A stretch of DNA of 63,932 bases, the filler included, from Neolecta irregularis DAH-3 (lineage: Eukaryota), in the NCBI GenBank assembly GCA_001929475.1. It is 5 parts of 5 records of this genome, joined end to end, with 100 filler letters (N's around TTAATTAATTAA, not from the genome) between each part and the next. Parts side by side here need not be neighbours in the genome. Positions count along the whole stretch, not along the records: positions 40,602 to 61,145 come from LXFE01001054.1; 4 more parts are not named here. One strand, written 5' to 3'. The notes under the pieces were generated by a model that was given only the letters and a program-made list of their open reading frames with translations, was not told the origin of the DNA and did not search any database. Positions 1-63,932 of this stretch are shown piece after piece. Position 1 is the stretch's first letter. Each line of letters starts with the position of its first letter. A program made the position numbers and the translations under genes.

Positions 1-299
1 GCTTCCAAGACTTCGAACTGAAGATTGTGGTATCCTAGAATCTTGTTCGTGTATGTTCGCCGTTCTTCAGTTGCAGCAATCACGTATACATGCTCAAAGC
101 CAAACGTTGAATTGTTCTTGTCAGTAGGCGACATTTTCACATAAACGACATTGCAAAGACGTAGCCATTCAGCAGTGAAATAACTACTATCAGTTAAACC
201 CAATCGCCTGTTGTACGCGAGAAAGAAAATCGAGATTAAAATAAAGGCTCTCTTTAGCCATCTATTCAGATATGAAATACGGAATGTTCGGAGAGCCAT
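1..299 (-). CDS. Partial (5' part only) type II membrane glycosyltransferase, GT25-like
   Basis: After removing two short introns it reads MALRTFRISYLNRWLKRAFILISIFFLAYF...NNSTFGFEHVYVIAATEERR. This is an N-terminal TM segment plus a motif resembling the N-S-T-x-G-F-x-x-I-x-V-I start of fungal GT25 proteins. It runs off the window edge. Confidence 0.45.
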   Translation of the reverse strand, partial: MALRTFRISYLNRWLKRAFILISIFFLAYNRRLGLTDSSYFTAEWLRLCNVVYVKMSPTDKNNSTFGFEHVYVIAATEERRTYTNKILGYHNLQFEVLE

Positions 300-1547
300 T
301 TGAAGAGGTAGAAATTGAGAGCGCATAGAAGAGCTGTAATCTCACAGCTTGTGGAAAAAAGGAGGTCTATCGTGCTAAACGATAGCTGAAACCCCAAGCT
401 TACTCGAGAATAAATTAAGCTGATAGGTAGGATGTTGAAAGTAGGAAAATATCGAGCCTAAACCCGACTTTGGGCGCAACAAGGGAGCGGTTTGATTGCG
501 ACTTTGACGATACAGTTGTCCACGCAATCCCCTTCTATGAGGAGGTGACTATTGAGATTAGCGTAAGAATGACTCAGGCACAACTGTTTGCTGGATACCT
601 GGTTTTATATTACCCAAGATGGGGGCAAATTTGTGCGAGGCGCAAGAATAAACCTTTGCTTGTTCCTAGTCTATTTTTCTGTTAATACCCTTGGCACACG
701 CAGGTTTCTACCGTCTGAAAAGCTGGGATTTGTTTGATAATATGAAGGAAAGAGAACGGGGGCCGGTTATATTCCTCTCCAAAAAAGCGTTAAAGTACGT
801 AGCTATATATCTCCGGGCAGGCTTTCTCCACGTCAGCAGAGTTAAAATAGGCAAGAAAAAGCTAAGCAAGAAATTCTTACCCCCCGAAAGCTACCTAGCG
901 ACTCCTCAGGCGTCCGCATAATCCCGATGATCGAGGATACTGCAGCGTAAACAACTGCCATATGATGAGGCTCTCCCTCTTTCCGACTTGTTGATGAACT
1001 CGGGGACTGTAGGGGGCACGGATCCAAATGAAAATCAACGATAAGGAGTGTGGGCGGTAATAGGCACGGTCATCAATGGTTGTAAAAGCCCGAGTTTCAA
1101 TTCCCTTCCTTATGTTATGCGTAACGTGCCAAGCCTCTTCAGCCACAGCCACAGCCACGGCCTGCACTTGTTGCACAAAATCTCCATATTTACGCCAACC
1201 GGAATCTTTGAATTATTAATAAACCCAGGAGTCAACTGGGCAGTATTTCATTTGTTGCTGATTGCGCTATAGATATTCCCTATTCTCTGCTAGATCAATT
1301 GTCATTATGTGGATGAATTCGGAATAAAAATCTGTTTGGTTTCTTGTCTAGGCTAAATGGTTTACAAACGATCACTACGACGGGTCAGATTATTCACGCA
1401 TTTGTCAATATATATTTTATAGCTCTTCAACTTTTCTCATTCTTCCCATCGACAATATGGCTGCAGTGGATTCTACATAGATAGTAAATTGATGCATGTG
1501 AATTTTGACTAATTTAGCGAGTTACAAAGAATTGAAATTCAACAGTT

Positions 1548-3228
1548 CTAATAATTCAACTTGTTCGCCTAAAATTAGCATGAGAGGCAGAGACTCTGGT
1601 ACCTTTTCGTAGAGTAAATCAACGACGTTGGCCATATGTTTGATTGTATCCAACGCCGCATCGTAGGCTTTCTATTCAAATCAGCTAGGCTAGCATAAAG
1701 AAGAAACAACATCTTGTCTGGGTTCATCAAATACTATTAGACACCCAGTCCCTTGGTCCAAAACACCATTGAGAATTTTATCGAGAATCATCTGGCTTAA
1801 TCTACCAACGTGAGCTTCCAACGACTGAGCAGTAAGACATACTTTCCCTCTACTTGCTCCACTGATAGTTCAATAATTCCAGCAATATGCGACAGTTGGA
1901 CATGAGAAAAAGGCTCAATGACTTTCACTAAATTCTGCTCGAGAAGAGTATCATATAGCGCTGTAAAATGAGAGCGGATTATTGGATCCCTTCGAAGTTC
2001 TTCAAGATAAGTATCGTGTCGATCTGAAGTCAAAGTACCAAGATCGTATTTTGACAGAGCCTGTTCGAACTCGGCAAGCGACCGGTTTTTATGGGCAGTC
2101 GCAATGGCTCTCATTGCTTCTACGGGAGCACCGGTATATTTTGAGGCGAGCTTTCCGTTTGGAATCGCTGTTCATGAGAAATGATTCTTGGGAAACGCTT
2201 ACACGTTACGTCATCTACCTACCATATCAGAGAGTGTCTGAAGGGACTTTACATACCGCATTAAGCATAATTTTGGACAGCAACATGTATTTTAATGCGA
2301 GAACGGCTTTCGGATCTTCCTGCGCTGAATATGCCTCTAGGGCTTCGTAAAAGTACGAGAAGCTTTAGTCAGTGTTACAAAAATAACTAGTGATAAATAT
2401 ACGCAGTTTTGTAGTCTTTATCTTCAGCGTGAAGAATTCCGCTTTGCATATCGAGACCAGCTTGAACACTAGGTGGACTAACCAGTTTATATTGTTTTAC
2501 ACAGACGACATACCAGTATATTGAGTTTGCCGAAGTTCGCGCGGATGTAAGAGCAGCCTTTCCATTAGATATCTAATTAGAAGATCTAACTGCCCTTGAT
2601 TTGGGAATATTCCTCAACGAATGATGAACGCGAGACTCGAGCAGTAACACTTCCACGAGTACCATTTTGTCATCCAGCCGTTTCAGCTCTGCCAGCAAAG
2701 TGTTGATCAAAGTAAGAGCATCTTGAAACTGCTGGTTTTCGAGGTACAACGATACCAACCTTGTTTCCAAGCTCTGTTTCAAAAATATCCGTTTCAGGTT
2801 GATAGCCCATTCGATGCAGTCCTTGGTTACCTCAATCTGGGTAGGTAGGGTTTCAGGTAGTGTGGAGAAGAGGTCGATGAGATTGCGGACTGTTTCGTTA
2901 GTTCTAGTAGGAGATACAATGCTTAGGACATACCAATCTTTGCTGTCTTTGCTTTAGTAAAGGACGAGACAAGAGTTCGCGACGAACGAATCAAGGAAGC
3001 CAGGGACTCGGTTTGCCTATAAACTCAGCTCGCACCGGCAAACAGGGCGCACTTTTGGTTTCGATATAGTTCTCCCAATTTGTTCAATGCTGATTCTTGA
3101 CGCCTGATGAGATCGTCGTCCGTGCCGGCGTCTTGGCTCAAAATAGACTTGTATAGTTGTTCTGCGCGGGCATAATCGCCGTTCTCGGCAGCGACTTGGG
3201 CGTCCTTGATCAGAGAGGCATTCACCAT
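1548..3228 (-). CDS. RPN6: 26S proteasome lid subunit Rpn6 (multi-exon)
   Basis: ORF pieces [12 protein letters not shown]...[22 protein letters not shown] and [18 protein letters not shown] (PCI domain); ATG at 3228, last exon ANKLNY*. Confidence 0.95.
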
Positions 3229-3389
3229 TTCTACGAGTTTTGGTTCTGACAAGTCTGAGACGCGCAAGCTGAAATTAGGCGCTCGCCACCAAAACTGACC
3301 CCGTCCATTCTCTTCCGCCTTTTCCTTGGTGTTTACACACCATCTTGGGCTAAGCGCAAAACCCGCAGAATATTAGACAAACCGCAATA

Positions 3390-4995
3390 ATGAACCCAGT
3401 CCAAATGCGGCCGCAACACGCGATGCCCGGCATGCCAATGAACCCGTTGCATCCCCATGCCCAGGCGATGCTTCAGCAGAATACCCATGCCATGAACCCA
3501 CAAATCCCCCAGCATTCCCCACAGCAATCCCGCAAGCGAATGGCTCCAGGTCCTCCAGTAGCAGACCCCGCATCGGCAGCTCTGAATGCGCACAGAAGAC
3601 GGAAGCCCATGGAAAAAACCATCCAAAAGAAAATTGAAGCGATCGTACCGGACGCGAAATTATATACCGAGTTGAGAGACATGGAACAAAAGATTGATGC
3701 CGTTGTTTTGAGGAGAAAATTTGATGTACAGGATGCTTTGGAACGACTGACTCGGGTGCGTGTACCAATACTTCGCGGCGCTTAAACTATAGGTCAAGAA
3801 AACTTTGCGCCTCTGGATTTCGAATACTGCGATGGATCAGCCTTGGGAGGTGGGCTCGAATTTTGACGACGCCTATGACTTCAACATTGGTCAGATTCCT
3901 TCCTTCAAACTACGAATCGAGGGAATGTTATTGGATGAAACACCAGAAGGCCAACCGCGACCTAAATTCTCATCCTATCTACACTCCCTCCGTGTCGAAT
4001 TTATGAGGCCGGAAATATATCCCGAAGGAAATGTGATAGAGGTTTGAATTAATGTATGGCAGCATTGATGGATTATAGTGGTCAAGAAATTCCGGAGGGC
4101 AGCCATTTGATTGCTTTGAAGCGAAGCGGAAAAGCGATATGGATGTTCCAACGAAAATAATTTTGCGATTCAATCAGTTTCCCGAGAAATATAAACTTTC
4201 ACCAATACTAGTGCAAATCTTGGATATCCAAGAAGAGACGAGAGCAGGTGTTACTACTGCTGTCTGGAACTATATCAAAGTTTGCTTACCCTGTTACATA
4301 ATGCTAAGTGCTCAGTTTCATAACCTTCAAGATCCGGACGACAAACGACTCATTAATTGTGATGTAAATCTTCAGCAAGTATATTACATGCTAAATTTTC
4401 ATTTTTAATTTTGAAGGCATTTGCTGTCAATAAGATTGCGTTCTCCAGAATCAGCGAAGCGTTGAAAGCCCACCTTCAAGTAATTGATCCTGTTATGATA
4501 GATTATGTCGTCAAGTATTCTTGCTATTTACTGACTTTTATTGACCGTCAAGGGTCAATACTGAATCTCACAAACTAGAACATCCGATTGATGTAGATAT
4601 CGAAGTCGAAGATCCGGATCGCGCAAAGATGGTCGCACTTCTTAATTCCATAACCAAGAATCAAGAAATTACAGCTATCGATGATGAAATTTCAACCATA
4701 CTTCAGAAACTTAACTCTTCAAAGGTTAAACGGGACTTCCTAACCCAATTCTCTAGCAATCCCGCAGAGTTCATCAAAAGGTGGATCACTTCGCAGTCTA
4801 AGGATTTGAGCATCATCATGGGTGACCATGGCCTTGGAACTCAAGATCAAAGGCGATCCGGATTCTTTAGGGAGAATTGGCTGCAAGAAAGCGTCTTTCA
4901 TTACCTTTCAGCGCTGGTCAGTTCCCTCGCGATTCTAGTATATTGAGTTCTAGGACGCTCGTCGACAGCAACAACAAATGCAGCAAAGAAGGTAA
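3390..4995 (+). CDS. SWI/SNF-RSC SWIB-domain subunit (BAF60/Snf12/Ssr3-like)
   Basis: Exons LYTELRDMEQKIDAVVLRRKFDVQDAL, LRLWISNT, PEKYKLSPIL...VWNYIK..NLQDPDDKRLINCD (SWIB) and KRDFLTQFSSNPAEFIKRWITSQSKDL. Confidence 0.92.
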
Positions 4996-5047
4996 TCAAG
5001 TATATAGCAGGTCGTTGACGGTGCATTCAACGTTGTATTAATCTTTG

Positions 5048-6437
5048 TTATTTCTTTCTTCGAATAGTACTGATCGTCCCCATCCATGGCTTCAGTACGG
5101 CTGGAAACTGGATTAAATCATTCTCCTTATCCCACCCATTTTCAATGATAGCAACAAGTAGGCGAGGTATCGCTGCTGCTGTTCCATTCAGAGTATGTAC
5201 AAATTCAGGCTTTGAGCCGTCTTTCGAATATCGAATATTCAGACGTCTACTTTGGTAATCGGTGCAGTGTGATGTCGATGATACTTCTCCGTAGTCTCCA
5301 CGACCGGGCATCCAGACCTCGATGTCCCATTTCTTGAAAGCAGGTGCTCCAAGTTCTTCTGAAGGCATTTGGATTATTCTTAATATTCAGAGCAAATTCG
5401 GATTTAATCCAAGAGACACACCTTGCATGAAGCTCAAGTGAATTAATGATATTTGCCTGTAGTTCAATCATATCATCGAAAGCCTGTTCACTTTCGTCCT
5501 TCCTGGACCAGGCAAACAGCTCAAGCTTTGTGAATTCATGAACTCTGTATAGCCCTTTTGACTCGAGGCCTCTTGAACCTGCCTCTCTCCTGAATGCTTT
5601 TCCAACTCCCACATATCTACGCGGAAGGTCTGAATACTGAAACATATGATCCTTGAACATTCCAGCCATAGGGAGCTCTGCTGTTCCAGAAAGGCATAAA
5701 TCAGTCCCTTCAATAGCGTAGACGTGGCTAGCTCGATCCCGAGGCTGAAACCCGCAACAATCAAGAATATTTCGACGAATTACGCTCGGACAAGTAAGCG
5801 GAAGGTAGCCATTGGCAATAGCCTTTTGCAGAACAAACTGAATTAACGCCTGTTCAAGAAGAACAGCTTCGTTTTTTAGGAAATACCAGGCGTGACCTGT
5901 GGTCTGAGCAGCTGATACAATATCCAGGAGATCAAAATCCCTGGCTAACTGAAAGTGATCCCTTGGCTCGTCCACAATATCCTTGCGGTCTGGTTGTATA
6001 ATTTTGATAGTTCGAGCATTTTCTTGCGGCCCTACTGGATTCAATTCTTCAACATCATTGGGAAGTGCATATGTTAATGCGGTAAGTTCTGATTCCTGCT
6101 GCAATAAAACAAACGTAAGGGTATTAATCTCAGGTTTTATTTCCCTAGCTTCTTCCAAAAGTTCCAACCTTTTGTCCTTGTCTGCCTTTTGGATCCGATC
6201 AGTTAGATTATTCCTAGCATGGTTCAATTCGTTTAAACGAGTACGATTTTCTGCGTATGTATTGTACAGGGCAATAATCCTTGGTACGCTCGCGGCAGCA
6301 TCCGGCATTTTTCGATCGATGCAATTCTTTATGACGCTGTCCGAATTCTCTTTGACAAACTTATAGTCAAACTGAAGCCCCATTGCAGCGGAAACTGAGC
6401 AATTCAGTATATTTATTCTTATGTGATTCATTACCAT
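5048..6437 (-). CDS. DIA4: Seryl-tRNA synthetase, probably mitochondrial
   Basis: Class II motifs LCLSGTAELP, AFRREAGSRG, GLYRVHEFTKLE, DIEVWMPGRG.YGEVSSTSHCTDYQSRRL and HTLNGTAAAIPR. One intron near 5380-5420; the start codon is uncertain. Confidence 0.9.
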
Positions 6438-6673
6438 GAAATTTGCGACCCTTAGTTCGTCGTAGAGAAATCCTTGCCCTGCAAGAAAAACATATTCGCT
6501 CGAGCATATTTTGCCGGAGATATTGAAATTGCACAATGTTTATGTATGCCGTCCAAGATACGTGAAATTGTGGGAGTTTAGCCTCAAAATTTGCTGCTCT
6601 ACTTCACCGCCAACATCATCTTCATTGAAAAGTTCGGGAACCTGCTCCCCATTCAATTCGAATATTAGACAAA

Positions 6674-8535
6674 ATGCAGGCTCCAGTAATAGTAATGAAT
6701 ACAACCAGCGAGCGTCAAACTGGTCGCAAAGCTCAGATTTCGAATATCACCGCTGCCAAGGTATTATTCTGTAAATCGGATCGGTCTGACAATCAAAGAC
6801 AGTCGCTGATATTATCCGGACTTGGTATGCCTTCACTTGCATCTAATGAAACCTGACTGTATAAGCCTTGGTCCTAGAGCCATGTTGAAAATGATTTTGG
6901 ATCCAATGGGAGGAGTACTTCTGACAAACGATGGCCACGCAATCCTACGAGAAATTGAAGTCTCACATCCGGCCGCAAAGAGTATGCTGGAATTGAGTCG
7001 AACTCAGGATGAAGAAGTTGGTGACGGTACAACTACCGTCATCATTCTTGGTATGGCTTGCCCTTGAGATTAACATTAATGAATGCAGCTGGAGAAATTC
7101 TTGCACACGCTTTACCCAATCTCGAACGCAACATCCACCCAGTCATTATTATCCAAGCATTTAAAATGGCACTTGCAGATGCCTTGAACATCGTAGAAAA
7201 GATTTCAAAGCCAGTGGACGTCAAGAACGACACTGAGATGAAGGAACTGATCAAATCTTCCATCAACACGAAATTCGTGGCTCGATGGAGCGAACTGATG
7301 TGCGAGTTGGCTCTGAAGGCTGTTCGAACGGTCGCCCAAGATGTTAATGGCAAGCTTGAGGTTGACATCAAGAGATACGCCAGGGTTGAGAAAATCCCGG
7401 GTGGGGAAATCGAAGAAAGTCGTGTTTTAGACGGTGTTATGTTCAACAAGGATATAACCCATCCTAAAATGAGAAGACGTATTGAGAATCCCAGAATTGT
7501 GCTTCTAGACTGCACTCTGGAATACAAAAAAGGAGAATCACAGACAAATATTGAGGTATCGAAAGAAGAAGACTGGAATAGAATCCTACAAATTGAGGAG
7601 GAACAAGTTAAGCAGATGTGTGATGCGATTATTTCAGTCAAACCGGACCTTGTAATCACAGAGAAAGGGGTATCAGGCATGTTCGCAGGAAAACCCTGGA
7701 TTGACGTATAGATCTTGCGCAACATTATCTTCTCAAAGCCAATATCACAGCCATTCGTCGCGTACGAAAGTCCGATAACAACAGAATATCTCGAGCGACC
7801 GGAGCGACAATAGTCAATCGATATGAAGATCTTAAAGAATCTGACGTAGGGACTGAATGCGGATTGTTCCACATTGAAAAATTTGGCGATGAATACTTTA
7901 CGTTCCTCACGGCCTGCAAAGAACCTAGAGCATGTACAATTCTCCTTCGAGGGCCGAGCAAGGACATTGTCAATGAGATTGAGCGGAATCTTACGGACGC
8001 AATGTCGGTTGCCAGAAATGTATATTTCCATTCGAAATTGGCACCTGGTGGAGGTGCGACCGAAATGGCCATCAGTGTTGGACTATCCGAGAAAGCGAAG
8101 ACCATTGAAGGTGTCATGCAGTGGCCCTACCAAGCAGTTGCAGATGCTATGGAAGTCATACCCCGAATCCTGGTGCAAAACTGTGGTGGAAGTCCCATCA
8201 AGATTTTGACTCAATTAAGGGTTTGATATTCTTCGTTTGCGAAACTAAATTTAAGGCAAAACACGTCGAAGGATATAATTCATGGGGTATCAATGGCGAA
8301 GAGGGCAAAGTAGTCGATATGCACGAGTACGGTATTTGGGAACCTCAAGCTGTGAAATTACAGTCTATCAAGACTGCTATCGAGGTGATATACATTCATT
8401 CAATTGTTCTGACCCTGATAGAGCGCATGCCTTTTGCTAAGAGTGGACGATATTCTATCCGGTGTTCGTAAAGCCGGGGAAAAATCGTCAAAAATGGCAG
8501 GACCTCAGGACATGGACGAAGCAGCGGAACAGTAA
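6674..8535 (+). CDS. CCT3: Chaperonin CCT/TRiC gamma subunit
   Basis: MQAPVIVMN...[44 protein letters not shown]. Includes a GC-AG intron at 7677-7711. Confidence 0.97.
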
Positions 8536-9053
8536 GTAGTATTTACCGAGAGATCATGGAAAATGCATAAAGTCAAATTTTCCTCAACTTTGTTTACAGT
8601 CATAGAATTGTGATTTCATCAGATTTTCTCGATTTTTGTACTTGGCCTGATTATTGTACTTTCCTTTCTCAGTCACCCAGCTGCTTATCTTCCCATGGGA
8701 CTCATACGTCGCCCTTGCCTGTGCAGTTGAGTATTGATTTTGCAAATCATAGAACACTTTTAAACTTCAGAATTTGAACAATGATTAATGATAACTTATT
8801 CTCCAGGATAAGACGAAAAGATTCTTCAATGGTCAATTAGTAGGAGCGATAGTCCCAATCACCTTGGACTTTTCATGTATTCTGCCATGGTTAATTTAAA
8901 ATACAGCGACTGGTAAGGCATTCAAAAGGGAAGCTTGGTAAGCGGCTAGGTTAATTAACAATAGCCAGGAACAACAATAATGTAGACTTTGCAACAATGA
9001 AGATTTGCAGGGTAATATACAGTAGTGTACAGCGATATGATGCATTATGATGT

Positions 9054-10986
9054 TCATGATTGGATTGGATCGCCTGTTGAGGACTGATCCATTTTCTTCC
9101 TCTCCCTTTCTAACGCCCTTTTCTTTCTAAATCTCTTATTTCTTCTTTCTTCTTTCTGGTCGCGTGCGGCAAGCTTCTCAGACCATGCAACATTCTTCGT
9201 TTTCTTCTTTGGTTCAACTATTTTCACAGGTTTTGGTTCAGCAAGTTCCTTCTGCCGTGCCCTCTCCCTATTCTTGTCGGAGAATGCATATGCTATCATC
9301 TTGGATTTAGTGAAAGCCCATGAAAGAAAACATACGTTGACGACTTCGTTGTCATATTCGACAATGCGATTCTTGAGTTCCGGCATGCTGGGAAGTCGTA
9401 ATAGGGCAAATTCGGATGCTAGACCTGTAAAATCCAAATCCTGAATACGAAAAATAAACGAAGCTTGATGTTTTGAATAAGCTTTAATGTATGAGACGAA
9501 TGCTTTCATTCCCTCAATAATTAGACAAAGGTGTCGATCGATGATGAATACCTTCTCATACAAGGCTCGATCCTTGCGAATGAACATTTTCAGTTTATTA
9601 CGAACAGCTTCGACTTCATCATCGATATTGTCAGTTTCGGCAAGAACTTGCCCATTGACTCCCAGTCGTGGTGATATCTCAACTGGCGTCCTCCGTATTT
9701 GTAAGAATTCTACATATTCTTCCTCCCGACCACGATTTAACAACACTACAGCTTTGCCTACACGACCAGCCCTGCCTGCGCGGCCACATCTATGAGCAAA
9801 AGACTTCGGATCTTGAGGGGGATCGAGTTGGATCACTAAATCAACATCCGGAACATCGAGTCCACGGGCGGCTAAATCAGTGGTAAAGAGAACTGCAGGA
9901 GCAGACGAAGATAAAGCAATAAACTTCTTGAGATTCCTTGATCGCATTGACGATGTTTGTTTCCCATGGAGCGGTATGAGCGCAAACTTTCTCAAGAGTG
10001 GAAGTGATGATAATAACGATGAGAAATAATCGACGCAAGCACATGTGGAAAAATAAACAATAGATTTCGTAAGATTCTCGTCAAGCGAATTGCATAGCAA
10101 GCGGACCATTTGAACAATTTTCTCCGAAGGGTGTACGACGATGCCACTCACTCGCAAACTATATGTGTCAGTACAAAGACGTCTAAAGTCATACCTGGCA
10201 GGTACGCGCTGCTCAGTGCTTTTTGTCTTGTTGATAGAATTTACTTTCACAATCACTCGCACAGGATTCCGCAGCCCTGTACGAATGAGATATCCAACGG
10301 CATCCGTCATGGTTGCACTGAAAAGGCCAGTACGTCGCTGTTTCGGGAGAATCTTTAATATCGAAGTTAAAACTTGGTGAAATCCCATGTCTAATAATCT
10401 ATCTGCTTCGTCCATGACCAAAACTTCCAAGTCCTTCACATGAACTGATTTGTGTGAGAGCAAAGCATTGAGCCGACCGGGTGTTGCGATTACTATTGTA
10501 GGTGAATCGCGATGGAAATTTGCTAGATCTTGACTGGGAGTGGTTGTTCCGCCGACAATCAACTGAGCTGATATATGACGATGGGCTTCTTCTGTCTGTA
10601 AAGAGAGAAAGGACAAGACTACTTGGTAGATCTGACTGGCTAATTCCCTGCCACGGTTAACCCAGAACTCTCAAAGAAATATTTACCTTGTTGGAGAGAT
10701 AATCAAGACGCCAATGCTGCTAGGAGAAAATTCTTCTTCCCGGCGTACCAAACGTTCGATAACAGGTATTACAAAGGCGATAGTCTTCCCAGACCCCGTT
10801 ACTGCTTCAACAACAACGTCCTTATGCTTCATAAATAATGGTATAGTACTCGCTTGAACTGGGGTCATGCTCGTAAAGCCCATCAATGAAACTGCTTCGA
10901 GGCTAAGCCGTCAGCTTCTATGTAGTCGTCAGCATCTACATCCATGGTGTTAACTGCGGATCGAGAGCCGACCACAGTGCCGCCAT
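9054..10986 (-). CDS. SPB4: DEAD-box rRNA helicase Spb4/DDX55
   Basis: [53 protein letters not shown] and the C-terminal [15 protein letters not shown] motif. Confidence 0.95.
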
Positions 10987-11142
10987 TCAACGCTTATCGA
11001 ACTGAAGTTCAGTGGTGCAGGATTAATTATCTGAAAAAAGGCCGCTAAATGAGGAAGGAAGGACAGTCACCTCCAAAAACATCATCAACCTACTCAGTTC
11101 CAACCTTTAAAACACCTCATTAACCGATTAAAAAAACACCCT

Positions 11143-12063
11143 ATGGCTGATCGAGCACGAGGTTTTGGACGCGATCGTCGTGGCCGTCGTGGCCGACGAG
11201 GAGCGAGACTAGGAGAAGAGAAGGTATCTTTGCAAGTTCCCTTCAGCTTATTCAACCAATTTAGGAATGGCAGCCAGTTACAAAACTCGGGCGACTCGTG
11301 AAAGCAGGAAAGATCAAGAGCATGGAGGAAATTTATTTACACTCACTACCTGTAAAAGAATTTCAAATCATTGATTTCTTCTTGCCTAAACTCAAGGATG
11401 AAGTTATGAAGGTATTTGTGTTTTGTTGCCAATATGCTGATGAATAAAGATTATGCCTGTTCAGAAACAAACTCGAGCCGGTCAAAGAACTAGATTCAAG
11501 GCTTTTGTTGTCATTGGCGATTCCGACGGCCATGTCGGTCTCGGTGTTAAATGTGCCAAAGAAGTCGCTACTGCCATTCGAGGTGCTCTTGTGCTCGCCA
11601 AATTGGCTGTCATCCCTGTTCGAAGAGGTTATTGGGGATCGGCTTTGGGATTCCCACATACAATTGCTACCAAGGTAAATCATAGATATCATCTATTCTA
11701 AAGGTTATTAGCTCTCTGGAAAATGTGGTTCGGTTACTGCTCGTCTTATCCCGGCTCCTAGAGGAACCGGTCTTGTAGCCGCGCCAGCTTGCAAACGTCT
11801 TCTTCAATTGGCTGGCATTACAGATTGCTATACCTCTTCCAAGGGTTCTACTAGAACCATGGGTAACTTCCTAAAGGCTTCTTTCACTGCTCTGGGGTAT
11901 GTTTTACTTCCTTGGGATTTTTTAACAGGATTAGAAACTCGTATAGTTTCCTTTCGCCCGATCTGTGGGCAGAGTCTCCTTCTACGTATGTTCCGGGTCT
12001 CACCTCAATCTAATAACTAGTCAAAATCCTCTTGATCTGTACTCGTCACACCTTAAGGTCTAA
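11143..12063 (+). CDS. RPS2: 40S ribosomal protein S2 (uS5)
   Basis: RG-rich N-terminus, [32 protein letters not shown] and IPVRRGYWG. Confidence 0.97.
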
Positions 12064-12541
12064 ATGTTACGTATTTTGCTGTTTAGTTGACGCTATAAAA
12101 ATTGTTGCATTTCCTCGCGTTGTGTTGTGAGAAGATCCTTTTATCAAATCTTGTTGTCACGATATTTTCCCAGTGTTGTACCCTATAACGAATGGGCAAT
12201 CCACAATGCTGTTCCCAATAAATTCACTTAGGACCATGAGAGTATACGTAGCCTCGTAGGTACCTGAGGTATACGTACCAACAACCACCACCAAATAGCG
12301 TCAAGTAGGCAGACGTCCCAAGAGGGCGCAACCTGGTCACCAACAAGTAGAACCAGAAAAGACAGAGCAGTATCTTCATGACTCAAAGGAAGGGGATACA
12401 GGTGAGCCAGAAGCAGCCGACTGCCCTGGTAAGTACTGTTATGCAATTCATACGTAGGCCTAGCCCGACTACCGGGGTGGATTTGACCAAGGATTCGATT
12501 GGTTCTACGCTGCCCGATTACAACTGAAGACTCTATAGAAA

Positions 12542-13189
12542 TCATGTTATATATTTTTCTACTATATTTGAATTCAGAGGCACATAAGAACTAAAATTTC
12601 GAATGATCCCGGGGTGAATAGGAATATCATCTGGTAAACCTTCATACCATCGAACCAAATTTTTTCTATACGGATGAGCTTCGTCCTCGAATGTTTTCAA
12701 TCTAGCTAATCGGACTTGACGAAGACGGTTCTTAGGTAACATTCCACTTACTGCTTTTCGAATCACTTCGCCACCGCCTATATTGATCAACATGGTCAAG
12801 TTGTTCGTTTTCACGTACCCTTTTTAATTATTAATTCGCTCATTAATATTTGTTTTAAAGAACCGGGTTTGGTGGAGTGGCTGTAATACATCTTTTGTTT
12901 CTGTTTTCTTCCTGTAGTTGTGAAATTGGCGCAATTGGTAACGACTACATAATCTCCACAGTCATCTATTTATCAGTGACTAGATTCAGCGGAAAATATA
13001 CTTCCTTGTTCGAAAATAGGTTTATGCTTGCCCATTAAAGTCATTGCAATGCTACAAGCCATACGGCCTAAAATCCGATTTGAAGCATCGCAATGATGCC
13101 ATACCCTGGAAAAAGCAAGTGCGGTCTAGTATAAATTAATTTATAACAAAGGAAAAAGGAAATCGTACTCTTCCTACGTTTTGGGACAT
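12542..13189 (-). CDS. MRPL23: Mitochondrial ribosomal protein uL13m
   Basis: [30 protein letters not shown]...[34 protein letters not shown]. Confidence 0.9.
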
Positions 13190-13382
13190 CTTTCAAACAA
13201 GTACAAGCTAACAACACCCCTTTGGCACAAGTTTTGTATCTTTTTTGATTAGGTCAGGTTTCAACGTCAAACCTCCAACCCCGTTTCACAACATTACCCT
13301 TTTTTATATAAACTATTTGTCTATTCTGCCCGCAAATATTGGTGTCACTCGCTGTCCGAATCGCTGACAGATTCGAATTTCA

Positions 13383-15460
13383 ATGATTGTCGATGACCAC
13401 GGCCACACATCAGATACTCTTGGCGGCTTAAATATCACGAATCTCACAGAGGCAGACGATCTGGATGCTTTGGGAGGGCAGGGCGACCAACAGCAGCAGC
13501 AGCCGCAGCAACAGCAGCAGCAACAGCAAGCTCCAAAACGAAATTCACTTGCCGCATCTGCATTTAGATCTGATAGTGCCACTCGGTCGTTTAGGGTTCC
13601 CCCGCCTCTAGATCGCCACCGTACTTTACCCTATTCAAATGGGAATGGATACTATCAATCCCACCGTGCGAGCCAACTGAGCCAACATTCGCTATCCTCA
13701 GTGTCAAGTCAAGGTAGATTAGACTCCACCTCCACCCGTCTCGTTTCTCAAAAAGAAGACTGGACAGATAAAGGTGCCGCTGTAATTTACAAGATTGAAA
13801 AGAATCCATCGTCGGATGAACAGGCTACTAAAATTATCAAAAAGGGCGTTAAAGACTTTAATTTTGGAAGAACTTTAGGCGAGGGATCGTATTCTACTGT
13901 ACCCACCCCTTCCTTTTTTTATATTTTTATTTTTATTTTCTAGAGTTGACCAGGTAGGTTGTAGCTGCTACAGATCGACAGACTTTGAAAGAATACGCTA
14001 TCAAGATCCTTGACAAACGCCATATAATCAAGGAAAAGAAAGTCAAATATGTCAATATTGAAAAGAATACGCTCAACAGATTGGGAGATCATCCTGGGGT
14101 CGTCTCGTTATATTACACTTTTCAAGATGAACGGAGTTTATTCTATGTTTTGGATCTTGCTGCCAATGGCGAGTTACTTGGAGTTTTAAAAAGGGTATGT
14201 TGCATTATGATAGGATTGTTGTGGATGGTTTAGTTGGGATCATTTGATGAGGAGTGTACGCGATACTATGGAGGGCAGATACTTGATGCGTTGGATTATA
14301 TGCATACAAAGGGCATTATACATCGCGATTTGAAGCCTGAAAAGTACGAGTTGGGTGGGGTTTATGCTTATGGGGGTAGTATCTTGTTGGATGAACATAT
14401 GCGGATAAAACTTACTGATTTTGGCACTGCAAAGATATTGGACCAAAATGAAGGAGAATCACAAGATCAGGCTCGTGCGAATTCATTTGTTGGGACGGCA
14501 GAGTATGTTTCCCCAGAGCTTTTAACCGATAAAGCAGCTTATAAAAGGTAAGAATGATTTATTCATGACTAACTTCTAGTTCTGATTTGTGGGCTTTTGG
14601 ATGTATCATTTACCAGCTGTTGTCTGGCCGTCCTCCGTTTAAAGCGTCAAATGAATACCAAACCTTTCAAAAGATTGTTCATCTGGATTATAGCTTTCCA
14701 CTTGGGTTTCCTGCTCATGCACGAGATTTAGTGTCCAAGCTTCTTGTGTTGGATCCCAAGGACCGGCTTACGATTGAGGATATCAAAAAGCACGAGTTTT
14801 TCGCTGGTGTTGAATGGGGAAGAGCTATATGGAAGGCCAATCCACCTAAATTGCGGCCGCACCGTCCTGATACTATAATTCGACTGTCTGGATACCCGTC
14901 TACTGCGTCACTGCCTATTCTTTCTGCGCATTCTAGCATGTCTACCAAGATTGGCAATCTTGGTCTTCAAAGGCAGTCTTCTGAAGGACGCTTGTTGGGA
15001 AGCCATGGGGAGCTGGCGTCGCCTCCGTCAACGCTTGATTTGGAATGGACGCATCTTCTTTTGCACAATGAGCGAATACTGCGGTTTGGGAATGTGATTG
15101 TGTCTTGTGGAATGTCTTGTACTTTGACACCGAATAAACTGGCCAAGCGTCTACTTCAGCGCAAGAAGGTACGAACGCTGTTGATAACGAATGGAGGACG
15201 GGCATTTTTTGTGTATCCGGATAAGAAGGTCAAGGCAGAGATTGAGTTGACGCCGGCGACAATGTTTTTTGCAAAGGGCAAGACGTTTACGATTGAAACG
15301 GTATGGGGACTGGGCAAGACGTTACTAATAGCAGCCTGAAAGAAGTTTTGTGTTTGAAGATCCTGCGGGACGACCGTTTGAATGGATAGAGAAGCTTGAG
15401 GAGGCGAAGAAGATTGCATGCAAGAACCCTGTGTTTAATGGGAGTATTGAGGTTGTTTGA
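13383..15460 (+). CDS. PKH1: PDK1-family Ser/Thr kinase (Pkh1/2, Ksg1-like) with poly-Q N-terminus and C-terminal PH-like region
   Basis: DFNFGRTLGEGSYSTV, EYAIKILDKRHIIKEKKVKYV, HRDLKPE and RANSFVGTAEYVSPELL. Confidence 0.93.
13488..13530 (+). repeat. CAG/CAA trinucleotide tract encoding poly-Gln
   Basis: caacagcagcagcagccgcagcaacagcagcagcaacagcaa, in frame within the kinase N-terminus. Confidence 0.85.
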
Positions 15461-15641
15461 ATGGGGCGGGGATACTTTTGAATTATACAGCAGGAGCGTA
15501 GGGAGTTGCATTGATGGATTCTGGTAGTATTGATGTATTTCTAAGAATGTCTATCCCATATGATGATCTATGGCAACGATCCGAGGCATACGATGATGTA
15601 CGCAACGATCTGACGAAGACACAGATACAGACAGATACAGA

Positions 15642-15980
15642 CTAGTGGTCGAGGTGGAGGGGGACGGACGAGCCAGCAGGGAATCCGCTGCGGTACAGTT
15701 TTGGGACAGCGCGGAAGGGACGGGGCGCGGGGAGCATCGGGTCGTCTCTGAAGCGCCACCTGGAGTCGTCGACTGGGTCAGTTTGGCCGTGGCGGGAAGT
15801 ACTTTTAAGGACAGAGGCGGCAGTCTTTGTGGGGATGCGCGGGACGGGAGCGCGGCGGGCGGGGCAGGGGCTCGTGCTGCGGGGCAGGGCGGGTGCGCTT
15901 CTGTCGCTTGTGGGAGTCTTTCTGAGAGGGACGCCGTTGTGGATGGCCAGTAACAGTGCAGACCTGTCTGGTGTGGTCAT
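15642..15980 (-). CDS. VRP1: Minimal verprolin/WIP (112 aa): WH2 domain plus C-terminal WASP/Las17-binding motif
   Basis: DRSALLLAIHNGVPLRKTPTSDRSAP (WH2) and DDSRWRFRDDPMLPAPRPFRAVPKLYRSG...SSVPLHL, the typical fungal verprolin C-terminus. Confidence 0.8.
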   Translation of the reverse strand: MTTPDRSALLLAIHNGVPLRKTPTSDRSAPALPRSTSPCPARRAPVPRIPTKTAASVLKSTSRHGQTDPVDDSRWRFRDDPMLPAPRPFRAVPKLYRSGFPAGSSVPLHLDH

Positions 15981-15984
15981 GGGA

Positions 15985-16360
15985 TGGAGTATGGGAGTAT
16001 TAGTACTGGAGTAGTGGTGTTGGTGTATTAGTGCTAGAGTATTGTACTGGAGTAGTGGTGCTGGCGTATTGCGCTGGAGTATTGCACTGGAGTATTGTAC
16101 TGGAGTATTGCACTGGCGTATTGGACCGGAGTATTGCACTGGAGTAGTAGTACTGAGTATTTAGACGTAGTACTGGAATATTAGTCCTCCAGTATTAGTA
16201 CTCCCACCATGGACGGAGTATTAGTACTCTCCAGCATTACTACTCTCGCATTAGTACTCTCGTATTAGTACTCTTGTATAGTACTCTCGAATAGTACTCT
16301 CGAATAATACTCATATAGGACTCCCGCAGGACTCTAGTATTACTACTCGCCAGTATTGCA
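15985..16360. repeat. Degenerate array of AGTA(T/C)T-containing ~13-14 bp units in the divergent VRP1/TBC intergenic region
   Basis: ctggagtattgcactggagtattgtactggagtattgcactgg on the left half and tactctcgcattagtactctcgtattagtactc on the right half. Confidence 0.85.
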
Positions 16361-16362
16361 CC

Positions 16363-17595
16363 ATGGACGAGCCCCGCAGCGACTCGGTCCAGGACGCATC
16401 CTTGCGGGTGCGCTCTGCATACAGCCAGCCAGACTCGGGCGCCCTGGAAGACTGGCAGGACCTCGACCTCGCCCACATCGACAGGTGCGGTCCGCCGAAT
16501 CTGCATCTGACGCCAGGTACGGCTTCTACCAGAACGGCCTTCTCGAGCCCCGGCTCACACCCCCCCGCGAAGCACAGCGCTCCCTCAAGTGGACAGCAAT
16601 GGCAGTCATCGCCCACTCAGACCCAGGCACCACCCACTTTTCCTTCCCAAAATCCCCCAAAGTACCTGCCGCTGCCCTGCATATGCTTACTCCTGCTCAC
16701 ACACCGCACCTTCAAGGGCATCCCAGACTGTTGGCGCGCATCCGCATGGCACGCTTTCCTCTCCGCCTCCGCCTCGGCATCAGCCCATAACCGCAAATCG
16801 GACGCAGAGCTGGCTTGTTTATACAAAGTCTACATCGCAACCCCGTCAATCTACGACGTCCAAATAGACCTCGATGTCCCGCGTACAGTCCAAGGCCACG
16901 TCCTCTTTCGCCATCGCTATTCAGGCGGCCAACGCCTCTTATTCCAAGTCTTGCATTCCATCTCCTTGATGTTTCCTCATATCGGCTATGTCCAGGGAAT
17001 GGCCTCCCTAGTAGCCACTTTACTATGCTACTATAACGAAGAATCCGCTTTTATAATGCTCGTCCGCATGTTTCAGGAACGCCATCTAGATAGGTTATAT
17101 GAACCTGGCTTTACAAGTTTAAAATCTATATTTGAAGATTTTAATTCGAAATTGTCCACCCGGAAACTTGGAAAGATATTAAATTCGTTGGGTATCCTTT
17201 CATATTATCTTTTTTGTTTATTTTAGGTATTCACCCGTCCATTTATTTGACTACTTGGTACCTTACTTTATTCAATTACTCGGTCCCATTTCACACTCAA
17301 CTTCGTATGTGGGACATTTTCATGCTACTAGATGATCCAGATTCTCTTCTTCAAGCTACTTCTCTAGCTCTCCTACATTCTCTCAAACGTAAAAATAAAA
17401 AATTGTTTTTTGCTAATGATAGATCAATTGGTAAATGCAGATTTCGAAAGGGCGATGGATTTGTTGAGTAAACGCGTTCTTATTGAAAATGACGATGTCT
17501 TGATGAGAAGGGTTAAAATTGAGTTGAATGCTATTGAATCCGAATCTATTCGCAGGAAATTTGCCATTAGATTTGATAGGTTGAGGGAAAGTTGA
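16363..17595 (+). CDS. TBC-domain Rab GTPase-activating protein
   Basis: DR|YGF, KGIPDCWRASAW, QIDLDVPRT (catalytic Arg finger), GYVQGM (Gln finger) and LRMWDIFML. Confidence 0.9.
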
Positions 17596-17623
17596 AGTTG
17601 ATCTCTGATCATTGATCGTTGGT

Positions 17624-17836
17624 GATTCGTTTATTCTTGATTCATTCGATTTTTTAATCTCGATGCAATCGATAGATTTTATTATAGGGTTCGTATTGGA
17701 TCTGTTTCAGTCAATTCGTTATCTTGGACTGATTCGATTCGTTTATTCTTGATTCATTCGGTTTTTAATTTCGACGCTATCGATTGTTTTTATTCTAGGG
17801 TTCGTATTGGATGTTTCAGTCGATTCGTTTATTCTC
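17624..17836. repeat. Imperfect tandem duplication, period about 112 bp
   Basis: gattcgtttattcttgattcattcg...agggttcgtattggat occurs at 17624 and again at 17736. Confidence 0.8.
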
Positions 17837-18539
17837 GTATTTTCGTTCATGATGGGATTCCTTTTCTGTCTCTTGCTTTCAGTTGGGTGGACTGAATTTG
17901 TTTGCTTCTTCGACGGACTGATTCGATTCTCTTCTTGGCATCAATAGGCTCATTCGATCCGTTATTTCTTCTAGATTCGTTCGATTAATTATCTTCAATG
18001 GACTATTGGCTGGGTCGTTTTTCTTCGGATTCTTTCGATTCGGTCTTCGTTTCTTTTGTTCATTTGGCGGATTCATTGATTGGATTATCATCTCTGGGAT
18101 TTGTTTACTCTTGTTCTTATGTCCTTTTATCTTGGTTTATCTCAGTCTATGATTATAATCGATCTGTTGTCTCTCTTGGTTTTGGTTTAACTCTCTTTGT
18201 TCTGTTTCATTCTGCTCTTTCATTCTATTCCTTCATTCTACATCCTTTTCCTTGCCACTCAATTTACCATATGCAATCCTCCACTCTTTTCGGGTTTCTC
18301 TCTTTCATTGTGGGTGGATGGCGTAGAGTAGGGTTCTATCGGCGTTTTTTGGTGTTTCCTTCTTCCTAGACCATTTGTATATCTAATTATCAAGTATCCT
18401 GTCCGCTCGTTCAGTTTTTATAATCACAAGCTAATGCAACAATTGTCAATTAGTTACACTGCTAACAAAAATGTTCTCATCCCACCAAATAGGTTGAATC
18501 CTGCAACTCCATAGTATAACAAAGAAAACCAAATTAGGC

Positions 18540-21500
18540 TCACCGATATCCCATCTTCAATGCATATTCTTCCACTTCTTGAGATGTAAGTTTATCTTGC
18601 CCATTCCAATTTGCAGAAGAACTTCTCGGGCGGAATTTCGCCGCTTGATTCTTATTTTTAAAGATTTCATCCATTTGGAGGGGACCTATTGGACCAAAGA
18701 TTTCGTCGGGATCCCGTTTTTGTTGTTGACGTAGCGCGGCACGGAGTTCGGGAGAATTTGCCCATGAAGGAAGAACTGGTTTCTCTTTCGGTTCATCCTC
18801 AGAGTCACTGTAGCTAACATTCAGTACAACAGACAGTAGTGCTATACTCTGAATCTATCTCTGGTAGTTCAATGTTCTCGGAAGGAGGGAATGGTGGTGC
18901 TTCCCCTGCAAATTTGATTGTCTCCGTAGAGAATGTAATCCCTTCCACATGAGGCACCTTTGAGGACCCTCCTTGAACTCGGAATTTATTGCTCCCAGCT
19001 ATTTTATTAAAGAATGGCATCTTGGACGTGTCGTGTTTCTTGATACCCGAGGTTCTCATTGGCTTCCCGGAAATTGAGACTTTCTTCGGAACAGCAATTG
19101 GATTGTTTGGTGGGGGTAGCGGTATCTGCTCGATAATATCTTGTGTCTTTCGACGCTTGGCGTCTTGTTGGACAAACCGATTAACAACATCGGTAGATGG
19201 CGGTTTCCCCAAATCTTCCACAGACGACTCGGGCGGAAAGTTTCGTTTGAGAGCAGTAATCGACTTCTCTTCAGGAGGGTCTTGAAGGTTTATCTAGTAT
19301 TTAAAAAACATAAAAAATGGTTAATACAATAGACTTGGATGTCATTGGACGCAAAGACTTTTGTGCAGATACGGCCTGCTCAAATTAGTCCATTATTATC
19401 ATTGATCAACCTTTTTCGGAGATGCCACTGGTCTCTTTTGCTCGTCAATCTTTTGCAACCTCTTTACTTCCACCGCCTTCCTTTGCTCGGCCTTTCTTTC
19501 GCGTTCAGCTTGCTCCTGATAATAAGCATCTATGATTCAAACCTGGCTTACCCTCTTCTTTGCATTAGAAGCAGCAGTCAACGACTTTATCACTTTGTTG
19601 CCGGCTTTGTATGTACAGGGGCGATCACTACCATTCGAGGCAGCGCTGTCTGGACGGGTGGGCTCCTCTGAAGATCCCCTTCTAGCCTGAGACGAAGGAC
19701 CAAGAGCGGCGTTCTGATCATTAATTTAATCCTTCTATTCGATACCTTTCGTTCCATCTCCCTTTGACTTGCAGTAGCAACTCGCATAATGGTTTTCGTC
19801 TTTTGGGCTGCAGCTTGACGAGACGCCATTCTTGTTGCCATCTTTGGTGCTTGACCATAAGTCGAAAATTCCTGAGATCGCTCAAGTTTAAGAATTGGCT
19901 CTATTTTCCTCGGACTTTTTCGAACTTCATTTGAAGTCATGATTTGTTGTTTCTTGGGAGGCATTGCTCGTTTCGTTTGAGGTGAACATTTAGGCGATGA
20001 TCGAGGAGACTTTTCGTCGGCATTTTTCATCACCACATCAAACATCTCTTGAGAAGGGTAGAGTGAGTCATTCGAGGAAGGAACATCATCCGCTTTTGGT
20101 TCATCAAGCTCCATGGCATTGACATGAGGGTATAGTTGATCTTTTCTATCCAGCGCTCCTACAGAATGTTCGTCCTTTGAATCACTGAGAAGCTCTTTCG
20201 CCTTACGAAGGCCCTCAGCTGCGCGTGCTTTAGCTGCATTGAAAGCCGCCGCCATACGACTCGGACTGTTTGGTGTCTTGGCTTGCTTTGGTGCCTCGAA
20301 ATTTAGACGCGGGACGCTAGATACTGCTATTTTGAGAGTTGGGTCTTTCACAGGCGTGCGCAACTGAGGGAGAGATGGAATTTTCGTGGGGGACTTGAAC
20401 TTCGCTGGACTTGATGTAGTTCCTAGCATCAATGGCGGTTGAGCTTCATAATATGATGTAGGTCCTAGCATTGGCGGTCGAGCTTCAGATTTTGATATAG
20501 CTTGCACTTTATATTTGGATGGACTCGATGACTGTGGACCTTCTGCAGTAGCCGAAAGCTTGGGAGCCAGCGAGTAATCTCGCGTTGGTATCCATTCGCC
20601 ATCATCAGAAGTAAAATGTCCAAGTGAAGGTTCATCTTTTTGCACATTTGATTTGGCCGGATTTTTGTTATTAGCATTCATCTGGTTAATCTTTTGGTGA
20701 AGTTGCATTCCTGCCGAAGTAAACTTATCCTTGAGACGTTTCTCTTTCAATTGACGTTCCTCGTCGATGGCTTTGCTCGGTGAAGGGGCCTTCTGAGGGG
20801 ACTGGGTTCGAGGGCGGTTTTTCGGCAGACTCTTAGTTACAGCCAATTCTGGGCTGAGTTGGCATGATGAAGATTTAAGCGTTCTCTGCGTCGATTTTGG
20901 AGATAGGTAAACTGACACATCATTCGAAGTAGTAGTGATATCACTTTGTGGCTCTTCTTTTGATTCTGTAGGTGTCTTGGATTGTTCTGTCGTAGATCTA
21001 GAAGCACTTTGAGACCCTACAGATCCACCCCTTTCATTCAGCAGCGACTGGTTATCAAGATTATTAAGAATATCTGGTACTGTGTCTGAATTTTTCATAA
21101 TCATTTCGTCCATGGATTTCTTGGCTTCAAAGGTCTTGCGTTTAACTGCTTCAATCCTCAAAGATTCCACAAAAGAGGCACGTTCTGATTGCCGAGAACC
21201 CGGTGCAATTGAACGTTTAGTGTTGATTGGTTCTCGTGGTGGTAATGCAGCAAAGGTAACCCGTGACACTGGATGATCTTCATTATGTTTCTCCTCGACT
21301 TGTATCCGTTCGGTACGAGCGAATTTTACTGAAACAAGCCCTGACAAAGGTGGATGGTCTTCAGCTTTACTCGAGATATCTATGTCCTGATCAGGAAAGG
21401 GGTTGACCGATAAAATATCCTGTAAGACTGGCATTTGAAGAGGTGAGGGCTCATTGATTTGCGTCATTTCAATATCCTGCCGAGTTTCCTCGACAAAAGT

Positions 21501-22184
21501 TTCTTGAGTTGACACAACATTTAGATGCTTGGTTTGCGTGCCTACGAATCCCGCTCTTTGCGGTTCTTCAGGTTGTTGTGAATCATGAAGATCATAGTGA
21601 CTGGTTTCCGCATCGACAAATGTCTGTTGAGTGGACTGAATCTCAGAGGTCCCCAAAGGCGTGAGAGATTGAGTCGCATTAGATCGCGCCAGCGTAAAAA
21701 TAGCCTCAGGTGCTGTATACATAGTGGTAGATTGTTCTTTAACGGCATCTTCCTCTCCTTCGTCTTCGTCGATAACGTCCATTGGCAACGCTTCAGCAAT
21801 TGGTTGGTGAGTATCCTCCACAGAATTGATACTTTCTGTATCTCCCATAATACCGAGGTCCGTATCGCTCCCATTTTCAGAAAGGCCAGTCATCCTGAAA
21901 GGCTTATCAATAAGCATGGCATTATCGACTTGAGCAGGCGGAGCAACAGAAGCAAATTTATAGATATCGGGAACAGCAGGTGGTTCAATCTCCAGGCTTT
22001 ATAGGTTATTATCGCTCTTGTGGAAGGGAAAGTACGAAGGATTGTCATTGATGTTTGCATTAACAAAATCCCTTATCCACTCTGCGCTCTCCAGACATAG
22101 TAATTGGAAGTCAACCGTACGGTCCCCGCATAAGCCCGTTATCGCTTCAAGCTCTTCAGCTATAATCTTCGAACCTTGAAGCAT
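18540..22184 (-). CDS. INCENP (Pic1/Sli15-like) chromosomal passenger protein
   Basis: Long low-complexity S/P/K-rich body, a coiled-coil segment, and a C-terminal IN-box: ELPEIDSEYSDSED...PSWANSPELRAALRQQQKRDPDEIFGPIGPLQMDEIF...FRPRSSSANW. Confidence 0.9.
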
Positions 22185-22844
22185 TGTCGAAAGAACTATA
22201 TCCGCATTAGCACGGATCTGCTGCGATAAAGTTGGGCTGAATGGTTATGTTTTGGTGGACAATTGACCCTATCGAATTCACGAGTTTCAAACGAGCGTGA
22301 TATTCGGTAGACAACACATGAATTGTCAACATGTAAAAATATTATTAATCAAAAGACAAGAGATCTATAACAAGAATATGTATAATTACCAGAGGTCTCA
22401 TCTCTTAATATGGCAGCCGCAACTTGATATTCAACGGCAATAAGCTCGGCGGCGATTTAACCGACACCCCCCGAAACCCGCCACCAAAAAGAAAATTGCG
22501 CGACACATATATTTGTCTACCCAATGTTCTATTCAAAGTTTAGCTGCCATTCAAACATGCAGCTATCAATACTAGCTCTTTCTAATGCCTTTTATGTTTT
22601 TTTAGCTTTTAATTCTGGTGCTCTAGCTAGAAATTTTGCCTTTTGTTGAGCAGCTTCATCAATTGCCTGTTGAATTTTTCAATATTGGCAAATCAGCTAT
22701 TGGGTCAATTAGAACCCTTTTCCATACCTTGTCATGAACAACCATGGTAGCATGCAGGGCAAAAATATGTCAACAAGCAAGTTTATTACTACATTATGTA
22801 TATAATTCTTTATATTTATCCAAATATTGGCAAGAAGAAACTGA

Positions 22845-23180
22845 CAGGCGGGAGGGCAAGACGGGAGGGCCAAACAGGCATGCGAGACAGGAGCACGAGG
22901 CGGGTGCGTGAGGCGGGCAAAATGGGAGCGTGAGGCAGGAGAGGCGGATAAGGCAAACAAATCAGGTGAGCTGGAGAGGCGTGCGAGGCATGCGAGTGGG
23001 AGAGGCATGCGAGTCGGGTGAGACAGGAGGATGAAGCGGGAGAGGTGCGCGAGGCACTCGAGGCGGGCGAGAGAGCCGCGTGAGGCGGGAGAGGAGGTCA
23101 AGACGGGAGAGTGAGAAGGGAGAGTGAGAGAGGAGAGACAGGGGACGCGGGAGGGACGGGCAAGAGAGGCAGGAGAGGGC
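22845..23180 (+). repeat. Purine-rich low-complexity GAGGC/GGGAG repeat tract, probably internal to a transposon remnant
   Basis: Many gaggc/gcgag/gggag units, with almost no T on the + strand. Confidence 0.7.
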
Positions 23181-23204
23181 CAGGCTTATATAGTATTATC
23201 TCAT

Positions 23205-23306
23205 ATCACGTGAAAAAGCCCGTCTTGGCCTTTGGGCCTTTGGGCCAGGCTAAGCCCACGGGCTTTTCGTGGGCCGGCCTAAGCCCATGGCCCGTCCTCA
23301 ACACTG
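23205..23306 (-). mobile_element. DNA-transposon (hAT-like) terminus with subterminal GGGCC repeats
   Basis: The reverse strand begins CAGTGTTGAGGACGGGCCATGGGCTTAGGCCGGCCC. It has an internal inverted repeat aaaagcccgt/acgggctttt and resembles 40034-40100. Confidence 0.55.
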
Positions 23307-23307
23307 C

Positions 23308-25033
23308 TCACAGATCGCTGGGTGCTTCTGTAACACCCTGAGCAGCCACATCCTTTTCTAGTAGCTTGGACATAATTTTCCCCTGCTTCTCATGATGACG
23401 CTTCAAGGCATTCCCAAATAATACAAAGAAGACATATGCCGTAACCATCATGATATGTCCAAAGTACTACACCATCAGTTGCAACCCAAATTGGCTATCT
23501 TACAGCAGTACGTCTCAAGGCTATCATGCTGGCCCACCCGCGGACCAAATAATGTGACCGAGTTGCATATCTCATCAGCAGTTGGACATTGAGTATGCAG
23601 AGGCCGGTGTAGATCATCATTGACTTCTTCTCCGATCCGTCTTTGTTCAAGAAGAATGGCCGGATACACTGCTGAAACCCTTCACAATCAACAAAATGAA
23701 AGTCTCAGATAGTATACTCCCAGAAAGCCCTTGCAACCCGGTAACAGTAGCAAACGTGATGAAATACCCAGCACTAACCCCATGCCATGCGGCACTAGCA
23801 AAGTAGGTCGCGCATAAAGCCTCGATGCCTGGTTTCTTCCAAGGTGTCACGCGGGTGTAAATGTAGTATTTGAGATATCGATGAGTGGAGGAATTCCAAT
23901 ATTTCCAGAACTCTGATACCGTCCCTGCCAAGTGACAACGCCAGAAATCAAAAGTGGGGATTTTATTCCAGTCATACGAGCCATCTGAGTGAATTCGAAA
24001 TGAGAGGCCACTCGAAGTCATAGATGATTCAATGAGAAGGGCCATAGAGAAGAACTTGAAACAATCACTTTGGCCGATTATGAATTGGATAAGAATTCTG
24101 TGCAATCAGTCTTGATAACGAGTTGATGATTACCGCCGCAGCAAGGATTTTTGGCCGTACTTCTTTCCCACTACTATATATGGGCTATATTCATCGCGAA
24201 GCTTGTACCAAAGCACGAAAAGGAAAATCGCACAAGCTAGTCTACGAAGAGTTCTCCAGACAGTTGAGGGAGTACTCTGAGTTTTCCAATTTTGATATAT
24301 GGCATATTCGAAAGCAGGAAAAAGCATCAGTGCTTGCGGACACATTGCCCATCCAAGAAAGTTCATTGGGCTCGGAATCTGGATTGCATGTTCTCTGTGA
24401 TATGGAATCAGCTCCTGGAAAGCTGTTAAATTGTTTTGCTAAACATGCAACCGAACCTTTGCCGGCCGACGACCGTCATGAACATTCCATGCAAACATGA
24501 TCATTCGTTGGTATGTAACCATGAGCGGAGTAATAGCATTTGTAGATTGTCCTATGTAGGCTCTGTAGTGACTAACGGGTCAACTGAATTCACTAGATAT
24601 GTCCTCGTACAAATACATTAGCAAGGTGCTCTGAGCAAAGAAATTAACCCAAGGCATATTTTTTCCTTTGCACATGTTACAGATCGTATATGTTAATAAC
24701 ATCGAACAGCCAACCAAGGCAAGCGCGTCATAAAGGTCAAAAATGATCCAGAAGAACGACAATGAAAGCCTGAGATGTTACCTTTGCCAAACCAGAATGG
24801 AAATTACAGAATATTCGAGATATCCCAATACTTTCTCGGTATGAACTTCCTCTGGAAGAATCCAAATATGGTGCTGATAATAGTACATATTATATACCGA
24901 AGATAGATGCCATCGAGTGATGAAATTACAGCCAAACGATCGATGGATCTTTCCCGAATAGAAGGAATAAGGCCGTCTCATATAATTTGGGAGCGCATCT
25001 AGTTGAGGTGTCAGACCCATTTAGGACTGCCAT
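23308..25033 (-). CDS. MBOAT-family acyltransferase (divergent Ale1-like lysophospholipid acyltransferase)
   Basis: FWKYWNSSTHRYLKYYIYTRV...TYFASAAWHGVSAGYFITF (catalytic Asn and His), plus NMPWVNF and hydrophobic exons. The 5' end is uncertain; stop codon at 23308-23310. Confidence 0.8.
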
Positions 25034-26001
25034 TTGAAGATAGGGTGTGTGACTTATAAGTCTTCCCCACACCCGGGCCGGGAGGGGAAATGAGCTGTCA
25101 TATTCTTTCCGGATGTGTGTCGGGAGTTTCAGAGTGTGAGTACTTGACCGATCTGGTCCGTACTCCGCTGAGTCCTAGAGTCGTATAGTAGTTGAGGGTC
25201 GCTAGTAGTAGTAACGGCTCGTGTTATTATACAGTGTTATGCCTCGGGCGCTAATCGCGCTGCCGGTCATCTGACTGGTCCGTGTGGGACACTATCCACA
25301 TGGCGATCCAAAATCTCGGACTGGGAGGGCGCCCACAGCTTGTGGCGACCTCTATGTCTGACTCTGTGAGTACCGTTGTGTTGGGGCGGTGGGACTTGGT
25401 AGTGCCCACACAGAGCATGAGATCCTACATTGGCAGATAGGAGATGCATAATGACGCCAAAACAAACTAAAAGCATTATCCATGCTATAGAAAAATAGTC
25501 ACAGAAGTGAGACAGGATCGCGCAAATATGGTGAGGACTCATTTCTTGCTTATCTACGTCAAGCCGCAAGAGTTTTAAAAGATAGGGTTCTAACATCTAA
25601 TGATCCCGAGAAGGCAGAATCCGTTGATTTTTCGGTCAACACGTGCTATTCTTTGCGTTGAAGTTCTCGCTACTCCCAGCGTAGTATGTAGGGGATGTTT
25701 CGTGGCAAAGGTGAAGAGATTATGATATTCAAAACCAAATGTTCCATTGATTCTTATCTAAAAGAAATTGAACCGAAGATCAACTCTAAAAGGATTAGAA
25801 ATGGTCTGGCAAAGAAAATATAGTGATTGTGATTGATCAGAATCGTTAGGTGCCAGAAAGCCGGAACCTCATGTGCAAATAAACACCTGATCCTGATTAG
25901 CATTTCTGTTCCATTGTCCGGCTGGGAGGTGCCGCAATTCTTCCTTCACGGAGGTAGTTAGGTTTCATCACCTATTTTTTAACCTCTTACAGAAATAAAT
26001 G

Positions 26002-26101
26002 NNNNNNNNNNNNNNNNNNNNNNNNNNNNNNNNNNNNNNNNNNNNTTAATTAATTAANNNNNNNNNNNNNNNNNNNNNNNNNNNNNNNNNNNNNNNNNNN
26101 N
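26002..26101. other. Assembly gap (N-run with TTAATTAATTAA linker)
   Basis: N-run containing the six-frame-stop linker; the same structure occurs at 40502, 61146 and 62706. Confidence 0.95.
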
Positions 26102-26200
26102 TCTCTCCGTCACTCTCTCCGTCACTCTCTCCGTCACTCTCTCCGTCACTCTCTCCGTCACTCTCTCAGTCCGTCACTCTCTACTCCGTCACTCTCTCTC
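26102..26200. repeat. 12-bp tandem repeat (CTCTCTCCGTCA)n overlapping the BFR1 stop codon
   Basis: About five perfect copies followed by degenerate copies, running into the gap. Confidence 0.9.
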
Positions 26201-27600
26201 ACGCCCTCCGTGACTCCCTCCCGCGCCTGCTCCTCAATCTCCCGCTTCACCCGCGCCACCCTCTCCTCAGTCACCCTCTTTTGATTCTCCCGGTAGTACC
26301 CCAGCCTGGCCTTCAGCTGCTCAACAACCCCCCCTATCTGCTCCCGCGCGTACGGCGGGGATACATCAACCTTGCCAAACTCTGCAAGCACCCCGATCTG
26401 CAGCGAGTACTTGTCGCTCGCCCCGCGCCCCTGCTTCTTGCCCTTCTTCTTCCCGCCCCCCATCATCATAAACGCCTCCTCCCCCTTGCGCTGCAGTGCT
26501 TGGCCCTCAGGCGCACTGATATCCCGCCTCACAAAATCCTCCGCCTTCTGCTCAACAACCGCAGCCTCACTCCCCCGATCAAAATACTTGATCAACTACA
26601 GTCAGCAGGAAAAGTGGCACACACACATTCTGACACGTGACTATCTCCACGCCATACGCTTCTTCGCTAGCCTCCTCCAGCTTTCTCTGCGCCGCCTTTT
26701 GTCGTTTCTCCCGTTCCATAGTCTCCCGTTCAAGTTGCTTCTTCTCCCATCTCCGCTGCTTCTCCGCAGTCTCCCACTCCCGGTATTCCTTGTTCTTTTC
26801 CCAATTCTCCTGTTGCACTGCTTTTCTAGCGCTCCACAACTCATCCCTGCGTTGCTGAAGACTCGCTCGCTGCTCAAACAACTCGGACCGCGATTTATAC
26901 GCCACTTCATTCTCCACCTTTAGCTTTGCTAGTTCCTCGTGGAGAATGTTAGCCTCTTGTGCTAATTTCATCGTCTCCGCATCTTCCATTTGTTCCCGAA
27001 CTTTTTTCAATTCCGCTTTCTCCCGATCGATAGCAGTTTGCTGGTCCATAAATGTACTCGTTGTTTTCCTCATCCTCTTGTAATTGCTTATCTGAACCAG
27101 CGTTTTCTTTTCTTCCACGATCTTCATCGTTCCCGAATCGACTTGCTCCTCAAGTTTTCTATAATCAAAGAGCGTTTCACGCGATAGATACCCGATTAAA
27201 GAGTCTAGCTCTTCAATGCTCTTGAACGGTTTATTCGCTTTGGAAGACTGCAATTCCTTCACCTACCATTAACCCACCCACAATAACACCTCACCTTTCG
27301 TTTAACACTATCCTCAAGAATTTTAGCTTGTTCGTACTCTTTACTCTTCAAAGCTTTGATAGCAGCTTGTCTCGCTCTAATCCCATCCAATTTCTCTCGC
27401 AACTCCTGTACCTTGATCTGGTTTTTCCCCTGACCATTCGATATTTGTAAACGTAGCGCAGTCTATAGTCAGACGTGTTTGCAATCATTTCTTACTAGTT
27501 GATCGTTGACGTGTAACAAATCTTTGTCCGATTCCGCGAGAATGCATTTATATGCTTGGTCATCTGGTTTTTCGGGTTTCGTGGCAACTGGCGAGACCAT
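26158..27600 (-). CDS. BFR1: Bfr1-like coiled-coil mRNP/nuclear segregation protein
   Basis: KPEKPDDQAYK N-terminus; PFKSIEELD; LEEQVDSGTMKIVEEKKTL; GGGKKKGKK; DVSPP...LKARLGYYRENQKRVTEE. Confidence 0.85.
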
Positions 27601-28076
27601 TTTAGATGGAGGACAAAAGGGAGGCCCAACTTGCTGGTATGGCGAGGGGTTGGAAAAACGGTCACGGTGGTTGTTTGTTCCCGGGTGGCGCAAAGGTCCG
27701 CCTGACATTTACACTCGATTTCTCAAGATTGACGTTACAGACGTAGATAATCCTGACATGTATTAATGTTTAAAGAACCTTGGTTGTAATGTATGGCGGC
27801 CTGTTGGCCTGGTCAGTCGACGTTGACGATGCTCGTTCATTTATTCAGTTGCTATCGTTGATAGGAAACGAAGAATCCTTAATCAAATTGCCCCCTTGAA
27901 ATTCAAGATTTAGCAATAGTTAGAGAAACACTTCTTTCCAAAACAAATTGATAATGAGGTGGATATTTAGAAAGTGAATAATGGAATTTGGTTCCTTTTG
28001 GGGTTTCTCTAGATCAGTTTTCGTATTAGGCATGTCTGGAAAAATGCTCTTGAATCATCAATGTAGTCATATCTAT

Positions 28077-28230
28077 TGTAAGGATATACCGATATACCCT
28101 TACCAATACGGCAATACTACCAACTTAGAGGACGGCAGCTAGAAGCCAAGTACGTTTACTTAGACTAGGTATGTCCAGTACCTTTACTCAGGCTAGCTAT
28201 TGTCTTTTCGTACTTTTAAGCCTAGTTACA
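28077..28230 (+). mobile_element. Solo LTR (154 bp) with 5-bp TSD TCTAT
   Basis: Begins TGTAA and ends TTACA; TCTAT lies at 28072-28076 and 28231-28235. It is homologous, in inverted orientation, to 30647-30810. Confidence 0.85.
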
Positions 28231-28342
28231 TCTATTGTATCGGATATAGGCGAAAAATAAAGCCACAAAAGGCTTTCAGTGTTTTGATACCCCGCAATAT
28301 TGAAAATCGTGATTTATGATATTCTTTATCCTCTTAGCAAGT

Positions 28343-28375
28343 GTCCTTGAGCAACTGTCCTTGAGCAACTGTCCT
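28343..28375. repeat. 14-bp tandem repeat (GTCCTTGAGCAACT) x ~2.4
   Basis: Directly visible in the sequence. Confidence 0.7.
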
Positions 28376-28412
28376 CGACAAGGATAGTAAAACACAAAGT
28401 TAAGAAACCCAA

Positions 28413-28877
28413 TTATAAAACTCCAATTGCACCCCGAATTCTCTCCAAAATTCTACGATATCTCGGTATTTCTATATTGCGTTCCTCTGTAACATTGTCG
28501 ACGGGAGCGAGGTCGAGGAGGACACCAAACTCCGAGGCGTAATTCTCCCAACCAGCCTTTCCACAATCGATAATACAGTTATGATAAACTTTTTGAAAAG
28601 TCTTTCCGATGACTGAACAGGGCACGATTTGATAATTCATGACACTAGAGATCTCGGCACGACATCCACCATATACAGCAACTTTCATATTATTTAGTAA
28701 ACAATGGGCACCATCTCCAAGCCTGAGGCTGTCGACCAGTTTCTCGTATGCGTCCTTGCAGGCTTTGAAGACAGTCACAGGAATGTCGGCACCTGCATCA
28801 AAGCATGTCGAGTGGTGGCTTGCATGCACGACGAGCGAGTGAAGCAACGCAAGGCCGCCGAAGATAGTGATATTCAT
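28413..28877 (-). CDS. Small secreted Cys-rich protein (effector/toxin-like), paralog A
   Basis: Intronless; signal-peptide-like MNITIFGGLALLHSLVVHA; six Cys aligned with the 29485-30003 protein. Confidence 0.75.
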   Translation of the reverse strand: MNITIFGGLALLHSLVVHASHHSTCFDAGADIPVTVFKACKDAYEKLVDSLRLGDGAHCLLNNMKVAVYGGCRAEISSVMNYQIVPCSVIGKTFQKVYHNCIIDCGKAGWENYASEFGVLLDLAPVDNVTEERNIEIPRYRRILERIRGAIGVL

Positions 28878-29484
28878 AAATCGAACTATGCGTGTCCGGC
28901 TCAGGAGTAAACAATTGGGAATATGGAACGGCAGCATAGAAGCAAAGCGAGCTTTTATAGCTTTGAGCGTGTTGTTTGATATTTCCGTATTCGGGATAGT
29001 ATAAGCTGCACATGAGACAGTTACAAAGCTTTAGAATAGATTCCTATAGAACTTGGGAATAATTGACAGTGGGATTTATAATCGACAAACGATCTGCACA
29101 GAAAAGGATGCTGAACAAATATTAACAGTGACAAATAGAAAATACTCGTTTACTGTCAGATCGATACGAATCATGTGAACCGCAGAGCGTGTTGGACCCC
29201 AACGTTTCTTGAGAACGTCGGTTCGGTTCGAAACACCCTAGAATCTTCTAGCGGACTCTTATTCATGTTGGGTACAGACAATGTACGTAAACTGGTCGCC
29301 AATAAGCTTTCGTGGGCGTTGCACTGTCCGTAGAGCTGATCATTCAAAGAAACCTGGACAAGGGCAGTTCCCGAGAGAATATCACTCTACCATACCACCG
29401 TTATATTCTCAAACATCTATCCCATTACAATTTGCACCCACCTCCGAAAAAACGACATTCAACATCCTCAAATCTCACCCCATT

Positions 29485-30003
29485 CTAGGCCTGAACCCTC
29501 CACTTGGGCCCTTGGAGACTGCGAAACTTTTCAAGGATATCCCAAGCAGCCTCTCTAATCGAGCCCTCTACATACTCTTCATCATTTTCGTCCGGATAAG
29601 CAACATCGATTTCATCCTCACCGTCCGCGAAATCCTTTGAATGTCCACTCGGCATTTTCTGAAGAAAAACGCCGAATTCCGTCTGATAGCCATTATATCC
29701 ACCAAACGCGGACTTTTTGGCACAGTCTTTGTAAACCTTGCTGAAAGCGTGGAGAATAGTCTCACAGGATGCGATGTGCAGCTTGAGAAACGGCGAAAGT
29801 TCAGCTCGGCAACCTTCCTTCTCGACAATCTTGATATCGTTGAGAAAGCATTCGTTCCCTTTGTCTAGTCGAATCGAATTGACGAGAGATGTGTAGGCTG
29901 TTTTACAGCTCTTGACTTCCGCATTTTGAAATTGTGCTGCTGATTTGAAGCAAAGATGAGACGCGACAATTGGAACGAGTACAAGGAAAGAGAGAAACTT
30001 CAT
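29485..30003 (-). CDS. Small secreted Cys-rich protein (effector/toxin-like), paralog B
   Basis: Intronless; signal peptide MKFLSFLVLVPIVA. It shares CF..CKxAYxxLVxSxRL..CxLNxxK..GCRAExS..C..FxKVYxxC..EFGVxL with paralog A and has an acidic C-terminal tail. Confidence 0.8.
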   Translation of the reverse strand: MKFLSFLVLVPIVASHLCFKSAAQFQNAEVKSCKTAYTSLVNSIRLDKGNECFLNDIKIVEKEGCRAELSPFLKLHIASCETILHAFSKVYKDCAKKSAFGGYNGYQTEFGVFLQKMPSGHSKDFADGEDEIDVAYPDENDEEYVEGSIREAAWDILEKFRSLQGPKWRVQA

Positions 30004-30646
30004 GGCCGTAAATTCAGTACAGGACAGTTGGGAACAAAGGGCAATTTATAATCTTTCACTCCTTGTTGATCTTGACGAGTTGCGTGTTTCTTTCACTCAC
30101 GATCCCCTAAATAGTATAGCTCGTATCAAAAATAGATATCGTCAAACGTAGTCAGCATCAACAAGTTTCATATCCTTTCCTTGGCATAGTCCATCCAATT
30201 ACAAGGAATATGATGAGCCTAGCAAGGATACCTGTCATCTTGTTCAGAAATGCTAGGCAGTGATCAAAATATATCTGGCTGACAAAGGGATGCAGTAATT
30301 TCATGGCCGTTGAAAGGCATTTAAGACTGCTCTTTGGCAAGCCTTCCGCTATATTGAACTGCATGAATTAATAAACACAGTGCTTGGATTCGCTAAACCT
30401 ATGAAGAAAAAGATTGTGTGGATTCTATGACAGGCATGAAGATTGGGTGAGAAGCTGTCATAACGATTTGGAAATGTAAATATGACAACTACAATTTGAT
30501 ATGAAATATGATATATTGATTCTTTGAATAACTAACCAAACGATATATTCAGCTGGGTTACGTGCGATTCCCGGTAATTGAATGAATTGCATTTATTTGA
30601 AGCAAGTCATTCGATGTGTGGTATCGAGGATAAATTTTACCCAAGC

Positions 30647-30810
30647 TGTAAGTTATGTGCTTAGAAGTACGGTTTATAACCAGCCGAAGTAAACGCACTT
30701 GGCTAGGTAAAGTCTAACTGCCGTCTTTAAATACAATCTCTTGGCAATGTACCTTGTTGGTGCAGTATTGCCGTATTGGTAAGGGCATACCCGAGGGGTA
30801 TATCCTTACA
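30647..30810 (-). mobile_element. Solo LTR (164 bp) with 5-bp TSD CAAGC
   Basis: TGTAA...TTACA ends; CAAGC at 30642-30646 and 30811-30815. Its reverse complement tgtaaggatatacc...cccttaccaatacggcaatact matches 28077 onward. Confidence 0.85.
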
Positions 30811-31842
30811 CAAGCTTACCTAATTGGATTGTCGTAACATGGTTTCCAAGAGCCTGCAACCAGCGCTAATGCATCCGGTAACAAGTTTGCTTGACTAGAT
30901 TGTCCGCTTTAAGGCGAGGTTTGCTACCAGCGGCACCTCACAAATAGGGAATAGTCACTGTCATGTGCATTGATCAAACAGCTTTACGGAAGTGACAAAT
31001 TCAAATCACCCGAGTCCTGCCGATGATCCACGTATATTGGCGACCTCGTCAAATGACCTAATTTAATATAATATAAAAAGTACATGTGATAACGAATTGT
31101 CCTATTTTGTATGAATATATATAACAGAACAAGCAAGGCAATACAGTGGCAGAGTTGTCGGAAAAGCCATGGGATCTCAAGAATGCAAGTATTTGTATGA
31201 ATTTGATAGAATGAAGCCTGAACTGGATTGTAGTAGGTTCTGAGATAGAAATCCTATATATCCAGTGTGGCCAATCACCCGACCCACCCACTCCGGTGGG
31301 TGGGTGGGTAGGCATGTGCCAATAGGTGGGTGGGTAGGTGGATAACCAAACCACCGGGGCGGTGTCGCAGTTAAGTAGGTGGTTGTTGGTAGGTCGCCCG
31401 TGGGTGCCTACAAACCTGCCCAGGAAATCAAAAACGGGGCATGGGCAGGATATGCCACAATGTTAAAACGAACGGCTGAGAAGCAAAATAGTTTGTTCAG
31501 GTCGAAAGACACCACTGTTTTCAAGCATATGGCCACAAACCCTAGAATACAACACAATAAAATCCTGTTCACTGGCATGAATATTTCTTAAATCTTTTAA
31601 TATTACCAGCTGCTTTGAATGGGCTAGTCGAGGTACCCGATGGAATAGGAATTTGTAGTGGCCGTCAGAAATGAAGGCTGGGGCGAGAGACATCGCATTA
31701 AGACCCCCAGTCTCACATGTGAGACCCTCGTTTGGGATTCTCACCCAATTTTTGACCAGACTCGGCGATTATTCTCTGCACATTTCTTCTCTTTGCGGTA
31801 TCTCGCTCCACCCACCTTTGCTTGGTTTCTCTACAACACACT

Positions 31843-33511
31843 ATGACAGCTCTCCCAATTCATGATAAAGGAACTGTCTCCGGTCCTCTGATTTCCCAAA
31901 TTTCCACAGATTCAATACCTACAGATGTCTTCAGTTCTGATAAAGGAGATCCCGAAGTCCCCAAATCTGCATTGGAGAGACTAATCAATATTTTTGCATG
32001 CGGCTCTGTGTTGTTTTCAGACGTACTCCTTTGACTCCCAGTAATAGCATTAACAACAAGGGATATCTGAATGGTGTAATCGGTCCAGTGAACACAATCT
32101 TGAAAACGATATATCCACAAGAGTACCAAAATAGCAATTACAGCAAAAAGGTCTCGTCAATAGTCTTTGCAGGAACAGTTGTCGGACAATTATTGTTTGG
32201 GTATTTATCTGATAAACAAGGTCGACGATTCGGCATGTTATCTGCCACTATTATTCTTATTGTATTTTCTGTACTTTCTGCAGGAAGCATGGGCCTGAAA
32301 CATTCAATCCATGGAATGCTTGATGCCCTGACCGCTTGGAGATTTTTCCTTGGTATCGGAATTGGAGCAGAGTACCCAGCTGGTTCAGTAGCCTGTTCGG
32401 AAGCGTCATCCGAGCAAGAAGAAGGAAGTCGACATGCATGGTTCGTGATGTTTACCAATTTTCAAATCGACCTTGGCTTCGTTCTCTCCAGTCTCATTCC
32501 ATTTATCCTCATCTGTATTTTTTCGCAAGACCATTTACACATCATCTGGAGACTTGCCCTTGGCTTTGGAGCTCTTCCTCCTCTTTCGGTCTTTTATTTC
32601 AGATTGACCATGAAGGAACCAGCTGCTTACAAAAAGGGAAACATGAAGAATACGCGGATTCCATATGGTCTTGTCGTCAAGAAGTACTGGAAACGACTGG
32701 TTCCTATCGCTACAGTTTGGTTTCTCTACGATTTTTCGGCATATAGTTTTAGCATTTACTCTACAAGTATATTGCAAAAGATTGTACCGGATGTATGCAT
32801 ATTTCCCTTTAATGAATACTGACACTTCAGGGATCACTGAGAAAGAATTTTGGTTGGAATACTTTGATCATGACATTCTATCTCCCGGGAGCCATGTGCG
32901 GAGGGTTCGCAGCGTATTTGTCCCCCTTCTCATCCCGCTAATGAAAGCGACCGATTCGGACCGCGAATGGTGCTTTTTGTCGGATTGATGCTCCAAGCAC
33001 TTGTTGGCTTTCTGATGTCTGGGCTTTATTCCCATCTTATGAACAATATTGGCGCCTTTTGTGTCGTCTACGGTCTCTTCCTGACATTCGGGGAATTTGG
33101 GCCAGGGGATAATATTGGGCTCATTGCAGCAAAGAGCTCTCCCACTGCTATTCGAGGACAATTTTACGGTATAGCTGCTGCAGTGGGCAAGGTGGGTGCT
33201 TTCGTAGGTAGTTTCGTCTTCCCAGACATTATAAAACGGTTCGGCGGACCAGAAACTATCCGCGGCAACAGTGGTCCTTTCTACATCGGGTCGGCGGTAC
33301 GTATCTTCTAGCTTGTAGTCTGACAGGTTAGCTGGCGGTTGTTTCAGGTCTAATCGGTCTGTTCTTCTTGCCAAATGTATCTCAGCAGTCTCTTGAAGAG
33401 GAAGACGCCGAGTTTTCACGGTACTTGCAAGAAAATAATTTTGACATCACAACTATGGGCCTGCAATGCCGCTTAGACGTAGAGCAGGCGGCCATCGTTG
33501 AACGCGAGTAA
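31843..33511 (+). CDS. GIT1: MFS glycerophosphodiester (glycerophosphoinositol) permease
   Basis: IFACGSVLFSD|GY, FAGTVVGQLLFGYLSDKQGRRFGM, FLGIGIGAEYPAGSVACSE and GEFGPGDNIGL..K..PTAIRGQFYGIAAAVGK. Confidence 0.9.
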
Positions 33512-33738
33512 TTCGGGGCTCTCTTGTTGAAGATCATACAGCGGACGCCTAACCGCATTATACATTTGGCGTTTGGTGTTCTGGATACATGCATATATGC
33601 ATATATGCGTTGTGCACATATATAGATACAATACTGATAAATCTGGTACTGATAAATCTTCAATTGCCTTAGCCGGAGGTCGCGACGCGTCGTGAACAAT
33701 TCACATTCAACCGCATCTCTCAACCCTCCATGAAGTAG

Positions 33739-35840
33739 ATGGGCTATATAACCAGAAACAACTATGCCAAAGCATATCAGAAGCTCAGACCTCTCAGTTT
33801 TCAGGGGTCTTGTTCAGTCTTGCTGTTCGTCGCCTTAGACGTCGATGCTCTGTGTGCCTGCAAAATGCTTGCTGTACATCTGTCTTCTGAGTAACGATTA
33901 ATCGGATAGAGAATGATGAAGCGCGATTACATTCCTCATAAGATTCACCCTGTCGCTGGGTACCAGGACCTTGAAAAGGCGAATCGAGAGCTCGTTCAGG
34001 ATGATGAAGAGGTGTTCTTTTTTTCATTATCTGTTGACTCTCTAGTTGAAGTTCATCTTTATGATCAATTGCGGCGCGCTTATTGATCTTGTTGGGTATC
34101 TGCAGCCGCGGCAAGGATTGACGATATACGTGATTGACTCTCATCGACCTTGGAATCTGGATAATCTATTCGTGGAGGGAGAGGTCGTGGTATGGGATGA
34201 TGGAGAAATTGAGATGGATATGAAAGAAGAGAAAGAAGCATATATTGAACTCTCTGAGGTGTTTTATTTTTTGCAAGACCTGCTGAGTTCTAGATGCCGG
34301 AAGTTAGTAGTGATGATGAAGAGAACAAAGTAGTACAAGATACTACTCGGAAACGCAAGTCAAGGTCTAGAAGTGATGAGGAAGAAAGCGATTCTTCAAT
34401 AAATTCGCGACCTCGTCAACGCAGAAAGACTTCCTCTGCAAGCGTATTTATTATCCGCAACATTCTCTAGCCTTTTAGGAAACAGCGGATTCGTTCAAAT
34501 ATGTGGAAAATCCCTACCTTGCCCTCCGCAGAAAGCGCGGAAAACACCAAAGCACAATCTCAACGTATTATGATCGTGGGACTTGGTATGGCGAGTCAGT
34601 CTCTGGAGTTATCTACAGCCTTGCTTCTGAACTTTCACTAGAAGACAACGATCTCCTTTGGCTCGCAATAATCGGTCTTACAAATCAAGATCTCAGTCGT
34701 CGAGGAAAATATTCTCATTACTATCCATTATTGAAAGATGAAGTCAATCGTCTTAATCCACCCCCTCTTTCTGGCGAGAGGCGAATCAACGGTCGAAATC
34801 CGAGCGACAAATCAATTAAGGCAGAATGTGAATTTCGGTTTATGATGGTTAGACATTGGAGTTTGTATGATTCCATGCTTCATTCTCCTTACCTCTCTGC
34901 GAAACTTCATCTGTGGTCTGAAAACGGCCGCAAAAAATTGCATAAATTATTGGCAAAAATAGGGTTCTCCTTGGTACAATGCCGGCAGATTTATAGTCAT
35001 ATGGATATGGACCTCAAACGAACCCTTCGAGATAAACTTGGGGGAATGGCCGGTATGTATGGTCTTGACCAGATTATCTTTGAGAGTTTTACGAGATGTT
35101 GGGGATTCAAGGTCACACTCTCAGCAAGTGATGCTGCGTATGCCCTTGGTGCGATCTTGGAAATGGGTGTTCCTGAGAAGGAAAATACGGTATCACTTTC
35201 AGAGAGTAAAGAACTAGGCGAGGAATGGAGTAAGAATTTTTATACTGCAATGGATTCGTTAGATGAGTATCGATTTCTCTCTTCTATTTCGTTTGACGGC
35301 ATAGTATCGATCGGTTGAGAAGAGGATTATCGACAGCTATGGATTTACAAAAGGCAATCGTGAGAACTGGGACTGTCCTACTTGAGAAACGACTTATTCG
35401 CCAACTTTCAGCATTTCGGATGGCGATTGTGAAAGATGGACCGGATCTCGCAATATTCACTCACCCTCAAGCTCTGGGTAAACTCGCACTTTGGATCTCC
35501 GAAGCAATTGCCGTAGATTCCTTCTGCATATAATGTTGACTTTTAGGAGCAAGAAAAAGAACAATTTCGACGTCATCCTCTTCCTTTTGTTATAGCCTCA
35601 CTTGACGAATCAACGGACGGATATTTAATTGTCGGAACATCAGTATCCTCATCTTCATCTCACGAATCAGTACCTAAACACCCCGGTTTGAATCGCTTTG
35701 GACTGGCATTTCAGGAAGTCGCACGAACGAGTGGTGCTCGTGTGCGAATTGACAGCTTTGAAGCGAGTGTCGTCGAGTGTCGTAAGGACGATTTTGTGGG
35801 GTTCCTGGAGGGACTAAGTTTGCGTGCAGCATTAGATTAA
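33739..35840 (+). CDS. CDC45: DNA replication initiation factor Cdc45
   Basis: FVALDVDALCACKML, INCGALIDL, YVIDSHRPWNLDN, FMMVRHWSLYDSM and NRFGLAF. Confidence 0.95.
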
Positions 35841-35948
35841 CTCTCCTTTTCTGTAAATCATTATTTCAGGGGGATTGCATGGTTTTTCCTGTGTTGGCAT
35901 GGGTTGAATAGTAATGTTGATATGTAAAACCGCCATTGATCATTTGAG

Positions 35949-36568
35949 CTACATGTACCCACCTTTGATAATTTGTTCCTTCAATTTTTCCTTGGCCATT
36001 TGATAAGCATTCATAAGCCCCTGTTCCGTCAATTCAACCTTAACCACCCCAGTATCCATTGAGGGTTTACTAACTCTGGCTGCAACAGCAGTGGGTTCCG
36101 TTTCCAAAATTATTCTCAAATCAGACAATTATATTTAGAGGTGTACCCATCATCGCATGTTTCTTCTACTGCCAGACATACCTGATCATAATTCTCCAAC
36201 ATGGACCGTTTATCCAACGAGTGCCTATGTTTAGCACGTATTACAAAGGGGACCTACTTCAGCAGTATTTCTAGAGTATCCTTTATACAAACCACGACAT
36301 TATAGAGCATAACTTCATTTTCTTCGCAGTTACCTGCAACATAGATAGTGGTGTCGAGAAGCTGTTTGTACACGACGATGTGGTTTTCGTATAAAAGGAC
36401 ATCAGAGTTCTGTTTTTTAGTTTTCGCATGCAATCCGCATTCAAATTTCCGTTGTTGCGGGGTTGTTGAGAGAGAAGGAGGGGGCCGGAAATATTTAGCT
36501 AAGATCCGGGTGGAAGAGGAGTCGAGTATGAGAATAGAAGTGATGGTGTAGAGCGTGAGGTTGGGCAT
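35949..36568 (-). CDS. RET3: Coatomer zeta subunit (zeta-COP)
   Basis: LTLYTITSILILDSS..RILAKY...QQRKFECGLHAKTKK...ENEVMLY, followed by DKRSMLENYDQVCLAVEETCDDG.ILETEP. Confidence 0.9.
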
Positions 36569-36697
36569 TGGATTTAGTTGATGTGGAACACGATGCAATG
36601 GGGTCCAATACAATCACGTGTTTTATGGGATAGGTCAAATAGACACAGCATGCGAGATTTCGTTTCCTATTTGTCTAGACAATATCTCGGGCCAGGG

Positions 36698-39600
36698 TCA
36701 GTGATATATGTAAACCCCAATCATCAATGCCAACCATCCAGTAAATCTCAACCCAGACATCTCCCGTTCATTGTTCTTGGGCCTGTCTCCCAATCTTCCA
36801 GCGAACCAGTCAAATCGCTGTCCAACCGCGAATTCCCCCCTTGAAAATTGACCCATTGTGCGGCCGAGTTCACTTGCAATCCGAATGAATGCTCCTATAG
36901 CTGCGGCGATAATCCGTCGATGACTTTTGATACCAGGAACATCTGAACTAGTCGAATATCGATGAATTTCAGAGAGAATATTAATCAAAAAGACATTGAA
37001 TAATCCAACAACTGAGAACCAAAGAACTCCAAGTCCCATACCCCAAACCCCGCGGAGGAGGCCTATGATGAGACCTAGATTGAGGATAATTAGCATTTCA
37101 CCCGAATTTGGAGAACAGTCCCAGTATGTATGTTCTGGATACATAAACTGCAGAGCGCCATCTCCCTTTGACCAACCGTAAAATCTCCAGAGCGATGGAT
37201 ATCCATTATTCCACCAAGGATGTATGACCTTTAATTTTGGAGCACTAATGAATCCCATTCCATCTTTAACTGTCCGAGTGTAGAACTTCTTCTTCCGAAG
37301 ACAAAAATCGATATCTTCTCCGCCCCCGGTTTTCGGGAATCGAGGATCGAACCAAATGTCATCATCCACTCGTCGAATCATGAGATTCGCGGTGACACCC
37401 CAAGGTACATCAGTCGGAATCTTTTCGGCGACGTCCCAGAAATATGTCACCCCAGCCATGATCACTGCGTTTGAAAGGATCGTTTCTGCGGGAGGAAATT
37501 TAGAATTGCCAATAAAACCACACGCCTTTGGATACTTCCTTGCCATTTTTTCCGCTTCGAATAAGACATTCGGATCAGGGATTACATCGTCATCGAAGAA
37601 AAGAATCCAGTCACCACAGCATTCCTTCAAACCGCGATTTCTCGCTTCTGAGGCCCCTAAATTGGCTTCGTTCACTCGAATTCGAATAAATGGAGAGGAA
37701 TCGTACATATTTTTCAAAGGACCGATATTTGGACTCGCAGGATCATCAATGATGATGATAAACATAACTGATGCGCCCTCAGAACATTTCAGCTCGAGGA
37801 TTCGTTGGAGGTATGGTATGGTCACACGATAACAAGGCACAACAACATCTATTGTAATTTTTCTCGTCGCAGAGATTTCTTGCTTGGCCATCCAATCGCA
37901 GATTGAGTCGATACCACAAGAAAGGCTGTCAAAAGTCCAGTTGTGGGATCCCGCTTTAATGTAACGGGCGGACCCTGCGCCACCGATCTTATTTTCAAGA
38001 CACGTGGTTTCGAGCATAGATGAGCTTCCCCATGGACGATATAACTGGAACAAGTATGGATCGGCATGTTGATTGTTGAAGGTGTCAGGAAAGATTTCGC
38101 CGGAAAATATCTCCATATGTAGTCGTGATACTACAGGGAATGTAGGCATACCGGGAAATGAGATGTCTCGAAATGTTATACATCCGAATCCTTTTGGGAA
38201 GTTTAGTTTTTTTGAGAGATAAAGAAATGCGGCATCAATCTTGGAAGGCCAGGATGGTGTGTGGATAACAACGTCGTCCCCAAATAAGACGAAATAATCA
38301 CAGGCATCGAGATACGCTTGATGAGCAGCATCCCGCCAAATTGAACAGATCGAACCGAGGGGATAACTGAAAGTAAGCGTTGTGATGTCCTCAAAGGCAT
38401 GACTTCGCAGGATGTTTTCTGCTTCAGAAGATTCAACGAGGAATCTATCGCTGTCATCAATGCAAAGGTATATCTTTATCTTAAAGTAATTGCCGCCGTG
38501 AATTCCCACGCGATCAGCATAAGTAGTCGATTGAAGAGACAAGGAAAAATTATGAAGATTTGAGAGACAATCACGTGGGTCGACTGATCCCCGAGAGGTT
38601 ACTGGTAACAAAACTGCGAAGGTTTTGGTGTTGTCCACGTCAAGATGAACCAATTTACTTGCTCTATAGTCTCTCAGAAGACGAGATTTGAGGTCTTCGG
38701 CCACAGGTAATAAAGTCTTCTCAATTTCCAATTCAATTGCTCTAGAAAGAAGACTGATCCCTTATTGTTTAGCCTCGTGTATCAGGAAGAACTTACCAGT
38801 TGCGATATCGATCTTCGGGGTCCATCCTAACTTCATTTTTATAAATGAGCCATCGGAGTTTCTCGAAGCAACTCCTCGTGGTTTCGACAGATCATATGAG
38901 AATATGATATCCTTTCGACTGATTCCGCAGGATTCCCAGGCAAGTATCGCTAATTCTCTGATTTCAATCACCTCCTCAGAACCTATATTGACAGGATCTG
39001 TAAGGTCACTATTGACAAGTAATAAGACTGCATCGATGCAGTCGTCGATATAAAGAAAACTTCGAGTTTGCCTTCCGTCGCCCCAAATTTCCATATCGAG
39101 TTCCCCAGACAACTTCGACGCGATTGCTTTTCGACATAATGCAGCCGGGGCCTTTTCTCGACCACCAAGCCATGTTCCGCCTGGACCATAAACATTATGG
39201 AACCGAGCCGTAAAAATCTGTGTACTCGATTTCAATTGTCTCATAATGATTTCGCTGACAAGTTTCTCGGTTCCATAAAGGTCTTGAGGTGCTGGAGGAT
39301 GTTTCCAGACTTCGTCTTCGTTGAGCTTGATTGACATTCCTACTTCTTGGAGATTTTCTGGATATACACAAGCAGACGAAGCAAAAAAGAACTTTCTAAC
39401 TTTTGTAGAAATGGAGGATATGAGAATGTTCATTGTCATTGTTGAATTTTCCTGATATATGTGAATGTCGTTATGTGAATGGATCGTTCCCATTCCGCCC
39501 ATGTTTGCAGCGAGATGGAAAACCCAGGTGATGCTTTTAACAGCTTGTCGTGCAACGTCTAAGTTACAGAGATCTCCTTGCAAATATTCGGAGCAAGTGA

Positions 39601-39755
39601 GAGTAGGAGATTTTGGTGCCACATCAAGGATACGGACAAAGAATCCCAATTGATAAAGCCTTTTCGCAAGGTGAGAACCCTAATCCGTTACCATTGAAAT
39701 CACTTGCCTCATTTACAATAAAACCATTTCCTCCTGTGATGAGAACCCGATTCAT
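36698..39755 (-). CDS. Fusion protein (~994 aa): GDP-mannose 3,5-epimerase-like SDR + GT-A domain + GT2 domain + C-terminal TM helices
   Basis: Removing GT-AG introns 39680-39716 and 38761-38796 joins three ORFs into one 2985-nt frame. Epimerase motifs: TGGNGFIGSH, LAANMGGMG, ASSACVYP, YGTEK, GGREKAPAA. GT motifs: YFVLFGDDV, NLGASEARNRG, FFDDDV, GGGEDIDFC. Confidence 0.88.
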
Positions 39756-40033
39756 TTTTGGAGAATTGTATATGACGTAACCTTTGAGCAAGCAAAAATC
39801 AACACTTGAAATTTTGTTTGCGTTTTGCAGCACTATCAAAAAGATTTCATAAAATCCTGAAACGTTAAAAGTGAAATTAATTTTTATGAAATTGCAATTT
39901 GTAATATATTTTTATATTTTTATAATATTCCTGTTCAACACATTTTGCAGTCCCATACCAAAATCCGCTAATCCGCAGAGCTGTCGTTGTGGTTGGGGTT
40001 AGCGTCATATCTAAATGCTAGGTAAAGTTTAGC

Positions 40034-40501
40034 CAGTGTTGCGGATGTCCGGACCATGGACTTAATCCGGCCCATGGGCCAAATCGGCAGTGTCACGTGA
40101 TACTAGCTAGTAGTGATTTACCCCGTTATGAAAATAGTTCTCAAACCACATTTTCATAAGTTTGATTAATTGCTGATGTATCAATTGACTGAACACAATT
40201 TTCCCTAGGCTTCTCATATCACCCTCACCATCTACACAGCATACCAGTCCGTTGCAGAACACCTGCACCAGGTCTGCAGATGGATTTTTATGCTGCCAGC
40301 CTTCACCAAGAGATCCAAACCACCCACCTGGAGAGTGCTCTAATCTCAATGACTTTGGTACCATTGGAAAGCCCTCGTCGAGGTGCATCCGCCCGTGGTA
40401 ATTACATATATTTTGAATACAGTGCTTACATGTGATCAGCGTTCCTAACCGACTGGACCAAATAGACCGTCCAAGTAGACTAGACCAGACCGGCAATAAT
40501 T
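40034..40501 (+). mobile_element. DNA-transposon (hAT-like) terminus and degenerate body running into a gap
   Basis: CAGTGTTGCGGATGTCCGGACCATGGACTTAATCCGGCCC...TCACGTGA, similar to the reverse complement of 23205-23306; short AGACC repeats lie near the gap. Confidence 0.5.
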
Positions 40502-40601
40502 NNNNNNNNNNNNNNNNNNNNNNNNNNNNNNNNNNNNNNNNNNNNTTAATTAATTAANNNNNNNNNNNNNNNNNNNNNNNNNNNNNNNNNNNNNNNNNNN
40601 N
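40502..40601. other. Assembly gap
   Basis: N-run with the TTAATTAATTAA linker. Confidence 0.95.
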
Positions 40602-41044
40602 AAGCTAGGCGACATCTCCATGACCGAAAGGACTTCCTTTGAAAGTAGTCAATGATCTATGACCCCTTTAGTCCTGGTACTTTGTGGAGCGCACCAAACG
40701 CGCACCTGAAATTCCAATATGTTAAAAGTCACATTTTATGAAATTTAGTGCGAACCAAACGCACCCTTTTTTATGAAATTTGAAGGTGTGAAATTTGAAA
40801 TCTATTTCGCACAATTCCAAAAAACCCGTTTGGCAGTCCCTTGCCAAATTTTACAAAGTAGCAATTCCGTATCACTGATCTCTTTACATAATAAAGAAAA
40901 TGAGGCTATCTTGTGGTTGCAAGACGCGCGTGTAAACTCTGAATTTCATGAAATTCTGGGAGTGATCTGCGAACGCACCTCAGTTTTGAAATGTAAACAG
41001 ATGTTTTGAACCACACATCGCAACGCGGCGCCTTCACCTCCACC

Positions 41045-43073
41045 ATGATGAAGACTCTGCTCAAAAACGTACCCAGTGAGCGCAGCGATATTTCAGAGAT
41101 AATGTATGAACGCCTTTGAACTATTAAATCTGACTTGGAAGTCAATTTATAACTCGATATATCAACTTCGTTATTGACAGTTCATACTCGTATGATCAGC
41201 TTCGAACGCTTTCCCAATTAAAGCCTATTATACAGGCCCTATACAAGTGCCCTCATTCCGGACTTTTATTTAGTACAATGTGGACATGTATGGAGTTCAG
41301 GAAAACTTGCTATGATGAGAAGTCTGTTGAAGGTGCAAGGTGCATTTCCTTCCGGCATCCTTTTGATGTTCCAGAGCCAATGCCGCAGAAATTGTTGCAA
41401 TACGACTCCTTAGGACCTACTCTCAGCATGATCTAATGATTCATTTGACCAAAATTTTCTCGGTAAATGGGGATGAGATTGGTGATGAGAAATTAACAGA
41501 ACTCTCTGCCCTGGATATAGCCGTAATTGCTTCTGCCAAACATTTCCTATCGTCCATGGCGGTGAGACGAATAGTGAACGATATATGGTTCGGAAATATC
41601 TCTTTCTGGGGAGATATCGACGTGATTGGTTCCAGAGCGCAGAAAGCAGCCAGCATATACCGCCCTACCGGAGACTTCTGGGTTGGATATAGTCGTTTAC
41701 GTGTTCCTCGTTATAAATTCGCCATAGAGACATTCAATTTTGTCATTGTTCTTGGGTTATACTGTGTTGTTCTAATTAACAAGAACAATGTGAAAAACAC
41801 ACATCTCACCCCTGTCGAGATTCTGCTCGATGTCTGGTTCATAAGTTTTCTTCACGATGAGATTGGACAGATTCGAGATGCAGGCCATACGGGGCTCTAT
41901 ACTGCGGACGTCTTGAATCTTTTTGACGTTGGGATGCTGGTCATTTTCATTGTTTGGATAGTGTTGAGGGTCGTGGGACGAAACAGTATATACTATACGG
42001 AACTGGCCTTTGATGTTTTGAGTCTGGAGGCATTATTTCTAATTCCTCGGTAAGAGGTACCATTATCAGTAAATTGATTGGTCAGTGTTTTCTCTGCACT
42101 CACTCTTATACCGTATTACGGAGCCCTGCTCACAAGTACGCCTTTTTACCGATATCTTATTTAACATTAGGCTTACGTCAAATGGTTTTCTAATTCTTAT
42201 ATCCTCCGAAGAATTTTATTGATCTTTAGATTAAAGACTTCGTCAAGTTTTTGGTCCTGATATCTGTCCTATGTGCTGGCTTTATATTCTCTTTCGTTAT
42301 TTTGGCCAGGAATACGTTCTCGTTTAATAAAATGGGTATCCATTAACATGAGGGAGCACAATAGTTTGCTAAAACATCTAGTCTGGATGCTCATTCGAAT
42401 CTTTTATGGCTCAACATATATGTGCGTATTTTTGGTAAGAATCTTCCCTAGATACTGACCATTTAGTGGTTTTGACCAGATGTATGAGATCAATCCAATA
42501 TTCGGCCCGCCACTCATGTTGCTCTTTGTGACACTCACGAATTTTCTACTTCTTACAGTAAGTTTTTCACGTCATATCTCTTACTAGCCTCATCAGATCC
42601 TTATATCAATACTCTCGTCCAAATTCGCAAACACGAACTCGGTCCTCGAGTTTCATTACAGTTTTGCGACTTCATGTCTCGAAGCATGCTTGTCTGACCA
42701 TCTTTCACACTTTGCTCCGCCATTTAATCTCATTCAACTCGTTGTCATGCGCCCTTTGCGTATTTTCTTTTCCTCTTCTCAAACACGTGGCCGCAGTATC
42801 AAATTTCATCTATTTAAAGTGACACACTGGCCATATTTGTGGTGTATCTCGGTTTTTGAATGGTGCTGGTACAGAACAAAGCGCTTCTCTACAATGTCTC
42901 CGAACGATCGGCACTTTCTGAGTGGGGAATTTCCTGCGGATGATGGCGATGACATGAACATTGAGAGTGTTCTTGTCCTGTTGGTGGAAGAAATAAGCGA
43001 AATCAGAAAGTCCGTTGATCAGCTGAAGCAAACTCAATCTACAGCTGCAAAAACCTCGAAGGCAGAAAGATAG
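41045..43073 (+). CDS. YVC1: Yvc1/TRPY1-like vacuolar TRP cation channel (multi-exon)
   Basis: LSALDIAVIASAKHFLS...IWFGNI, SRLRVPRY, AFDVLSLEALFLIPR, FGPPLMLLFVTLTNFLLLT|ILISILS and FAPPFNLI. The 5' exons are uncertain. Confidence 0.8.
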
Positions 43074-43515
43074 GGTATTATATTGTGCCTTAAACGATGA
43101 TCCGTCTATTTAGAGAACATTCTTGACAAGACTTTTATCGAACTTAGCTGTCGTATTTCTTACCCCTGGTACTATGTCCATCGCTCAATAACCTGGGTTT
43201 GCTGTACATTTTCTAGTTTGGGACTATCGCCATTTCATAACCTCATGTCGTTCCAGTGAACTTGCGAACCACCAACAAGTCTCGTCAGATTTGCTTTACC
43301 AGTCATTCGATTGCATTAGCCGAGCTTAATTCGATACAATTTTCAAGAATTTTGCACATTCCGGGAAGGTGAGGGGAAAACGGGGAAGTGTCTGCCTAAA
43401 TTTGATGACATCATTCTTTTTATTTGTACACGGTCTTGGTCAGACTTGACGCACCGCACATCCGAATTGTCGTCCATGTTGACTTATCTCCATTTTGTCG
43501 CATATCTCCACACCA

Positions 43516-44808
43516 ATGCTACTCTCGCCAATCTTTCAACCTTTCAAAGAAGGTTCTCATGATTTCTGTCTCCCGCTTCCAGTAGCATCTGCCATTTCTC
43601 ATCATGTCCATTCATCAATAGCCTCTGACTCGCGTTGGATAGATCCCATTTGGAGCGACAGTATCGAGAGCCAGTCGTCCTACAAAGGACCTCAGTTCGA
43701 CTCTGCCAAAGAGCTCCAATGGGAAACAAATGTTGAGGAAGTAGACCCTCCCCACTCGAGTTTCCCTGACCTCAGACCTCTACAGAAACTCTGTCGTCTG
43801 TCTTAACTGAGGCTGCTTCCACTACAACTTGCACGATTGGGAACTCCGATATCGAAGATGAACGTCTTTCTCAGCTCTTTCCGCCCTTGGAATTATCAAA
43901 CGAGCTCGATATGGGCAATTTACTTATTAAACCCATGGATGGCAAAGGTGCTGGATCAGACGATTCCCTTCAACTTGAGGCTCCGGATATTCGAGTAGTC
44001 ATTCATGTCGATGTTGAAGGAGAAGAAGAAGGCACAAGATATCCTTGCATCATCCCCCACACTCGCAAACGAAAGCACAAAATGAAAGAAATAGTATATC
44101 GGAAGAAACGAACGCGTAAATCAATCTCGTTGACCGCCCGCTCACCAAGCCCTACTTCTCTTCCGAAACATCAACACTTTCAATCACCTGCCCCATCTTC
44201 GTCATCATTATCTTCCCCGCCTTCTTCCTCTCCACCTCCTTCTTCTTCACAATCCAAAGCCCTTTCTTCATTAGGAGTCTCTTCTTTGCCTCACAGACTC
44301 CTTCCTCCATCACACAAAGACTTACCTCCAAATATACCCATAAACGAGGCTTTTCCTCGTTTCTACTACCTGTATCCCACAGGCGACATCTACACGCCTA
44401 CCCAAACCCGCGGGAAGTCAACTACAAAAGAAGCGAAATGCAATCTGTGTCCCACACCTTCGTGGCACCAAATGAAAGTTTCTGCATACTGGTACCATAT
44501 GAACTACTATCACGGAATAAGTAGTACCCTAAAGCGTCCTTTCTCGTCCACCCCCTCACCCCGCACGCCCAACTGATGTCTGTAGCCCGCCGCTCGATTT
44601 TCGCACGGGAAAAGCGAAGAATGAACGAGTCGTGGGAGCAGGTACTGTCCGCTTGACCATAGTTGAGGGACTCTGCCATCAGTGTCGAAAATGGGTTGCT
44701 TTGCAAGGTGTCAAAGATATGAATGTTAAAGTCCCAGAAATTTACTGGTGGAAACATGCACAAAAGTATAATTACTATCTACCCTTTTTTATATATAAAG
44801 ATGGGTGA
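43516..44808 (+). CDS. Putative transcription regulator with a Rua1_C/DUF4451-like Zn-binding C-terminal domain
   Basis: DIYTP..TRG...KEAKCNLC....W..MKVSAYWYHMNYYHGIS and the last exon EGLCHQCRKWVALQGVK...EIYWWKHAQK. Both ends are uncertain. Confidence 0.65.
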
Positions 44809-45442
44809 TTGATTTAGTTGCTAATAATCTAGATGCCATAGAACTGGACTCGAATCTTGAAATGTCCCGATTTTTATTCTGTTGTCTAGGAATATTTATT
44901 GCGCTCTTGCAATTATCCCTTATTATTTCGCGAAGAGGATGATGATGATGAGAACTTTTGCCAGTATGATTAATTGATCTATATCGCGATGAATATTGAA
45001 CGATATCCAATTATAATTGTCTAAAAATACTATAAAAGTAAAGCCCGGCGTGCAAAACAAAGGGAATAACATAGACCCTACTTTTCATTTGAGCACACGA
45101 CAAATTTGCAATTCTGACAGAGAAATCTGTCGAGCAGCTTTCATTATCGACCTTCTTTTAATTACAGTGTTTTTTAAGATCATTTTTCCTTTGTGATAAA
45201 TTATCTGCCCATAATCAAATGATAATACTCTGAGAAAGGTTTTATCTTAATTCCAACGATTACCACTATGCATATAAAAAACGTTTAGCTGACTAACCCT
45301 CGCTGCTTTCCAACAACCCCTTTTCTTTTTGAGAACGATTGATTTAATACCATGAAAACTCGAGCTTTACCAAGAAATTAGTAATTCCAGCATGAAGTAG
45401 TAGCCAACATGATTTTGTTTTTACAGATTCCGTTCTCACCAT

Positions 45443-47209
45443 TCATATCAATGCCTGGCCCCTAATAACGGCATTCCGAATTTCTCTAACCCAGGAACCT
45501 CCGTATTTTTCATTATTTATGATCAGGAAAGCTCGCCCTCGTCGACCTGCTCGACCAGTTCGTCCAATTCTATGTAGAAGGTCAATACTGGAATGTGGTG
45601 TATCGAAAAGAATAACATTCTTCACATTAATGGTATCGAGTCCTCGGGATCCCAGATCGGTAGTAACAAGGATTTTCATCCCATGTTTCTCATCATCAGA
45701 TGTATCTTCTAAGAATTCTGCCATTCGATCCTTACGATCATCAACATCACGAGTGAATGCAAATGCATTTTGATCCTTGTTCTTTAGCCATTCCGCGAGT
45801 TTCGGTGCTTCCGTCCTTTCATTCACAAAGACCATAACTCTTTTCACGCGACCCTCTTCCGTTTTATCATTGGAAATTTCCCGGAGACATGAGAGGCAAG
45901 CGTTCTCTTTTCGGCGAGCGTAAGCACCTTCAGTTGCATCGATAACTTCAAATTGGATTCTTCGAGGAACAGCATGAAGATGAGGTGTCACAATACGGTG
46001 GATATCTGGATAGTATCGTTCAAGATAAGAATCCAAAGCACGTGGTATGGTAGCTGAGCAGAGAACTAGACGATGAAGGTGAATCGCTCTGTCGATTATC
46101 GGAATAACAAGGGGTGCAAACGATTCGTCAAATAGGGAATCAGCTTCATCAATGACTAGATGTGTCACATCAGAAGTTCTTAAGCCATCCGTGATCAAAC
46201 TTTGCAACCGATGGGGCGTACAAACCAAAACATCAATGGGTTTTTTCAGAACGTTGTCAATGATAACAGCATGCTTCATATCCCGCCGCACACCGAAGGA
46301 TGATATTTTTGCGGAATGAGACATTTTCTTGATGAGCTTTGAAATTTGAGAGACAAGCTCGCCACTTGGAACAAGGATGATCGATCTTGGTGATCCTGAT
46401 CTGCGTAAATTCGCCAAGTTCTCGGTTTGTTCTTCCACCTTCAAATGGTGAAGCAGAGGGGCAAGATATGCGAGCGTTTTCCCGGAGCCGGTTTCGCTAG
46501 CAATGAGAAACGAATTAGGGTGATCGGATTTTTGATTGCGCGGTGCTAGTAAAGGAGGTATAGCGATCTTCTGTATGGCGGACGGTTGGATATATGACAA
46601 GCCTCTGAGAGCTTCGGATATGATAGCTTCTTGAATAGGTTTGAGTAATCCAAAGCTCTCAAAGGACATATGCAGGGCGATTTTTGACTTCACAGAGTTT
46701 CGAGAAGTGTAGGGAATAGCTTTCAAGGAAGCTGATCTTTCGAGTACTGACACTTTGGGTGTTTCTCGATGCCCATGCCCATGACGATTAACTTTTGGCT
46801 TAGCAACCGATACAGCAGTTTTAGGTATTTTCTCTGCTTTTACTGTGACAAACCGAACAGGTCGCCTGTAACCAGCTCCAACAACGGGTTCAGCCGACCT
46901 CTCTACTCTCCTGCGGAGGCGGGCTTCATCAGATCTTCGGTTGTATTCTATGGTTTTCAGTGGTATACGTATTTTCTCTAAACGTTCGTTCATTCGGCGA
47001 GAGTTGCTTAGGTTGAGGTTTCGCGGGGCTTGTTTGGCATATTTACCGACAGATTTGGATAACCGTAATTGTGCAGGTTTCTTTCTGGCAATCCGAAGCG
47101 TAGCCATAGACCTAGCCGATGCCATTGATACCCAAGACAGTTGTAGGACACAAAAAATACAGATATTAGATGCTGCAGTTCTCGATATAAGCGGCGTTCT
47201 TAAGTTCAT
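45443..47209 (-). CDS. MRH4: Mitochondrial DEAD-box RNA helicase Mrh4
   Basis: Intronless, 588 aa, with a basic N-terminal extension; IASETGSGKTLAYL, DEADSLFDESF, CSATIP, TDLGSRGLD and HRIGRTGRAG. Confidence 0.85.
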   Translation of the reverse strand: MNLRTPLISRTAASNICIFCVLQLSWVSMASARSMATLRIARKKPAQLRLSKSVGKYAKQAPRNLNLSNSRRMNERLEKIRIPLKTIEYNRRSDEARLRRRVERSAEPVVGAGYRRPVRFVTVKAEKIPKTAVSVAKPKVNRHGHGHRETPKVSVLERSASLKAIPYTSRNSVKSKIALHMSFESFGLLKPIQEAIISEALRGLSYIQPSAIQKIAIPPLLAPRNQKSDHPNSFLIASETGSGKTLAYLAPLLHHLKVEEQTENLANLRRSGSPRSIILVPSGELVSQISKLIKKMSHSAKISSFGVRRDMKHAVIIDNVLKKPIDVLVCTPHRLQSLITDGLRTSDVTHLVIDEADSLFDESFAPLVIPIIDRAIHLHRLVLCSATIPRALDSYLERYYPDIHRIVTPHLHAVPRRIQFEVIDATEGAYARRKENACLSCLREISNDKTEEGRVKRVMVFVNERTEAPKLAEWLKNKDQNAFAFTRDVDDRKDRMAEFLEDTSDDEKHGMKILVTTDLGSRGLDTINVKNVILFDTPHSSIDLLHRIGRTGRAGRRGRAFLIINNEKYGGSWVREIRNAVIRGQALI

Positions 47210-47480
47210 ATTTTTGAACTGAGTAGGATAAATTTTGGGCGGCTGGCTAAATTAAAAAGATTTAAGGGACGACATGGACTACCTCTCACTCCATCACCCA
47301 ATTTGTCAACCTCTGTCCTCCACCATTCCTGCACGCTATCTGTAAACTTTAATCCATAGCAGGTGCTTTTTGGCTGTAAACATACCCATACTAGCAAGAG
47401 AGCAAAGGCTGCTTTTAACATTGGTGCTCTTATTCGAGTAAGGCCCTTTCCAAACAAACTAGTTACGATAAACTGGAACA

Positions 47481-48542
47481 ATGCAAATGCATGGATTATG
47501 TTGTGACCACTATTGCAAACGCCGAAAAACTCGAGTTTTCAAGTCTCCTTTGAATGTTAGAGATTTGGCACATAACTGGGAGGCAGCTGAGACTGGTGCA
47601 CAAGTTCCATTTAGACGTTTTCCAAGTGGTGTATCATCCATAACCTCACAGCCTCGCATGCCTAGCGAGACAGCATACAACTCAAGATATGCTTTAAACC
47701 ATAAGTCTCCTATTGACGGTGGCTCTGTTAAAAGTCGTACTACGAATTTCACTGCCTATTCTCATAGCACTTTTCCACACACTCCTCAGTCTACTTCCTA
47801 TCGCGGTGAACACTTTCACTTTAAAAGTGACTTCACTTCTGGACTGTATGCAAAAGATTCATGCCATTCGTCTCTACCTTACTCTCATATTGTTTCCCCC
47901 TGCTCTAAAGATTCCTCTGTTGGTCGAATCACAATACCTGATGCATTTTTGCATGAGGATGATCGTGGCTCTTCAGACACACTCAGAGGCAATCGATTTC
48001 ATATTCACCCACAAGAACGGAGGACTCCTCTCTGCCGAAATGATCTTCTGGAAGTCTTGGTCGGTCAGAGTGCTGTTGAAAAAGGCATAGAAAGAACTGC
48101 GCCTGATAAAATTCGCTCTTCGCCTCTATACTGTCTCGAAAAGGAATCATTTGGTTTTATGAATTCTTCTCCTTACAGTACAATGAAGAAGTCTCCGTAT
48201 AGTACGCTCAAGAACTATCCTTCACCCATGGCCCCAGAACCGTTACTCTCAAAAAAATACAAGCCCACGTTAGAAAAGATACACAACATGGGTGCTCTTC
48301 ATCCTGTACACTCACAATTCAGTCGATATAATGTGAATGCAGTTTATCCTTCTAGACACTCTGAGGTCATTGGTAAGTCAACAGGTACAGTAATTCAACT
48401 ACACGACACGAGTTTCAACGAAGATGATGCAAGTTTAGATGGTAGAACTACAAGAACGAGTGTGTTTAGACGACGAAGGGTCTCAGCCTTTGTAAAAAAC
48501 ATGATGAGAAGGTTTGGTGATGAGACTAGCATGCTCGAATAA
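47481..48542 (+). CDS. Hypothetical Ser/Pro-rich protein with no recognised domain
   Basis: 353-codon ORF filling the space between MRH4 and DRS2; the true start may be MPSETAY near 47658. Confidence 0.55.
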   Translation: MQMHGLCCDHYCKRRKTRVFKSPLNVRDLAHNWEAAETGAQVPFRRFPSGVSSITSQPRMPSETAYNSRYALNHKSPIDGGSVKSRTTNFTAYSHSTFPHTPQSTSYRGEHFHFKSDFTSGLYAKDSCHSSLPYSHIVSPCSKDSSVGRITIPDAFLHEDDRGSSDTLRGNRFHIHPQERRTPLCRNDLLEVLVGQSAVEKGIERTAPDKIRSSPLYCLEKESFGFMNSSPYSTMKKSPYSTLKNYPSPMAPEPLLSKKYKPTLEKIHNMGALHPVHSQFSRYNVNAVYPSRHSEVIGKSTGTVIQLHDTSFNEDDASLDGRTTRTSVFRRRRVSAFVKNMMRRFGDETSMLE

Positions 48543-48923
48543 TAGTGTATTTTTTTCAGCGGAGCGTGGCCTTAAACTTCTGGGCTTTGATCGACCGCTA
48601 TTCTAAACACTATTCTACAATTAACCGACATATGATTTGTGAGCAATGGCTATCCGTAACTATATATGTTTCCTTATGCGTTTTGCTAAAGTTGCCGCCA
48701 AATTGGCACCCTCGAGTTTCTAACCAACTGTGGCTGCCCCGAATCCACAAAGCCCCCGTACAAACAACTATCTTTTTTATCGCTATATACCCGGAACTCG
48801 CGACTTGACAGATACTTGTTTTGCTGAGAATTAAGACAATTTAGACGCGGAGCCGTCGCCGGCGAATTTCCTGTTTTTAGTTGATTTGATTGGACCGGGC
48901 GATCTGGAAGCACGAAACAGTTG

Positions 48924-51900
48924 ATGGCCTCTTGGAACTCGCGTCACCAGGACACAAATATCAGTTCATTTGGAACCTTGGACGAAGACGACGACCGCCA
49001 TAGCTTTCCCAGTTCGCAAGACCCTACTATTCTTGATCCGTTCGCTTCTTCAAACCTTGACCGTCAGTCTACGTCCTACGATAAATTTACGAACGGTCAC
49101 AACATGTCTTCTGGTCGGCAGCCCGAATCAGGGTCCTATAGCGTATATTATGACGACGACAATGATGAGGGAGGACTGCTTTTTCACGATGCCTCCGTCA
49201 AGAATATACCATCAGCCCAAAATCGGAATGTCGCCACTCGTATGTCGGGCATGCGTGGGCTAGTCGATAAAGCCAAGGGCCTTGCTGGCTATTCCACCAA
49301 CGCTGTACCAGGTAGCGAAATGGATTTGCCTCTAACTCAAATATCGACACGGAAAACATTGGATGACGGACTTCCTCAGAGAACGAGGCGAAGAAGGTTT
49401 GATATCTCCAGCTTCAAATTCGGAAAATCTGCACCTAATCCCGAAAATATGGGACCCAGAGTTATTCATCTTAACAATGCATCTTCAAATGCCGCCTATA
49501 AATATGTCTCTAATTACGTCTCCACAGCGAAGTACAATGTTGCGACCTTTCTCCCAAAATTCCTGCTCGAACAATTTTCAAAATATGCGAACCTATTTTT
49601 CTTGTTTACTTCAGTAATTCAGCAATTTCCCGGAGTCTCTCCCACAAATCGATGGACGACAATTGGACCTCTTACTCTAGTTTTGATCGTGTCGGCATTC
49701 AAGGAACTCGTTGAAGATTTAAAGCGCCATAATCAGGACACTGAACTGAATAGGTCCAAGACCTATGTGCTCGAAGGATCTGCTTTTGTGGAGAAGAAAT
49801 GGGTAGAAGTAAGAGTGGGAGACGCCGTTCGAGTAAGCTCAGAAGAACCTTTTCCTGCGGATTTGGTATTGATTGCATCGTCGGAACCTGAAGGGCTTTG
49901 TTACATCGAAACAGCAAATCTCGACGGAGAAACTAATCTTAAAATCAAGGAGGCTCGACCCGAGACTGCAAATCTTGTCAGCCCTCACGATCTCTCCAGA
50001 TTGACTGGCAAAGTCCGGTCAGAACATCCGAATAACAGCCTATATACCTATGAAGCTACCCTGACATTAGATATTGGAGGCGGTCAAAAGGAGATTCCTC
50101 TAAACCCTGATCAATTGTTACTCCGAGGAGCTACTCTGAGAAATACAGCCTGGATATACGGTATTGTTGTTTTTACTGGCCATGAATCCAAACTGATGCG
50201 GAACGCTACGGCCACACCGATAAAACGGACGGCCGTTGAGAAAATCATCAACATACAAATCATCTTTTTGTTTGCCATGCTCATTACACTTTCCTTGGCT
50301 TCTTCAGTAGGTTCTCTCATTCGCGACGTATATCTCCGCTATGATCTCTCTGCTGAGATATTAGTCTGTCTATCAGAACCAACTTGCTTACTTGGCTTTG
50401 AATCGTAGCAACAGAATCACCGAATTCTTTCTCAACATTCTTACGTTTTGGATTCTATATTCGAACTTGGTACCTATCAGTTTGTTCGTTACCGTAGAAG
50501 TAGTCAAATACTACCAGGCGTTTCTTATCAATGGGGATTTGGATATGTACTATAAGGAAACCGATACACCGGCAGTATGTCGCACATCAAGTTTGGTCGA
50601 GGAACTTGGACAAATCGAATATATATTCTCCGATAAGACGGGAACTCTTACATGTAATATGATGCAATTTCGACAAACCTCGATCGGAGGAATAGCCTAC
50701 GCGGATGAAGTCCCAGAAGACAGACAACCAACAGATATTCACAGTGAAGATGGAGTATTCGATTTCAAAAGACTGGCTGAGAATTTACAGAACCATTCTA
50801 CGAAAGAAGTAATGCACGAATTTCTCGTTCTGTTGGCTACATGCCACACTGTCATTCCTGAACGTAAAGACGAAAAACCGGACGAAATTATCTATCAGGC
50901 TGCTTCCCCTGACGAAGGTGCACTGGTTGAAGGCGCTGCTCTGTTAGGATATAAATTCACCACCCGCAGACCAAAATCTGTTACGATTAACGCAAATGGT
51001 CAAGAACTAGAATATGAAGTTCTGAATATTTGTGAATTCAACTCTACGCGCAAAAGAATGTCAGCCATTCTACGTTGTCCTGATGGAAAGGTGCGTATTT
51101 ACTGCAAGGGTGCCGATACCATGATTCTTGAAAGACTAGCGAAGGATAATCCATACACTGAACAGACTCTGCGACATCTTGAGGTGAAATCTTCGATCTT
51201 CCTATACTTATAAAGCAGGACTACGCAACCGAAGGTCTTCGAACATTATGTCTCGCCTCTCGTGAGATCCCGGAAGACGAATATCAAACATGGGCACAGC
51301 TATTCGAGAAAGCCGCGACCACTATTAACAATAGGAGTGAAGAACTCGACAAAGCTGCTGAATTGATTGAGAAAGAACTATTTCTTCTTGGAGCCACAGC
51401 TATAGAAGATCGGTTACAAGATGGTGTTCCTGATACAATCCATACCTTGCAGACTGCCGGGATTAAGATCTGGTATCCGTTAGAATGGTTACATCTGTTA
51501 ATTCTCTAGGGTTCTCACAGGCGACCGTCAAGAGACAGCCATCAATATAGGCATGAGTTGCAAGCTTATCGGCGAGGATATGAGCTTAATTATCATTAAT
51601 GAAGAGTCAAAGGAAGCTACTCGTGAATTTATTTCTCACAAGCTCTCGGCTATAAGATGTCAAAACCTTGGTGGACTCGAGATGGAAGCCCTTGCTTGTG
51701 TCATTGATGGAAAATCGCTTGCATTTGCGCTTGAGAGAGATCTTGAGAAAATGTTTTTGGATTTGGCTGTTTCGTGTAAAGCGGTCATCTGCTGGTATAT
51801 GGACAACTTCAGCTGTTGTTAACCTTCGCAGTCGTGTATCACCTCTGCAAAAAGCTCTCGTGGTGAAACTCGTTAAGCGTCATATGAAAGCCATTTTGCT

Positions 51901-53173
51901 CGCAATTGGAGACGGCGCGAACGATGTCAGTATGATTCAGGCAGCCCATGTCGGTGTCGGTATTAGCGGTATGGAAGGTCTGCAGGCTGCGCGAAGCGCT
52001 GATGTTGCAATCGGCCAGTTCAGATATCTTCGGAAACTCCTGCTCGTTCATGGCGCTTGGAGTTATCAACGTCTCAGCAAACTTATCCTGTATTCGTTTT
52101 ACAAGAATATTGCCCTATATATGACTCAATTTTGGGTATGTCCCAACTTACTCTATCTCCTTTAATTGTTGAGTTTGCATTCCAAAATGGCTTTTCTGGT
52201 CAGGTTATCTACGAGTCTTGGACTATTACTTCCTACAACGTCTTCTTTACTGTGCTACCTCCATTTGTTATTGGTGTCTTCGATCAGTTCATCAGTGCCC
52301 GCCTCCTAGATCGATACCCTCAGCTTTATCAACTTTGTCAGAAAGGCGTTTTCGTATTCCCCATGCGATGATTTTCATCACTGAAATATTCTAGTTCAAT
52401 GTAAGAAGCTTTTGGGCATGGGTTTTAAACGGCTTTTATCATTCTCTAATTCTGTACCTTGCCTCAATCTTGATTTTTGCAGACGACCTGATTGAGAGCA
52501 ATGGCTTAGTTGCTGGGCAATGGGTTTGGGGCACCACGCTGTATACAGCGGTGTTAGCTACGGTCCTTGGAAAAGCCGCTCTCGTTACAAAGTCGATCCC
52601 ATTCTTGTCAACTTTACTGACATTCAAGTTTGTGGACAAAGTGGACCTATCTTGCTATACCTGGTTCCCTAGTGCTCTGGCTAGGGTTGCTTCCTCTTTA
52701 TGCGTCCATTGCACCAGCTATCGGGTTTTCGACCGAATATCGCGGCATTGTTCCTCATCTCTATGGGTCAATTGTCTTCTGGGGCACGTGGATTGTTTTG
52801 CCTGTCCTTTGTCTTCTTCGAGACTTTGCGTGGAAATAGTACAACCCTTTTCCCACCAGGGATTCTGATTATTTAAGCACCAAACGAATGTATTACCCCG
52901 AGTCATATCATCATATCCAAGAGATCCAGAAATTCAACGTTGCCGATTATCGGCCGAGGTTTTTCCATAGGATTATGTATTCTGATGAATAGGATGGAGC
53001 AGTTCCAGAAAGCTATTCGTAAAGTCCGGCAAGTACAACGAATGCGAAAACAACGCGGTTATGCGTTTTCCCAAGCCGACGAGGGGCAAGCCAGACTTAT
53101 CCGTGCATACGACACAACTCAGAGCAGAGGAAAATATGGCGAAGTCCGTCGAGATTCTATGCAATTTTCGTAG
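48924..53173 (+). CDS. DRS2: P4-ATPase phospholipid flippase Drs2
   Basis: [63 protein letters not shown] and the C-terminal RGYAFSQ motif. Confidence 0.96.
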
Positions 53174-53949
53174 CAAAGGTAGAGAGGATGGAGTTAGGGT
53201 TCACTGTTGCGGTTATGTCTTTCCTTGTTTCTTCCTTTATTTCTTCCTTTATTTTTCTTCGTGGTTAACAGGTTTATCTAAATTCTTCACCTTAAATATT
53301 TGGTAAATTCTCGGTTGTTTTTGATTGGATGACCTTTATTAAGCAGTCATTATCTTCTTTAGTGGTTCTGCTCAATATGGGAATTATGATTGAACGAACC
53401 TTGCGCCGCTTACAACAGAATCCCTTCAAGTGAATGAGAACTTCTGCATTGAAGGTCTCGAAATGCAGTTATTTTATTGAAACTTTGACAGAATTGAACA
53501 AATCTACACCCAACGTCATATTCCGAACCATAGTCAACATTTCCACGATCGTTCTCCACTGTTATTGCTCACGGTTCATTCGAAAGATAAGAACCTCATC
53601 TTTCAAAAAGAAGGATGCAGAAGGGCTGAAACGAAAACAATACAAACGTAATGACTTCAAGGTCAGGCATTCAATTTGAGCTTACCTAGGCTAGTTCTAA
53701 GAAACTATAGGAACAAAATACTGATTGAATAATGAGTAATATTGGAAAGGAAGGCCTCTTACGCAGAGAGACAAAAGAGAGATTCGCTCGAGAGCTAGAG
53801 ACTCTCACTGCGGTACAAGGTTCAACAGAATACTGAAGAGTGAAAGAGACACCAAAGAACCAATAAACACCAGATGCCGAAATATTTGACCGTCATCGCC
53901 GAATGCAAATTTCGTTGCAGAATTCTTTTTATCCCTGTAACGGTTTGTT

Positions 53950-56072
53950 TCATGATGAGTCCATAGGGTCGCCTACTAGCTCCTCACTGAATTCTTGAGG
54001 GGAAAAGTCTATCACTTCCATACATGTGCGACCTTGACGGGAAGCCAAAATTACTGCCTTTTCTTCTTCGAATGCTACTCTCCATACTGAATCAGACGGT
54101 TGACAAAGATCACGGATTAACATGCCGCCCTGAAGATCCCAGATCTAGAAACAGTTAGAAAGAATATATTTCTCAAAGTAAAGATTATGCCTTGACGCGA
54201 CCATCGCTTCCTCCGCTGACGATCCGCTTATCGTCGAATTGCAATGAAGTAACGCTGTTGTCGTGGGCAGCGAGACGATGCACACAAGACATCTTTTCCA
54301 AATTCCAAACTCGAACGGAACCGTCCGAACCACCAGTGACCATAGTAGGATACCGAAGTTGGAGCTGACCAACTAAACTTGTATGGCCTTGAAGCACGGA
54401 CAAACAGTTTCTTCGATTAGAAAAGCTGAATCGAGATAGGGGAATATACCCGGTAGAAGCCTCCCAGATTCTCACAGTAGTATCCAAGCTTCCGGTTGCG
54501 ATGTGTGCTCCATCAAATGCAACCGCGTAGATTTGGCTGTAATGTCCCTGCAGGGTACGGAGGCAAGTACCAGTACTTACACTCCATATCTTAGCAGTGG
54601 TGTCATAGCTCCCGCTAACGCAGAGGTCTCCGAAAATATCAAGACATCGGACACTAGCTTGATGGCCGACTAGAACATGGGTACAGATACCTCTTTCGAT
54701 ATCCCACACTCGAAGGGTGGTATCTCGAGAACCTGAAACCACAGTAGTGGTATTGCTCATCTTGAGGCATCTTACTGTTGAAGTATGACCACGGAGGATG
54801 TACTTGCAATTTCTACAAGATTAGCAGGGAGTCTAGAAGGCTTTCGTGCCCCGATGGTAGATCCCAGACTCTCATATCTCGATCGCAACCTCCACTAACC
54901 AACGTTTCGTCACAATGAACCATGGCCCACACACCGTTTTCATGGCCTGACAAAGTTCGAATAAAACAACCATCGGCGGAAAAGAGATGAATTTTGGCAT
55001 TATCAAGTGCCACGATTATGTACTTTGCTGTGAGGTGTAATGAGGTTACGACGCCCTGATCATTGGTAATATGACGAGCAACAGTTCTGCCACCCACCTT
55101 CCAAGCTTGATCGACCATATATCTTTGTCTAAAATGCGATTTATAGGACGTTGGCTTTGCTTTGAACGGGGAATGTCCGGCAGGAACTGGCGCGATTCCT
55201 GGAGGAGCAGAAAAATAAGATGCGTGGGAAAGTATTGACTGGGGTGCTATTGGCGAGGTGGGCATTGGAAATAGAGTGCTCAAACGTCGATATCGGTGCT
55301 TATTGCAGAGGTTTTTCCAGGTAAGGTCATCGTTGACTAGAGCGTACCAGTGCTTGGACACCTGGGAGGCTCGGGCAAGGGTTTTGGGGTCTTCGACATG
55401 AGACAAAATCTATCAATGTAAGAATGTTTTCGAACGAATGCATACTCTCAGTCCTAATTCTATGGGCAAGTTCTTGAGGAAATCTTTCTTGAGTCTGGGT
55501 GCCACAAATGCAGAGACGAACGAGAGTTGTTCCGTGTCGCAGATATTGAGAAGCTCTGCGAGGAACCGCTGGCGCTCTGCCGATGTAAGTTTGACAAAAT
55601 GCTGGCGGGCTTGTCGAAGATAGGAATCCTCGTTTTCGTTTACGGCGGACCAGGTGGGCAGGACGCCCTGGAATTCGACTGGGCGCGGGGAAGGCGCAGG
55701 GGTAGGCAGGTCTTTCTCCTTGTGCGGCAGCGGAATGATAGGCATGTCGCCGACCAGCGCATCGCTGAGCTCCGTCAGATCAACGTCGAGCTCGGGCGGA
55801 GTTGGATGCGATCGCTGTTTATTCATGTTGTTGCGGGCGGAGCGGGCCTGGAGCAGCGACGAGGCGACAGAAGCCGCTTTGGCTGACACAGAATAGCCTG
55901 GACCGGCAGAAGCAGACGAAAACAACGACGCCGACTGTTGCTGGTGGTGGTTATGGTGCCCGAGAACAGAGGCCGAGGAGGGTCTGCTGGATGGACTGGG
56001 CGGGTTTGTGTTTACGACCTGCACCGGCTGCGCGTTTTGATTCGGAGGCGGTGTAAGGATGCGATCAGTCAT
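53950..56072 (-). CDS. F-box/WD40-repeat SCF substrate receptor (Cdc4/SEL-10 class)
   Basis: Dimerisation region plus F-box LKKDFLKNLPIELGLR|ILSHVEDPKTLARASQVSKHW, followed by WD40 repeats (SGSRDTTLRVWD, SGSYDTTAKIW, TGSLDTTVRIW). Confidence 0.9.
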
Positions 56073-56349
56073 CGTATGCCGCAAGCAAAAGTATATACCG
56101 GAGGGAGAAATTCAGGAAAGGAGAAGGCACCGCAAATGGCTTTGGCTGGGAGAAGGCCGGTCTCGGATCGGATGGTGGTGGAGGACAATGTTGTCGGGCG
56201 CCACAACCCGTGATGCGAGGTCTCGGAATGCGTTTGGCAATTATTACTCGTTGATAGCTAAAACAACACCCAAAAGAGATCCAAGATACAGAAACCTGCC
56301 CCAATAGCGCCTATTTACAATGGGCAGGACAAAAGAAGCACATCCAAAA

Positions 56350-57806
56350 CTACCCACCGGATGCGAATATATCGACCAGGATATTCGCGACTGCAATCAG
56401 AATCTCGGCTGCAATCAGAAAAATAACTATGGTCAGAAAAACATCAATATGGCGAGACCTACCAATCCATTCAAGGTATTCTCCATGCGAATGCGCCATC
56501 TACAGCTGTCAGCATCAAGCGTGTCAAAAGGCAAATTCTGACCTGTTCCTTTAACATCGACAACAAATCAGATATCACTTGCACTCGCTTGAAAGTAAGT
56601 ATGGACTTGACAATTGCTGCATGCCTGATTCAGTAATGATACGCGCTGATTGATTTCCAAATATGATCTTGCCGCCTGGTACACAGGCTCAAGTTGCGGT
56701 TCTGACCACATCAACTAAATCGTCAGAACCGGAAACGATAATTGCACCTGCCTCGGGCGAATCAACAACCGAGCTGACAAGATTGATATCGTTTACATAA
56801 GTCTTGTTGTAGAGAAGGAGGGGACTCACTAATTCGAAGAATAAATAGTTCACCCACACTCATCATGATCTTCTTTCGACTCATATTCACCTTACCGGTA
56901 TCAGCTAACCGTTGCGGAATGTCCTTTGTAGCTTCAATAGTATCATCAATAAGCTCCTCAAACAACGAGATCTTGTATCAGAACATACTGGAAATTCTAT
57001 AAACCTTGACAGACTGCGCAATCGCGTGCGATATCGATAATTTTACCATGTAGTGAGAGCCATCGCGCAAAGTAATAAAGTCATTGTATATCTCTAGTCA
57101 GGACAGCCCAACAATAAAATACCCTTGGTTGATACAACTGTGTGACGTAGTAATTAAATTCTTCCACTTCGACATCCTCTTCGGCTGATTTCATTAGCCT
57201 AGTTCCTCTGCTTATTGGAACTACCCAATTTTTCGACTTCAAATTTCTGGATCTCTTTGAGGAATCGCTTTTCTTCATTGACAGACATACTCCAAAATAC
57301 TATGACCCCGTACTCGAAAATAAAAACTTCTGGTGTGATTGTTTTCATAGAAGGGAAGGAGAGATCTCGTTCCTCGCCTGGATCTTCAAGTTCTAATAAA
57401 TCGACAGAGCGTTGGGGGTCTTCCCCAGTATAAGTGTAAGGACTATATATGCTTTTTGTCAAGCGTTTATCCTGCACTTGGGTCAAACCATTCATCAAAC
57501 TGTTTCGGCAATGTTCCATTTGATTTATATCTTGATTGTAGAAATGTGAACATAGCATCCATCCGGTAATTCGAAGCAGTACAGTAAGCAGTGACACGAG
57601 GCAGCATAGCCCGCTCGGCCTTTCCCAGCCGTTCAGCATCTCGTCTGGCAGTAGTATCGGTTATCTGAACCGCTGGAGCAAACGAATCTTCAGGGAGAAG
57701 CTTCAACTTCTGGGCAGTCTACTTGATCAACAAATGAACCTCAATATCTGCTAACCTTCGATGTCCTCTGAGGCAGCGAAAGGCGCTTCTCTCGGGGACT
57801 TGTCAT
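56350..57806 (-). CDS. RMD1: Rmd1/Sif2-like DUF155 protein
   Basis: LPRVTAYCTA, EVFIFEYGVIVFW, KLSISHAIAQSVK|ISLFEELI and HGEYLEWI|VIFLIAAEI. Confidence 0.88.
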
Positions 57807-57933
57807 TCTCGAATATTAGAAGTGCGTCAACACGGAATCGCACAAGTTGAGGTTTGGGCTGAGACATGATTTCGTGTTCCCGATTTCACCCTCCACCGGA
57901 AAATTTCTTTCAATCTCCTAAATATCCTATAGA

Positions 57934-60187
57934 ATGAAATACGTAATTGTTTCCGGAGGTATAGCGACTTTAGACTTGCTCTTGCTGACTAATTTCAAGG
58001 TGTTATCAGCGGCATTGGCAAAGGCGTTATCGGTACGAGAAATATTTCAAGCTGGATGGTGTATAACCTATAAAGCGTCGTCGACGGGATTACTCCTCAA
58101 AACTACAGGCCTAAAGATTTGTGATTCGTTCTGCAACAATGACTGATCATATTACGTTTCCGCGATCAAAGTTGATCCTTATATGAACATCGACGCGGGA
58201 ACCATGAGTCCTCTGGAACACGGTATCATTGGAACTCAAAAGGATATGTTGGCTTATTTATAGGTGAAGTTTTCGTTCTGAATGATGGCGGAGAAGTCGA
58301 CTTGGACCTTGGAAACTACGAAAGATATCTTAATATCACCTTAACGAGAGATAACAACATCACGACTGGCAAGATTTATATTCAAGTCATAGAAAAAGAG
58401 GTACATGGCTATTGTTTCCATGTTTTAACTGTCCTAGAGGAAAGGAGCTTATCTCGGAAAGACTGTTATGGTTGTACCTCACATCACAAATGAAATTCAA
58501 GACTGGCTCGAGCGAGTTGCGAAAATTCCTGTTGACGACACCGGAGAAGTTCCGGATGTTTGTATCATTGAAGTATTCTGTTTCTGTAACACTTTGATAT
58601 TGATTAATAGCTTGGAGGAACGGTTGGTGACATCGAGGCTGCGCCTTTTGTTGAAGCAATGCGCCAATTCCAATTCCGTGTTGGTCATGAAAATTTTGCC
58701 TTGATTCACGTCTCGCTCGTTCCTATCGTAGGAGGTGAGCAGAAAACTAAACCAACGCAAGTCGCTATCAGAGACCTCCGCGGACTCGGGTTAACTCCCG
58801 ACTTAGTATGTTGATCCAACGTGTTACCAATTGATACGTCTAGATTGCTTGTCGATGCCCGAAACCATTAGAAAAAAGCGTTATCGACAAAGTTTCCATG
58901 TTTTGCCATGTTGGTCCCGAGCAAGTACTTGCCGTTCACGATGTTTCATCTACCTACCATGTCCCACTCCTATTAGAACAGCAGAACCTCGTCCGATTCT
59001 TAACCAAAAGACTCAATTTACAACCTAATTCAATTCCAGATTCCTTGAAAGCAACTGGTAGCAACCTGTGGGGAAGATGGAAGGAGCTTACTATTGCGTA
59101 GGCTATAAAATTACGAGACTATTCTAACTGCAGACACGATCGCTTGTTTGGAGAGGTCAAGATTGCTTTAGTTGGAAAATACGTCAATCTTCAAGATTCC
59201 TACATCAGTGTCGTTAAATCTCTTGAGCATGCCTGCCTTAAAGTTGGAAAGAAGCTTAGTTTGGATTGGGTCGATGCTTCAGATTTGGAAGTAGAAATGA
59301 ATTCTGAGAACCCACAAAAATACCACAAAGCTTGGCACGCGTTATGTTCTGCCAAGTATACTCTTACTATAACGAAGCTAGCGTAACATTTTAGTGGTGT
59401 TCTTGTCCCTGGTGGATTCGGAACTCGTGGTACTGAGGGAATGATTGCCGCGGCCAAATGGGCTCGCGAAAATAAGAAACCGTATCTTGGAATCTGTCTC
59501 GGTCTTCAAATCGCGGTTATTGAATACGCTCGGAATGTGTGTGGAATCCAAGGTTTGTCACATCTTTTCTTGTCATATGAGAGCACTACCCCATCGGCCT
59601 AACGCCTGCTCAAATCCAGAATTTACGAAATTAGTCTAGATGAACCATCTCATATGACAACGACTCTTATGTTCTTTAGCTGATTTAATTTAGGGGCACA
59701 TTCGGAGGAACTAGTGTCAGGAATAGAAAATAAACTAATTGTCTTCATGCCAGAAATCAGCAAGACACATCTTGGAGGAACAATGAGACTAGGTCTGCGA
59801 CTCACTCTCTTCCAGCCAGATGCCGAAAATTGCAAGATGCGCAAGTCATTATCTCGTCTTTCATACTAATGTTTAGGCCAGCTATATGGCTCTTCTACCA
59901 TTCATGAACGACATCGGCACAGATATGAAGTAAACCCCGACTACGTTGACAGGATCGAACAAGCTGGACTTCGGTTCGTAGGTCGAGATGAAGAGAACAA
60001 ACGAATGGAAATTTTCGAGTTGAACTGTCATCCTTGGTATGTAGGCACTCAGTATCACCCCGAGTATTTGACTCGACCTCTGGATCCAAGCCCCCCATAT
60101 TTTGGGTTTATTGCCGCTAGCGCCGGTGTCTTGGATGAAATTCTTTCAAATATTCAGAAACGACCGAATGGAATACATAAAATCTAG
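57934..60187 (+). CDS. URA7: CTP synthase (about 11 introns)
   Basis: [63 protein letters not shown] (glutaminase Cys), [10 protein letters not shown] and QYHPEY. Confidence 0.97.
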
Positions 60188-60812
60188 GCATCTTGTTTGG
60201 GTTTGCTGACCCACATTGTAGGATATGTTCAATAGTGCTAAATTGTCGCTAGGTTTACATTTACATTCTCTTTTATGTAGAGGGCTGGCCATATTCTCGA
60301 ATTGATTTGTATTTGTGCTGGATAGCAATCCCATCAGCTTGTCGCACGCAGGATGTAGTTGTAGATTATTCGAGAGTTCTGACATGATTTGGATAGAACG
60401 AAATAAACGATTCTCAGATTCATTGTTTGGGTGGGTAGAGCATTATCCGCCGAGTCTTACATAGAGGTCGCTACAGGTTACTAATAGGAAAACAGAAATA
60501 CCCATGTCACTTGAACAATGGCCACATCAGTTGAAAAGACTAGATAATATTCTCCAAAATATCACGTGTATCATTTTAGAATAGACGATCAGGTGAAAAA
60601 TGTTTTGTACCACACTGAACTAGATACATCATGATATATATAAAAAATACCAGAAAAGCTAATCAATCTAACTCCCTAGAAGAGTATTTTGATCACATGT
60701 ATAGGATCGTCTAGACCAGCCTATGGTCTACTTAGACCGACCGGACAAGGGTCTTCGATTATGAACACCCCTTAGGATTATATACATAATTGAAAAGGTT
60801 TGATGATGCTTC

Positions 60813-60897
60813 GGTCGTGTGGATCAGTGGTTAGATCATGTCCTTCACAATTTAATGCACACGGACAGGGTCAAGGGTTCGAACCCCTTCTCGACCT
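60813..60897 (+). tRNA. tRNA-Val(CAC) with ~12-nt intron
   Basis: Acceptor stem GGTCGTG/CTCGACC, D-arm GATC/GATC, anticodon stem TGTCC/GGACA with TT-CAC-A followed by the intron, T-arm AAGGG-TTCGAAC-CCCTT, then a poly-T Pol III terminator. Confidence 0.9.
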
Positions 60898-61145
60898 TTT
60901 TTCCTATCGAGAGTTCGATTGTTATCAATCATATAGTGCAACCTGATTCAGGTTATCAAACATACTTGATTGGTACAAGTATATCAAACAGTTCTTATAT
61001 ACTTGACTGGTATATTTCTGTCAGACTGATACATAGATCAACAAATAGCACAATAATAATCAATCCACCTTATAGATTGACTCCCTCTCCCACTATCCCG
61101 TCCGAAAAGACGTCCTTGTATTCACAACAATCGTTAACTTATCGA

Positions 61146-61245
61146 NNNNNNNNNNNNNNNNNNNNNNNNNNNNNNNNNNNNNNNNNNNNTTAATTAATTA
61201 ANNNNNNNNNNNNNNNNNNNNNNNNNNNNNNNNNNNNNNNNNNNN
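61146..61245. other. Assembly gap
   Basis: N-run with the TTAATTAATTAA linker. Confidence 0.95.
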
Positions 61246-61429
61246 GGGATTTTAGCGCTAATTTCATCGAATGCAGATTCAGAGAGAACGCCCGAGTCGA
61301 CTAGAAATGCTAGATCCTGAAATTAAAAGTGATGTGAAGGAGTGTACGGTATGGATGTTTGCAAGGACTTTGTTGATGTAGAGTTGTTCAGTATTGTTGT
61401 TCATGGCTGTTGGTGGGAGGATACAACCC

Positions 61430-61565
61430 GTGACGTTCGCACGTGTCCGATGTTTGTCACGTGTCTGACGTTCAACGTTCAGCACGTGTCCGACGTCCGC
61501 ACGTGTCACACTTTCAGCGTCCGACGTTCGCACGTGTCCGACGTTCAGACGTTCAGACGTTCGTG
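61430..61565. promoter_or_regulatory. Array of CACGTG (E-box) / GACGTT repeats immediately upstream of the dynein LIC gene
   Basis: Five CACGTG copies in cacgtgtc(c/t)gacgt(t/c)c-type units, ending about 25 bp before the ATG at 61588. Confidence 0.5.
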
Positions 61566-61587
61566 GAGTGGAGATACATCATTCGCC

Positions 61588-62705
61588 ATGACATCTCGCC
61601 CGTCGACCTCGTATTCCAGCAAAACGACAACGGAGAACGATGACTTGTGGTCGACGATGCTCAATTCTGTATCCTCTTCTCAGCGCTTGCCAACCAAAAA
61701 TATCATCGTGTTGGGTAAAGCGGGGCCGTGAGGCGATACTGACGTCAGGGGGCGGAGCGAACGGGTGCAAGGATTTCGTGGATTCGTTGTGGAGCTCGAT
61801 TGGCGGAAAGAGGGGTCGCCGAATGGAAGATATTGCGGACAAATTAGCCATGGGATTCACGTATTTCGATATCGAGGACAACGAGCATGACGGTATTTAT
61901 ATATATATGCAAGCTTACGGAAGAATTGTTGGCGCGGTTGGGGTTGTATACGATGCCTACGTTCAACGAGTCGTATACGGCGCTGGTGGGGTCTATTTTG
62001 AATGCGGCATCGCTGCCGCATTGTGTGGTTTGTGTGCTGCTTGACTGGGAGCACCCGTGGACGTGGGCTCGGGAACTGCGAACGTGGATGAGGATGGTGA
62101 AGAAGGTAGTCGGGGTGGCGCGTCAAGGGAGCAGGGAAGCGGACGCGGCTGTGATGAGCAACATTGAGCAATGTTTGTGAATGTGGGATGCAGCTGACGG
62201 CAGGGGAGATGAAGATCCGGCTATTTGCGGAGAATCCAGCGGAGGGGATTCCGAATGACGTAGCGCTGCCGTTGAGTGCTGGGCAGTATGACGATCCGCT
62301 GGGGCTGCCGGTGATGTGTGTGTGTCAGAATGTATGCACGGACGAGTCGTGGCTAAGGGTAGGCTGATCGGATTGATGTGCTTGAGCGGGAGGCGGGGAT
62401 GAAGGAGGAGCAGTTTGATTTTATCCAGCAGTTTCTGCGGGTGGTGCTGCTCAAACGTGGGTGGCTATATTGCGTGTCTGACAGTAGACGGGGGGAGTCT
62501 GCTTTACACTACGCCTGAGGCGGACAAGGTGATTGTGGCGAGCCTGCAGCATTTGCTGGGGCTGCGGAATGTGGCGCCGCGGGCCAACGGGGTTGAGCGG
62601 CAGCATATCTACATTCCGAGTGGGTGGGACTCGTGGACCAAGGTGCGGGTGGTGCGGGAGTTTGACGTGGAGGGAGTGGCGTTAGGGTGGGGGGTGGATG
62701 TGGGG
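61588..62705 (+). CDS. Dynein light intermediate chain (3' end truncated by gap)
   Basis: DLWSTMLNSVSSSQRLPTKNIIVLG, LAMGFTYFDIED, LLDWEHPWTW, YDDPLGLPVMCVCQN, FDFIQQFLR and IYIPSGWDSWTKV. Confidence 0.88.
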
Positions 62706-62805
62706 NNNNNNNNNNNNNNNNNNNNNNNNNNNNNNNNNNNNNNNNNNNNTTAATTAATTAANNNNNNNNNNNNNNNNNNNNNNNNNNNNNNNNNNNNNNN
62801 NNNNN
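62706..62805. other. Assembly gap; true size must be much larger because most of XRN1 is missing
   Basis: N-run with linker between two convergent truncated genes. Confidence 0.9.
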
Positions 62806-63466
62806 TGCATGACGAATATACTCCATGATCTTGTGTTCCCCTTCTCCAGGCGTCTCAAGTCAGCAGCTATCATGAATGCAGAACGCACCTCATGACCTGA
62901 TAGTACAATCACCACACCACGCCAGGAAGCGTCGTCAGTGATCTTCTTGTTGATAAAATAGCGCAAATGATTCGAAAGTTTTGCCATGAACTCTGTTCCT
63001 AGATTGTCAATCAGGCAAGAGTTCTTTTAAAACCTGGCGTAATGCAATTGCTATCGAATGGAGCTTCAGCGGGAGGGTCCTCACCCTTCAGTATCATTTT
63101 ACGACGCGCCTTTTCAGCATTCTTTGCTGTTCGAAATCTTCGTCTTCGTTGTTGATTCATTTTGGCTCTTGGAGCCACGCCTACGAAATTTGAGCCTGCA
63201 ACCCTATTTTGCATACCGTCGATCGCCAGAAAGAACAATTTCTTAGGTTTGATCTTCTCAAACAAGTGTTCAATATAGCTGAAAATATTGATAAACATAC
63301 GAGCTTCTGAGATTTGAAGGGAATGTTCGTTATGTGACCACTTATGGATGATGCCATTCATATCCAGATACAAATTGTCGAATTCAGGGATGTGTGTAAA
63401 GGAAATCAACTGCGAACATGTGGGATAGCGCTCCGATAGCCATCGATAGAATTTGGGAATACCCAT
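62806..63466 (-). CDS. XRN1: 5'-3' exoribonuclease Xrn1 (5' part only; truncated by gap)
   Basis: MGIPKFYRWLSERYP, IPEFDNLYLDMNGIIH, DG|VAPRAKMNQQR, FDSNCITPG|TEFM and SGHE..GEGEHKIMEYIR. Confidence 0.93.
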
Positions 63467-63932
63467 ATTGATAACGAAGAGTAGTAGTCAGCGCGGTATT
63501 AATAAAGTCCCAACCAATATATCCTTCGTTTTAGAAAACCCAAATATTTGAAAACTGATCTTGAGATTTTTCGCCAAGCTTGCTTGCGCGATGGATTAAG
63601 AGCGCCGCTCATTCAAATGTTGAATTTAAATTGATTTGATATTGCTGCCATCATACAGAATGAACTATGACACCGGCAGTTTTGTTCTGACTGCACAATT
63701 CTGTCTATAAACCATACTCCTGTAACTTATTACCCCAAACCGCAGATAAATTGTTGTTAACCCTCAACCCTCTGGAAATCACTTCAGAATTGCTGGTAAT
63801 AACCAACCTGAAAAAGTAGCATCCAACCGTCCATATCACCGTCAACATCGGGGAAGGGGATTTAAAATCAACGACAATGTATACCCAGCAATTGGAGCGA
63901 TTGCTCTTTCAGTCAATATGGGCAAAGCTGCT

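Follow-up and report, generated by a model that had tools for sequence, protein, structure and literature searches.

An AT-AC intron interrupts CTP synthase in Neolecta irregularis

The window analyzed here is the whole stretch of 63,932 nucleotides, filler included, assembled from five parts of the Neolecta irregularis DAH-3 genome (GCA_001929475.1), in which positions 40,602 to 61,145 come from record LXFE01001054.1. This part holds a CTP synthase gene (Table 1). With all 11 introns taken out, the window sequence encodes an open CTP synthase of 574 amino acids. Two of its exons matched the Pfam families CTP_synth_N and GATase, a DNA search found the stretch in single copy in the genome, and a named protein record with 100% identity over the query exon was N. 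irregularis CTP synthase. By taxonomy look-up, the species belongs to the Taphrinomycotina. A DUF155 (RMD1-like) gene lies on the opposite (minus) strand, with an apparent start at 57867, which leaves only 66 nt to the ATG of CTP synthase.

Intron 3 of the 11 sits in phase 0 between Lys33 (AAG) and Val34; it starts with ATTTGT and ends with TATTAC. The initial annotation had read this interval as a 39-nt AT...AC intron of local size, with a CTGAT motif near its 3′ end and an in-frame TGA, and each of these readings held. The AT and AC ends are present and the intron is skipped exactly in a transcript-like contig described below, 9 nt follow the putative branch A of CTGAT, nine of the other ten introns measure 36 to 43 nt (the tenth is 141 nt), and the in-frame TGA ends at 58146, closing an open reading frame that runs from 57922. 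The annotation was also right that splicing at the nearby 51-nt GT-AG pair would delete the conserved VSAIK, since by sequence reading it would put IF in place of VSAIKV. The public Neolecta protein model contains GLKVSAIKV and lacks 16 amino acids just upstream of the GC-AG intron 11.

Table 1. Features of the CTP synthase gene around intron 3, in window positions
Feature	Position	Strand	Remarks
CTP synthase (URA7-like) gene	57934..60187	+	12 exons, 11 introns, 574 aa
Exon 3	58076..58116	+	Ends ...AAAG; Lys33 codon AAG
Intron 3, AT-AC, 39 nt, phase 0, U2-type by its signals	58117..58155	+	Gene model and X2 joint 58116->58156
Intron 3 5′ splice site, ATTTGT	58117..58122	+	+4 to +6 TGT complementary to ACA of the genome's U6 ACAGAGA box
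Intron 3 branch-site motif, CTGAT	58143..58147	+	Putative branch A 58146; the motif's TGA is the in-frame stop
Intron 3 3′ splice site, TAC	58153..58155	+	Gene model and X2 joint
Decoy GT-AG pair	58121..58171	+	Its GT occupies +5/+6 of the intron 3 donor; unused in the X2 contig (contigs drop rare forms)
Exon 4, VSAIKVDPY...	58156..58222	+	Gene model
Intron 11, GC-AG	59841..59876	+	Gene model; spliced in X2

The AT-AC junction is used in a transcript-like contig

Two sequencing runs cover the CTP synthase stretch: X1, a DNA run, and X2, which is labeled "DNA?", a guess. X2 yielded one 3,165-nt contig that lacks all 11 introns, and because each of the 11 skips is exact, we infer that X2 is cDNA. 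Its joint from 58116 to 58156 corresponds to AT..AC ends with no ambiguous letters, and the contig coordinates allot 142 nt to exons 2 to 4, which is the exact expected sum. The RNA evidence consists of one contig, from a single run that shares its study with X1. Among the X2 contigs, which drop rare forms, none retained intron 3 or spliced it differently. The X2 contig also reaches 1,207 nt upstream of 57800, perhaps through the merging of divergent transcripts, and X2 differs from the window by a single T>C at 59059.

The initial annotation had proposed checking both termini in the reads and the junction in cDNA. The X1 contigs (depth, about 455) agreed with the window at every letter of intron 3, and the X2 contig used the AT-AC joint and no different junction. 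An error in the assembly, or use of the neighboring GT-AG pair as splice sites, would draw some support from the fact that X1 is perhaps the assembly's own source and hence dependent on it. Against either stand the exact, unambiguous X2 joint, the public protein that already reads through to VSAIKV, and the same ends kept in 85 other loci among the matches listed (see below); both are effectively refuted.

Intron 3 carries major-spliceosome signals

The donor AAG/ATTTGT matches the U2-type consensus except at +1, having G at −1, +5G, and +6T. It can form five Watson-Crick pairs with the genome's U1, within the range of four to six of the other ten introns of the gene, and three of three pairs with the ACA of U6, which is true of only 3 of the 11 introns. 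From the sequence and from excerpts of PMC11585973, the TGT at +4 to +6 would pair with U6 ACA. The donor of intron 10 in the same gene is GTTTGT, and +5G/+6T is missing in 7 of the 10 other donors. At the other end, CTGAT agrees with the U2-type pattern of CTRAY close to a YAC end. The initial annotation had stated that the intron lacks the U12 consensus, and this was confirmed: the intron begins with ATTTGTG where a U12 donor would read RTATCCT, and a CCTTAAC-like branch site is absent. Intron 3 is thus U2-type by all sequence tests, and it would be expected to depend on U2.

As the initial annotation had suggested, the genome was searched for minor-spliceosome RNAs. None of U11, U12, U4atac, and U6atac was matched among 40 to 50 candidates scored in this incomplete assembly, in a search that had no eukaryotic positive control for the minor families; the same search recovered all three major or shared RNAs, U6 (70 bits), U5 (65 bits), and U1 (43.7 bits, below the cutoff). 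This outcome is consistent with absence of the minor RNAs. An insensitive search for zf-U1 proteins returned U1-C, one weak match, and one chance match, with no clear ZMAT5; the weak match has a motif that we take to be like that of WBP4. The U6 gene itself (L001; G000:C1963:269-417, minus strand) is split by an intron, GTAAGT...TAG and roughly 50 nt long, that directly follows the ACAGAGA box and holds a B-box-like GTTCGAGAC. The U6 gene of fission yeast has a similar intron. In excerpts of PMC10639083 and PMC11347168, minor introns and minor snRNAs are reported to be absent from Ascomycota, and the former reports that early-diverging fungi retain minor introns.

AT-AC ends are shared by orthologous introns in Pezizomycotina-like loci

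The initial annotation had proposed comparing this intron position in other fungal CTP synthases. We searched metagenome contigs for the beginning of the downstream exon with YAC or YAG directly before it and with no constraint on the 5′ end, a pattern that is blind to intron losses and to AAG or AAC ends, and obtained at least 115 loci. Among the matches listed, 86 of these had a readable intron at the site, and in 85 it was an AT-AC intron at the same codon; the remaining one was GT-AG, and mixed ends (AT-AG or GT-AC) were found in none of the 86. The other 29 loci among the matches listed comprised 26 without an intron, mostly prokaryote-like and some animal- or protist-like, and three that were set aside: L108 was spurious, L170 was broken off inside the intron (ending in CAC), and L086 (L086:321-350) was ambiguous, its TAG abutting the same Val and its donor unclear. 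Counted as distinct sequences among the matches listed, 63 of 64 introns were AT-AC and 1 was GT-AG. The recurrence of these ends at one codon, in 63 of the 64 distinct introns, shows that AT-AC at this site is no chance effect.

The donors of the AT-AC introns among the matches listed were ATATGT (35), ATAAGT (22), ATTTGT (2), and four others found once each. All 63 had +5G and +6T, compared with 21 of 43, 12 of 41, and 33 of 58 copies of the neighboring introns 1, 2, and 4 in the same matches, and positions +3 to +6 carried 6.42 bits of information versus 2.79, 3.56, and 2.96 bits, respectively. The branch motif CTGAC was present in 46 of the 64 listed introns, against 13/39, 12/37, and 10/44 in neighbors with a detectable motif, and lay with its A 8 to 16 nt from the intron end. 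AAG at the exon end (63/64 in the matches listed) was weakly above two control Lys codons (57/64 and 51/64). Among the same matches, positions +7 and +8 carried 0.10 and 0.21 bits and intron length ranged from 39 to 73 nt. The U12 donor RTATCC occurred in none of the 64 listed introns, and the loose U12 branch motif CCTTRAY occurred in one.

The single GT-AG intron belongs to a Dothideomycete-like locus, L135, which in a quick tree was nested among AT-AC loci (SH-aLRT, 90 to 92). Its donor, GTGCGA, is weak and decayed, as expected of a revertant freed from compensation; with both ends changed, it is a natural double revertant.

Using a named protein set without a Sordariomycete, we placed 58 distinct carriers among the matches listed by protein similarity in six Pezizomycotina groups, the other six being too short; the best-matching named proteins of these listed carriers are, by the class to which we assign their genera, Dothideomycete (28), Leotiomycete (10), Lichinomycete in the wide sense (9), Lecanoromycete (6), Eurotiomycete (3), and Pezizomycete (2). 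There was no basidiomycete-like or Mucoromycota-like locus among the 86 listed. Introns 1 and 2 are also common to Neolecta and the Pezizomycotina-like loci. Intron 4 of Neolecta (window 58223-58263) falls in phase 1 of Gly56, a position that it shares with L069 and L111, both animal-like. Pezizomycotina-like loci either lack an intron there or carry one 5 nt farther upstream, in phase 2 of Glu54.

The AT-AC intron damages the public annotation of CTP synthase. Queried from downstream of the intron, 52 of 85 named Pezizomycotina models (one labeled partial), 1 of 24 Basidiomycota models, and 1 of 6 Taphrinomycotina models failed an intact-junction test, counts in which 90% cluster representatives may overrepresent bad models and other nearby introns may cause some of the breaks. 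Among the 52 broken models, 11 had Lys followed by Ile or Met and 14 had His or Tyr before Val, the residues encoded by the two ends of the intron.

The intron probably dates from the ascomycete ancestor

In a quick tree, the Neolecta protein was sister to all 54 carrier rows (SH-aLRT, 92). A full-length tree placed it outside Pezizomycotina with support of 100 and otherwise followed the species groups; an AU test with Neolecta and Pezizomycotina as one clade gave no rejection (p = 0.349). In Pneumocystis oryctolagi, from a second class of Taphrinomycotina, the protein model reads K-I-W-EVFV. This would be the expected product of an ATH-T-GT donor mis-cut at +5, and hints at a Pneumocystis intron. 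The models of Saitoella, Savitreella, Taphrina, and Protomyces are intact, and intact models tell nothing about intron presence; the one further protein from a cluster look-up was another of Saitoella.

These data are most simply read as one origin, no later than the ascomycete ancestor, and the CTP synthase AT-AC intron was probably present in that ancestor, which lived several hundred million years ago. As a Taphrinomycotina copy, the Neolecta intron pushes its history to the base of Ascomycota. The initial annotation had called it a rare U2-spliced AT-AC intron; the U2 type is upheld by the X2 joint and the splice signals, and the implied private rarity is not, the intron being old and shared. 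It is highly improbable that the AT-AC ends arose independently in Neolecta under a loose splice-site code, or came by gene transfer. In favor are the seven donors of the gene without +5G/+6T, the second probable AT-AC intron described below, and the AU test. Against it, the codon, the phase, and the very rare ends are those of 85 Pezizomycotina-like loci among the matches listed, introns 1 and 2 are shared with them too, intron 4 stands at the animal-like position and not at that of Pezizomycotina, the tree keeps Neolecta out of that group, and the Pneumocystis signature adds to this.

Other AT-AC candidates in the Neolecta genome

Pattern searches of the genome gave 2 matches to a strict AT-AC pattern versus 3 to its control and 12 rows (11 sites) for a looser pattern versus 18 for its control. 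The canonical version of the looser pattern matched only twice in 294 kb, hence few introns are visible to it; 59 stretches of the genome served this count alone. The one other site matched by the strict pattern is a probable AT-AC intron of 46 nt in a malate dehydrogenase gene (L180; G000:C2555:67990-68035, minus strand), ATATGT...CAC with a CTAAT branch motif, whose removal gives a gap-free match to residues 245 to 258 of PDB 5zi2. Of the 10 other looser-pattern candidate sites, one lies in an open kinase frame. Another of them, ATATGT...TAC, is also 46 nt long (L190; G000:C3018:12437-12482, plus strand), and its removal joins two open stretches. A shared set of old AT-AC introns found no support here: U1-C intron 1 and the two ISU1 introns read GT-AG in Neolecta.

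Discussion

Our best explanation, which we consider likely, is that intron 3 is a constitutive U2-type ("type II") AT-AC intron that came down from the ascomycete ancestor. Judged by what is known of splicing, the major spliceosome would read it through pairing of U1 and U6 at the donor and of U2 at CTGAT. At the second step, a non-Watson-Crick A(+1)-C(−1) pair would replace the usual G-G pair, and the near-fixed +3A, +5G, and +6T together with the strong branch site may offset the lost +1G. Tolerance of the A-C pair by the major spliceosome is reported from a yeast suppressor (PMC1557818, section 20) and from structural modeling (10.1101/212811; PMC11585973, in excerpt). An intron of this kind could be caught in an evolutionary trap, in which a change at one end would break the terminal pair in an essential gene and escape would require that both ends change or that the intron be lost. 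Retained copies would be NMD targets like those of any retained intron, with no dedicated regulatory role.

The need for both ends to change together is the most likely cause of the intron's persistence. A "trapped" AT-AC intron model is set out in section 16 of PMC2831892, and between them that section, section 20 of PMC1557818, and the excerpted 10.1101/212811 put both mechanism and trap in print. The pattern reported here, in which the ends change together or stay and compensation relaxes after the switch to GT-AG, appears to fit this model, as judged from one revertant. Against the trap, the reversion in L135 demonstrates a crossing of the valley, and the 63-to-1 retention among the matches listed would be equally expected under selection for AT-AC.

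Such selection is the core of one alternative, which the initial annotation had raised as a rate-limiting or NMD-coupled control point: the AT-AC ends would be kept because they brake the expression of CTP synthase through slow splicing or coupling to NMD. CTP synthase is a rate-setting enzyme, the ends are conserved across two subphyla, and among the matches listed retention yielded a frameshift in 40 copies and an in-frame stop in 24, so that all 64 ended in one or the other and none stayed open. Section 20 of PMC1557818 also reports AT-AC rescue as less efficient than GT-AG. Retention of the neighboring ordinary introns is nearly as disruptive, however, breaking the frame in 138 of 142 listed cases (open in 1/43, 2/41, and 1/58), and for 15 of the 24 in-frame stops in the matches listed the branch motif supplies the TGA or TAA. 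Neither the retention outcome nor the interior sequence of the 64 listed copies was more conserved than in ordinary introns; +7 and +8 are unconserved, and length varies between the limits given above. The other signals are strengthened, a sign of selection for efficient splicing, the ends in L135 are GT-AG, and the X2 contigs offer no retained or alternative form, a weak point given that contigs drop rare forms. The proposed control function thus found no support, with neighbors that break the frame too, an unconserved interior, and a GT-AG copy, and we consider a brake improbable.

Another alternative starts from the suggestion in the initial annotation of a U12 relic, namely that a former U12 AT-AC intron moved to the major spliceosome by a +5 C-to-G change near the loss of the minor spliceosome in Dikarya. 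This route, proposed for animal type II introns in section 16 of PMC2831892, needs no two-step valley. The commonest donor, ATATGT (35 of 63 in the matches listed), has four letters in common with ATATCC, minor introns are kept in early-diverging fungi (PMC10639083, in excerpt), and L086, from a nonfungal eukaryote, may carry an intron at the site. Against this origin, the 64 listed introns contain no RTATCC and a single CCTTRAY, GTATG is common in the neighboring ordinary introns too, and the combination of phase 0 and an AAG/G context is a hallmark of major introns (PMC11347168, in excerpt). By our judgment of taxa, five animal-like loci and one alga-like locus are intronless here (L069, L081, L093, L128, L111, and L065), and the 86 readable loci listed include no basidiomycete-like or Mucoromycota-like one. 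Among 88 named models from early-diverging fungi, 87 continue across the site uninterrupted, mostly with Arg preceding Val, in a set ranked by whole-protein score that favors intact models (its least biased part being 15 of the 16 top Glomeromycota models) and in which intact models are compatible with a correctly annotated intron. With no U12 donor in the 64 listed orthologous introns, and no sign of the intron in the minor-spliceosome lineages covered by these indirect data, the relic claim was not borne out, and we think a U12 origin unlikely. A broader version also seems to us unlikely. In it, the intron would belong to a limited group of ascomycete AT-AC introns that outlasted the minor spliceosome; as a U12 intron it would have been handed straight to the major spliceosome and then held, for as long as the phylum has existed, among the first codons of a gene essential for nucleotide synthesis, its slower terminal pairing perhaps tuning CTP synthase output. 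A literature search found no paper on CTPS1 as a minor-intron gene.

Returning to the inherited U2-type intron, its splicing mechanism is already known, which limits the surprise. The interest lies in an obligatory major-spliceosome AT-AC intron common to two ascomycete subphyla, where such introns are barely documented. The idea of the trapped AT-AC intron (PMC2831892, section 16) becomes directly testable, with many natural variants, one GT-AG revertant, and tractable laboratory fungi. In openly available main-article full text, we found no paper on a CTP synthase AT-AC intron, and excerpts of PMC7072748, PMC3033335, and PMC2846911 contain no mention of one.

The CTP synthase intron is a member of the rare but known U2-type AT-AC class. 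PMC1557818 (Table 1 and section 20) counts 24 such introns in five genomes, and the fungal cases in those parts of the paper are only hypothesized xylanase ones. Like the animal introns of SCN4A, SCN5A, and TAF2, the Neolecta intron has a +5G/+6T donor, strengthened +3 to +6 positions, and long-conserved ends. Unlike them, it is fungal and 39 nt long, and it lies in an essential metabolic gene of a lineage for which absence of the minor spliceosome is reported; the donors at this site form an ATAWGT family (ATTTGT in Neolecta), not a strict ATAAGT, and U2 dependence is experimental for SCN4A and SCN5A, whereas in Neolecta it is deduced from the signals. U12-type AT-AC introns of animals, plants, and early-diverging fungi (excerpts of PMC10639083, PMC2846911, and PMC3033335) resemble it in terminal dinucleotides only, since it has neither the ATATCC donor nor the CCTTAAC branch site and the minor snRNAs were unmatched in our genome search. 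The nested AT-AC intron of Saccharomyces cerevisiae RPL30 (PMC5029451, in excerpt) likewise occurs in an ascomycete without a minor spliceosome, but it is a 1 to 2% alternative event with a nonconsensus donor, whereas the CTP synthase intron must be removed to make the protein and is conserved across subphyla. The engineered yeast G1A mutant with its last-base C suppressor and the P-complex model of pairing between first and last base (PMC1557818, 10.1101/212811, and PMC11585973, in excerpt) share the terminal A-C and the major spliceosome with our case; the A-C pair in the structure paper is a modeled one, whereas in CTP synthase the combination is natural and fixed.
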